DNA of 64,000 bases from NCBI GenBank assembly GCA_965644295.1, contig CBFFRP010000054.1, positions 1 through 64,000 on the forward strand, read 5' to 3'. The position numbers were made by a program, and so were the translations under genes. Within the stretch, counting starts at the first letter, position 1. Each line of letters opens with the position of its first letter. Of the stretch, positions 1-64,000 are shown piece after piece. A model generated the notes under the pieces. That model made no database searches. It was not told where the DNA came from and was given only the letters and a program-made list of their open reading frames with translations. Origin of the DNA: Paraphysomonas bandaiensis. Taxonomy: Eukaryota > Protista > Chrysophyceae.

Positions 1-240
1 CAGCAAATGTCAGGTATATCAGCATTCTGCTTGCTCACTGCGTTTGCGTTGAGGGGTAGAGCAAAAGTGGTTGCATGTTGGTGCTTGCGGTGACGCACAA
101 GCAACTTTCGTAGAGCTAAAATGGCAGGATATCAGAGTTGCTCACTGTGTTTGCGTTGAGGGGTAGAGCAAAAGTGGTTGCATGTTGGTGCTTGCGGTGA
201 CGCACAAGCAGCTTTCGTAGAGCTAAAATGGCAGGATATA
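1..240 (+). mobile_element. 3' tail fragment of putative non-LTR retroelement (subfamily A2), with a 107-bp tandem duplication
   Basis: ttgctcactg recurs at 31 and 138 with near-identical downstream sequence. The core ggtgcttgcggtgacgcacaagcagctttcgtagagctaaa matches copies at 7.5, 18.9, 37.3 and 43.2 kb. Ends in (TA)n and runs off the window edge. Confidence 0.7.
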
Positions 241-1571
241 ATATATATATATTATATGGGGCATTTTGACTGCCTGTTGAAGTTAAGAATTCATGATGAG
301 TAGTTCATTTTAAGTAATCATAAACACTGAAGCAACAGATTATCTCAACATTCTACTTGCTTTGGAGGTTATAGATGTTTTTGCAAATTTATTATTTGGC
401 ATTTGCGTAGTCAATAACCGAGGTAATGTGGCAAACTTTCCTCATAGATCAATGGCAATGGCAATGTATGTCACTTGTTCGCCAGTGATGTCTTGCCACA
501 CGTCTACTGCCTAGTCTTTATATCTTCTGACCTAGCTCATTGAGATTATACCAAGGTTTTGACACAGTTCACTAAGTTGCGTGAGGTACAGTGATATGCT
601 TTTATGATATTTCTTGCTTGTAGTAGGTTTTTATCCGAGGGTATACAGCACTGTAGGTTATCTATAGAGGTCAAAATAATGGCTCTGTAAGGTAGATACA
701 TATGCTGGACAAATGCATTCAATGAAGGGAAAACATTAGAATCTGCATCATATTTTGATAGCAATCTGTTTTTAGGTATATCAGTGTGACAAATAGTACC
801 AGCAGTGAGACCGATTCGTGACCATGAGAGGCCTCCAGACCCCAGACTACCTACTGCTGTGAACACCACCTTGTAGGGCCTTAAAAACTTGTCACCTATA
901 AGACTACTAGAGTTCTACAAACGGAATACACGGATGTATGTATATTCGATACTAAACTTGAATGATGTAACTTATATAACTGAACAGTAAACTCACGATA
1001 TACTCAAGTCGTTACATCTACATCTGTTATTATTCATTCATGGTGTTCGCTAAATCTACATCATCATTGCTACCAATCAATACTATCAGCTACGAAATCT
1101 TAGTTAGTCACGATCTTATACACTCGAAGTATTTCAGTTTCTCAATCATAATTTATATATTTATATCATATCATTAATTCATGGGCTACAGTTTTCAACT
1201 ACTGTACTGCGCTAAAAGTAACTTTCATAATTTAAGTACCTTAAATACAAAACTCAACATTCAACCATTATATGTTGCAATACTGTTGTCGATTGTCGAG
1301 TCGGTTGAAAGTATTTCAATATTATCGACGGAATGTAACTTTACAATAGTATAGTATTGTTCCTCAACCCCGATTAAAAACATACAGTATTATTAGTAAC
1401 AAGATAACAATGTTATTCTTCTTTCGCAACTTTTATCTGTATCAACTATCAACCCTATAACACACCACACGTATACTTCTAATATGTATAAAGGGTGTAT
1501 GAAATCCCTTCCCGTCGTTTCTACCCTTAGTTGACGCATAGAAAATATAATAATTACTGTACAATGCGAAA

Positions 1572-3591
1572 CTACGCCTCCATGAGAAGGTAGTGCTTCG
1601 TCAACTGAAGGAGCTCAATAACTTCTGTGTCATGATTTATTACGCAATGAAAAAGTGATCACCACCGCACCTTCTCGTCTGGCCTCAACCAGAGCAGCGA
1701 AGCTGAAGTTATCGTTACTTTTTTCTTCAGGTGCTGTGGATTCTGTGTGTACATCATCGCAGGAAAAGTAACAAACATATTCTACCTGCACAGCCGGGTA
1801 GCGCAGAAGCTCTGTGCCACATTACTACAAGACCAAATTCACTAAGATCTATCCAGTTGACACACAAGTAGTCTCCAGAAGAAATGGTATGCATTGATTC
1901 ACGAATCGGACTACTTGTGCATGCGCCTGATACTGAGGCACAAGCAGGGGTAAGCAAATCTTCAGTCGACGCGGTAAATGAACAATCACAGTTTACATAA
2001 GGCACTCCATGAATGGCTGCCAGTGACTTCTTGAAGACATCACAAAAAGCACCACGACCGTGAGAATTTTCTTCCATGTTAGTTATCACAGTATCGTAAT
2101 TCTCCACCAAACACTCCCTACTAGCAGCCACCTGAGAGATGAAGTAGGGAACTCTGGAGTCAGTAAAGAGAAGGGACTCCTGAATACTCGTTCGTACTCT
2201 GTCTGCAGCGTTCTCAACGCTACTAGGACCACTCAAAAGTTCATCCTCACTGATACTGGAGCAACCAAGAGGGAGAGATGTAGCATTCTTGAACACTGGT
2301 AATACGAGAGGGCAACTCTGACTACGGCTAATGGCCTTCCACCGTGTGACTACTGGATTGAAATTCATCCTTTCCACAGTCCCACCGCGGCTCTTGTTAT
2401 CTATACGAGTGTCAGGGAGCAAGATAAGAGTGATATTTGGGTACCTTGCATTGTTTTCGTGGCCTCGTCGATCTCATTGAGACAAGATGCTGGGTGGTCA
2501 TTGCTTTCTTCACGCAACTGCTGGACTGGATTTGTACTTAACGAATGACGAGAAACTCCAAGTGTATTTTTCAACCATCTCACGGCACCAGAGGCCGACG
2601 ACCACCACGATGTCGTCCGAGGCGGACGGGTGAAATTGTCGGCCGTTATTGGTCGCCCTCCTTTCTGAGGAACCGCCTGTCTAAAAATTGACCGAGTTGC
2701 AACTTCCAAAGTGAACAATATCGCACCTGTCTCAAGGCGATATCAGATGTAGAGTGCTTGATGTGTGGACCAGAGGATACAGATAACGCATCTGCAGTAC
2801 AATCCCTCTTCTCCTCCTCCTTCTTGAGAGAATCGGAACTACCTGGTGAGGAACTACATAATTCCGAGGCGATATATTCCGCGGCTCTCGTGCTTTCCTC
2901 AGAACACACCCATACGCCCGTGGCATAGTGCTCATGTTTAGAATGTACGGATGGCGCTGTGACAGAGGCATACATACAGAGCTCAGATATGTCATCTGGA
3001 AAATAAGTGTCCAAAACATATTCAGCCAATGTATCAATGCGTGAGGAGAGACACTCTAAGATTTGAGTACGCAGTAGTCTCAATTGGGAAGGCCTTGGTG
3101 ACATACCCGGTAATATATTTTGAGTTGCATATATCTAAACCATTGTGACAACAAGGGAGGGTTTCTTTAATAAACCGGTATTTACCTGTGAGAACAAGGC
3201 GGCAAAAGTCTTGGCTTCCATGTGCCGTACATTAGGATGAGTAGACACCACTGTCAAGATATTGACAGAGTCCAAGTGGAATTGTTCAAAATGCCATACT
3301 ATATCACCCTGAATACATATTATAACAAAAGAGATGGCACAACATAAATACCATTTGAATATAACTTAAAGGTGATACTGCTACGCTTGTCACAAGGCCA
3401 TCTTCCCTGAGATCTGTGTCAGTGAGATCATCACATTCATCTATAGTTCCTTTAGAGACTGCATACATCGAATACAGCATAGATGATAATTGCAATGAAT
3501 CTATTTCATTATCTGCACCAAAGTGTGGTATAAACGGGTCAGCATATAGCTGCATGCCGTCATCGAGAGACACGATAACAACACCATTCAT
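1572..3591 (-). CDS. Multi-exon hypothetical protein, possible N-terminal longin-like domain
   Basis: ORFs 3304-3666, 2646-3104, 2401-2718 and 1754-2422 can be joined by short GT-AG introns. ATG at 3591 (MNGVVIVSLDDG); last exon EVIELLQLTKHYLLMEA*. The longin call is only a pattern resemblance. Confidence 0.6.
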
Positions 3592-3968
3592 TGTCAAAGA
3601 TATAAAAGTGACTATAACATGTGTTGAAATGATAGTGAAATGATAGAGAATGAATGAATTAATCAACGTTCAATGATGTTATAGTATAACAGTGTCAATC
3701 ATATGGATATCATACATATAGAACATACACTGATCACTGCCATATAATACAGTCCACAGAGAATAGTAGCCTTTCTCCTCAATATATCAATCAAATGAGG
3801 ATATGAAATCTATCATTCAAGCATCTGTAGGGTTATTAATTATGTAGATAGGATAATATGGATATGGATAGTAATATATGATGATTACTGTGTAGAGATA
3901 TACATGTATGAACTGCTATTTAATAGGAGCACTTGTATGTGGAAATACAGTGATTGTATACGGAGATG

Positions 3969-4083
3969 TGCAAGAAATAGGCTCCAAAATATAGGTATTC
4001 CCACATTTTCTATGAAAATAATCAATTTTCATACTCAAAATTCATTATTTTGGAGACTACTGTATTGTTACCTATTTTTTGCA
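3969..4083. repeat. Degenerate nested inverted repeat (MITE-like remnant)
   Basis: Three nested complementary pairs: tgcaagaaatagg/cctattttttgca, ctccaaaata/tattttggag and tatgaaaat/attttcata. Confidence 0.5.
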
Positions 4084-4611
4084 GTAGGGCATACTGTATA
4101 TCTCGCAGCTCTCGGTATACCGTACCTGGTATACTGAACTGGTGTACTGTGGTAGACTACAGTCACTGTATTCCATGTATAATCTGAATGGATATCCATG
4201 AAGCTGTACTACATATAGTGTACAATCTCTGTACTAGTTATCCGTCCATTAGTACAGTAGTGTACGTACTGGACATGTCCGTAGTCCAGTATTCTTGATA
4301 GAGTGTTCAATGATTGGTGTGAATTTGCATACGAATCACCTAAAACTGTAACAGAATTCTGTAGATACTGTCTGTAGATATCTACTACACTCCTCCGCAT
4401 GACGACCTCCCATCACATACATACATATACATACTGTACATATCCAGTAGACTGGTACTGTAGCTACTAGACTGATCGTTAACCATAACAAACACTCATC
4501 ATACAATCAGATCATAGAACTCACTGTATATATATATATATATTCAAGTAATAGTGAGTTTCATATTTTTTTCTTGTTATTTCATACAGCATTAAAACTG
4601 TTTTTAAAATT

Positions 4612-6561
4612 ATGCCACCAGTAACAGATAGCGCTGAAGTGGAAATGTATTGTGAGAGGAAGGAAGACACTCATATAGATGATTGTACACATGTAGAACG
4701 ACATGATACATCAATATCAGGAGATGATAGTCCATCTAAGATCATAAGAAAGACAACATCTGTACAGTTGTATGAGAAGATCAGTGAAGTGGCGATGGTC
4801 ATATCTAAGAGTGAGGAGTTATACCCATGGGCTAATGTATTACTCATTGCTATTACTATTGGTGCTATTGAGTATATCCCAACAGCTGCGTTGGCATGGA
4901 CAATTCCTCTCCGTTTTCGTTTCTTGGATTGGATGGTAGAAAACTATGGCTTGTACGCTATGGTTTTGGCGAATATCGCCCTATCAATGGGTCTGGTATG
5001 TGGAGCTGTCCTTTTAACACTTTTAGTCGTGCCTTGTACCGCTGGATCCGGTGTTCCACAACTAACAGCTTATTTGTGTAACGGAGAGCTCCTTGATTAC
5101 GATTTACTGTCTATAAAGACAGTGGTTGTAAAAATGGTGGGTGTGGTGTTGGCCATATCGGGCGGTCTTGCTATTGGCAGGGAAGGCCCAGCTATCCACA
5201 TTGGCGCGGCTATTGGAGACCTAACTAATCGACTTGTGAACAAAACGATACGAATGACTACTGGTTATAAGGTCCCGTTTGATGGGTTGGTGAAGAGTAA
5301 TGTTGTGATGATGGGTGCTGCTGCTGGGTTCGCCTCCGCATTCCGTGCTCCTGTTGGGGGCATGCTCTACTGCGTAGAAGAGATAGCAACCCACTGGGAT
5401 ATAAGAGCGCACATGACAGTTGGTGCACAAATGTTTGTAACTGTAGCTGTTTCTGCTTTTACTACTTACGCAATTGTTCGCTCCACCCGCAACTCCGAAG
5501 GTTTTTCATTCTCCTCCATTATTATATTTGACGGTGATGAGGCAGCGTTGCATGATGGCGTTATATACACCTACACTGATATTTTGGGCTTCTTGTTGAC
5601 TGCTGTCGTATGTGGAGTTATTGGCGGAGTGTATACCAAGGCCTCCATTTGGGTGCATCGGTTCAGGCAACAGTGCACCTGGTTAAAGCCAATGTACGCC
5701 AAGGTTATTGACGCCATGCTAGTGGCCGCCGTAACGGCTGCTGTTTTCTCCTCTGAATCGCTAGTGTACACACACTGCAAACATGTCCCTGAATTTGATG
5801 ATGATGGGAACCACCGAATGTTAGCTGGGGCTGGCGCTGAGAGGAAGTATGTTCAATACAGCTGCGGGGAGAATTCGTACTCAGAGCTCGCCTCACTGTC
5901 TCTTACAGGTGAGGAGGGGGTCATCCGGCACTTACTTTCAAGAGACTCAGTCGAATTCCAGTTGGTTCCTCTGCTTATTTTTCTGGTGACGTATACCCCT
6001 CTCACAGTTCTTGTCCGTGGGCTTCCATTACCATGTGGGTCATTTGTTCCAAATCTCCTGCTGGGAAGTCTGATTGGGCGTATCATTGGTGAATTTGCAG
6101 AGCTCACATTTCCTGACTCGCAGATATCTGTACCGGGTGTGTATGCGCTTATTGGAGCGGCCTCACAGCTGGGTGCTTGGACACGTACCATGATGGCAGT
6201 AGTCGTAACCCTAGTGGAGATCACTGGGGACGTGGGGTTGATCGGACCATTGATATGCTGTGTGGTGGTGTCACGAGGAATAGCCACCCATATATGCCAC
6301 CACAGCTTTACTCACGAACTCTTTTATGCCATCGTGGATGAACCTGACTCCCACGAGACACCGATGCTTCACCCCAATGATTGGGCTCCACCTGGACCAA
6401 AGTCTCGCCGTGTCCGTCGATCGGTGGACCATGGATCCATTGACGGTGGATCTGTTGCTGATGGGTACGGTGGTGCTGATACCTACTACAGACCTCAGAC
6501 TACGATCGCCGAAGAGTCAACGGCGGATATTACTGTTGATAACCAGGAGGCGAGGGTGTGA
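4612..6561 (+). CDS. CLC: CLC-family chloride channel/anion-proton antiporter, intronless, no CBS domains
   Basis: 649-aa ORF with CLC signatures GSGVP, GREGP, FRAPVGG..EE and GSFVP, plus many hydrophobic helices. Confidence 0.95.
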   Translation: MPPVTDSAEVEMYCERKEDTHIDDCTHVERHDTSISGDDSPSKIIRKTTSVQLYEKISEVAMVISKSEELYPWANVLLIAITIGAIEYIPTAALAWTIPLRFRFLDWMVENYGLYAMVLANIALSMGLVCGAVLLTLLVVPCTAGSGVPQLTAYLCNGELLDYDLLSIKTVVVKMVGVVLAISGGLAIGREGPAIHIGAAIGDLTNRLVNKTIRMTTGYKVPFDGLVKSNVVMMGAAAGFASAFRAPVGGMLYCVEEIATHWDIRAHMTVGAQMFVTVAVSAFTTYAIVRSTRNSEGFSFSSIIIFDGDEAALHDGVIYTYTDILGFLLTAVVCGVIGGVYTKASIWVHRFRQQCTWLKPMYAKVIDAMLVAAVTAAVFSSESLVYTHCKHVPEFDDDGNHRMLAGAGAERKYVQYSCGENSYSELASLSLTGEEGVIRHLLSRDSVEFQLVPLLIFLVTYTPLTVLVRGLPLPCGSFVPNLLLGSLIGRIIGEFAELTFPDSQISVPGVYALIGAASQLGAWTRTMMAVVVTLVEITGDVGLIGPLICCVVVSRGIATHICHHSFTHELFYAIVDEPDSHETPMLHPNDWAPPGPKSRRVRRSVDHGSIDGGSVADGYGGADTYYRPQTTIAEESTADITVDNQEARV

Positions 6562-7379
6562 ATTACTTTTCATGAAGACGACGATTGTTGTCAAATGTCC
6601 AATATGCTGTATGTGTCGTTTTTCTAACGGCTTTGTTAAGGCCAGTTCGTATCAATTGATAATACATGTTTTATACAGTTGCACTATGATTTACTGGTTG
6701 TCATTGGGACAACTTTTCAAGTTACGTGTTTTAAATATATTTCCGAGGCACTCCAACGGATGACGAATGATTAGTGTGGTAGTAAGTTGTCAATCGTAAT
6801 GAGGCTGTTCCAATTGATGATAATCGAGCAGCTGATGAAGTTAAGAAACGATAATAATAATGCGGTAAAGTTGTTACCCAGCTTGTTGATCTGTGTTGTT
6901 AAGTCTTTGTTTTATGTACCTCGCAGACGATGAGGCTCAGTCTAGTTTTTAATAGGCTGTAATAATATATTAGAATATGGATTATATTCTAGTATATTCA
7001 TTGTGGCACTTGAAGACGATGTAGAATACAGTGAAATATGGTGCTGTACAAATGTTGTGATGATATTGAGAAACTAAAATAGTTTGATCTTTCAAGATAT
7101 GTTTAGTAACGAGAGGTTCACATATGTAGGAGATTTTGCAAAATGAGACTGTGTTGTTTGCCACACTTTCGTGTAAACGATTTTAATTAATTTATCTAGT
7201 CTAAAGACAATTTATCTCTGAGATCTAGTTAAGAATGAGCAATTTCCAATATAATAAACAAAACTAGAAACATCTTTTATAAGTTAATCCTTCCAACATA
7301 CTTCCCTCTGAACAGACCGAAGTTACTGCCTTTCGAGATATATTATTCAACCGAGTCAAATTGCTTGAATTACCTATGC

Positions 7380-7935
7380 ATTGAATGTCTTATTATTTAT
7401 CAATAGGCGTTGAAAACCTGCACTAATTAGTGGCTAGAAGAATACTAAACAGACAATTTAGACCTCTACCCGTAACTAATCAATACAAACTCTTTTATTC
7501 TACTATTTAACGCTACAGAAGCTGCTTGTGCGTCGCCTCAAGCACCAACGCGCAACCACTTCCGTACTGAGTGTGTGTTATAAGGCTCGCCATGATCATG
7601 TGTCCTGGGACTCACCGGCGCGTATGATCTGGAGGTCACCCCTTGGGATGAGACTCCACTGGGTTAGGAGGGGGCTCAGGGTTTTGTATTAAGCCCCTGA
7701 GTGTAGCGAGTTCTAGGTGGGTGGGCTGTGAGTTGGATAGAGCAGTGGGATGAGGCGTTGAATGTGTGGGCAATGATGCTGTGCTTTTTTTGGACCTCTG
7801 GAGTAGATGGAGTTGCCGGAGACGGCGTCTTTCGGGGGGATCTGGACGGTGATAAAGTCGTTTGGATTAGGTCGGTGGGATTTGTGTGTGCGGCGGGAGG
7901 TGGCGCAGTTACGGGTCTTTACCTTCCCTTTCTCC
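7380..7935 (-). mobile_element. 5'-truncated 3' end of putative non-LTR retroelement (subfamily A1)
   Basis: The reverse complement of 7380-7760 aligns with 18720-19077, including the hairpin core and terminal aacgcctattg..aataagacattcaat. The upper boundary is approximate. Confidence 0.75.
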
Positions 7936-8335
7936 GAAAAATACTTGGCGTGCATATAGTATATTATAGTGATATGTGATGAGCGTGCACGTGTAGTATA
8001 GTGATATGTGTGTAGTGCTGTAATACTGTAATGGAAGAGTGCAGAGTTTTTGGGAAATTGTGTGGCTGTGTACTCTGTACTCGCTATATGAAAACTTGTC
8101 ATAATATATTAATTATCGACAACAATATATTGTTACCCTGGTTAGGCGGATAGTTCGATAGTTCAGTCTGCTATTTTTATATTTAAAATAAGAACTAAGT
8201 AAATCTAATATATTACATATGCCCCATTCCGAGGGTTTGTGTGTATGTATTAAATCATAGCCAGCAACACATATAGGGCCTATCACACTCAGAATGGGGC
8301 AGTATATACAAGCGCTACAGAGAATCCGTGGTACA

Positions 8336-9596
8336 CTACGAAACTAATCTGACAGAGTTATCTTTTGGCCAAATTAACACATACGGTTTGGATGAATCGC
8401 CACACGTGGACCTCGTAGGATACAAACCACTCATGTAATCTTCAGGGGATGTGTCTACTTTCTTTTCCATTCTACGACCAATTAAATGGGTGGTTTTATT
8501 TACTGCCGCCAACACCGCATCCCTAATTTGGATATCTGAAAACTTTAGGAGCTGATCAGATTCCGTATAGTAGATATGTGTAATTGCATTTTGGTTATAC
8601 GGTCCTGGAAATGTAATGCGAGGCTCCACAGTTATTTGATGGCACGGTACTTCTCGAGATTTTTTGTCAACTCTCTTGTGTGGGTCAGATATATTGTGCT
8701 TGTTACGATACCAGCAATTGATTTGGTGAATGTGTTTTTTGGCCCACATGATTAGTCCAAATGGAAGGTTTGCAGGTCTACCAAGTCCGCTAATCATGTG
8801 CAGATATACTCTCTTCGACACCGCATGACCTAAATCACTTACCTGCAGATACCAGTTAATGAGGTGTAAAATCTATACGAGGTTCATGATCTGACCATGC
8901 CAGAGAGCAGAGTGAGATCTTCGTCGCGCACGACACCAACAACAACACTTCCGAAGTGTTGGAGAAGTGAGCATACAGTGGCAATTGTTTGCATGGCCTT
9001 GATATCTGCTTTTACCTGCTCCCAGTCAGTGTGAATAAAAACTAATTAAGTTTTATGACCTTACCAAGGAATTCCCTTGTCCCAATGATTTTACTTTCAA
9101 ATCGGCAGTAACATTGGGTGGGCGTCCGCCAAAAAAAGGAACAATTGCTAATGTAGAATCATGATAGGCGCTTCCGAATGTCCCGCATTCGCCCTTCATT
9201 GCAGATTCAGACATCACTCTTGTAATCTCTTCAGAGTAATTGTAGCCATACTTTTTACGGTTAAAATGCTCAAATCGACTCATATGATGGACAAAATACA
9301 ATGATTCATTATGAAACTGAAAGTTATTTTGTGCAGTTGTCACAACATTCCAATTAGCTGCTTCCATTTTATGCCAATGCAATCCATAGTTCAGGCGATA
9401 TAGCAGATCCACATGTATGAGCCTTCATGTGTTAAGTGCTGTAAAATGAGATAATAATAACGATATAACTAACCTACCATGATGCAGTATAGGGGCATCC
9501 ACCACGATTCACGCGATTCATAAAGTATTCATATGCATCTGTAGTGATGGCTATTGATGATAATATAATGAACCATAGTGACATCATGCAATACAT
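8336..9596 (-). CDS. Hypothetical secreted/membrane protein, possibly glycosyltransferase-like
   Basis: Hydrophobic N-terminus MYCMMSLWFIILSSIAITT. ORFs 9053-9412 and 8336-8821 plus small exons are joined by GT-AG introns. Contains the motif IYYTESDQLL. Confidence 0.7.
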
Positions 9597-9702
9597 GAAC
9601 ACTGGAATGATTCTTCTAGAAGTGAATATATGAAGGGTTTGTCTATGTATGGAGTATTTAATGTGACCCTATCAAACATGCATATATATGGGACATATAA
9701 TA

Positions 9703-9925
9703 GAGTACCACATACACACTATACAGAGCAGAGTACATACACACTATACAGAGCAGAGTACATACACACTATACAGAGCACACTATACAGAGCAGAGTAC
9801 ATACACACTATACAGAGCAGAGTACATACACACTATACATATACAGAGTACATGTATACCTATACAGAGCAGAGTACATACACACTACGACGTATACAGA
9901 GCCGAGTACATACACACTCTATATG
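9703..9925. repeat. Minisatellite, 25-bp unit catacacactatacagagcagagta
   Basis: About eight full or degenerate tandem units. Explains the repetitive ORFs 9630-10088 and 9688-9972. Confidence 0.9.
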
Positions 9926-10280
9926 CACAGTACAGCAGTACTCCTGTACACATATACCGTACACGGAGCTAGTACACGTAGGGGTTCTCTGTACTTCGTA
10001 CTCCTGTTATACTGTACTGGTGTACTGTACTGCTGTACTGTACTGCTGTACTGCTGTATATAATATGCCGTTACAGACCCTCTCATAGCCTCTCTGATAT
10101 CACCACAGGAGTCACAGTGCAGAGAGCAATCAATCTAGTCAATCATATACTATTGTTATTTAATTTCAGGATACATTGAATGATATATTGCTAACACTGT
10201 GTTAGTATCTGAAATATTGAGGTTTATTTATCCGTTGGACTGAAGAGAATCATTCGTGGAGGTATATTTCATTTGCATCC

Positions 10281-10859
10281 ATGAAATCTAAAAGAGTAGG
10301 TGGGAGGGGTAGAGGAGGGAGAGGAAGAGGAGGGCGCCCTGTGATCAGGACCATTTCGTCTGGTGCTATTGCTGATATAGACTCAATGCTGAAAGGTGTC
10401 ACAACACCTCCACCTCAGGAGAAAAAAGATGAAGAAGATGCTTTTTCCACTGAACTGGCAATTGTGTTTCTTAATGGTGATATCAAAACTGTGCATCTTG
10501 CCAATGGTCCTTTATCTTATTGGGAGCTTCAAGAACAAATTTCAAAATATCTTCCTGGAAGCACTCAAATGTTTTCAATTCTCTCCGATAAAAAGAAGCA
10601 ATATATTACGTCTGAAAACTTTCAGCCGTCCCCAAAATTTTATATAAAGGAGTACTTTTCTCCGATTGCCACTTCTCGATACCCTCTTGTTCCGGTAAAA
10701 TGGGATTTCAAAACCTATCACGCCAAACCCAACTATTTCTATGATGCAGAAGAAGCAAAGCAAGAGGATTTGAAAAAACGAGAGTTAATGAGGCAAATGG
10801 AGAGAGAACAAGAAGAACAGTTGGCTAGGGAATTTTTAGCTAGTGCCGATGGTAGTTAA
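10281..10859 (+). CDS. Hypothetical protein with N-terminal RGG repeat and C-terminal coiled coil
   Basis: 192-aa ATG-initiated ORF with GGRGRGGRGRGG, a globular middle and a charged helical tail. Confidence 0.75.
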   Translation: MKSKRVGGRGRGGRGRGGRPVIRTISSGAIADIDSMLKGVTTPPPQEKKDEEDAFSTELAIVFLNGDIKTVHLANGPLSYWELQEQISKYLPGSTQMFSILSDKKKQYITSENFQPSPKFYIKEYFSPIATSRYPLVPVKWDFKTYHAKPNYFYDAEEAKQEDLKKRELMRQMEREQEEQLAREFLASADGS

Positions 10860-11339
10860 CACATTGTATTTTACACTCTCACTGCTGAAGAGTTGATGAG
10901 AAACCTGTATTTGTCGTGTAATATATTAATTCTAGTCGTTGTTTACATTTGGGATATGGTGCTGTACTAAGCTAGTGTTTTATCCTATCTACAATATATC
11001 ACCCGGTGTCGTTTTTAAACATACTAAATTTTTCATTTGTTCTTACTAAACTAAAAAGTGCATTTGTTCCTGCTAAACTGAAAATGGCAGTTGTGCCATT
11101 AATAGATTTAGTAGTTTCGAATAAAATTCTTAACTTAGTATGAAGTATGAATCTCAGTAGGATCAGCTGCGTTTTTTAATTTCGTTGGGACGTTAGCAGA
11201 TTTAGTAGGAAACCATTTACCTTGTGACAGCGATACAATATTTCAAATAGTTTCAAATAAAGAGTTTCAAATAGCAGAGTGTAAGTGTATGATTCTTTAA
11301 ATTATATATATCTCGGTGAAAATAAGATTTAAGCTTATT

Positions 11340-11584
11340 AGTAAAACAATGTTGTGATTATTAGAGTGTAAGTAATGAACACGATAGAGTGAAAATTATG
11401 AATAACAATATTATAGAACGTACTATCATGCACAACGGAATAGTTAGAAGTGTAACTGATAATGACGACGTTATGATGACGATCACGTATCTTCGACAGA
11501 TACTCTCTCTAATTCAGTTCATGGTATATTTCATTGAACATTATAACTCACAGATACAATCATGTATTAAGCTGAATCCTAATA
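11340..11584 (+). repeat. Dispersed repeat family B, copy 1
   Basis: About 245 nt align in inverted orientation to 36783-37027 with scattered substitutions. Confidence 0.85.
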
Positions 11585-11879
11585 GGTGAAACAATTTCTA
11601 CATCTTTCTACTGTTCAAGACAGGTGTCATTTACACTTAGGCTATGTTCTTAGCCACTAAAGCGTATCATATTACAGTAGCACTGTCGGATGCAGCAAAT
11701 TCACATAGGCCAATACTGATGAATTGTAAAGACGCATGTAGATAGTAATTGTGCTTTTAAACGATCAACATTTTCTCGGGAGTTACACAGTGTGTTTGTA
11801 ACTAGTATGGGCTCTAGGCAACTATCACAACTGCAAGTAGAAATATATAATTGCAAACAACTATTTGAAACTTCTTGCG

Positions 11880-12936
11880 GGACTGTAGGAGGAAAATAAC
11901 AGACTCTCTAAAGCAGCAGGTGAGCTCATTGATTCCCATTCATGTGTCACCATTTAACATCTACTGTTTTCCTCAAAATAATTACAGCCGTAGGAAACTC
12001 CCTATCTACTATTAATATTCTTTTGAGAAAAATGGAGACAATGTCAACCGGGATTGAGCTTTTGCTTAAATATAACGAGGATAAGAAATCTGTCTCTGGT
12101 GGTGAGTGTAAGAGTTATTAGCTAGTCTATAGACATAAACTAGTTTCTGTACGCAACCGTACTCATGTAATAATCAGACTTTCATATATGAGTGTAAGAG
12201 TTGTTAGATTATAATAATTTCGGCTTTGGCGAATTGACACCTCCAATGGCCAAATGCACCCTTGACTATTATGCTGCCACCAGACAAGAGTTTTTACAAA
12301 TTAAGACATGTGTTACGCAGTATACTCAAAGAATAAGATGTTTATATTGTGCCAAGAAAACAGATGAGGTTATGTTTGTGCAGCCCTTGTCCAGTAATTA
12401 GTTAAAAGAGCTGGCGCAAGCAGTTGAAAGGAGATAATGCAGAGATGCTGCACGAAAATCACAGCCTTGACGTTAAATATGACAGAATAGAATATTACAT
12501 TCATGGTGAAATGGACGCTGGATTATTTTTGAAAGGCACAAGTTTCTGTCTGTGCCCGTGGGAAGACAAGAGTATGAGTAACGCATGGTTCTGGAAATAC
12601 GTGACACAATGTGCTGCTGAGATGGCGGGCAAATTAGAGCACTTAAAATCTGGATATAATTTTATCCCAAAACGATATCGTGGTATTGTAACCAATGGGA
12701 GATGGTGGGTGATAGTTTTCAGACACATCGACAGCGAAAGACAAAGGTTATGGCTGCACACAACTCCAATTCAAGCCATTGATATCGAAGGGATTATTAC
12801 ACCTCGAGGTGTTTATCAAGTACTAATCCTTCTGTTTCATGCAATGATGATTTCCAAGGAGGTGATGAAGGCGCTGATTGTCAAGATAGACAATATTTTT
12901 GATGTAGAAAAATCTGATTGCCATATCGACAAGTAG
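11880..12936 (+). pseudogene. Crinkler-like PD-(D/E)xK restriction-endonuclease-fold pseudogene
   Basis: Motifs HGEMD..WEDK..QCAAE..GIVTNGRWW. Intron-like GT-AG boundaries upstream. In-frame stops at 12189, 12195 and 12399 and a frameshift before 12424. Confidence 0.6.
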
Positions 12937-13088
12937 TATATAGCTCGCATGAAGATTCATCGATTGATGATGACGATGTGAAGACACATTCGAGTGAAGG
13001 TGGGAACATCGCTCGGCACAATGAGAGGGTTCGACACGGTCAAAATGGGGGAAAGCAGAGTGGTGGGTATGCATTCATCACATATATC

Positions 13089-13316
13089 CAATACACGTAA
13101 CGTCACACATATCTTATATTCGAGTGTTCGCTCAGTTCAACATGTCCACCACTCAACCAATACACGTCACACATATCTTATACTCGAGTACTCACTCAGT
13201 GCAACATATTATATCCATCACACAACCAATACACGTCACGTTACACCTATCTTATACTAGAGTATTCACTCCGTTCAACATATAGCCATCACACAACGCC
13301 TACACACGTCATACAC
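13089..13316. repeat. Degenerate tandem repeat, about 65-70 bp unit, three to four copies
   Basis: Recurring ccaatacacgtcac..tatcttatactcgagt..tcactcagttcaacat. Confidence 0.8.
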
Positions 13317-14020
13317 TGCTATCTCTCGATACAACATGAGCCTAGCATACATCAGCCTAGCATACATGGTCACGAGGCTGTAGCACAGAGCCTCATACAG
13401 TGGATTGAGGAAAGTGGACATGCACCTTCGGTCACTCTCCTTGGGGTTGCCAACAATACACCTACTGCTGGTATGTAGCACTATACACGATCTCATATGC
13501 TGCAATTCATTTATGTATATGTCTACTTTACAATATCAGAATGATTGATTGCGTAGATTACATGATGCAGAAGAAAGGACTGCCACTACGGAAGCTTAGT
13601 GCTTCAAAGGCATTTCATTTAAGCTTTTAACTTGCCGTAAGTAGCTAGAATAGCATGTCCTGTCTAATTCTAAACCTACTTGAAGAAAGAGTCGTCGGAA
13701 GAAAGAGATAGAGAGCTCTGAGGAGTTCCCTGCATGCATTGATGGGCATTCCAGCAGTCGTTAAGAGGAGGAAAATAATATTAATTTGCAATATTATTAG
13801 TCAGTAATATATCAATACAAATGCAGAGAACTATTTATTAGCACTCTAGTAGTAACTAGCTAGCTTTAACGAGGAATGTACGTCAAAAACGTGGGAAATT
13901 TTTTTTCCCACGTTTGCATATTATTGTTTACTTATTGGATTATGTGCGAATGTCAGACATAAATTGAATCTGTTTTATTACTTGAAGAATAAGCATTTGC
14001 ATTATGTTATGGTATATATA

Positions 14021-14116
14021 TTGAAAGTATTTTATTTAGCAATAGGCGTTAAAAGCCTGTACCAATTTTGTAGCTAGATGAATGCTAGTCAGCCTAGTTA
14101 GACCTCTACCTGTAAC
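14021..14116 (-). mobile_element. Extreme 3' tail of retroelement subfamily A1
   Basis: The reverse complement matches 18985-19077 (ggtagaggtcta..ttttaacgcctattgctaaata..actttcaat). Confidence 0.7.
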
Positions 14117-15019
14117 CACGCGGTGATTAGTTACGCTGTCAGTATGGGGCACATATGGTGCAACCAAGATGAGTGGCAAAAGTTAAAAGCTGTGTCACTG
14201 GGTGGGTATATTTACGAGGGTTAAGATATGTATCATGATTACTTTTTGCTACTTTTCTCTATCAATAGTGGAAAATATTTGTGCTTAGCAATTTAAGTGT
14301 GATAGAATATGCAATTGGCAGTGTCTATCAATTATCCCCGACCATAATTCTAATACATAGGACTACATTCATGTGCCTAAGTAGCTGATTTGGTGATACC
14401 TAGCTAGTTATATATTGATAGCTAATTGCTAGTTAACGTAATTATTTAATATAATCGAAAATTCGAATGAAATAAATTAGTAATAAAGCAATAAACAGCT
14501 CAACGTGAAAACAATAACAAATGCGAAAATGTGTGATAGAAATACACACATTAATAGAGAGTAGAATAACTAAATAGACGGTTGTCTCGGCGATTGCTGT
14601 AGTGTAGCGGACATTGGTTCTTCTAGTATTGGCACATACTACGCGTTTGTGGTAGTATTGATCCCTGGAGCCATCTCTGCTGACGATTTTGGCATCACAA
14701 GAATTTCTACCTTGAGAATCGGGAGGGGTTCCTTCCTCCAATGAAAGTCTATCATGATGTAAATTTTGGTCACCAGCTCGTCCAGCGTGGGGCCTGCAGC
14801 TACTTTATACTTGCTTTGTTACCCGTTCCCCCTACCCTTCTTCGAGTCCAACTGCAAACTTCTTATTCTGCTGCTCTTATTGTCGCACTCGTTCAACCGT
14901 GTTATAGGGCACACAATGCCAGTGTGCCAGTCCTACACGCAATAGTGTCCTCCAGCTGTGTTCGGTTGGTGAGTCGGCGCAGAATGCCTTCAAATCCAAG
15001 TGCTGTCAAACCCCACACT

Positions 15020-15180
15020 AGTGAAATGGAGAAGTTCAAAAGAAGTTCATAAGGTAGTTCACTCAAGTTCAAAGGTAGTTCATAAGTTCATTGTTGCATG
15101 AACTACCTTATGAACTACCTTTTGAACTTTCACACTCCACACTTTTTTTATGAACTGCCTTTTGAACTACCTTTTCAGCT
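15020..15180. mobile_element. Fold-back/MITE-like element built from aggtagttca units
   Basis: The left half has repeated (a)ggtagttca/aagttca and the right half has the complement tgaactacct. The ends are degenerate inverted repeats. Confidence 0.6.
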
Positions 15181-16131
15181 CTCTTATTTCCCTAGTACCA
15201 AGCGAGTACGGAGAGTAGACTTTTCATCGCGTTGGGTGTGAAGAGACACACTATAAACTTTGCAGATGTTTTCTTGGGTTGATGAGGTTGTTACTCCCTT
15301 AAGCAAGGGGGGCTGATATACACCCATATCAGTACTAAAACGCATGCATTTATTAAGATTAATATACGCACTTTGCATTCTTCAATTGTGTACTTTCGAG
15401 GCACAGTGGGAGGTTCCACTTAAGGACACCAGCCTATAGCCTCAACTAGAGCCCTCTCTTTCACCATGGACGGCATTGTGGGCCCTCCATTGTCACAGCT
15501 GTCCGGCACAGTCATGTGCTTCAACACCGTATTTATAGCCCGTTTCTGGTGTACGCATGCTGGCAGGGTACTGCTAGAGACAGCCTCAAGTGCTTCTCCC
15601 ATTATTAGGGTGCGGCTCTGAGGATTCAGATGCATTCCGCTGTTTGCAGTATTATTCGTAGATTTCTGATTTAATTGCTTTAACATTCTTTAACTAATTC
15701 AAATTACCATGAAATTTCAAATGGAAGACAGCGTGTCGTCAATAGCAATCAGTTTAATGTATGTGTATAGTTTCATATGATCGAGATGCTTATGGCAGGA
15801 GTGAGCAGATCAAACTACTTAAAACAAAAAAATGAACTATTTTGAGGTGCCTTCATTTCGAAAAGCGGCGATTATCATCGTGAGCATGGGTTTACATGCA
15901 CCGATTTTCTAAAATATTGGAATTTATTGGAATTTCTATATATAGAAATTCCATTTATTTGTAGAAACGATAACTAGGAACACGAAATACGTACGAGAAC
16001 GTCTAGAAGTATTTCTTTTTTTTTTTTCGAACTATGTTCACACGCACTTGATACCATCAGAAATTATCATCGTACATACTTCTATATACGGTATTTTAAA
16101 CAGTAGAATTTATAATAAAATTCTAAAATTG

Positions 16132-16238
16132 TGACGTACGATATGAATCAACGTCATTACTACGTATATATATCCGTAATAATGAGGAAGGTGTGAGTTA
16201 AATAGAGTCCCTCTGAGGGCATTCACTTGACTGACTCA
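16132..16238 (+). promoter_or_regulatory. Cluster of bZIP-type sites upstream of the bZIP gene
   Basis: TGACGT at 16132, TGAATCA at 16144, ACGTCA at 16151 and TGACTCA at 16232, all within 180 nt of the ATG. Confidence 0.35.
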
Positions 16239-16310
16239 CACGGCTCTCTATATGGTTAAATAATAAATAAAGAAAGTAGATCATCAAGTGAAAACTGTTC
16301 AAGGGTGAAT

Positions 16311-17824
16311 ATGGAAATATCATCAAGTGAATATCATACTGATTTTACACAAGAAAATCTTCCAAATGATAGTTATAAAGAGAAGAGAAACATCAAGCAT
16401 ACAAATGATGTCACAGGAAGATTTGATCATAACTCATCGAAGAGTAATTCAGATGATTTTGCATCTAATTCAGATGATGATTTTACTAAAAATACGGAGT
16501 ATTGTAGTACAGATTCTGATAGTGATAATGAAGGATCAAAACGTGCACGATATGAGAATTATAGTGACTCTAATTCAACTAAATTAAAAGAAAAGAATAG
16601 AGAACACGCACGTAATACACGTTTAAGGAAGAAAAACTTCATTGATACATTGAAGCAAACTATTCATGATTTAGGAAATGAACGAGATGCTGATGAAGTT
16701 AAATTGAGAGCTGAATTGTCAAGAATTGCACATGATGTGAGTGATAGTTGTGTATGTTTTATATTCCTTAGTGTATTTGCACAGTCATTACACAGGAAAC
16801 AAACGCTTCAGACTTTCTTTTTTCTTCGAGCATCTGGAGAGACTGATCGTCAAAAATGGGCAACTATATTGGCAGACGATTTTTACCTGACTTCTCCGAT
16901 AACTCCATACCGTATTTTCTGTCCTGCTGAAGTTGTGTGTGGTATCCGGTGCATGCAAGGAATAGATGCGGTAGTAGCTGATACAGCTAGTCTTCACACA
17001 ATGCTTCAGGCCCTTGCGACCCGCCACAATGACAAGGTTCCAACTTTTATTGTATAATTGGATGCTGGATCATTTATTCTGCGCAGGTGCGGATGCAATA
17101 TTATTGTGGCATGGAAGACATGGTTTGCACTGGGGATATCCTTATGTGCCGCTGGGTTATGAAAACCGAAAACGCAGTTGCATGCGGGGCAAACTTTGAA
17201 TGTTTTAAGCAGGGTATGATGACGGCAGTTTTCAACCCGCAGGGGAAACTTCAATCCGTGGAGCTTATATTCGACGTGATGTCGTTTATGCAGCACTTGC
17301 GCCGGGCATCCGCTTCCCATGCTGCTGGATTCCAGGTTGTACCCAACACATTAAGTTTGGTGATGATTACCAACGACGATACCCCCGCTAATGAAGCACG
17401 CATTATTTTTGAATCATCACCTCCTTATAAAATTCACTTCGCCTCGGAGGTACTTAAAATTCAGTCTTGCTTTCGTTGTACTTATGTGTTTGCGAAGAAA
17501 TGGCGTGCAATAAGCGGAATACCAGCGGAGGATGCGGTGGGCATGCCGTGCTTTTTTTTGAGTGGTCCTTGTGAAACTGTAGGCGGCTCCGTAGACCAGA
17601 CGTCGAACCTCCGACAGGGTGTCAAGGTAATTTGTCTTATTTTTCTATCTACCCATGCCGATCATATCTACTTACAGCATCGCATATCTTCGTACGCGAT
17701 TTATTCCCATGTGATGCCCGATGGAACACCGAAGAAGCTCTTTATACGCATATTTCCCCTATATGACGATAACCTCGTCACTCACTACTTGGCGCTCGTA
17801 CAGAACGCTGTCGTGGACATGTAG
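16311..17824 (+). CDS. bZIP-PAS transcription factor (stramenopile type)
   Basis: Basic region KEKNREHARNTRLRKK plus zipper. Central conserved block LTSPITPYR..FDVMSFMQ. PAS-like ARIIFESSPPYKI..W..ISG. About four short introns. Confidence 0.85.
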
Positions 17825-18157
17825 TGCTATGAAAAAAATGAGCAATCGTGGAGTGGATAGATTGCGCCCATATTTACTATCCTTAATTATATGCAGTACT
17901 TTGATGCCTTGTGTAAATAGATTTTATTGTTGACAATACGTGCTCGGGATAAGGTAAAATAGCCAGCTGTGTTTCACAAGCAATCTATCCTTGCTATGAT
18001 ATATAATAATGTGATGTTGTTATAATAATATTATTTCGTTTAACGAATATATCCCTATTGATTGAGGCGATCACTCACGTACTGAAGTGTCTCGTTAAAG
18101 ATAAAGATTAGTAGAAAAACGAACTCCAGATAATATTCAACATTTCAAAGTGTTTAG

Positions 18158-19077
18158 GTGTCATATCAATCTAGTCATATCAATCTTAGCTCTCTGCTAA
18201 ATCAGAATCTACCCCATTGGACCACCAATGCGCTACAGTGGCTCTCCAACAGGGCCTGGAGCCCCTCCTTCCCGCAGGTGGAGAGATTCTGGACAGGTAC
18301 CATAACCACTGCACAATTCGAGACGATTTTTGGAGATCACATCCATGAGCCCTTGACACCCCAAGGTCTGCGCAACATTGAAACAGCGGTCATCAGCCTG
18401 CTTCTACCGCTTTTCGCTGCAGCAAAACTAATGATCCAGGATCGAAGTCGAAGATACATTACCTCGCACAAAGGACCCTCTGGGCTACTCCCGCGACCGC
18501 GTCAAAAACGTAGACAGCCATGGAAACGCCCAAGGGTGCTACGATTACTAGGAGTCCGCAGACGAGCCGAGACTGGACCACCGCACACCGCACACACGAA
18601 CCCCACCACCCATACCCACAGGAACATATCACCGTTCCGCATGAAACCCTCAGGACCTCGGCAACGAAGCCGTCTCCGGCAACTCTACCTATGCCTGAGG
18701 CCCAAACGGTGCACTGAGACAACGCCACATTCCAACTCTCCACCCACCTCTCAGCCCACACACCTAGCACTCGGTACACTCAGGACCTTATAATACAGAA
18801 CCCTGTACCTCAGAGCCCGGTGGAACCTCATCCCAAGAGGAGTCCTGGAACACATGATCATGCCGAAACTCACAATCTACATTAAGAACGGAAGTGGTCA
18901 CACCTTGGCGCTTGCAGCGACGCGCAAGCAGCTTCTGTAGCGCTAAATAGTAGGATAATAGAATTTGTGCTGATTATTATAATGGGTAGAGGTCTAAATA
19001 GGCCGTCTAGCATTCAACTAGCCACTACATTGGTGCAGATTTTTAACGCCTATTGCTAAATAATAAGACTTTCAATA
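18158..19077 (+). mobile_element. 3' end of putative non-LTR retroelement (A1): ORF C-terminus plus 3' UTR
   Basis: ORF remnant LQWLSNRAWSPSFPQVERFWTG..LLLPLFAAAKLM followed by the 3' region shared with the 7.4 kb and 14.0 kb copies. No RT core is visible, so the class is inferred. Confidence 0.65.
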
Positions 19078-19696
19078 TGCAATAATTAATAATCACTAAG
19101 TCTTATTGAGCGAAATTGCAATTATTGAAATATTTACAGGGCAAGTCATAACTGCAATTATAATTGACTCCAGCTAGCTTCAATAATTAATAGACGTAAA
19201 ATACCACCAATTTGGCACTGGCAAGTTGTTTTGTTAAAAAATCTCATTTTTATGATAAAATTGGTAGAAGGCAATAAAATCTATTGCATTATTTATCTCA
19301 CATAACATTTCATTTAATCGATCAGCGATATGAGCGTTAAACTGTACCAGAAGTTATTGCTCGAGTTTTTTTCGAAAAAATATATGAAAACAACGACTTG
19401 GCATTGCCTGGAGTGTCCTGTAGGAAAAGTGTTCTGAGGTGAAATAAGGGTTATGGGTGGAGCAACCTCGCGCACAACGCCATCAAACACGATGGCTGGA
19501 AAGAGAAAGGTTAAGCGGCTTGGCGATGTGGTAGAGCGATGGATGAATACGTTAAGCCTAAGGCATCACCTAATAGAAGTACAGAAGAGGGAAGTAAACA
19601 TCAGCTCGATCTCCACGACATTTGTACATTGTGTGACGGACTCATAACAAGGCACCCATTTGGCGAGCACTCGTAAAGATATTTGCTAAAAATCTT

Positions 19697-20450
19697 GTTA
19701 TACCTGACATCTGCAGACTTCAGGATTTTTTGGTCCTTATGATGAACAGCCCGGATGCTCGACTTCATCAGGCATCCCAATTCCCCGGAGCGGTGGGCCC
19801 ATTCCGAGATGCCTGATTATTCGCCAGGGCCCAGAGACGTCTACACAAGTGAGACTTATGTTAGTGTCCCTTGTACTACACAAGCGTTTGGCTGTATAAG
19901 TGGGCTGAATTTAACCATCTGACTATATATGCGGTTCATGTTAGTTTCCCAGAGTACTTATCCCCTAGAACACCACAAAAAGGTGCAAGTACGACTTAGT
20001 ATGAAGAAGAAGATGACAGTCTGAGTCTTGGAGATCAGAATGACAACACAGCGCAACGTTGGATTGGTGATAAGCGAGCACGTCTTGACCTGCTAACTCT
20101 ATACCACGGCATGAAGCACGTGCATGCCACGACCAACGGGGTTGAAAGATTACGCAGTAGAGTTCATATTGTTTATGATACATTTGAGCAAGACTATGAC
20201 TTCTCGGCATTTAGAGATTGAAAGCTACAAATGTTTCAACGTAAGAATCGTTGCATCCCTGGAATGAAATTTGGCAGCTAATGTAAAGCCATTTGAATAC
20301 GTAGTTTTTAATATCACTTAATTGGGACAGCAAATATAATTGACAACAACCAGTGTTAATGAATTGACAATTGATTGGTACATTGGTACGCAGCCCTGAT
20401 AGCAACAGACATAAGTAACTAGAAGTATGCGCGGTAAAATTTAACATTTA
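19697..20450 (-). mobile_element. Decayed fragment of retroelement subfamily A2 (ORF end plus proximal 3' UTR)
   Basis: 19697-19995 aligns with 37370-37565 and 43035-43100. The broken peptide VFKWLYISCQISFQG/MQRF..LRNLSTPLVVAC resembles the 18158 ORF. Confidence 0.6.
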
Positions 20451-20654
20451 GAAAAAAATACACTTTGAATTAACTTCTTTGGTTGAAATTGGCTTACAGC
20501 TATAATTGCTACAAAAGTTTACACCACCGTATTTGGCCAGAAATATCAAGGTTATTGTTTTTGATCATCCTAGACGTACATCAATGGACTGCCTTTGGTA
20601 TAGTGGCCCCAACTCTGAACACAAAAAACTATTAACTTTGCAGACAAAGCTATC

Positions 20655-21822
20655 TTAGAGGTGTGCGAAGCACACATGCAATACTCTCCGGTCTAGTCTT
20701 CGAAATTGTAAATCTAGAAATCCAGCGGCATTATTAGGAAGGCTCTTTAGCCAATTTTTAAGGATTTCTTTGTCAGACAGGCTCATGTCTTCATACTGAT
20801 CGAGTACATTTTGCGCCTTCCATAGATTGAAGGGCAAGGCTGCTCGCCTGTAGACTCGTCCTCCCAGTGGGAACTCAATATCACCAAGAGCCCTTGGCAG
20901 GTTCTTGCCAGCAGCAAATTTCTCAATTTCGTACAGCTCTTCTACCGGCTGTACTGTAGCCTGAAGCATGGGCAAATACTCACAAAAGATGCAACCTAGT
21001 ATTGGTATGAGAGTATCGGGGATAGTATCATCGCTGACAGCAGATTTAAGTGTGATACTGGAATGGGATACGGTCTGCATGCGATGGATCCAATCTTGCA
21101 CATGAGGGTATTTCTGAATAATATTATTCATAGGCCAAGGATCCCGACCCAAATGGCCTACAAGAGGTCCCGCTAAGCCAAAGTCTCCAATAGTCGGAGT
21201 ATTGCCTAACAAGTAAGGGTGCACTGTAAAGTGATCTTCAAGTAGGTGCAGTATGTCCAGGGTCCATTCCTCAAGGATATCCTGCTGTTCAGGACGAACC
21301 CCTACAGTCGGTAAGTAGCGAATTAATATACTTGCTGTCTTATCCGCCGCATAATCCTTTAAAAATCTTGGTGCCCATGGTAACAAGTTGTCGCCAGCTT
21401 CATTCTTAAAAAACTTGACACACTGGTCATAATTCCAACGGTAATGCATCGCCATCGGAATCCAGAACTCATCCCCCCAGGCCTCTAAAAGATGGCTAAT
21501 AAAACGCCGTTTAGGTGTCACAGGAATGATTGGGGCCTCTGGAAATCGAGGCTCAATAGTTTCAATGATATTTTTCGTATCTTGAATCCACTCATTGTTA
21601 GGTGACAGCACTACCTAATCACTTATATAACACATACAAATAAGATAATATGAATATACTTACTGGCATAACACTAGCTCCAACTTTTTTTTTAATTCTA
21701 TATTGTAAATCGAATACATTCAAGTACTTCATTGTGAATGGAATGTTCTTATAACGGAAGTAGCAGATTATCTTTGCTGTAAAGTATGATAAATGCCATC
21801 CGTGTAGTATATATGGAGCCAT
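20655..21822 (-). CDS. Glutathione S-transferase-like protein (long bacterial-type family)
   Basis: Exon 1 MAPYILHGWHLSYFTAKIICYFRYKNIPF; intron 21615-21663; exon 2 with WIQDT, AMHYRW and YLLGNTPTIGDFGL. Confidence 0.9.
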
Positions 21823-22159
21823 GATAATTGAATGTTTGATAGTTATGTGATGATTTCGTAATGTGTATGTATGTATAGTTAAAGTTATATCATACTTGGA
21901 TTCATTGAATAGGTATGTGTATATGCATATATATACACAGCACACAGCACTATACTACGACCAGTTTCTGTATCCAGATGATGTGCTGTGTTTCCCACTT
22001 ATAATATAGATATGTATGATTTTTACCAAAACTGATGCAAGAAATCATGGATTTGTATTATCGAAAAACTGACTTTTATATATGAATACCACAGTACTTC
22101 GTTGTGTCTGTTGATCATAAAAAGTCTATGAGATGTAGAGTGGTGTATGTACACTGTAG

Positions 22160-22560
22160 GTATGTATGTATGTATGTATGTATGTATGTATGTATGTATG
22201 TATGTATGTATGTATGTATGTATGTATGTATGCATGTATGTATGTATGTATGTATGTATGTATGTATGTATGTATGTATGTATGTATGTATGTATGTATG
22301 TATGTATGTATGTATGTATGTATGTATGTATGTATGTATGTATGTATGTATGTATGTATGTATGTATGTATGTATGTATGTATGTATGTATGTATGTATG
22401 TATGTATGTATGTATGTATGTATGTATGTATGTATGTATGTATGTATGTATGTATGTATGTATGTATGTATGCATGTATGTATGTATGTATGTATGTATG
22501 TATGCATGTATGTATAGGTATGTATTGGTATGTACAGATAGGCGTATGTATGTATGTATA
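22160..22560. repeat. (TATG)n microsatellite, about 400 bp
   Basis: Nearly perfect tetranucleotide array with a few CATG variants. Confidence 0.99.
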
Positions 22561-22797
22561 GCTAGTTCGGAACTAAGAATTATCACAAGCGTTCCTATTA
22601 ATCCAACTCATCTCACATAATACACACGACATCAATACCCAAATATTACACTGTGTGATATGAGATATGGGTTTTATTCTATAAAACGAATCCAGTGTGG
22701 TCAAAACGATTCCAGTTAAAGGCTTAGTATACACATCCCCTCAATATAAAGCGCATGCTGTCAAACTATTTCTAATTCATTAAAATATTAAATAAAT

Positions 22798-25700
22798 ATG
22801 AAAGGCTGGATTATATGTCGAGAAAAATGGCTATATGCTGACAGCCGAAGCATGTCTAGACACTGGGTGCAGTGGAAACACCGGTATTGTGCGGTAGAGC
22901 GTGGCTTGCTCTCTTTAAGTACATCAGAGACTCATCGACACCTGGAGGAGTTCTCATTGCGGTTAGTTTTTGTATGAATAATGTACCAATATAATATATG
23001 AATGTGTAGGTTTGCGTCTGCAAAGGCTCATCATTATTCTGAAGCAAGTCATTGTATTGTGGTCAGTTGTCGTCCCGTTGGTTCCCAAGACTCTGTAGAA
23101 GTTACTCTTCAACTCAAAACTGACGAGCATGCTGCTTTGTGGTTACAAGTATGCACTCCATCTTGATGATATAGCGTTTAATTGTTGTACATTTTACCAG
23201 GCTATTGATAGTGAGATTAAGAACGCATACGAGGAACAGAAGCTGCACACGGACCGTGCTCTCCGTGCACTAAGTGGTTTCTTAAAAGAGCGACTTTACC
23301 TGAGGGTACGTGACTAAATATGTATTTAGACCTGACGTTGTGTATGGTAGAGTCGGCAGGATGGAGAACAAATAGAAGCCTTGAGTCCTTCGCAGAGCAT
23401 TCTAGGAGCTGTTGAAGGAGAGCAGGAGGTGAGGTTCCTTTGAGAATGTGTAGCTCGAATGGAGAATAGTATTGTTTACATTGTTGTATCTCTAGATGAT
23501 CTTTGACTCTAATTTGGATATGGAGAGTCGGGTATGGAAGGCTTCAGATTTTGAGACTCGCCTGATGGCTGAAGTTGACACTTTACAAGACCGTACCTCT
23601 CCAACTCCAGGTCCGCCTTTGGAAGTTGCTGTTGCCGCTGAAGGGTCGTATAGCAACCCACGAGATGAGAATAGTAGCCTAAGTAGTGGAGACCCAGATG
23701 ATGATGATTTTGTCCTCATTACGAGCACCGGGGATGGGGATTCGCCTGGAGAGCGTCCACCACAAAACCATCCCGGTCTACCCGGTGCTCCACCTTCTCT
23801 TGCATCATACTTGGGGTCACTATACCGATCCCCAGGTAGAGACATAGCAAGTGACTCTATTCCTAGAGAGGAGAGTGATATAGAAGAGTCATTTCCTTTA
23901 TCTCAATCTAACAACCAGAAACAAGGGCGAGCACATATTCATAGGTCATTTGTTGGGCACTCTAGTGTTTTGCTAGAGACTGGAAATGGAAATGGGAGTG
24001 ACAGAAAAAGTAATGGACAGGCCCCTTGTTGGCAAATCCCCGTACCTCGCCTACGGATTGTTATTATGGCTGTTGGAACTAGGTATGCTTGATAATCTGA
24101 TCTCTCCATGAATGCTGACAGTGGTATATGTTAGAGGGGATGTACAACCGTTTGCACTTCTTGGTCAGAAATTGCGGGCTGATGGGCACAGGGTGCGCCT
24201 GGCAACCCATGCCTGTTTCAGAGAGTATGTGACATCATTTGGGGGAGGTGGACTTGAGTTCTATCCGCTTGGTGGAGACCCTGTGAAATTATCAGAGTTT
24301 ATGGTCAAAACTCATGGCTGTGTCATTCCGACGGACTCTGGTATACTGAAGCAGGTATAGTTCCCCTGTATTTCTTTATTTTGTGTGCCTGATTAGTGTG
24401 CGCTGAATTGTACGAATTCAACGATCTTACTGTTGTAATGTTCAACAGCTTCCTCAGAATATTCTCATGCTGAATGATATTATAAACTCCTGCTGGGGGG
24501 CTTGTGTAGATCCTGACCCCCATGGGGCTTTGCTTGAGGGGCATCGTCCTAGGTGAGCGGAATTTTGGATATTTGCTTTTCGTCTTCTTGACAGTATTTT
24601 GCTAGACGTTTCATGGCTGACGCTATTATTTCTAACCCTGTGACGTATGCTCATATACACTGTGCGGAAGCTCTAGGTGTTCCGTTACACCTCATGTTTC
24701 CTCAGGTATTGTTCCTCATGTTCCCTATAATGTGATTTATTGACATCAGTGTACAGCCATGGGTCCCGACCAAAGCTTTTCCCCACCCCTTGGCGTGTAT
24801 GAATTATGGCGGAAGTGGTAGTAAGTGGTCTACAGAGAATTTTTTGTCCTACCAGGTATCTCTCGGAAGGAATATATTTATCTGCTATTGTTAGAATTGT
24901 GGCACAGGTCGTAGAGAGAATGTTGTGGCTGTCTCTTGAGCCTTTTGTGAACACTTTTCGCAAGAAGCGTCTTGGGTTACCCCCTATACGTCGCGGAGAG
25001 CATGGTTGGAATCTGCTCAATACCAACAAGGTGCCAAGAAAATTATTGTGCCCTGATGTTGACAGCGTTATTGATGTTTTTCCAGGTCCCATTTGTTAAA
25101 ATGTGGTCCAGACATCTTGTTCCTAAGCCCAAGGATTGGGGGCCTCACGTGGATGTTGTTGGTTTCTTCTTGGAGCCATTGGAAAAAGCTGACTTGCTGA
25201 AAACAGCGGTCAAGCCTGTCCCTGCAAGGCGTGATCAGTCTTCTTCATCTCTCTCTGTAGCATCTACTATACCATCCTCCGATCCACCCGAACAGCTTTC
25301 AGATTTCCTCGCCAATGGACCCCTCCCTGTTTTCGTAGGATTCGGATCCATGGTTGTAGATGATGCTGAATCCTTAGTACAGGTACAAAGCGTATGCGAT
25401 TCTAATCCTTTGTTTACGTTGCTGTAGGTGCTTTTGGAAGGTGCCGCTATTCTTGGAGTCCGAATTATTTTCCAATCTGGATGGACGGAGATATCGCCGG
25501 CGAGCTTTACTGACATCGCTCATAAAGTAGAGAAGAAGTCATTACATAAATTAGTAAATGTATATAAGCATAAAGTAGTTGTTGATAAGCAGTACAAAGA
25601 TACGTGCTTGTCGTCGGCAGATAGTTCTGAGTGTTCGAATCGAATATATCAGGAAACGTCACAAAGGCAGGGAATGAAGAGTTCGCCAGCAGAAACTACG

Positions 25701-28174
25701 AGCTCTCAACCGAGCATGGGGAAATCTGATAGTAGTGTTCCGACCAGCCCCCTGTGTTCATCCTACCTCAAGAGACCATGGAGAGCCGAGGATGCACTAC
25801 TGATTGGTTCCTGTGCGCACGATAAACTTTTCCCACATATGGCTGCGGTTATCCACCATGGTGGAGCAGGTACTGCATCTGCGTTTCTGAGTGATGGTAT
25901 CCTACTTTGCACTCTATGGATTTATGTAACGTGCATATTCATACTGCTATTTTATCTTATTTTGTTGATACAGGCACAACTGCTGCTGGACTCAGGGCGG
26001 GACGACCCACGATGATATGTCCCTTTTTCGGTGACCAGCATTTCTGGGGCCATATGATTCACAAAGCTAAAGTAGGGCCTGAACCATGTCCTGTACACAA
26101 GGTACTGCTTAATATCGTGCTTAGCAGTCTAATTTTGTGTAGCTTACACCAGAGGGTGTAGCGAATGGGTTGAGCTATCTGTTGTCAGAGGAGACCGCAT
26201 GCGCAGCAGTAGAACTGTCGGACAAACTTGAGTCGGAGGACGGCGTTGGAAACGCTCTCTCGTGTTTCTATCGACACCTTCACGTAGAGAATATGATCTG
26301 TGATGTGTCTATTTTCTTAGGCGAGAGCCAGCTTGCGCACGTTTGGTGCCGAGAGTGTGGATTTAAGATGACTCGTGAGATCTCCGATGTAGTTCACAGT
26401 GAACACCAACACCAGACAACCCCATGTACGTATGTTAACTGGGGCGGATTGCGAGAGCCCACTTCGGCGACCGAGGGTGTGATTCAAGGCCTTGGTGGAG
26501 CTACGCATGAGTTAGCTGGAGGCATTACCGATGCTCTCATTCAGCCTATGAGTGCACTGTACAATGACGGGTTACGAGGTGCTATGGGGGGCTTCGTCAG
26601 CGGGTTACAAGGCCTTATTGTACGACCTATAACTGGAGGCTTTGTGCTCTACAACAAGTTTTCTGAGGGAATAAAACACACAATACATAGCCCTCTTGAG
26701 TCAAGAGGGGTGTCTCTACCGGACCCGCATACACAGTTCACCCGGCCAGGATCTATGCAGCGCCAGGAAGCCAGTTTGTATGGTGCAGAGAGCCTGCGTG
26801 AGATTATTCCGGACAGCTCAATTACTTCGCCGGACACAGGACTAGCGCATTCAATGGAAGAGAAGACCTTAACTATGACCAATCCAGAGCCCTGTTCATC
26901 TATTGATGCTGATGTTCTTGCGCTAGATAAACTCATGCATGATGAGATAGACGGTGTACTCGATTCTGTCGACTCTCCTCTTCTTTCACTATCGAGGAGC
27001 TCTTCTTTGGCCTCTCCCGATCTTGTAATTCGAACTGCGCAATCTGTGGAATCCCACAGTGCAATGGCATCACTTTGTCATTCCGGCACTTCGAATGATA
27101 GCAGCAGCGGTCGTGATGTGGATGAGGATAGCAATACACCACGCATCGACTACTCTGCTGCACTCACTGGGGGAGCATTTGGTTCTTCCGAGACTGAAGA
27201 TGGACTAGAAAATGACAATGAGAGCAATACAGGTACTCCATTGAGCTACAGTGCTACCAGCTCGGCCCCCGTCTTTGCTGCATTGGAAGAGGTGAGTGCG
27301 ATGTAATGCTATGAACGAGTCTCTTACTTACTCTGCCTGCAGGACATACACGGCGAGAATGTACCTGCCTATGGGGCAATTAGTGCTCTCATGTCTCGTA
27401 GTCTTGGTCCAGGGGAAGAGTTTTGGGGGCCTTCCAAGGGCAGACCAAGGGATGGAGATACCGTATCTTGTTCCGTAGATAGAATCGCTATGTTCAGTGA
27501 GAACGAAGTGGCACTTGATTGCTATCCTCCACCTTCCACCAGTCCTGTTCCCAATGAGGAGCCAGTGGTAGATCCCTGCTTTGTTTCTGATGTGCGAAAC
27601 GCACCACCAACTCCTACATTGTCTCCAAGCACCGACAACCACAAGTCAACAAAGAGCCCGCCCGTGTCGCCCACAACTTTAGTCATGGAAAGGCGAAAAG
27701 AGATATTGCAGGCATTCGAAAAGGCTAAAAAGGTGCAGACCGCGCTGTGTGAACTTATGGGGAATGCGTCGCGGTATGTGCATATTGTGTGTTGTTATTT
27801 TTTGACCAGATCCTTTTTATATAGATTCGTAACGTTGGAAGACTTTGCAGATATTATTACGCGTACACTTGGAGATGACAGTACTCCTAGAGACAGTACA
27901 CATGATATGGCTCAGAGTCTCTTGCAGGTAAAGTGATTTACGTTCTGTGGATTTCAACGTTTTTGACTGTTGTAACAATAATATGAGTAACACATGAATA
28001 TCACAGACAATATCTCGCACCAAGGCTTTCCTCGACTTCGTGGACTTCAGCTTGCTATTCTTATCAATGCAGGTGTAATTAGCCTAATGTTTCTATTTCG
28101 TTACTCTAATTGATTATCTTTATCAGCGGGAGATGCACTGGAAGGACAAACCCTCGCGAGTAGTGAACTTGTAA
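22798..28174 (+). CDS. Sterol 3-beta-glucosyltransferase (GT1, UGT80/ATG26-like) with N-terminal PH domain
   Basis: Motifs [49 protein letters not shown] and [10 protein letters not shown] across many exons. The first two exons give a PH pattern (MKGW..WKHRYC..ALWLQAI). Confidence 0.9.
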
Positions 28175-29087
28175 TCAAACAGCTGGTGTATTGGTTTCCT
28201 CAGTGTACATATAACCAAAACATGGTGATAGCGTGCTATTGCACGGAGTGTGTATATTGTAGCCATAGCACATATATTAGTTATGCCTCTTCATTAATGT
28301 GACGAGTTGAGATGGATGTGCAATGCTCATTTGTCTAGTATGTGTATATTTAGCTATCGAATGCACTGGATTAATCTAATCAGTGGTGTATTAAACTTTA
28401 ATTATAATTTATAATATATATAGATGTTGACCATTGTTGTCACTAAGTGGGTACATATCTTCCTGATGGCATTCATAATTCATAGTCATTTTGCGTGTTA
28501 CTTTGCTCTTGTCCGACACTTTGTAGCGAATAAAAGTATCAGTGTTGTAGTTTGTAGTAGAATGGTAACCAATGCAGTGCATTTTGTTTCTGCATGTGGG
28601 AAAATAGTGAAGAAGCATGAAGAATATATTAATCGTGTTGTTGGAATACGTATGTTTCTTTACGATAGTACTGTCGAATACGAAAACAGTAATACGTAGA
28701 TACGTAGTCAAAGATACTATATAGCTATAACTGTGAAACTGAAGAATTGTATCATGACGATTCAAGATACGGAAGTTGAGTAGTGGTTGACATGAACAAA
28801 ATGAATTATCATGTTGTTGACATGTTTTACATGACAACTCACACAATTGTGTGTGCAATATTATAAAAGAGTGTATCCAGTATCTAGTTTGATTTCAATA
28901 AACTTCTCTTAACGGTCTTAATTGTAAAAATAACCAATAGCCAATAAATAATCGTATATACATCATGAATAATAATTAAAGTTTATAATATTCAACTATA
29001 TATTATGGATTAAATGGTGGCTCATAAATACTGGGATTTTCCTTCTTGTCAAATAAATAAATATAAATAAACCTCTAACCCTAATCG

Positions 29088-29190
29088 AATACTAGGAAAT
29101 CAGAGTTAAGCGCTAGTTACTTACATAGCAATGCTAAATGCTAAATTAGATTTGACTCTTAAACGTCTATTGCTAATAGTAAGACATTCA
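29088..29190 (+). mobile_element. Extreme 3' tail of retroelement subfamily A2
   Basis: taggaaatcagagttaagcgctag..ctcttaaacgtctattgctaatagtaagacattca matches the reverse complement of 37190-37270. Confidence 0.6.
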
Positions 29191-29357
29191 CTACTAAGGT
29201 AACTCTTGCTTTATACTTCTACAGAAGCGGTGGTAATGAAAATTGGTGGTATTGTATTATATTATCGCACGGGAATTAACATCATCATGAACGAGAAAAA
29301 CAAGAACAACAGCACTTTGACACATACACTAAAGTCACCGGGTTAGATTTTCATAAA

Positions 29358-30257
29358 TTAGATTGAAATGGATGCCATAGTGTGCATGTAATTTTCATCC
29401 TCCATTGACAGCATCTCGTAGATGTCGTTATTCCGAGTGTCTGGCAACTGTACCACTGACGCTTGATCGGCCATGTTACGGTATGCCGTCGTGGCAGCAG
29501 TTAAGAGTGGAATACTGGCAGCGTATTTATTATATGGCCACACCATTTTCATTCTTTGGAGTGCAGATGATACAGCAACAGCTTCCTGCTTAATAGTGCA
29601 GGCAACACACGCTTCTCCTGAATAAACACTCTTCATACATTGTGGTAAGAACAGCAGAAACTCCTTTGTGTCAGTGGTAGCACATGATACACATGGCCTT
29701 GTTTCAGCAAACACTTGTGATGGAAGTGCAGGAATATCTTGGCCATAACTTGCAAATGTATTCTCAATAATTCTCGGAAAGATCCTCACAATCATTAACA
29801 GCCGCTGTGTCTCTGATTTTAACGACATAAAATCATCTATGGTCCACATTTCATGTAGATTCTCTAAATATTTCCGCTCCTCATCTTCGTTATCAAACTC
29901 TACATCATCATCAGCAACATCATCAGCAGGTGTTGATTCTTCTGATAGTTTAATACAAGCATCTGATGCGGTCTGTTACTAGACGATTACATATACATGT
30001 ATAGTATAGTAGAAATACAATACCTCATTCCAATGAGATAATGATATGGCTAATTTAATTACCATACCAGCACATAAACTACCAACAAACATAACTGGCG
30101 CATGTATAGTAGACGGAGGTGAGGCTGTTATAATAAAACTATCTAATGTGGGACTACGTGAAGAATTGGCAACAGCTCGTGTAAAACATGTTACACCCAT
30201 ACCAACTGCATCATTTATTAAAGGTGTTCTTGTTAGAAGGAATGTTAAGGTTGCCAT
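29358..30257 (-). CDS. Hypothetical protein, two exons
   Basis: ORF 29979-30257 splices (GAG|gtattg..taacag|ACC) in frame into an acidic linker and ORF 29358-29849. Confidence 0.6.
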
Positions 30258-30516
30258 AGTGTGTATGTATGTATGTATGTATGGAGGATGTTAGTCTGTG
30301 TATGTATGTAAATATGAGTGTGTTGGATATGTCTTGAGGATTGTATGTAGAAGGGAAGTGCTGGATGGGTTTCTGTATGTTTTCTTCGATTATCCAGAGA
30401 AAATGCTAGAAAAATATACTGTACACTTCGTACGTACAGCAGTATGTGCATTGTGATGTGATTAGAAAAATAGAGTTTTTGTATGAAAAAAATAAAAAAT
30501 ATGGGATTTTCAAGAC

Positions 30517-30521
30517 AAAAA
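30517..30521 (-). terminator. RNA polymerase III oligo(dT) terminator of the 5S gene
   Basis: T5 run at the 3' end of helix I on the minus strand. Confidence 0.7.
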
Positions 30522-30639
30522 CGGACAGTACCCGGACTTCGCACGTGGTCACCCACCGTACTACTAACCGGGCCAGATGCAACTTAACTTCCGCGAGCGG
30601 AACGAGAGCGGGTGCGGTTTGCATTGTATGACCGTCCAT
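30521..30639 (-). rRNA. 5S: 5S ribosomal RNA gene (119 nt), solitary
   Basis: Minus strand ATGGACGGTCATAC..GAAGTTAAG..GGTTAGTAGTACGGTGGGTGACCACGTGCGAAGTCCGGGTACTGTCCGT. Helices I (ATGGACGGT/ACTGTCCGT), II (ATGCAA/TTGCAT), III (CCGC/GCGG), IV and V all pair. Confidence 0.95.
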
Positions 30640-30962
30640 ATCAGAGAGGCGACTTTTGGTGTATAGTAATGCATGTACTACTCTGTACAGGTCGCATATT
30701 GGAAAAAGTCGACAAGCTAAAAAATCTCCCTTTTTTCGATGTTTGAGATATATTTTGATCATCAAAACACAATATACAGCCAAAAACCAAGGATTTCTTT
30801 GCCTGGTTGATATACAGTACCACCCAGTCATGGATATTCATATACACGACAAGCCTCATATGATGATTTCAAATATATTTATCTCCACATACACAGATAT
30901 ATACATTCATTCCACTCCATATTAGGCTACATTGACATAATACACAACGATCAGAGGATATA

Positions 30963-31791
30963 ATGGTCAAGTGTAGGAAATGCGGAGGGAGAGCCAAAGG
31001 AGACTGTGTAAATACGTACGTAGACTTAGGGCAGTGGACTCTATCATGTGCTATCATGTTGTGGTCTTATATACACATATCTGTGTATATACGTGTATAT
31101 ATCTGTGTATGTATATATATGTGTGTATATACATACATATAACATGTTACTGCTGATATATATATACATATATGTGCTTATCGTGTATTGTGTAGCATGT
31201 GCTTTACGTGCTGTATGAAGTGTAAGAAGATATGTTCTCCTCATGCTGAACTCGCTAAAAGAAAGGAAGGTGGGCATATATGTTTCCACTGAATACCTTT
31301 TAAATAAATTAACTTTGATTCGATTAGATGAAGAGCGATATATCGAAGAAGGAATTCAGGCAGCCTGGACCCGTAAACGGCGAACTTTTATTCACGCGGA
31401 GGATGGGTTAACTGATGTTGGACACACTGTTGTTGTGTGGTGCCTACGCGACTTTCTTCGTAATTCTGCGTAAGTGGCATCATTAGTTCTACACCATTAG
31501 TTCTGAAGTATAATATTTGTTTTTGAATTCTCCTACAGTTGGAGCGCCCCTACTTTTGCTCAATTAGACCGAGCCCGGCTATCTAAGAAAATTAGGTTAA
31601 AGAGAAGACAACGACGGGTGCTATCTGCTGAAGAAGAGGAGAAGAAAATACTGGAAAAGGTCCGTAAATCCGTCGCTAATCAACGAGAAAAACGGGAAAA
31701 GGCATACACTAGAGTCAGGTCACAGTGGGAAGAATCGTTTGAGAGTGGCGGAAGCACAGTTTGGCTTGTTGAGGAACAACGAAGTAGTTAG
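30963..31791 (+). CDS. Small basic protein with SHI/LRP1-like Cys-rich zinc finger
   Basis: Four exons splice to MVKCRKCGGRAKGDCVNTMCFTCCMKCKKICSPH..VVVWCLRDFLRN..KKIRLKRRQRR, with a stop at 31789-31791. Confidence 0.75.
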
Positions 31792-32498
31792 ACTTGCAAT
31801 CATTTATTCATTCCACCCAGAATCCGGAATAGTATGTTTTAGTGTATTGCGTCCGATATATATAGAATATAATAGTTGCAGATTAGCACCCTTTGCATTA
31901 TAGTATCTATGCACCTTTGCGTCACTTCTAGCGCTGGAGAATAGAGTGCAGGTGTAATTTTAGTGTAGTAAATTGGAACGATTATCAATCCCTTCTCAAT
32001 ATTAGAAAAGCAAACAAGAAGCAAATTTTGGTATTGGTGCTGCACGACAAATACAACTACCATTCTACCAATGGCTCCCGAATATACTATTACGTAGAGA
32101 AATCTGTAGGATAATAGAGTATTAGTAGTTAGTAGTACGCACTGAGAATCCGAAATGCCAATATCACACTTTTAAATGAAATGTTTTGAAGCTATGATTT
32201 AGAGTGGCGAAAGATTTTGTAATATGTGGTTTTCATGTAAAAATTACAATAGTGTAATACCACTTTCATGAAGTCGCAGAACTTTATCTTGCTTAACAAG
32301 ACACAAGAGCTAACAAGGTTCTAGTGAACTGGCTGATACAAGATATCAATGTACAATGTAAGATATAAACCTGCTCATTCGTATAGAATTGATCAGGTCA
32401 ATAATATTCTTCTTCTACATTGATCTGTTTTAAGTTTTAATCATTTCTAACACTAAATTCAGTTCAAACCACTACGAATAAACCCTATACATTTTAAG

Positions 32499-35305
32499 CT
32501 ATTTACATTGCGCTAACTCTAACAAGATATTATTTCTGCATTGTGTCATACTCTGCACATCATGCGCGGTGCAGTTCGTATTATTTTCTGTTGTGTATTT
32601 TCTGATGGCAGATAGTGACGCTTCTTGAAAAATATTGCGCAACTCTGCTGGTGATCTTCATCGAAAAGTATTAACTAATTGAAATATCACGATAATAGAA
32701 ACAACCAACCTTCCTACTGTGCATGTAGCTATGTTCTCAACTATGGTTTCAATTTCTTCGGTACTGCCATGCATGCCAGTGTCTCCAACAAAGCCCCGTA
32801 AAATAGCCTTTCTCTAAACAGTTGTAAGCACGGGATATGGGGTGCAATAATATGAAAAGACCTACCTGATCGTGGTCTGGAAGTGACACCTCAATGTGCT
32901 CCTCTAGTCGTCCTGGACGTACTAATGCTCTATTGTTCATCTAAGAAAATTGGTCAGGAGTACGACATAGATACTCACCCATCAAGTTGCTGGGGAAAAC
33001 ACGACGCTGTGGCAATGACTATAACTATGTCCTCAGTACTTGGGCAGCCTGTACCCTTAGATCGTCGCCGAACCCCTCCCTCCACTAGTTTAGGCGGAGT
33101 CGACACTCCATCCAGCTCCACCAGCAGCGTGCTCAACAACCTGTCAATTGCTTGATGGGAAGTCCGGTGTCCATCCCTGCGTCTAGCCCGCCTGACGGGA
33201 GGTGCGGTAATTCCAGTTGCACTAGACGGATCGAACGGAGTGTCGGGAAAGTCTGTTTGCTTGTCGACCGACATACCCAACATCACTTCAATATTATCTA
33301 ACAGCAGGAAACAGGGAGACATCGCGCGGGCTACACAAATATGAACATTTACGCCACAGATTTATAAAAGCGTACCAGTAGAAAATATTTCAGCAAGTCG
33401 ACGTTCTGAGTCACCAACCACCTGCAGAAAGAAATCATGGATCACAACAAAAGTGAATAAGATACAGCCCACCTTATGAACAACTTCAGCACACGAGACC
33501 GAGAGCAACTTGAAATGAGATCGTGCTTCATACGCTGCCCGGTAAGCAATTGATGTCTTCCCACACCCACTTGGCCCGTGAATTAAGTACCCTGTTCATT
33601 GCCGTATGATGAGGGTTAGATACATCGACACACAGAATTGATGATATAATATCTTCGAGATTATCATGAAGAAAAAGTTTGAGCACGTCTCACCTTTGCA
33701 TGGAGATACCCCGAGTCGACGACAGAGTGCATTTAACTCACTGTCTGGGGACACAGCTTGAACAGCGGCATTGACGATATCTTGTACCACTTTTTCAAAT
33801 CCATATACAAGAGGAGGTGGTGGCTGAATGGAGAAATCTCGAATAAATTCGAGTGAACTTGTGCCTAGGGATTGTGCTGGAGGGGAATTGGTAGAAATAT
33901 GAAGAATAACATCACTTGGATCAAGTATCACCTTGTCATCTAAAAATATAAGAAATATAAGTACGAACTACGAAATGACGTGTGGGGTACCATGGCTGGA
34001 ATTAGAAGACAGTGTATGAGGCACCGCCCTTGTCAACGAAGAAAGAATATCAATCACGGATAAACCCTGTACCATCGTTATTCCACATCGATTACTCCGA
34101 ATAAACATATAACCTGAGTTCTTCGGGAAACCTCTATAGCAAAATTGCAGATAAACTCTTCGTAAACTGGTACACATTACTTACGACAGACAAAAAGCAT
34201 CAACAAGAACATAAAGTACCTTGCGATAGAGGACGCATATCACCTCTACATGAAGTCCAGATCTCCGTGGAACTATCAGCAGGTATTGCTGCTCGCAAAG
34301 CCCTTTCAGCCACCACTGCCCTTGCTGCCTGGTCCGGGTAAGGTACGACTACTGGTGAACCGAGTCTGTAAGGTCGTAGTATACCTGCTGGTAACCGGTT
34401 ATCACCATCTGTACAGCCGGCGGAAACAGTGGCAATCACAAAAGGACGGAATCGATTAACAGAAGTTCGAGACCGAACAGAGCGGAGTGTATCGAGTCCC
34501 TTGAGAAGGGCGGAAGAAGTGGTGAGAGACACGGCAGGAACCGAGACAGATGTCCCAGGGGCCACTGCAGAATGAACTATCGCGTCCAAGTTGTCAAGAA
34601 ATACAACGTGACAGCCTTGATATATATTTGATTTTTCACCTGCCAATATCTTCAAAACTGCAGCTTCTGGTTCTCCAACACTTCATAACAGGTTATTACA
34701 AGGTGGATCAATGTATAATAGTATTACCTCCGACATGTACGAAGTAGCGTGATACAATCAAGATAATGCGTTGATATTCGATGGGTAGAGCTTGTATTAT
34801 CCAGTGCACTGTGTAGCCTTCGAAGCAGTGCTGTTTTCCCGCATCCAGAATGTCCTTCTATAATAAGACCAATAGGGTCATCATACGTAAGTTCCCCATT
34901 CATATTCAATCCTTTTGCGACTTCTCTACTAATAGTTCTAAGCGTACTATTAATCCCATAAAAATTCGTCTGAAGTCTATCGAATAATAACTCAGCAGAT
35001 ACATTAACAGACTGTTCATATAGTGATTTCACTAATGGAGATACTTCGACATCTTTATCAAATGAAATCACAGTATTTTTTGATATAATGGATTTAGTAT
35101 TACATGGAATACAACTAATAATTTCATATAATATTGATGTATCTCCGAATTGTATGATCGATCCATCTGTTACGACACGACCACATAGATAAGCTATACA
35201 ATGATCTTGTAGACTACTTGTAGAGTGAGTTAGTGTATTCAGATGATTGGATTTAATCCGAACTATAGCTGATGTTGTATAAGGTATCATGGTCTGATAT
35301 ATCAA
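32499..35305 (-). CDS. Type II (two-domain) AAA+ ATPase, CDC48/AFG2/PEX1-related; true start uncertain
   Basis: Walker A GHSGCGKT and GPSGCGKT, pore loop KVVGDSE, DRLLSTLLVELDG and SRH ALVRPGRL. Many short introns. Confidence 0.85.
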
Positions 35306-35874
35306 GCTCTATGCTGGGTATTGTAATGGAGAGCAGCCTCACGTGGTTCCATATATATAAGGACGACAGATAGAAGCTACTGTTTAGCCGTAGTATATAC
35401 TAGAAATCCATGATATTTGGGGTATTGTTTTCTATAATAGTGGTAATATACAGTCCACATGATCTATAAAACCGATTTTATAGGAATAAATATTCCAATA
35501 TTCTATACTTCATATATTTATACTGTATAAATACTCCAATATATAGCACACCTATAGGCACTATATGTCTAGCTGTACTGTATGTGTCCACCCTCTATGC
35601 ATGTTCACACTATTAACCAGGCAGTGCATAGCTCATAGTGCATAACTCCATACTATAATCATATCCCTATAAAACAAACCATGAATCTCTTATTACACTA
35701 TCTAATAGATTCATAATACATAATCATGTGTTGTGATGTATTATCTATCAAGTGTTATCAGTGTTGTGTTGCTTACATGACCCTATCAGCCGTTGACTTG
35801 ACCTGATTCATATACTACATACATACATAATATATGAACACAGATATATTAAAACATATATCATACTATTGGTC

Positions 35875-36399
35875 ATGAATGTACTAGAGCTTGTAAGGAG
35901 TAAACTGGTGTTTTCATCACCGACTGTGAGGCGTAAACCGAAATCATCAACTGCTTATACAATAGTTGATCCCACAGTTGATTGTCTGGATAGTCCATGC
36001 AGTGAGGGAGATGTAGAGGTTACAGCATCACTTATGCATATAGAAGTACCTTCTGTGAGTGTGATGTACACGGAAATGGAAAATTATGTCGCATTCAGCC
36101 CAACACACCCTCGCTCCCCACCTGCCTCTGCATATCCCAGCGTGTGGAAAAGTAGACTTGCTGCCTGTAAACGTTTTGCCACACGCGCTCTATCTCTTGC
36201 CTCGCCTAGGACATCTTTACGCTCTGACAGTCCTAGTGTACTTGAACATGATGAATTTTCTACATCATCAACAGCATCGAGGTTTCAGCGCTTCAAAACT
36301 TATGCTGCTGCGAAACTGAGTTCTCTACGTATGTTTGAGTTTCGTAAATCGAAGAGAGAAAAAGCTGATATTCTCTTAGACGAGTTTCCATTACTGTAA
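35875..36399 (+). CDS. Hypothetical Ser/Pro-rich protein
   Basis: Single ATG-initiated ORF of 174 codons, head-to-head with the AAA gene. No recognised domain. Confidence 0.55.
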   Translation: MNVLELVRSKLVFSSPTVRRKPKSSTAYTIVDPTVDCLDSPCSEGDVEVTASLMHIEVPSVSVMYTEMENYVAFSPTHPRSPPASAYPSVWKSRLAACKRFATRALSLASPRTSLRSDSPSVLEHDEFSTSSTASRFQRFKTYAAAKLSSLRMFEFRKSKREKADILLDEFPLL

Positions 36400-36782
36400 G
36401 TTTTGTGCTGATTCTACTGGAGATGTAAAACGGAGTTTCGATACCTGTAGTTAGCAATGAGACATGTTTATGAGTTATTCGAAAAAATATGCACATCATG
36501 CACTGTCAGTAGAGAACTAGTATGAAAGATTCTTTCATTAATTTTAATTCATTAGACTGTTTTGATTTTTTGAAAAGTATAGGCTGAGTTTGCTATTGCT
36601 ATACGTGCAGTGAATTTGGCATGTACACATGTATTAGTAGCAATTAGCATGTCCTATTTAGTAATTACATCGACTCGATTCTAACACATCAGCCAACCTA
36701 TCAAACAAGCTAAACACATAAAGAAAAGAATTTAACACGATATAAGGCCTTCATGTCGATGTCGGGTACAACTTGGCGTCTT

Positions 36783-37027
36783 TATTAGGATTCAGCTCAA
36801 TACATGATAGTATCTGTGAGTTATAATGTTCAATGAAATATATCATGAACTTACTTAGAGAGAGTATCTGTCGAGGATATATGATCGTCATCATAGCGAT
36901 CGTCATTATTAGTTACACTTCTCACTATTCCGTTGTGCAAGATAGTTATGTTTTATATTGTTATTCATAGTTATCACTTTACTGTGTTCATTACTTTACA
37001 CTCTAATAATCACAACATTGTTTTACT
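36783..37027 (-). repeat. Dispersed repeat family B, copy 2
   Basis: Inverted homologue of 11340-11584. Confidence 0.85.
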
Positions 37028-37189
37028 GTTACTAAGATCAATTCTTTATTGTCTTCTATATTGTATGGAGTATGGATAGGTTATCGAAGTAGTCATCTTC
37101 GACAAATAAGAAAACTTCTCAAATATTAAGTCATTATAAAGTACAAAGTGTTTTGAAATTAAACTTTTAGTAACAATGAAGTAGAAGTA

Positions 37190-37565
37190 GTGGATGTTTT
37201 ACTATTAACAATAATGGCTTTTAAGAGCGCAATATAACTAACTAGTGCTTAGCTCTGATGTCCTACTATTTAGCGCTACGAAAGGTGCTTGTGCATCACC
37301 ACAAGCACCAAGTGGCAACCATTGCTATGACTCAAAGCAAACGCCGTGACTATGCAGTATTTTGACATACCTGACTTCAGGATTTAAAGGTACCGTCTAC
37401 ACAAGTGACACTTACTAGTAATTTACCTTGTACCTCACTAGAATTTGGCTATAAGTAGGCAGAACAATAGCTGCTGACTATATACGCGGCTCACGTTTGT
37501 TTCCCAAAAAATATCCCCGGTACTTATCGCCCAGAACACCACGAGAAGGTACGAGTCCGACTTTG
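37190..37565 (-). mobile_element. 3' UTR fragment of retroelement subfamily A2
   Basis: Bridges the 19.7-20.0 kb sequence to the hairpin core and terminal motif seen at 1-240, 29.1 kb and 43.1 kb. Confidence 0.75.
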
Positions 37566-38063
37566 TTGAAAGGCCAATGAAGTAGTTTTAATTTAATGAA
37601 ATATGCCTTAAACTGTAGAGCGATAAATTTACGATGAATTTAGTTATAAAGTTAGACACTAGAAGTTAAGTATTGCCAATTCAACATACAGGATATTCAT
37701 CATATATGCCCGCCACTATGTATGGTAAATAGCTGGGCTTTGGGCTTTAATTTCAGGACTGACTGTGAAAGTCTTATCGAATATTCCGAGTTGAAATGCT
37801 TCTCGAATATACAAATCTCGATAAAAGAGTGCTTGTCTTAGAGTGCAAATATCATAAAATTATTATTCATCACATCATGATGTCACAAAATGACTAATCC
37901 AACAGTTAACACCTAAGTGATTATACAATGAGGAGCACATTTGAAGGCGTACTCACTGTGATGGCAACAGACGCGTCGTAGCAACAGAAAACTATCAACA
38001 AACCCTTGAAAAGAGCCATAAACTATACAAACTTCATGAATGCAAGTCATATGTGTACATACT

Positions 38064-39697
38064 CTATCTTCCCCAATCGTCATTCTCCTCATACAACGAG
38101 AAATTATCCTTCGAGGGCTCCAGTTTGGTCATAATGATTACAAGAGCCCAGCTGAAGGACAAGGCAAAGAGAGTGATTGATACAAGTCTTAATCCCCACT
38201 GCACAAATTCATTACACAGTGTCACAGCTCTATCAGGTATACCTTCGTATAAAAGTTGTCTAGCTCATGAGTGAGGGCCATGATGCCAGCAATAATCCCT
38301 TGTATTGCCCCACCAAAATGTGCGGCCCAATCCACATATTTACTGAACGAGAACACAAGCTACAGGGCACCATTACACACACGGATTCGAAAAAAGTCAT
38401 AAATACCGTGAGTGTGATTGCTGCTGTGACCATTACAAGTTGACAGTTTCTCTGTGTTCGACATTCTTGAGGTACCTTCTTCCTACAAGACATCGTAAAG
38501 TATTCATCCTTAAAAAAAAGCTACTCACCATCTAAATACAATCCATACCAGCCAAGCGGAGAGCATGCCGAGGACAGCCCCGCTACTACCCACCCCAACA
38601 GAGTCAGGAAGAAATATACAGCTAGCAGGTGACATATACGATTAGGACATGCAGAGCTTGTGTGATAAAAAGCGCTACCTTAGCATATTGCCGTATATTC
38701 CCGATGCAAAATAGACGAAAAGCCACTGAGGAGTACCAAAGACTAGATTAAGGTATCCGCCAACGCGTAACTATAACACGGTCAACAAAGTTCATAATGT
38801 TACGAGGTACATGGGTAACCTGAATAATCCCATTAGACAATATGTGTACCACTCCAGCATGGAGAAAAATAGGAGTAAAAAGTCTCCACCACTCGTGTCG
38901 GTATACTAACAGGCCAGCCTCCTTAGCGCCGTACCGTACCTGAAAAACATATTTCCGTAAACAAAAACGGATAACAATGAGTTTCTAATATTAAGGTAAT
39001 GCAAATTTACGTACGGACGAGACATTATTACCATGGTGGTCGCAGGGGGGCCTACTAGAGGATTTTCATCTCTTGGAGCATATCCATCGTCCTGAATCAT
39101 TGCGATCAGCACACCGATCTAGTCCAATACACGTTAGCTCAGAAAAAATATCTGAAGAGTTCAACACACCTGAGCCAATAATATGAGGGTAGATATGGTA
39201 ACCAACTGCCGTTTGCAACTTGACGCACTGTACTCCTTGCTATCGAAATCTCCACGACGTCTCTGCCTGCCTGCCTGTGTCTCTTCTCCTATTTCGAACT
39301 CCATAGCTTGCAGAGCTCTGGCCATAGTAAAATCATCCATCCAACCGTGCTGTGCTTCTTCGGTAGTGGGTAGAACATCTGCCTCAAGGTCATCCATTCT
39401 GAGATCTATTAACTCCTGTTGCATTTTCATTTCGGCATCTGTAGGCTCATCAGCGTATTGAGGCTGATATAAACTAACGCGTTGTTCGTATCGTTCAGGT
39501 GTATAAAGCTTATCATATCCATTCCTTGATGATGTTGTTCCTTGACTTAATGATAATGCAAGATCATGATCTTTCTTTAATTGTCGTTGTACTTTAATCT
39601 CTTCAGGTATAACATCATTGTCTGTTATCGGTATGGATGTCCCACTCTCAGGATCAACTAAAACATCGCGCTCTGCATCATAATACATAGAACTCAT
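38064..39697 (-). CDS. Rhomboid intramembrane serine protease
   Basis: Motifs NPLVGP, RYGAK, EWWRLFTPIFLHAGVVH, catalytic GSSG and DWAAHFGG, over multiple short introns. Confidence 0.9.
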
Positions 39698-39998
39698 TAC
39701 AGCAAAGGTGATAATCTATTTCAATTGGGAGGCTGCATATGAGCCATATATGGCAATATATTTAATAGAAATGATTCCCAAAATTTCCAGTTTTGGTCGA
39801 AGGAGTCCAAGTAGTGTACTATATTCTACCTGTTTTTTTATAGGATATTCAGATAGGAGATTCCCTTATTTCAAGTGTTGGTCATACGATACACCAATGC
39901 AGCTGATTGGCTGAAAATGTATTCTCAACACTTCCTCTCTATAAGAACTCCACTCATCCCAATAACTAAAAACTGAATATCATCCATATTCTGGGGGT

Positions 39999-40137
39999 GG
40001 TTGTGTATGTCGATTTTATCGATTATTTCATCATTTATTTCATTGAAAAGTCATCGTTTTATCTTTAAAAAGTAACTTTTTTCACTTTTCACTTGAAATA
40101 AATGATGAACAAATTGATAAAATCGATATGCACAACC
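39999..40137. repeat. Hairpin/MITE with about 53-bp inverted arms
   Basis: 39999-40051 is complementary to 40084-40137 with few mismatches. Confidence 0.85.
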
Positions 40138-40436
40138 TCCCGTATACTTCGTACTGATGTACTGGTATCGCCGTATAGCAGCGTATGGGAGCTATATAAC
40201 CAATAGGAATAGGACTCTCTATTTTTTTGATTGGTGGTTGTGGTTTAGAAGAAACCATGAAGATAAAGACGAAGTTGTGAAAGTGTGATGAGATACATAC
40301 ATATGAATATATAGAGAAGTAGTTCACTATAGAGACGAGAGGTACGGTACTATAAACCACATAGTTACTATAAGATACCACTATATAGAGTGAATCGTTA
40401 TTATTCTTTGGATTTCTACAAGATAGATTTGTAGAA

Positions 40437-42694
40437 ATGGAAATGTTAACACGTCTTCTTCATTCAGGGATCATCCCATTTGCTCTGATACCAATTACAA
40501 TGACATTTATACGAAGAATGAATCAAACAGTATTGATTAGTAATAAGCAATCTGTTGATCATACAAACAACACTATAGATAAATTATCTGTAACAATTTT
40601 GTATGGGACAACAACAGGAACATCTAAGAAAATGGCTTATGAATTAATGGAGAGGATAGTTGCTTTTGGTAATGTAGTGACTGTAAATATATGCGATATG
40701 AAAGAGTATGATTTGGATTCATTGGAAAGTGAGAATGTTGTGTTGATACTATGCTCTACTTGGACTGGTGGTACAGTCCCTGAATTATGTGAACCATTTA
40801 TGGCTGGTTTACAAGATTTAGCTAATGATTTCAGAGTAAGCAAAAATCTTCTTGACAAAGTGAAGTTTGCTGTTATGGGTCTTGGAGGAAAGGTGTATGG
40901 TGAGAATTTCTGTAAATCGGTGAGTCTATTTCTCTTTTTCTGTATTCTCTTCTTATATATTATCAGTCACTTGATATCCATAACACTTTGGTTTCTCTGG
41001 GGGCATCACCTTTATTAGGGGTGGTATATGGGGATGACGCTAGCGACCTGAGTGCGCGCTTCACTTCTTGGAGTTGCCGAGTTGAGAGTAGCGTTCTTTC
41101 ACTTTGCCCATCAAGTGGGCTGGAGTCACAAGCCCCTGTTTCAACTTCTGGTGGTCGGCGTAATGGAAAAGTCCAACGTCTGAAAGGCAGCGCGAGGAAG
41201 TCTTCCCCACCTTCGGAATCCTGTGGTGACTGTTCATGTGGAGAACCTCCGGTGGAGCCAGCTACGCGCCCGAAGAAAAAGAAGAAGCAGAAAAAAGTTA
41301 TACCTGAAGAGGAGGAACTCGAGGAGGAAGATATTATCAATAATACCTTCGTATGCGATAGTGATAGCGATGAAGAAGGTGGAGTAGTGGAGAGCAAAGG
41401 CGAAGCTGAGGGACTTGTTGATGTCGAAGACCTAGGAACATCCATGGCTAATGCTGAAGAGGAGAGTCGAGCTGTGGGAAGGGAAATGGTGACTAAGCTC
41501 CAGCGCAAAGCCCTGACGAAAGAAGGATATAAAATTATCGGTACTCATAGTGCAGTAAAGATGTGTCGCTGGACGAAGAATCAAATGCGTGGCAGGGGAG
41601 GATGCTATAAACACTCATTTTATGGCATTACCTCATACCAGTGTATGGAAGCAACCCCATCCCTCGCATGTGCTAACAAGTGCGTATTCTGCTGGAGACA
41701 CCACAAAAACCCAGTTGGTACTGAGTGGAGGTGGAAAACGGACTCACCTGATATGATTGTTTCACAAGCCATATCAGAACATCAGGCAATGGTTAATCAA
41801 ATGCGCGGTGTTCCTGGAGTTCTCCCAGAGAGGTTTAAAGAAGCATTTACTGTTCGTCACTGCGCACTTTCTCTTGTCGGTGAACCAATCATGTATCCCC
41901 ACATTAATGAGATGGTAAAGCAGTTGCACGATCGAAAAATCAGTACCTTTCTTGTGACCAACGCGCAGTTTCCTGAGGCTATACGTGATATGGATCCAGT
42001 TACTCAGTTGTATGTCTCTGTAGACGCAGCAACTAGCGAATCAATGAAAGCAATTGACCGTCCATTGTTTAAAGACTTTTGGCAGCGTTTCCGCACATCA
42101 TTGGTGCATATGCGAGAAAAGCGACAGCGAACAGTGTATCGTATGACATTAGTGAAGAGCTGGAATATGGATGAGGTTCAGCAGTATTCTGACCTAATTG
42201 CGGAGGGTTGTCCGGATTTCATAGAAATTAAGGCCGTCACATACTGCGGTAAGTCAGATGCATCCTCCCTGACTATGCAGAATGTTCCATGGCACCACGA
42301 GGTGTGTGACTACGCTGAGGCCATATCAGCCAACCTAAAAGCACGTAATAATAATAACAGCGACGAAGCTGTCTACGTGCCCGGCTACAGTATTGCGACA
42401 GAGCACGAGCACTCATGTTGTGTCCTTCTTGCCAGAGAGGATAAATTCAAAGTAGATGGAGAGTGGTACACATGGATTGACTACAACAAATTCGATGAAT
42501 TGATAGCAGAATACTATGCATCAGGCGGAGAGAAGAAGTTCACCAGTTCAGACTACATGGCCAAGACACCATCGTGGGCTCTGTACAAGTCAGCCGAACG
42601 AGGATTTGATCCCGTTGAGTCTAGATGGCGAAGGAACAAAGCAGGAGCAATTGTTGAGATTGAATACAAGGCCAGTGATTCAGGATGTGGCTAG
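40437..42694 (+). CDS. TYW1: tRNA 4-demethylwyosine synthase (flavodoxin plus radical SAM)
   Basis: Flavodoxin YGTTTGTS; intron 40920-40966; HSAVKMCRWTK, CANKCVFC, HCALSLVGEP and FIEIKAVTYCG. Confidence 0.97.
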
Positions 42695-43034
42695 ATTTAT
42701 TATCGAAATGCCTAAAAGTGCGTATTAATCCCGTTCAGTGTAATTAGCTAAGATCTGTAGGTTGCTGAGTACTGATAACGAATAATAAGACTAGTAGTGG
42801 CATAAATCCAGAAATTTCTTAATATTTAGAGGAATTAGTATTTTCGATCAGTATGTTTACTACTTACTACTTACTGTAACATAATGCCGTTAAAGTTATA
42901 TCTGTACTAAATTATTTCACGGAATATTGAAACTAACGAATATGGAATATTTCGCGGTACACGTTATTAACGAAATGAATTTGGGCTTCTTAATGCATGA
43001 AATACTTAACACTAATGTCAAGACTTCTATCAAC

Positions 43035-43237
43035 TGAAGTCAAGCATCCGGGCTGTTGACCTTAAGGACTCTAAAATCCTGAAGTCAGCAGATGTAATAT
43101 CAACATTCTGCTGGGTCATTGTGTTTGCTTTGAGTGATATAGAGAGTGATATATACACCTTGATGCTTGCGGCGACGTACAAGGTACAAGCAGCTATCGC
43201 AGCGTTAAATAGTAGGATATCAGAGTTAAGCATTAAG
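43035..43237 (+). mobile_element. 3' UTR fragment of retroelement subfamily A2
   Basis: tgaagtcaagcatccgggctgtt..aaatcctgaagtcag..tgcttgcggcgacg..aaatagtaggatatcagagttaagca matches the other A2 copies. Confidence 0.75.
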
Positions 43238-43269
43238 TGTTGAGATCTGAAGATACTATATACTTGCAA

Positions 43270-43750
43270 TTGAGTGCAGTATTATGTGAAATGCAAGCAT
43301 CGAAAGATACATATATATGTATGTAATTAGTAGATTAAATTGTGTAGTCTGAAACTGAAGCAGAAGTTGGTGACTATACAGGATACGATTACTGAGTGTG
43401 TGGTTTGTACACTAAAGTGGTAAATGAATGGTGTTGAACACATCGAATACAACATAGATAGGTTCTTTATCATGTAATGTTTATAATTTCATCTTATCAA
43501 TTGAGAATAGCAAACCTGAGCAAATAATGTCAAACAATTCTGTTATGGTAGCGGATGGTAGTTGTTGTAGGGATGGGGAAGTTGACAAGAAGCTACGGTT
43601 TGACAAGAACCAGGCAGAGTATTTAGCGAGAAATACCCTGATGTCTTGGAGGGGAAGGCAATTTTACCTGCTGATGATCCTGCTAAGGAGGTGTTATCCA
43701 GTGAGATCCTTCATACATTGGTTGATAGGTTCAGAGGCGAGATTGGGAAC
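43270..43750 (+). mobile_element. Possible LTR end plus gag-like start, opposite in orientation to the adjacent pol
   Basis: AT-rich stretch ending tgtcaaaca, then tggtagc and broken ORFs (KKLRFDKN.., EILHTLVDRFRG) abutting the truncated RNase H. Identification is weak. Confidence 0.3.
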
Positions 43751-46700
43751 CACGTGCTCTCTCACCATGTGATACTTAATCTCAATGTACTTCGACTTCT
43801 TGTGAAACACTGGGTTTCGGCCAAACTCTGACTGTCGATGAAGAATGGTGTGGGCTTGATAAGCCTCAACTTAATCTCACCCGTCACCCTCCGAACCCAC
43901 AGCACTTCTTGAAGACCCGAGTAAATACACTGATACTCAGACTGCATGCTTGACGTTGCCACTGTCGTCTGCAATTTGGACTGCCAGACTATATAGACCC
44001 TCCCGCTGCAAATATACCCAACGTACCCCGATGTGGACTTCCTGGACAGCTGGTCTCCCGCCCAATCCGCGTCAGTAAACATATTATGATGGAAGTCGAA
44101 CCGTCTACTCCCATATTGAATCCCTTTGTCAACAGAACCACGAATATATTGCCATACGTATGCTAATATAGCTTGCATACTTCAATATTCACCTTGTTAC
44201 TGAACCGAGACAGTACTCCCACCGCATAAGCAATCTCCGGCCTCGTGTTCATGGATAGATATAGTAATGCACCTATCAGCGGCCGATATGAGAAGTTATC
44301 TACTGTAAGCTGTTCCTCCTCGGTATGCGCATGCCGCGCCCCTTTTGCCACTAAATCCATTGCTTCTGCAGGTAGAGGACTCTTCAGTTCCTTTCACGGT
44401 GGCCCAAGATACTTCTCAAACTTTTCTAAGATCTTAGCCGCATATACTGATTGGTCAAGACGAATATACTTTTTGGCGTCCTTGTGACTCGAACATTCAG
44501 AAAATGTTCCATCTCGTCCATGTCCTACATATCAAACCGGGCACACAGTTGAGCTTTAATATCCTTCACTATGTTGACATACATCACGACCTAAAACTAG
44601 GATATATCATCCACATAATATATCGTTAATAATACCAATTCATCGCCCTTATACTGATAATACAAACACGGGTCTAATACACATGGTTTAAAAAATGCAT
44701 ATATCGTATAAATTTATTCAATGTTTTCCACCATGACCGCGGGGGGCTCCGAAGCCGTATAACTGCTTCTTCAACGTAAAGCAGTACCCCTCAGGCAGCT
44801 GAAAGTCCGGAGTTGCTATCATATATACGCCCCCTCTATATCTGCATATAGAAATTATGTGTTAGACGCATCCAGTTGATGAATTACCATGTTCATCACG
44901 AAGGCTATGGCGATTAACAGTCGCACTGTTACCCCCTTAACAACGGGAGCGAAATGGTTCGCCCAACCACTCGACTGCTGTCCACAACCGATTGCTACAA
45001 GACGAGCCTTATATCGGCGGACCTCTCTTTCCTTATCGTACTTCTTTCCATAATAGACGTACTTGGAGTGCAGTGGGACGACTCCGTCCGGTATACGAGT
45101 CACCTCCATGGTGTCTCGCTTCGCCAGACCCTCTCGCTTCGCCAGACCCTCTCGCTCTCTACACGGCGAGCTCGTCTCCACTCCCTGTGCTTGGCACTCT
45201 CCAAGGACTCACGATGTGTCTGAGAGGCACTGTCGACTCTTCCGCTGACATCCACACTGAGTCTGCCTCCTGTAAAAGGTAACTCACATCACCCTCATCA
45301 CTCAAATGATGGATTTGTCTTAACACTGACACATTCGTGACCGTCCTTGGAGCTCTTGCGCGCTTGCCGTGCGGATGATTCTCGGCAGGATCCGTTCCCC
45401 CGAAGGTGATGCTGAGTCAGCCTGGGGCTGCACCTGCCCACTTTCCGACTACTGTGGCATCACTCCGCTGATACCGCCGTCACGGTTGTCAGTAACTCTG
45501 GCCCTAACCACACTCTGCGCAAGATCCTCTGTCATCTTCTTGATGTCAGCAATGTGAATAGGGGTCTACATGTAGTCTATATCAGGTGTCGACACACATG
45601 TGGAAGTGCATTCTCTGATTAGTAGTAGTTTTCTGCTATGTACACTGCAACTAATATATGGTGTAGATAACAATGTGTAGAATGTAAAAATATAGAGATT
45701 TATTATATGTGTACTGTACGTACGTGTGTAGCGTTTTCATACTTCGCTTCATGCACATCCTCTGGATTACAGTGCATTGTAATTTCTCCACTTATGAACC
45801 TGGTCACCAGTAACCAACGACCGGTATCCCACAATAAGCCCCTTCCTTATCACCACTCTGTTGGTCGTATAGCAGAGCACCGTCCTCATGGTGCTTAACC
45901 TCAAACTCACCCGGTTGGCGAGCCTTGGGGTTTATAGCCACTTGAGCCTCCTCCAGCTCTCTATAATAATCTTGAGACCTCTCAGGTACCGATTCATCAA
46001 ACAATACATGTACAGAGTGTACTGCGGTATCCCCCACTTGCACCTTGTATCCTTTTCGATCAGCTGGATACCCTATGAAGTAACCTGTCTTTGCTTTGTT
46101 CTCCCAGTCCTTCCTCCTGTCGGTCTTAGGTGTTAGCACATATGCTTTACATCCCCATTTCCGTAGCCACGATAGGCTGGGAACGCTCCCCCCTGGGACA
46201 CATTCATATGGAGACATCCATCCTTGCCACGTCCGATTGGCATTCGTCGCACAATGTAACATGCAGTTGATACTTATCAAACCAGTATGACTTTGGAAGT
46301 CCGGATGTCGTCAACATCGTCAGTCTCATCTCCTCAATTGTTCGGAATTTCCTCTCAGACACCGCGTTGAGCTCTGGCGTGTCTCTCGTTGTATGTGACA
46401 CCCGAATCCCATATCGCTGCAACAGATACTCTCTTATCTGCTGACTAATAAGTTCGGATCCTCCATCGGCATGATACTCTCGTACTTCACTAAATGAACC
46501 TCACATAAGTGTCGTAGACATTTGAAAACTTCATCTCCGCTTCGAGTCTTTAAACCATACTCCCATATCATCTTTGTCGCCAAGTCCGTAAATATAAGTA
46601 CATACTTATAACCCTGTCTTGATTCACAATTCAAGTACACTGAGATATCAGCTGTCACCCTTTCCAGAAACCTGACGGCGGCACGGGACAATGAGGAGCT
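43750..46700 (-). mobile_element. Decayed Ty1/copia LTR retrotransposon pol (integrase-RT-RNase H)
   Basis: Integrase ADISV..HADGG..PELNAVSER and WGCKAY..GYFIGY; RT YKARLVA, QLD and YVDDI; RNase H FTDADWAG..RKSTSGY, SSMQSEY and IEIKYH. Many frameshifts. Confidence 0.95.
45567..45781. repeat. Inverted copy of the cyclophilin 3' flank (47090-47302) inserted in the copia remnant
   Basis: 215 nt that are the reverse complement of 47090-47302. By eye they differ by two substitutions and one 2-nt indel. Confidence 0.95.
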
Positions 46701-46934
46701 AAGCGCTGTCAGGTTTCTGGAAAGGGTGACAGTTGACATCTCAGTGTACCTGAATTGTGAATCCAGACAAGGCTATAAGTATGTACTTCTATTGGCGACA
46801 AAGATGATATGGGAGTATGGTTTAAAGACTCGAAGCGGAGATGAAGTTTTCAAATGTCTACGACACTTATGTGAGGTTCATTTAGTGAAGTACGAGGGGT
46901 GGAACCGTACTGTAGAGTATCATGCCGATGGAGG
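46459..46934. repeat. Fold-back (head-to-head) duplication of the integrase core
   Basis: Arms 46459-46680 and 46704-46934 around a 23-nt loop. ORFs 46434-46739(-) and 46726-46956(+) encode nearly the same peptide. Confidence 0.95.
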
Positions 46935-47089
46935 AGAATATCTAGGCCAGCAATAATTAGCGCAAAGTACTCATATTTCATTACGAATCCTTACTCTCGA
47001 CATACTCGGTTCTTTCCGATATATTCAACAGAGTTGATAGTTGATGTAATTCCAGAATAGTAAGCTCAACATGGGTGTAGTAGAAGGAA

Positions 47090-47302
47090 TACAATGCACT
47101 GTAATCCAGTGGATGTGCATGAAGCGAAGTATGAAAACGCTACACACGTACGTACAGTACACATATAATAAATCTCTATATTTTTACATTCTACACATTG
47201 TTATCTACACCATATATTAGTTGCAGTACATAGAAGAAAACTACTACTAATCAGAGAATGCACTTCCACATGTGTGTCGACACCTGATATAGACTACATG
47301 TA
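47090..47302. repeat. Source arm of the outer inverted repeat (cyclophilin 3' UTR/flank)
   Basis: Begins 16 nt past the cyclophilin stop codon and is complementary to 45567-45781. Confidence 0.9.
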
Positions 47303-47317
47303 AACCGTACATTCAAT

Positions 47318-47950
47318 TCATAATGGATACGCAACACCGCAATCTGAAATCGTTAGTTCTTCTGTTGGCTGGCCACTCTCAGTTCCAAACGTATTGATCT
47401 TGTGGAGTACTTCAAAGCTCTCTTCGCTACAGAGACATCCAAACACAACACACCTGTTATCAAGGTCTTTAATTTCTGCAAATGTAACTTGAAAGAGTGA
47501 GCCATTTGTATCGGGCCCCATGTTACACATAGAGAGTACACCGGGACCACAGTGCCGAAGAATAAAGTTTTCGTCTTTAAAAAAACCTCCTCCATATATT
47601 GACTTTGAACACGCCCCACCTTCGCCAAGTAGGTCGCCCCCAACAAATGTGAGATCACTGGTTACCCTACATATCACTAATAATCACATGATTGCATCAA
47701 CAGCAAAATATCTTTACCGGTGAAGTTTAGTTCCTTTATACCGATACGGTACACCATCATCACCAACTCCACGTGCTCCAGAAATCAACGATAAGAAGTT
47801 TGCACAGGCAACAGGACATAAATCTCTTCTAAGTTCAAAGTATAATCTTCCCAACAGGACTGGTTCGCTTATTTTGGATGTTAACTGTAGTTTACCACCA
47901 CCGGTTGTTATATCCATATATACAACGGGATTCTCATCTCTACTAGACAT
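47318..47950 (-). CDS. Cyclophilin-type peptidyl-prolyl isomerase, divergent active site
   Basis: NPVVYMDI, CPVACANF, YKGTKLHR, GGD..SIYGG.F.DENF and NMGPDTNGS; intron 47667-47717. Confidence 0.93.
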
Positions 47951-48578
47951 TAGAGTAGTCTAATACCACACTATATAGTGGTGTTGTAGTGCAAATACTG
48001 ATAGTATGGTATGTAAATCAGTGTGTATGTATAAGTATACTGTTCAGTAGTTAGAGTGTATTATATAGCCTCCTCTCTACTTACTTAATGATCATATACA
48101 TATGATTACAAACTGAGTAATTCTTTGCTTTATTTGATAGTAATAAACACTTGCGGTGTTGCTCTATTGTTGCTGTGGTTAAGCTTCCTTAATATATAGA
48201 GACATGTATGTACATGTACATATACATACACAGTACATACACTATGCATATACAACAGTTTTTCTGTAATATTTATGTGGTTTTAATCTTAAAAAACATG
48301 CATTTCTGTGGTTTCTAGCTTGGAAAATACCGTATGTGTTTCTAGACGAAAGTACAAAGTATGAGTTTATACTGTGGTAGTTGTGTATAAAAAGTATAGG
48401 TTTTCATATAATAGAAATCAGTTACTATAGAAAACTACTTAACGAGATGGGCATATTACATCGACAGGGTTTCATATGGTATTAAGTCTCCATTATCATG
48501 AATTAGCATGTTGGCTGCTTGTATGCAGCATACTTTAATGGAATATCAATCAATGTGTTTGTTAGTAATATATTAGTG

Positions 48579-49467
48579 ATGAGTACACCAACACGGACGA
48601 TCCAAACACTGCGTCCTAGTCCTGTAACGCCAAATGCAAGCCCTATTAAGGATCCCAAGAAGGGTATATACACACGAGCTGAATTATCATTGAAAAAAGT
48701 TCCTGTGACACCTCTGAAACCACCCACACTTACGGAAGATGAAAAAGACGGTATCATTATGCGATATGTACGTGTTATGAATGTCTTACCATATTATTAG
48801 GATCAAAACTACCATACGAAGAATATCAGGATGATCTGGAAGTAGGAGCTATTTTCAGTCGTCTTGACCATTATGTAGTCGATATACGTCACGACGAAGC
48901 ACATATGAAATTCAGAGTGGTGTTGACATTATTCAGCTGGATTACTTGTCTGATTGGCACCTTCCTTATACTATTCTCCAGGGCTGAAACTGAAGGTATG
49001 CTTTCTCATAATGCCTTTGTGATAATACTACTGCATGCTTTGTGTTTGCTTACGTTCTCTTACGGAATCTTGTGTGCATAGCGTTTCAGAGTCAACCTAA
49101 AATCTTTTGGTTATTTGTCCTTGGATGTGTGCTTGAGGTACCAGTAATTTTGTGGTTTATTCTACTATTCTGCTCGTCAAAAAAGGAGTGGCAACGGCGA
49201 AAAGAAATCAGACGCCGCAGGAAACAGCGGCTAAAGGACCTTGAGATTGGTGGTGCACAGTTCAAAGGTGAAGTTCAGGATAAAAGAGTGGAAAGGGTCC
49301 TCGCGGCTAAAATGGCGAAATATGAAAAACAAGCAGAAGAAAGACGCGTATATTCTGGTAATCCTATGGGTTATCCGGATGAAGATCCAGAGGATAAACG
49401 ACATAGGAAAAAGAGGCCCCTTGCTGGCGGAAACACTATAAAAATGGATCCAGTGCGTCCTAGATGA
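48579..49467 (+). CDS. Hypothetical two-TM membrane protein
   Basis: Three exons with GT-AG introns; two hydrophobic segments followed by a basic/charged tail. Confidence 0.7.
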
Positions 49468-50752
49468 CATTTCGATTTTAGAGTCTAGCTGTGTCATATA
49501 TATGTTCAGTGCAACTTCGATATTTTATCTCATTGTATGATGAAATAGGTGTTTTTTGCTTGGAATATTCCGGTGCTATACATGTTACAGTGTTTGTTAA
49601 TGTGGAGTGTTGTTATCACAAGTGGTTGATTGTACTCCACTGTGTTCTATTGGATAGGTGTTAGCCCTATTCTTATAACTAAGTAGAATTTATATGAAAA
49701 TTACCGTGTATAAATATGTTTCGACAGCTGAAATGGTGAATACTATACATTACAATACTGCACGCATTATATTGAAATCACAGAAATACATTAATATGGA
49801 TTACTGGCTTGAAGCTTCCTCAACTACGTCAATACAACGGAGTTCACAACGACCTCGGGAGCGTATAACTGGAAGTACTACTTGTACAAAGTACAAAGTG
49901 AAGGTGTAGAGTATGATACTACGTATCATAAAAATATTCTAGTTAGTTTGAAACTGCTTTATACAAAACCACAATGCAATTGAGGCGAAGGTATGACTTC
50001 ATACATAGATTACTAGAATTATTGATATCTGAAGCAATTGCTCTACCGCATACCCCGATATTGGTTCGTGTGTATAATGTATGATTTAAAAATTAACCGG
50101 GATGAGAGTACGTATACACGATACACTATACATCGACAAACTGTTCCTTGATCTTCTTCTAACACCAATTAGCTGATTCAAAATATTATACACAAGGGTT
50201 CACTGCATTTTTTGAAGCCTATGCATTAGAAATAATAATTGAGGAGCCTCTAAAACTGTAATTTAATACTCTTCATGCACTTATACAAAGTCTTATCCAA
50301 ACAAACGATCATCAGGCTACAGTGTTAGTCCCAGATCATGCCGCTGACTTGACAATAGGGGACACAATATGCATGTTCTGAATACGTACGACTGTACCAG
50401 GGCTATGAGTAAAAACCGGAGATTTAAGGAAATTATGGCTTTTTCATTGCGAAAAGTAAGTTTTTCGACAATTTTTCTAGTATATTCACACAGTACTTTA
50501 GTTTCCAAATCCGGTGGTTTACAGCTAGCTAAAAAAGAAAACAAGACATTTTATACAAAACTGGTTTAAAAATTAAGTTCTCTAAACCCTTAATTTCATA
50601 GTTTTTTGTATGAGTGTATATATAGAATAGTGCGTGGATCTTTAATTAAGCCAAGCCCAGTGATGTCATAGTGTGGTAGAGTTAACCATGAAGCAGATAA
50701 CTATGATATCTATCATTATATATGGATATTAACAGATCATTATAAGATAAAT

Positions 50753-52085
50753 ATGTGGAATGCACCTACATATAACACTAGTAAAGACAAAGATCCTCAT
50801 CATATATACACTCAACCTAACGCTCTTATAGATACTCATACTGGCTATCGTCTCTATTACAGGCCTCCTCATAACCCATATATAGTAAACAATGGTAAAC
50901 TAGACGCACTAGAGTATCCTGACAATCCACATATACGTGCAAGAGTATCTGAACTAGAGTGGAAGTTATTCACTGCTACATTACGCTCTGTATGGGTATA
51001 TAGCAAGAAATACACTCCTCATCGTGTTGTTGCAACAATTATTGTTATTATTGGTGCTGTTGTTGCCAGTCAGTATGTTCCATCATATTGGTATTTAGTT
51101 ATAATTGGCTCCGTGGTGTTATGCTACTTTGCCAATGTCAGATTCCGTAATGGTCGATTAACTAAGAGTATGAATGGATTGTACAGGACCATATCACTAT
51201 TTAACAAGTATCTCTTTAGAGACAGAGGTTTACAGGTGACAGTATTAATGATATCTTACCACATGCCGTTTACATCGTTGTTTTTCTTGTATGCTGCCGA
51301 TATCTTACCTCAAATACGTATGCAGTTGCGAGTGCAGCGAGCCGCTGTAAGTGAAGGAGTTCTTTATGGACATATTGCCCACTGCTACATCAAAATAGAT
51401 ATTTCACACCCAGCTACTTGTGCGGCTTTGATGGAGCAACACCCATGTCCTTTGTGGGGCGAAAAAGTACAGCCAGATGACGACTACAGACCTATCCACA
51501 TGTGTTGCTGTTGCATTGGAAGTAGTTTCACCTATTATTTAAATGAAAATAAGGTATGGATGATTTATGATATATATATTTTTCTGGGAAAATACTTAAT
51601 ATAAAAATAGATACACGATAATGATCTAAAGAAACGTATTAAATCGGCCACTGCATCGTCCGGAATGTCTCTGGAGGACGTCATTGTCGCCAGCCCTCGC
51701 TCTCCTGATTCAACGCCTCGTAAGGTATACATAATGAACTACTTATAAATAAATGAGAATTGTATGCGTGGACCTTTTTATTGAAACCTGTGTTAATCCG
51801 ACTGTATAGCTTGCTATATCATACTCGCCCTTAAAATCTTCTACCGGGAGTTCTATTCACACCACTCCTTCCAGCCCAACTAAGAGCCCAGCAAACCCTG
51901 CCAAAGAGAAAGTTGGTGACATTAATTTGAAGAAGACATCTAATACCATTGATGATTCTGCTGCATCTGATGAGCATGGCCCAGATTTAGCGAGACTTAT
52001 GATGGTCAGTCTGAGTGACACAGAATCGGAGGCTTCTCCATCTAAGTACCAGGAAATCTCAATGTCGGCCAGTGAAAAAGTCTAG
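50753..52085 (+). CDS. Hypothetical membrane protein, possible Golgin-A7/ERF4-like domain
   Basis: YP..IRARVSELEW, two TMs, FNKYLFRDRGL and a CCCC cluster. Ser-rich last exon with stop at 52083-52085. Confidence 0.65.
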
Positions 52086-52584
52086 GATAAGGTCTTTTTT
52101 GCAGTCGTTGCTGCTTTTCTAATGTGCTATGTACGATTACTTATTCATCAGTGTCAACGTTTCTATCCTACCAGTACATAGTACATAGTATTTAGAGTGC
52201 GAAATCTGTAATACAACTTCAGTTTGCATTTCCTCTAGATACTCCAAAAATTTGTTGACCGGCTGTTTGATATAGAGATCGTCCTACTTGTCAAAGACGC
52301 ACACACGGCCAGTTGTTGGTGATTTCATTACGAGTTATAAGTTATACATAGTTGCTGAAACGTATTATGTCTCTATCATTATTCATAGCTAACACTACCT
52401 TACACTCATCTGCAATCACTCTATATCATACAAGATGGCGTCAATTATAATTGCAATTATGACGTGTTATTCTTTTATAGAGTTTATAGAACACAAGTTC
52501 ATTCGTTCGTGTCTACTAGTTATAAAGTGCTCGAAATAATATTAGGCTACTAAGTACAGTACAGCAACACCGATCACCGATATA

Positions 52585-55024
52585 TCATAGTTTACACTCA
52601 TTCGCTATTTTCTTGAGGACATCGAATGGAAATATATCTGCGTAATACCCATCACTCCATACGAATGCGACTCCATAGTTTCCTTTGCAGTCAACCTCTA
52701 CAGGACGGACGGTTGAATACTTTGCCTTGAGCTCAGATACACCTTCATTGTTGGGGTTCACTATATCGCCTAATGTAGGTTACAGAAACTATCAGGATAC
52801 GCGGCGGACGTCACCTGTCAGTGGGTCTCTTATGCGCAGCTCAGACGCAGGAATTGTGTACTCTATTGCTTGAGATGGAGTGAAATACCTAGAAACATAT
52901 ATCAATATCTCTACACTATGGGATAACAAATATTACCTCAGTACTATTACATTTCTTCTATCACTGTAGCTCACTTGAGGAAGCTGCGTACATATATAAA
53001 AGATACATTATGATATCATTCAATGTAGACCACGATACACTTACAATCTGAGCCTCTATCTGCAAATTAAATATCTGGGCTAGTACGCCGGTTGCAAGGT
53101 CGCGAAAATTCATTGAGTGCAGGGAGTCTGGATGCCTCTCAACGTGAGGAATCGGGTGAGCATGAGGACGAAGTGAATTGTCCAAGCTTGACACTAAACA
53201 GTATTAATATAAGACAAGCCCTTCGAACAGTAAATCTCAATCTATTCGTTGCATACGTATTAATAGTGATGACCACACCTTCATCAGTTAGGCTAGAGAG
53301 GTCGCTTGACATGCCAAATGAATGAACAGGCACGGAAGAGGACTGTACACCGCTGCAAGCTTTCTGCACCCGCTCCTTCAGCAGTTCTCGGGATATGCGC
53401 CCGAATGGATAATATACGCTTCCGTGTTCACATGTGAAGGAACACATGTTTTCTACCTATAAACAAAAAGCGCGGCTCATATTATATTGTTGATGTGGGC
53501 GTAGAAATATATGGCAAGAAGTATATAACCTCACAGTAATGTCACACACAACTAAAATTCAAATTCTTACAATAGCCAGAGTGGGTACTTTCATATCACT
53601 GAACATCTCTACCCCTTTAACTACATCCGCCACAGCCAAAACGTGTGGTGTTGTGACAATTACAGCTCCTGTGAATGGTATAGTCTGACTTAAGGTAATT
53701 TGAATATCCCCAGTTCCAGGCGGCATATCAACAACCTACGACAGATGAACTTGAGTGGAGATTAAGGATAAAAACGTTGATAAAAGAAGACATTACAATT
53801 TGCAAAAAGCATACACACCATGTAGTCGACATCACCCCAATCCGTGGCTGCAACGAGCTGATTTATGACTCGAGATACAATAGGCCCTCGTACAACAGCT
53901 GCAGATTTCCCCCCCTACGCAAGTGTCAAAATCATACCGCATACAGAATTATCATAACTTGGCGCATATAGTTTACAAAATATGTACAATAATATGCAAT
54001 TACATGTCTTGGCCAGGCATTGAAAATGAAGGAATATTATGTTAGAGTGCATACATACCGCTCCAGGCACCCCTGCCTTAGGGTTGACATGTCCAAACGA
54101 CAGAAAGCGGACATTTCCTCTATCAAGAGGTAGAACATGGTCGGGGTTGTTTTGTGACCTTCGCACTGGCTGAGTGGGGTCGCTAGGAGTCACCATAAAT
54201 GGTAGACTGCACAATACACAACGACTCAGTCAGCCAACAAAGACAGGCTGAAAGTGTACAATGTAAAAAATATGTATATGACGATATAATCACAAATTGA
54301 TCAAAATTGTAGGTGTTGAAGGATACCTAGGGCCATAGACGTCAGCATCAAGCAGTGCCACCTTGAGACCTCTTTGAGCAAGTGAGAACGCCAGATTTAC
54401 TGCAACTGTTGACTTTCCAACGCCCCCTGGACGTATATTCACTATTTAGGCGATATAGGATGTAGGAGTGGGGTACCTTTACAGCTCGATACACCAATAA
54501 TATGCTTCACGCCACGCAAGCCATTTGTTGTGGACGACACAGTCGCCGCAGCACTTACAGAAGGAGGTGGAGTAGATGTCGTGATAGCAACATCCGTCAA
54601 CCACGATAAATCTTTCAAGGCATCTCGACATTCTGTCTTGATCTACAGATATACTTTACATGGCATATGAAGAGCCATATACGGAGTCCGTCTCACCTTA
54701 TCCTCATATGGATATCCAGGTATAAACATATCCATACATAGGGATGCTTTCCCTGATTGATCCACATTGACACTCTATGATAACCATAACACACATATAG
54801 AAAGCTATATGAATAAATATACTGACTTGTATCACTCCAATCTCATTGATAGTTTTCATAGTAACAGGCTCCTTAATAGATCCAATTCTATCAATGATTT
54901 CCCTCTCATATAATGCTTTTGTACGAGGGGAAACTCTTTGATTACACATCATACGACCATAAGATTGTTTTTTAAGTTGGTTAATTATATATGGGGAGAT
55001 CGATGGTCGTAACATTGTGATCAT
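52585..55024 (-). CDS. HCF101: HCF101-type Mrp/NBP35 Fe-S scaffold ATPase (DUF59 + P-loop + DUF971-like)
   Basis: [25 protein letters not shown] and [15 protein letters not shown]-terminal metal-sulfur-cluster (DUF59-like) region. C-terminal [18 protein letters not shown]. Confidence 0.88.
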
Positions 55025-55466
55025 GTACTATAGTAAGTTATAACTATGAGGGTTATGTATACGGGCTACACGTGTATGATAGGGATGAATTAATACTGAA
55101 GTAATGACCGGATGAAGTGGTCAAACTATGCATATACCATCAAACACGCCAATACAGCAATATGAAGTTAGGGGAACTTAATTAGAAGGATGCTGTGTGT
55201 GCATGCATGTATAGGTATGTATAGGTATATGTAGGTCGATAGGTACATCATATCTATGTACATATACAGCAGTACTGCTGTACATCTAGACATAGTACCA
55301 ATCGTACTGCGAGAGTACATATGCTGTACATATTCAGACAGTTGCAGTGATCTATGGAGTGTTTATAGTTTAAAATTAGCTACAATCAAGCTTTACCATG
55401 TAACTAGCATAACAAGCAGATATATCGCGCATTAATCATTAACAACACTATCTATATTACCATAAT

Positions 55467-56131
55467 ATGGCTCAATGGAAAATGAGTCCAGTTAAATTAA
55501 ATAACTCTCATAGAGCTCATGTAATAGAAGACAGCAGTGGATATGATGCTGAGGTTATGAAATACACATCCGAAGGTCATGATAAGATATCTTCAAGCTC
55601 TCTGTTATGCACAGCTTCGTCTATGTTTAATGATGACGATGATCATATAAATGATGCGAAAAGAGATTCAGAGTGTAACTCTACTGGCAATAGACCACAA
55701 GACAATGAACTTATTACAATCGACTTGCAACTAAATAACTCAACTACCAGTGACGATAAAGAGGTTCCTCTTCCCCGTGAGAAGCGAGTTTCATTTGATA
55801 TCTCTGAGAGTCAGGAAGATAGTTTTGACGACGTTTCCCAATTTGTTGCGTTGCGGGAAGCGATTAATAAACCAGCTGCAGAAGCTGAATCCTCATTCGA
55901 GTCAAACGAGATCATTTTTTTCCGAGAATTTCTAGAAAGAATTGAAAAGGAGTTTCCTTCTTCCTCTAGTAGAAACCAGTTGGATGTGAATAATATATCA
56001 ACTGATACTTTGATGAATCTCGTCATGGAGAAGGTATGGGATAAACTTCTGACCTGTGTATAGTGTTAATTGATTTAATACAGCACAAGCTGCTAGAATC
56101 AGAGGGGATGTTTACCCTGAATTCTGAATAG
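55467..56131 (+). CDS. Hypothetical acidic low-complexity protein, two exons
   Basis: ATG ORF 55467-56063 with a donor at EK|gtatgg and a short terminal exon HKLLESEGMFTLNSE*. Confidence 0.6.
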
Positions 56132-57098
56132 CGTCTTTTCATTGTTTACTGGAAGGCCAAATTGCAAGCGTGTAGCTTCTGCGACGTTGGTTTTGTAAAG
56201 TTCTCTCTGTCGTATGGTGCCCGTACGAATAATACCAGCGTATCTACTGTATCGCCACAAAGTGAGTGTTGTGGTCAGCAGTGCATTCGAATGAAAATGT
56301 TTATATGATGAGAGACCAGTTACTGTTAATATTGTAATGCATGTTTAGCTGCGATCAGTGGGCAACATATCCACTATTGTATCCCTTACCGTTGTCTTCG
56401 CTGACACTTTTGCCATGAATGTAGAATTAAATATTTCAATAAATTCATTTGTTTCTTATGAATTCTACAAAAGATTTTATATTTACTATTCTACATTTTA
56501 CCACATTTCGAGTCAAATTCTTGATAAGTAAACAAGGAACGATATTCCTAATTCCTATCCCCACGTTCGGAGAAACCGAAGCAAAGTGGAATAGTATTAC
56601 TCACGAGGCATCACCCCTATACTCATCATCTCTATTAAATTATCAATATTACTATGTCGAATAGCACATGTGAAAATTGGTGAATGTAAATTCACTCAGG
56701 AGAGAGGGAAACACAACCCCACCTTGTCTCTGCTAGTGGCGTCGTAAGTTCTTCGTCATGCCTGTGGGAAATAGCTAATTACATATATATGCATACATAA
56801 CCAAGTAGCTTTTTCGAAGAGAGGGTCCAATGTCTACTTCTAATTGTGCCGTGTTGTATGGTGGTGGAAGTCTGAGACACCCCGTTCTTAAAGTTATTGC
56901 CACAATAAGAGTAATTAAAATCTATGGGTGATGAAAAGAGATTGGGAAAGCAACATTATTTAAAACGATTATAAATGTGCTATAAAGCCCGTACAGATCA
57001 GATGTGTGCAACAGATAATACTATCCACATGATATTTGAAGGACCAAGCTTCATTCCATATATTGATATAAGCAGATGCAAGACAGGAGGAACAAAAA

Positions 57099-57596
57099 TT
57101 AACAGCATCCACAGCCACGGCTTTCTTTCATCCACTGAGCATTTTTATCTTCTTCTTTAACTGGACCTGATCCATCTGTGGCACTGTTTTTGGTTGATGA
57201 AGGAGAGTCCGAAGATGCTGTAGCTGCGATTCCCTGCTGTCGTATTTGTCTAAGGGTGTTAACCCATAGTTGTGCTTCTGATTCACTCTTTGCACGCAAA
57301 GTGTATACCCGTGTGTTAAGCTCGAGCGCAAATAGACCTTCTTTTTTCTCCGGGTCCTCAGATGGTGGGATTAATCTGATATCCCCAACCTGAGGAAGAC
57401 TTAGGGCGGCCAATAGCTTCTCCATTTTGCGTGACTTGTAGTAAGTCAGATAAACACCATTCGTTTCAAACCATCGACGTTGCCACCTTCCATCACGTGT
57501 CTTCTTATACAGATATCCACTGAGTACTGCTTCTTCTTGCAAATGAACGAATTCAGGTGCTGTTACAGGAGGTTTTTTATTTTCATCTGATGACAT
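57099..57596 (-). CDS. Small PH-domain protein with C-terminal Cys cluster
   Basis: LSGYLYKK..WQRRWF..YTLRA..AQLWVNTL; ends RGCGCC*; intronless. Confidence 0.9.
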   Translation of the reverse strand: MSSDENKKPPVTAPEFVHLQEEAVLSGYLYKKTRDGRWQRRWFETNGVYLTYYKSRKMEKLLAALSLPQVGDIRLIPPSEDPEKKEGLFALELNTRVYTLRAKSESEAQLWVNTLRQIRQQGIAATASSDSPSSTKNSATDGSGPVKEEDKNAQWMKESRGCGCC

Positions 57597-58149
57597 ATTC
57601 ACAAACTAACTGCAAGAAATACTTAATCAATAAACATATATCTATATCAGTTAGTACTGTTTAATATTCTATATAGGAACTGTTGTGTGTTACTATGCTG
57701 ATGATAACACTTTCAGTACTCTCATATGTCATATGCACAGTATGTACTGCTGGACATATACACTCCCTGTACCTATAAAATCAATATCTAGTCGCCATTT
57801 TTTTTATACAGTTGAGATTTCGTAGTAGTGTATATATACCGTATACTCACTCATGTGTGAATTGTGTACTCCATATGTGCTACACTTTGTAGCTGATTTA
57901 TTCTAGATTACGTATTCTGCTACTACTGCTACTGTATATTCAGTTTATTTGTTTTAATTTCTTAATTTGCCTAAAATACCCTGATTTTTATGGTTCCAGT
58001 TTTTCTAAGGGTTTATTTAGGCACATACTCACATATTTTATATCTATGGACATATAGAGGCCCATTAAACAGTAGACAAGACAAGAGTGTCCCGGCCACC
58101 TGCTATCTCATTTCCCAACATGATCATCAGTTGAATATTGATCTCTCAT

Positions 58150-58656
58150 ATGGTAGTAAGAAGAGTGGGTAACTGCTATGTGGTAGATAATTATGGGCCG
58201 GTGTCGTTCAGCGTGAGCTCTAATATAGCTGGTGTGTTTGTGACCTATACAGTGCTGTTATCTGGGACTCTTTTCGTGTATAATCTAGGGAATAAAATTG
58301 GAAGTATACATGTTTGGTTGACATTTGCGTATGCGTTAACTACAGCCATCTTATTGCTTCTTCTAGCTGTGTTAGATCCAGGCATCATCATATATTCTAG
58401 TGCGGTGTCCAATGACTACGCCAACTGTTCTTTGTCTTCCTACTGCGATGTTTGTGGTATATCTCAGCCGCAACTAGCTTCGCACTGTGTCCTTTGCGAT
58501 TGCTGTGTTGAAGAATATCACCATCATTGTCCTTGGCTGGGAAAATGCATTGGCCGAAAAAATAAACGTATCTTCTTTGTATTCAATTGTGTTTGGATTA
58601 CGTATGTATTCTACGGTATTTTTATAATATCTGCAAGTGTGTATGTAGGGCACTAA
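58150..58656 (+). CDS. DHHC-family S-acyltransferase-like protein (HHHC variant)
   Basis: DPG motif, CDVC..ASHCVLCDCCVEEYHHHCPWLGKCIGRKN.R.F and flanking TMs. The start could lie in an unseen upstream exon. Confidence 0.85.
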   Translation: MVVRRVGNCYVVDNYGPVSFSVSSNIAGVFVTYTVLLSGTLFVYNLGNKIGSIHVWLTFAYALTTAILLLLLAVLDPGIIIYSSAVSNDYANCSLSSYCDVCGISQPQLASHCVLCDCCVEEYHHHCPWLGKCIGRKNKRIFFVFNCVWITYVFYGIFIISASVYVGH

Positions 58657-60192
58657 TCATCTAACTAGCTCGGAACACACCTTCTCGTCAACTAGCATGC
58701 TTCTTCCTGTTAATTATCAGTGGAACGGCATGAAGTGCATCATGTTGGTGTGTTGATGACTTAGACTGTTCTCAATATAGGAAGAGTAATATAGAATAAA
58801 CAGCACATAGAGAGTGGCACCTTCCAGGTGTTTTCCACTGCTCAGAAGATATTGTAAGAATGAGAACTACTCTCAGAGGTGTGCAATCGTAAAAATGTAA
58901 CTATTTGATTTTTAAGCAATTTACGCTGCACATGGCCAACGTAAACCTGAGTTTCTGGTTAGATCTCCATTCCTCGTTTTTTCACATAATGAATTCAGAA
59001 GCAAAAAACTAAATTGTAAAACAACACACACACAATTAATGAGTCAAGTGTGAAGCGATCGATTACTTATGACACCAAACAAGAAACTAAGCTAAGATCT
59101 AAGAACAAAATAGTTAAGATATGAAACCCTTCATGCCTGGTACTCTTTTTGTATTACTGTATTCATGTGTGAGTACTGCATAGTATACTCTAGATACGTT
59201 GAGTATAACACCCAAGTGTTATATACGTGAGATTTGTCGAGTCATTTCACATTCACAACTGTGATCGTTGATATCATGACACCAAACAAAAAAACAAGCC
59301 GTGAACAACAGTCTCCTAAGTCCTAAGGTCATGTGTTCAACACTTGCGTGAATGTTAATCGACACCTGAATGAGAAAAACTCAACAGGAGACTTGTTGTT
59401 TGTGTTTGTACTCAAACAGCATTCTGTCTGTTGTACTGTATAGTTTACATGAATACAGTTTTACAACAAAAGTATCATGCATGAAGCATGAAAAATTTCA
59501 TATCTCAACAAATATATGTTACATGAAGAGAGGTCATGAAAGTGACCCCGTGTGAACTCAGTTTTAGAACAATGAAGTCATAGCTGTAGCCTTTTAGGAT
59601 GTGTCCATATTCAATGTTAAAAACTATATACTTTGTAATAGTTTTTGTATAAGAATTCAAAACTCTGGTGAGTACAGTAACACAGTGAGTATATCATACA
59701 TAACGGATGTAATACTTCAACTGCCCCCTGAATACGAAATACGAACACGTAAAACAAAAACGCGAAAGCCAGATAACTTCTTAAGATAAAATTCTTAAAG
59801 AAAACTGAATATCTTAGAAAATGAACACCCGAATATTAAAAGAACATAGAAAAAATAAGAAGTATAATCTGGTAATAAATATGACAAAACATTTGAACTT
59901 ATATATATGCTATATATATCTTTATATTTATTTAAAATCAAAGGATTCTATAGTTCTAAACGGTTTGCCTGTTGACCTTGTGCATTTAACAAATACATAA
60001 ATGTACACAACAATAGAATATTTTGATTTAAATAGATGATTGACAACAAAATTCAAGAGAATATTGAGGAACATATAGAACAATCGCTTATTGAATCAGT
60101 TGACTGCCAACACAAAGACGAGCATTGAAATCACAAAAATCAAGTCAGCAAGATTATTATCACGAGGTGGTACATATTTAAAAGTAACCGCA

Positions 60193-60870
60193 CTAACTAT
60201 GTTTACTCATCATTACAGCTACTAATTCATCTACATCGTCAACTCCTTTCTTAACATCAAACTGTTTCAAACGAGACTTAGTTCTGTAGTAGTCTACAAC
60301 TGGGCCAGTTTCAGTGTCAAAAGCATCAAATCGCCTTGCAATTGTTTCCTCAGTATCATCACCTCTACAAATCAAATCACGGGAGGAAGAGCATTTTTCA
60401 TTTCCCAGAGGGCATGTATTAGGATCGGGGAGTATTGCGGGCATCATATGACCATTATGATTAACATCAGCAACATTGAAGTTTTGCCCACACCCAGCGC
60501 ATATACGCCGTCCAAGAAGCTTTTGAATAGCAACATTTCTATCTAAGTGAATGTATACAGGAATAATGTCTGGAACACAGGACTCGAGATATTCTGCTTG
60601 CTCTACGTTTCTAGGAAACCCATCAATTATCATGCCTGTATCACATTTGTTTATTTCTTCGCGAATAATTTTACATGCCAAATTTGTAGGAATTAATCGA
60701 CCAGTATTAACAAATCTTTCAATTTCTAAACCTAATTTAGATTTGTTGTTAAGTTCTTTTCTAATAATGTCTCCAAGTGATAAGTGTTTGAATGCTAGTT
60801 TCTTGCATATAAGAGTTGCAAATGTACCCTTACCAACTCCAGGGGCTCCAATAAAACAGTATTTACTCAT
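60193..60870 (-). CDS. ADK: Adenylate kinase, long Cys-containing LID
   Basis: GAPGVGKGT, HLSLGDIIR, IDGFPRN, GRRICAGCG and RGDDTEETI; intronless. Confidence 0.95.
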   Translation of the reverse strand: MSKYCFIGAPGVGKGTFATLICKKLAFKHLSLGDIIRKELNNKSKLGLEIERFVNTGRLIPTNLACKIIREEINKCDTGMIIDGFPRNVEQAEYLESCVPDIIPVYIHLDRNVAIQKLLGRRICAGCGQNFNVADVNHNGHMMPAILPDPNTCPLGNEKCSSSRDLICRGDDTEETIARRFDAFDTETGPVVDYYRTKSRLKQFDVKKGVDDVDELVAVMMSKHS

Positions 60871-61331
60871 TTTCCAATTTAATAAAATTGAATAATGTGT
60901 AATTTATTAATAATTAACATACTGATAATGTACAGTGACTGTGTAAGATGCCTTGGAGTCCATTAGAGTCCACACTACGTTGTGTGTGTGTTCAATGACC
61001 TGCTCACTGCCCCACACACAGGACAGTGTATTGGGGTATTTCGGTATTTCATATTTCGCACTTATAGAAAACCAGTTTATGTTGATAAATATCAGACTTT
61101 TTATAGTAAATTCTGAAAAATATAGCAATTCTGTATTGAGAAATTCAGTATTATGATGCATATTCATTCACTCTATGTACAATCCACTCTATTCATAGCT
61201 GTATACCGTGCGTACATGCATATGAGCGACTGCACTCATAGTATCACTATCCTCCTGCGAGATCTTAATGGAACTATTAATACAATCACCATTATAATAA
61301 TCAATAAATTCTTTATCAAATTAATCATAAC

Positions 61332-63612
61332 ATGATGATATTCTTCCCTTTATTTATTGTAATCATTGCAATGATCTTCTATATATATTCCAGTGTATTC
61401 CCTTCTCATGAGGACATCACATGCCATCATATGGATATCATTCCAGTTCAATCAAGTGATGATCTCACTAGATATGGTGAATGTTTTTTTCAAGATAGTT
61501 ATGAAGATTCAAGAAAACAGTTTATTGAGTTATCTCAGGTGAGATGTGTATTATATGATATATATGTGGGTGTAATGAGATATGTAGAGATGTAATGCAA
61601 GTATGTTCGAGTTGCCAGTAACAGACAACTTGATCACTGATGTTTCTATCATTCACGGCTCGGAAGATAGCTATCTCATCCATATATCTGGCACACATGG
61701 TCAGTTCATGTAATGAATTTTAGATGCAATGTTGATGTGCATCTCTGTATTGTGTGACGTTATTTTTTGTTATGAATTCATGCAGGGGTAGAAGGCTTTG
61801 CGGGAAGCGGAATTCAGGTGAGTTTCACAATTACTTATGTTTATCATATGCACTGCAAAATACCAAGTGACAATTATTGATCTATGTTGCATCGTTTGGG
61901 TGCGTGTAAGTGTACTCAGTATATGTGCAGGCTGCAATGCTGTATATACTCTCGCAAAATCCAGCGAAGTACACTGGACCGACTTTGGTGTTTGTACATG
62001 CTCTAAATCCTTATGGATTTGCACACAAGAGGAGGTTTAACGAAGAGAACATTGACCTCAACAGGTATTATACAATTTGCTCAATGTCCAGACGTTTTAA
62101 CAAAAATTGAATAGGAACTTTATGACTGATGCTCAGTTTGAAGGTGTCAAAAAAAGAGATCCTGATTTTGCAGGATATATAAAACTTTCGGATTACTTCA
62201 ACCCACCATTTAAACCTCATGACTTAAATGTCTTGAATTATATCCAGACGTCACTCAATTTGCTTGTGTCATGTGAGACGCTGTTGTTTGCCGCATAGGG
62301 TTCGCAATAATATAATATATAGATGTAAAGCACAGCCCAGCTTATGTTAAAGCGGCTCTCATTTCAGGGAACTATCACACTCCTAAAGGTGTGCAAGTAT
62401 TATGTATTTTATTTGTTATTTCTCGTAGTTACCGTTCTGTGATATTGCTTAGGCCTTTTCTTTGGAGGAGAGGGTCGAACGAAATCCATTGTAAATCTTT
62501 TAAGTTTCCTCTTTAACAACAGCGAAATAACTGGGCTTAATTTTGATGGAATTAAGAAGATGGTCATGATCGACGTGCATACTGGCTTGGGGCCAATAGG
62601 TGAAGCAGAATCATTGGCAGATATGTGAATGATTAGCACCTTTACTCCATGTGAAATTGGATTATCTCTTTGGAAGAATAATGTGGTATATTCAGGTGTG
62701 GACACTTTTTTGCCTCATCTGGGTGATTCGAACAGCGCCGAAGTAATCGAAGCAGTTTTTCCTACAGGTACGAATACGCACGTACACAGTTCATGCATTA
62801 TTGCTTGAGTTCACATCTTCTTAGAATACGCTTCTGGCTCGTCGCGGACTGAGACAGGAGCCATTAAACCCTGGTTGTCAGGTATGATTGGGTTTCCTGT
62901 TCTAGATGCATTCATTCAGTAAATTATTCTTCATTGTTCCCTGTGACCTGACATGTTATCAGCTAATGCCAAGGCTGTGGATGCGGGTTATGAGTTCTCC
63001 ACTGGATTCTCCACTGAGTACTTCGGGTAGGATTCATGATAACTTGTATACCGCGAACGTGTATCCGCTGTCGTCATATGTGGTACTGAGATAGATTAAT
63101 ATTTTTGCGGAAATTGCAGCACCGAAGTTCGGCCTGATCTGAACTCTTCTTCTCGAGTTAACATTGTGCAGGTTAGATATTAGCTGGTGTATGCGGTGTG
63201 CTATTTTGAATATATCATCTGCATGCATTTGTTCTTATATTCATTGTCACTGCAGGAGTTTGGAACTTATCCTGCGGTGCTTGTTGGAATGGTATTTATA
63301 GACTGGTATCTAGTAGTGTATGTGTCACAAGGAGGTTTTAGGGACTCGTGTTGGAGAATCAGGCCTTTCAATACGGAACGCTGGAGTGAGTCTGTTAGTC
63401 GTAGTTTTGTTTAGACGTAATCGTCTTCGTAGGCAGCGTGAGTTTTATGGCAATCGATTAAAGAATTTGTTCTACGTGAAAAACAAGAAATGGACACGCT
63501 CAGTGAGTCGGAGAGGAGTCACTGTTATCCAACAGGTGAGTAAAATAACTTATGGGGTTTTAAGTAATGTACTTTCCTCTTTGTGCAGGCGATGAGATTT
63601 TTGGAATCGTAA
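61332..63612 (+). CDS. DUF2817 / M14-like zinc metallopeptidase-fold protein with signal anchor
   Basis: Spliced motifs ISGTHGVEGFAGS, VHALNPYGF..RRFNEENIDLNRNF, IDVHTGLGP and QEFGT; roughly 14 short introns. Confidence 0.85.
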
Positions 63613-64000
63613 GCCTCATCGCATGTACGCCACGTAACATTTCTAACACGGCTGTTTCTGAAGTTTTTTTTCCTACCTAATACTTATGTTATGTATCAAC
63701 TATAAAGCAGTTGTAATTTATATAAAATATCTATACGTCACTTTAATTGTTTTTCATTGCGTTGTGCAATCACCAGGTACCAGAATTAGTATTCTACGAA
63801 AACAGGATAATATTTCAAATTATTTCACAGGACTCCTTTTTTCATTTTCACTACTGAAAATTACGAATAAAGTGTTCAGCATCCAGCACGCGCAGATAAG
63901 AAGTGTATGACAGCTAGAACGGAACGTAATGTATACAGAGTGTATAGTGACCATAAAAAACTCAATGGAAAAAACATTGCGAATAAGTTAGATGACCATG

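Follow-up and report, generated by a model that had tools for sequence, protein, structure and literature searches.

A dead Ty1/copia remnant lying between convergent genes for TYW1 (plus strand) and a CypA-like cyclophilin (minus strand) in the marine protist Paraphysomonas bandaiensis contains two nested inverted repeats, and we think it rather probable (roughly 0.6) that these are scars left when DNA-level repair, or template switching during replication, scrambled the element, and not an evolved device. Since the junctions show the signs of DNA repair, selection need not be invoked to explain the repeats. In the evolutionary account favored here, a copia element would have inserted into the roughly 0.9-kb space separating the two genes, and the inner repeat would have formed as ~255 bp of integrase sequence underwent fold-back inverted duplication around a 23-nt single-copy spacer, with the loss of everything 5' of the break. 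Gene conversion would later have homogenized the inner arms in part, leaving an identical tract of 105 bp. For the outer repeat, a break in copia pol would have been filled with an inverted copy of about 220 bp from the cyclophilin 3' flank, which lies 1.3 kb away, the ends being joined at microhomologies. Small RNAs from the locus, if there are any, we rate as a by-product.

The initial annotation of this DNA had placed a dead copia between convergent TYW1 and cyclophilin genes, and Pfam domains confirm the arrangement, with TYW1 on the plus strand and both copia pol and cyclophilin on the minus strand. The main exon of TYW1 (tRNA wybutosine synthesis; 40988-42694, plus strand), with matches to Wyosine_form (3.2e-21) and Radical_SAM (4.9e-13), converges on the locus. 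The annotation had also taken the region from 43035 onward as copia, but copia begins at 43238: the sequence at 43034-43237 is a copy of a different, abundant dispersed repeat of ~200 bp (1780 candidate places, of which 40 were scored at 69-82% identity), in which a hairpin fold was looked for and not found (z -0.35). On the far side, the cyclophilin gene (47318-47950, minus strand) consists of exon 1 (47950 to ~47718), a GT-AG intron of ~51 nt and exon 2 (~47666 to 47318, with a TGA stop at 47318-47320), the splice sites having been read by eye. Searched against Pfam separately and not as a joined model, exon 1 matches Pro_isomerase over profile positions 9-44 and exon 2 over positions 42-159 of 159; exon 2 also matches cyclophilin A chains (E 7e-25). 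The predicted product is a cyclophilin-type peptidyl-prolyl isomerase with the domain extending over the whole protein.

The remnant is 86-97% identical to 5.3-kb family elements that have 293-bp LTRs and a 5-bp target-site duplication, and its predicted domain order on the minus strand, integrase (46739-45804) before reverse transcriptase (45181-44855), is that of Ty1/copia. The Pfam matches on this strand are RVT_2 at 44855-45181 (1e-13), SH3_retrovirus at 45804-46280 (2.1e-17) and a weak rve match at 46434-46739 (1.2e-4, below Pfam's cut-off). An intact element was considered and rejected, as there is a single LTR, inverted relative to pol, while protease, 3' LTR and target-site duplication are absent; gag is represented by its first residues only and the pol ORFs do not exceed 158 aa. 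The annotation was therefore right to call the copia dead. Rather than a single minus-strand fragment, the remnant is a five-junction mosaic of sense and antisense pieces, with orientation switches at three of the five junctions.

From the left, the 5' LTR (~43238-43545, beginning TGTTGAG as in the family copies) and the primer-site/leader region together occupy 43238-43633 on the plus strand (89% to canonical positions 1-378); they run against the direction of the pol body, such that the remnant's own LTR points into antisense pol. Sense sequence from the leader and the start of gag follows at 43646-43748 (plus strand; 97% to canonical positions 548-650), and ~170 bp of the canonical element that would separate these two segments have been lost. 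At 43741-43748 the sense leader/gag meets the antisense 3' end of pol across an 8-bp microhomology, GATTGGGA, which is present at the break in both source sequences. The RNase H and reverse transcriptase part of pol then runs through 43741-45565 (minus strand; 92% to canonical positions 4699-2917), its ORFs fragmented by stops and frameshifts, and the integrase part, including the left inner arm, through 45786-46680 (minus strand; 89% to canonical positions 2910-1984). A sense integrase fragment at 46682-46935 (plus strand; 86% to canonical positions 1962-2224) carries the right inner arm, with protein-level similarity to integrase extending to ~46953. The adjoining 46954-47089 is unique non-copia sequence with no other match in the genome and no similarity to integrase, most simply the native downstream flank of the cyclophilin gene.

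An inner fold-back nested within an outer inverted repeat had been described previously, and we recovered both. For a single repeat of this kind, chance gives an expectation of ~1e-32 over the window (the whole 64-kb stretch analyzed), and the window holds no other close inverted repeats of at least 60 nt save one 79-nt pair at 14032/18985. The inner pair, 46458-46680 and 46704-46935, is separated by a 23-nt loop. Its core arms (46479-46680 and 46704-46896) are 100% identical over 105 nt and 91% identical over 90 nt, and past a 19-bp indel the arms reach 46458 and 46935. When both arms were aligned to three copies of the family, the fold-back point and loop (46681-46703) proved to consist of copia sequence continuous with the plus-strand arm only; the arms thus surround a short single-copy spacer that continues one of them, the arrangement of a fold-back duplication. 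Inverted microhomology at the boundary, which has been blurred by later substitutions, amounts to at most three paired bases (GCG/CGC, 46678-46680 with 46704-46706). The arms have ~20 derived differences from the family in common and are, on this comparison, sister sequences, while the changes private to one or the other comprise 8 substitutions over 90 bp and two deletions, of 9 bp and 19 bp, that fall in different arms. The inner structure is old, to judge from these private indels and the 9% divergence beside the loop. Divergence is heterogeneous within the inner arms (8/90 versus 0/105, p=0.0017), and it differs between the outer and inner pairs (3/219 versus 8/90, p=0.003). With a spacer of 23 nt, a near-palindrome exceeding 200 bp ought to be unstable and, as a point against the repeats being scars, its long survival and the homogenized tract could reflect selection for pairing.

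The outer pair was first detected at 45563-45792 and 47079-47306 and, in a gapped alignment, spans 45561-45781 and 47090-47308 with three substitutions and one 2-bp indel in ~219 bp. The earlier observation that one of its arms is the cyclophilin 3' flank holds: the right arm (47090-47308, minus strand) begins 10-13 nt past the stop codon and is 3' flank or UTR, and the left arm (45561-45781) is an inverted copy of it within copia pol. Both copies of this sequence in the 62.6-Mb genome are those at the locus. The left arm is missing from all of the ~35 family copies scored, where its copia flanks lie ~6 bp apart, and about that much copia sequence has been replaced here by an insert whose donor is 1.3 kb away. 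Microhomology at the ends of the left arm amounts to ~4 bp on the left (GTTT/GGT) and, on the right, to ~10 bp of imperfect match, and no target-site duplication was found there, whereas canonical copies carry one of 5 bp. These features point to a templated insertion by microhomology-mediated template switching, and parsimony suggests copying from the right arm to the left. An empty ancestral site was sought, but the genome offered no second haplotype and the metagenomes no close relative. A Foldback/MITE-type DNA transposon at 45561-47308 was also considered and rejected, as the arms occur only here, there is no duplication and copia is continuous across the left arm. Templated inverted insertions, and the fold-back signature of a spacer with short inverted microhomology, are established outcomes of repair (PMC3907307, PMC11724301).

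Two other origins for these junctions deserve consideration. The inner repeat might derive from two copies of one old copia subfamily, one nested in the other in opposite orientation, from which deletions left integrase arms, the center of the long palindrome being lost through a hairpin and the head-to-head arms later being partly homogenized. This is possible though doubtful: the order of the plus-strand pieces (LTR, leader and integrase fragment) is what a single element would give, the minus-strand pieces could likewise belong to a second element, and the 9% arm difference beside the loop would also fit, but in both copies the truncation would have to lie within 22 bp of a single integrase position, at least six events are needed, the shared derived differences require the copies to be at the least very close relatives, and no further head-to-head pair was seen among the 40 sites scored of 88 candidate integrase sites. 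Amplified and long-read libraries are also known to generate palindromic junctions artefactually, such that fold-back chimeric reads or mis-joins between copia copies could in principle have produced the inversions. It is nevertheless highly improbable that the structure is an assembly chimera, as the arms differ by private substitutions and by indels of 2, 9 and 19 bp, the segments are 86-97% identical to active copies that are themselves near-identical, where a mis-join would give about 100%, and the one known contig end, at the start of the window, is over 43 kb away.

The repair account leaves room for RNA from either strand, which could originate from cyclophilin read-through (minus) or from TYW1 read-through or the remnant's 5' LTR (plus). 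It had been proposed that cyclophilin read-through would fold into two long duplexes, and the in silico fold agrees, with predicted duplexes of 215 and ~210 pairs and an MFE of -1018 kcal/mol against -486±10 kcal/mol for shuffles. Plus-strand RNA folds equally well, two duplexes of ~210 bp being predicted from either strand, and the inner stem is an inverted duplication of transposon integrase sequence predicted to form long dsRNA (~210 pairs). The genome encodes a Dicer (a 1679-aa ORF with Helicase_C, Dicer_dimer and two RNase III domains), two Argonautes (ArgoN-PAZ-Piwi genes) and two RdRP loci, and RNA crossing the locus would therefore probably be diced. What the products would recognize is another matter. 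In the inner stem, 7-9% of 21-mers match the active family perfectly and 33-42% with no more than two mismatches, compared with 26-36% perfect matches for the antisense pol body, and the outer stem contains no copia sequence and no 21-mers matching the family. Predicted small RNAs from the outer stem would match the cyclophilin 3' UTR itself, and those from the inner stem would match active copia poorly. The family has at least 40 copies in the genome, and LTRs that are 99.7-100% identical in the three copies examined suggest that it was recently active; with such copy number and LTR identity it does not look silenced.

The initial annotation had read the locus as a hairpin-RNA silencer, and its structural premises (the repeats, the arm from the cyclophilin flank, the predicted fold and the RNAi genes) stand, while the silencing step itself is weakened by the poor target match, the active family, the length of read-through that it demands and the repair marks. 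In its original form, minus-strand read-through from the cyclophilin promoter would fold and be processed by Dicer into siRNAs that silence copia in trans and feed back on the cyclophilin mRNA, making the locus a selected host silencer resembling Mu killer. The right arm's position just after the stop codon, the fold of the minus-strand RNA, the complete RNAi gene set and the persistence and partial homogenization of the repeat are all in its favor, as is the silencing of a target in Phaeodactylum tricornutum by a 240-bp inverted repeat placed between stop codon and terminator (PMC2724275). We nevertheless judge it quite unlikely, as so few stem 21-mers match a family that is abundant with near-identical LTRs, putative read-through of at least 0.86 kb past the cyclophilin stop for the inner stem and at least 1.76 kb for the outer would be required, the outer stem would hit the host gene's own 3' UTR, and Mu killer silencing was not associated with read-through transcripts from the flanking gene (PMC3440606). 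It is also conceivable, if unlikely, that the driver is on the other strand, with the 5' LTR or TYW1 read-through yielding a plus-strand RNA that would be antisense to ~2.9 kb of copia pol, include both hairpins and end antisense to cyclophilin; antisense pol RNA, and not the hairpins, would then be the main source of anti-copia small RNAs. The LTR and leader do face antisense pol, whose 21-mers are the better matched to the family, the plus-strand fold is as good, silencing by Mu killer went with antisense RNAs initiated at a promoter within that locus (PMC3440606), and in a diatom antisense constructs worked as well as inverted repeats (PMC2724275); but the LTR, whose promoter activity is putative, has just 89% identity to those of active copies, part of the leader is gone, and the family again appears recently active. 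It is tempting to speculate that a two-stem hairpin in the 3' region of a housekeeping-type gene has been kept by selection, hence the homogenized tract, and that, transcribed from cyclophilin or a captive LTR, it gives siRNAs that restrain active copia and tune cyclophilin through its own 3' UTR, but we hold this to be improbable. Were the locus a selected silencer, it would be the first like Mu killer shown outside plants and animals and would couple transposon defense to host-gene dosage. If small RNAs are made at all, it would be a natural hairpin or antisense trigger in a little-studied stramenopile and a handle on whether endogenous RNAi polices retrotransposons in such protists, with both stems diagnostic, as the outer arm is genome-unique and the inner arms have private variants.

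A small-RNA silencer role is plausible, and would be of a kind already known. The closest case is Mu killer of maize, in which part of a transposon gene has been rearranged and duplicated in inverted orientation beside a host gene, and which is proposed to give hairpin or antisense RNA and siRNAs against the active family (PMC3440606). The locus here is likewise a rearranged transposon inverted duplication adjoining a host gene. Mu killer, however, is derived from a DNA transposon, MuDR; its ~1.3-kb arms are nearly identical to the target, and it is a genetically proven dominant silencer, whereas here the element is a copia, the transposon-derived stem is ~230 bp and 86-89% identical to the active family, the second stem is a host 3' UTR and any transcript or silencing is putative. 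Drosophila hpRNA loci are also inverted duplications, whose long-duplex transcripts are diced into endo-siRNAs that repress parent or selfish genes (PMC10317233). The predicted transcript here would form similarly long duplexes, but it is small-RNA data and target relationships that define the fly loci, and the outer stem here would target the adjacent host gene and not a selfish one. In P. tricornutum, an inverted repeat of ~240 bp 3' of the stop codon of an expressed gene led to silencing and CG methylation of homologous DNA, and antisense alone did equally well (PMC2724275). The stem size, the place after a host stop codon and the stramenopile setting are alike, but those constructs were artificial, with perfect target identity and a strong promoter, and the locus here is in a different stramenopile lineage.

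Repair of the FoSTeS/MMBIR type leaves a single-copy spacer flanked by inverted arms, drops the sequence past the break, and shows short junction microhomologies and insertion of nearby sequence in inverted orientation (PMC3907307, PMC11724301); a spacer of this kind, sequence loss, junction microhomologies and an inverted insert are likewise found here. The scale is intermediate, with a 23-nt spacer, 255-bp arms and a 220-bp insert from 1.3 kb away, whereas yeast events are mostly 5-34 bp and human spacers 0.8-70 kb, and relative to known fold-backs the microhomology at the fold-back point is slight and has been obscured by later substitutions. The main present value of the locus would be as a well-resolved case of fold-back and templated-insertion repair on a transposon insert, in which repair scars can give a 'silencer-like' anatomy with no need for selection.

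The inverted repeats that lie between the convergent TYW1 and cyclophilin genes are probably (we would put it at roughly 0.6) the scars of repair or template switching in a dead copia element, which may incidentally yield small RNAs. The source assembly comprises 62.6 Mb in 669 contigs, and the window covers the initial 64 kb of contig C54. Pfam matches place TYW1 on the plus strand, and copia RVT_2 and integrase SH3 domains together with a weak rve match on the minus strand, as is the cyclophilin, in agreement with the arrangement described in the initial annotation. The cyclophilin, profile-searched one exon at a time with splice sites placed by eye, runs from 47318 onward (47318-47950, minus strand), with its stop codon at 47318-47320 and a GT-AG intron of ~51 nt. 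It is CypA-like and carries substitutions at several sites that, aligned by eye, we take to match catalytic or ligand-binding positions of human cyclophilin A, such as Q63, W121 and H126; as an isomerase it may be divergent or inactive.

The remnant can be mapped on full-length resident copies of a 5.3 kb copia family with at least 40 genome copies (a 254-bp integrase probe gave 88 candidate places). This family is young and looks recently active, to judge from the three copies examined (L015, 4367-9660; L016, 4550-9843; L017, 2821-8117), in which the 293-297-bp LTRs with TG...TTA ends are 99.7-100% identical within each element, the 5-bp target-site duplication is kept, and the gag-pol frame is uninterrupted in at least one. 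A primer site of TGGTAGCGGATGG type immediately follows the family LTR. Individual copies have private frameshifts, and an integrase-RT frame change seen in one canonical copy only was rejected as a family feature because it is private to that copy. A search for closer subfamily members found one other degenerate copy (L035, G000:C435:17000-26999), also old and internally deleted, which is 88-92% identical to the window copy and lacks the fold-back.

Read along the plus strand, the remnant begins with a 5' LTR plus leader in sense orientation (43238-43633, 89% to the family) and the leader and start of gag, also sense (43646-43748, 97%), which meet antisense RNase H and RT (43741-45565, 92%) at junction J1, an 8-bp microhomology, GATTGGGA, at 43741-43748. 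There follow the left outer arm A (45561-45781, not copia), antisense integrase (45786-46680, 89%), the fold-back J3 with its 23-nt loop (46681-46703), a sense integrase fragment (46682-46935, 86%), a unique non-copia stretch, D (46954-47089), and the right outer arm A' (47090-47308, likewise not copia). D was considered as diverged integrase and rejected, as similarity ends by ~46953. Of gag only the first residues survive; protease and the 3' LTR, with the ~300 bp preceding it, are absent, and what is left of pol is split into short ORFs. The initial annotation correctly recognized a dead copia here but started the locus at 43035, whereas copia begins at 43238. The intervening 43034-43237 is one copy of a dispersed ~200-bp repeat, very abundant and unrelated to copia, and directly adjoins the copia LTR; the repeat has 1780 candidate places (copies scored were 69-82% identical), and its kin also lie 0.1-0.7 kb from two further copia insertions (L015 and L016). 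The copy at 43034-43237 has no hairpin fold (z -0.35), and the repeat therefore seems SINE-like rather than MITE-like.

The repeat finder returned an outer inverted repeat at 45563-45792 and 47079-47306, refined by gapped alignment to 45561-45781 and 47090-47308 with three substitutions and one 2-bp indel, and an inner one at 46479-46680 and 46704-46896, the arms of which are 100% identical over 105 nt and 91% over 90 nt and extend to 46458 and 46935 once a 19-bp indel is crossed. Some 1e-32 would be expected by chance for one such repeat. The previously proposed nesting of an integrase fold-back within an outer repeat is thus confirmed to within a few bases, as is the identity of one outer arm with the cyclophilin 3' flank, A' beginning 10-13 nt past the stop. 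Elsewhere in the 64-kb window there are no close inverted repeats of 60 nt or more except a 79-nt pair (14032-14110 and 18985-19063, 87% identical, 4.9 kb apart), which apparently links two retroelement copies. In Rfam, the loop region at the tip of the inner hairpin (46642-46742) gave sub-threshold matches to a miRNA precursor model and nothing else (mir-5681 on both strands, at 34 bits where the gathering score is 88); since any long hairpin is expected to produce such matches, they are not evidence of a miRNA.

The repeats are, on the evidence of their sequence, not an assembly artefact. Both pairs of arms differ by substitutions and indels, and each copia segment is 86-97% identical to near-identical active copies where a mis-join would give ~100%; the known contig end lies over 43 kb away. 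None of ten ORFs, of which four cross junctions, had an exact match on record, a result that is uninformative on the junctions.

The inner arms share ~20 derived differences relative to the three family copies and are therefore sister sequences. The 23 nt of the loop are copia as well, in continuity with the plus arm only, and the whole looks like a fold-back inverted duplication, in which a short single-copy spacer remains and everything beyond the break is lost, a form that is known (PMC3907307). An origin from two nested copia copies in opposite orientation, later trimmed by deletions, is unlikely, as it needs two truncations no more than 22 bp apart as well as more events. Changes private to one arm or the other amount to eight substitutions in the loop-proximal 90 bp, together with losses of 9 bp from the plus arm and 19 bp from the minus arm. 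Divergence is uneven within the arms (8/90 versus 0/105, p=0.0017), and the outer arms also differ from this loop-proximal part (3/219 versus 8/90, p=0.003), from which we infer that the inner event is old and was followed by gene conversion of the 105-bp tract, and that the outer pair is younger or was also converted.

The simplest account of the outer repeat would be a templated insertion, in which a break in copia pol was mended from the cyclophilin 3' flank, 1.3 kb off, ~220 bp of which were copied in inverted orientation; breaks in yeast yield outcomes of this sort (PMC11724301). In all family copies scored (~35), the copia stretches that flank A here are separated by ~6 bp; the microhomology where A meets copia is ~4 bp at its left end and an imperfect ~10-bp zone at its right end, and A' runs contiguously into D and towards the cyclophilin stop. 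A direction of copying from A' to A is suggested by parsimony, as no ancestral allele was found: the genome contains no second haplotype or paralogous flank, and one metagenome scan gave a single 47%-identical cyclophilin with neither a similar flank nor TYW1. A foldback or MITE-type transposon spanning 45561-47308 was rejected, given that the genome has just two copies of the arm sequence, both at this locus, that there is no target-site duplication, and that copia is continuous across A. Duplication of the arm through a staggered-break inversion was rejected because reversing the inversion would part copia positions 2917 and 2910, neighbours in every copy scored. Nor is it simplest to suppose that reverse transcriptase switched templates onto cyclophilin mRNA and so captured it, since in the copia sense orientation the arm reads antisense to the mRNA, and the cDNA would have needed to integrate beside the same gene.

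It was originally proposed that cyclophilin read-through would fold into two long duplexes and give rise to anti-copia siRNAs, and this is borne out in part. RNA over 45540-47320 is predicted to fold, from either strand, with 215 outer and ~210 inner pairs (-1018 kcal/mol for the minus strand and -960 for the plus, versus -486±10 for shuffles). None of the outer stem is copia, and any small RNAs cut from it would therefore correspond to the cyclophilin's own 3' UTR. Dicing of such RNA is a reasonable premise, as the genome encodes a 1679-aa Dicer with Helicase_C, Dicer_dimer and two RNase III domains, two ArgoN-PAZ-Piwi Argonautes and two RdRPs, and as, in another stramenopile, the target is silenced and CG methylation induced when a 240-bp inverted repeat, or simply an antisense fragment, is inserted between stop codon and terminator (PMC2724275). 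Small RNAs, if made, could be assigned unambiguously, the outer arm sequence being unique to this locus and the inner arms having private variants.

That the locus is a selected hairpin or antisense silencer driven by the cyclophilin seems improbable: read-through would have to reach at least 0.86 kb past the stop to take in the inner stem, and 1.76 kb to take in the outer one. A selected silencer driven instead by the LTR or TYW1 is improbable, even though the remnant's own LTR points into antisense pol, the 21-mers of which match family copies perfectly in 26-36% of cases. Against either version, perfect matches to family copies make up only 7-9% of the inner-stem 21-mers (33-42% at two mismatches or fewer), and the copia family looks recently active. 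Were a selected silencer nonetheless to be operating here, it would join known kinds such as Mu killer, the rearranged transposon locus of maize that silences its family, and the hpRNA loci of Drosophila. Mu killer is the closest precedent, and one that lends itself to the LTR-driven version, as its silencing was associated with antisense transcripts of an internal promoter and not with read-through from a flanking gene (PMC3440606).
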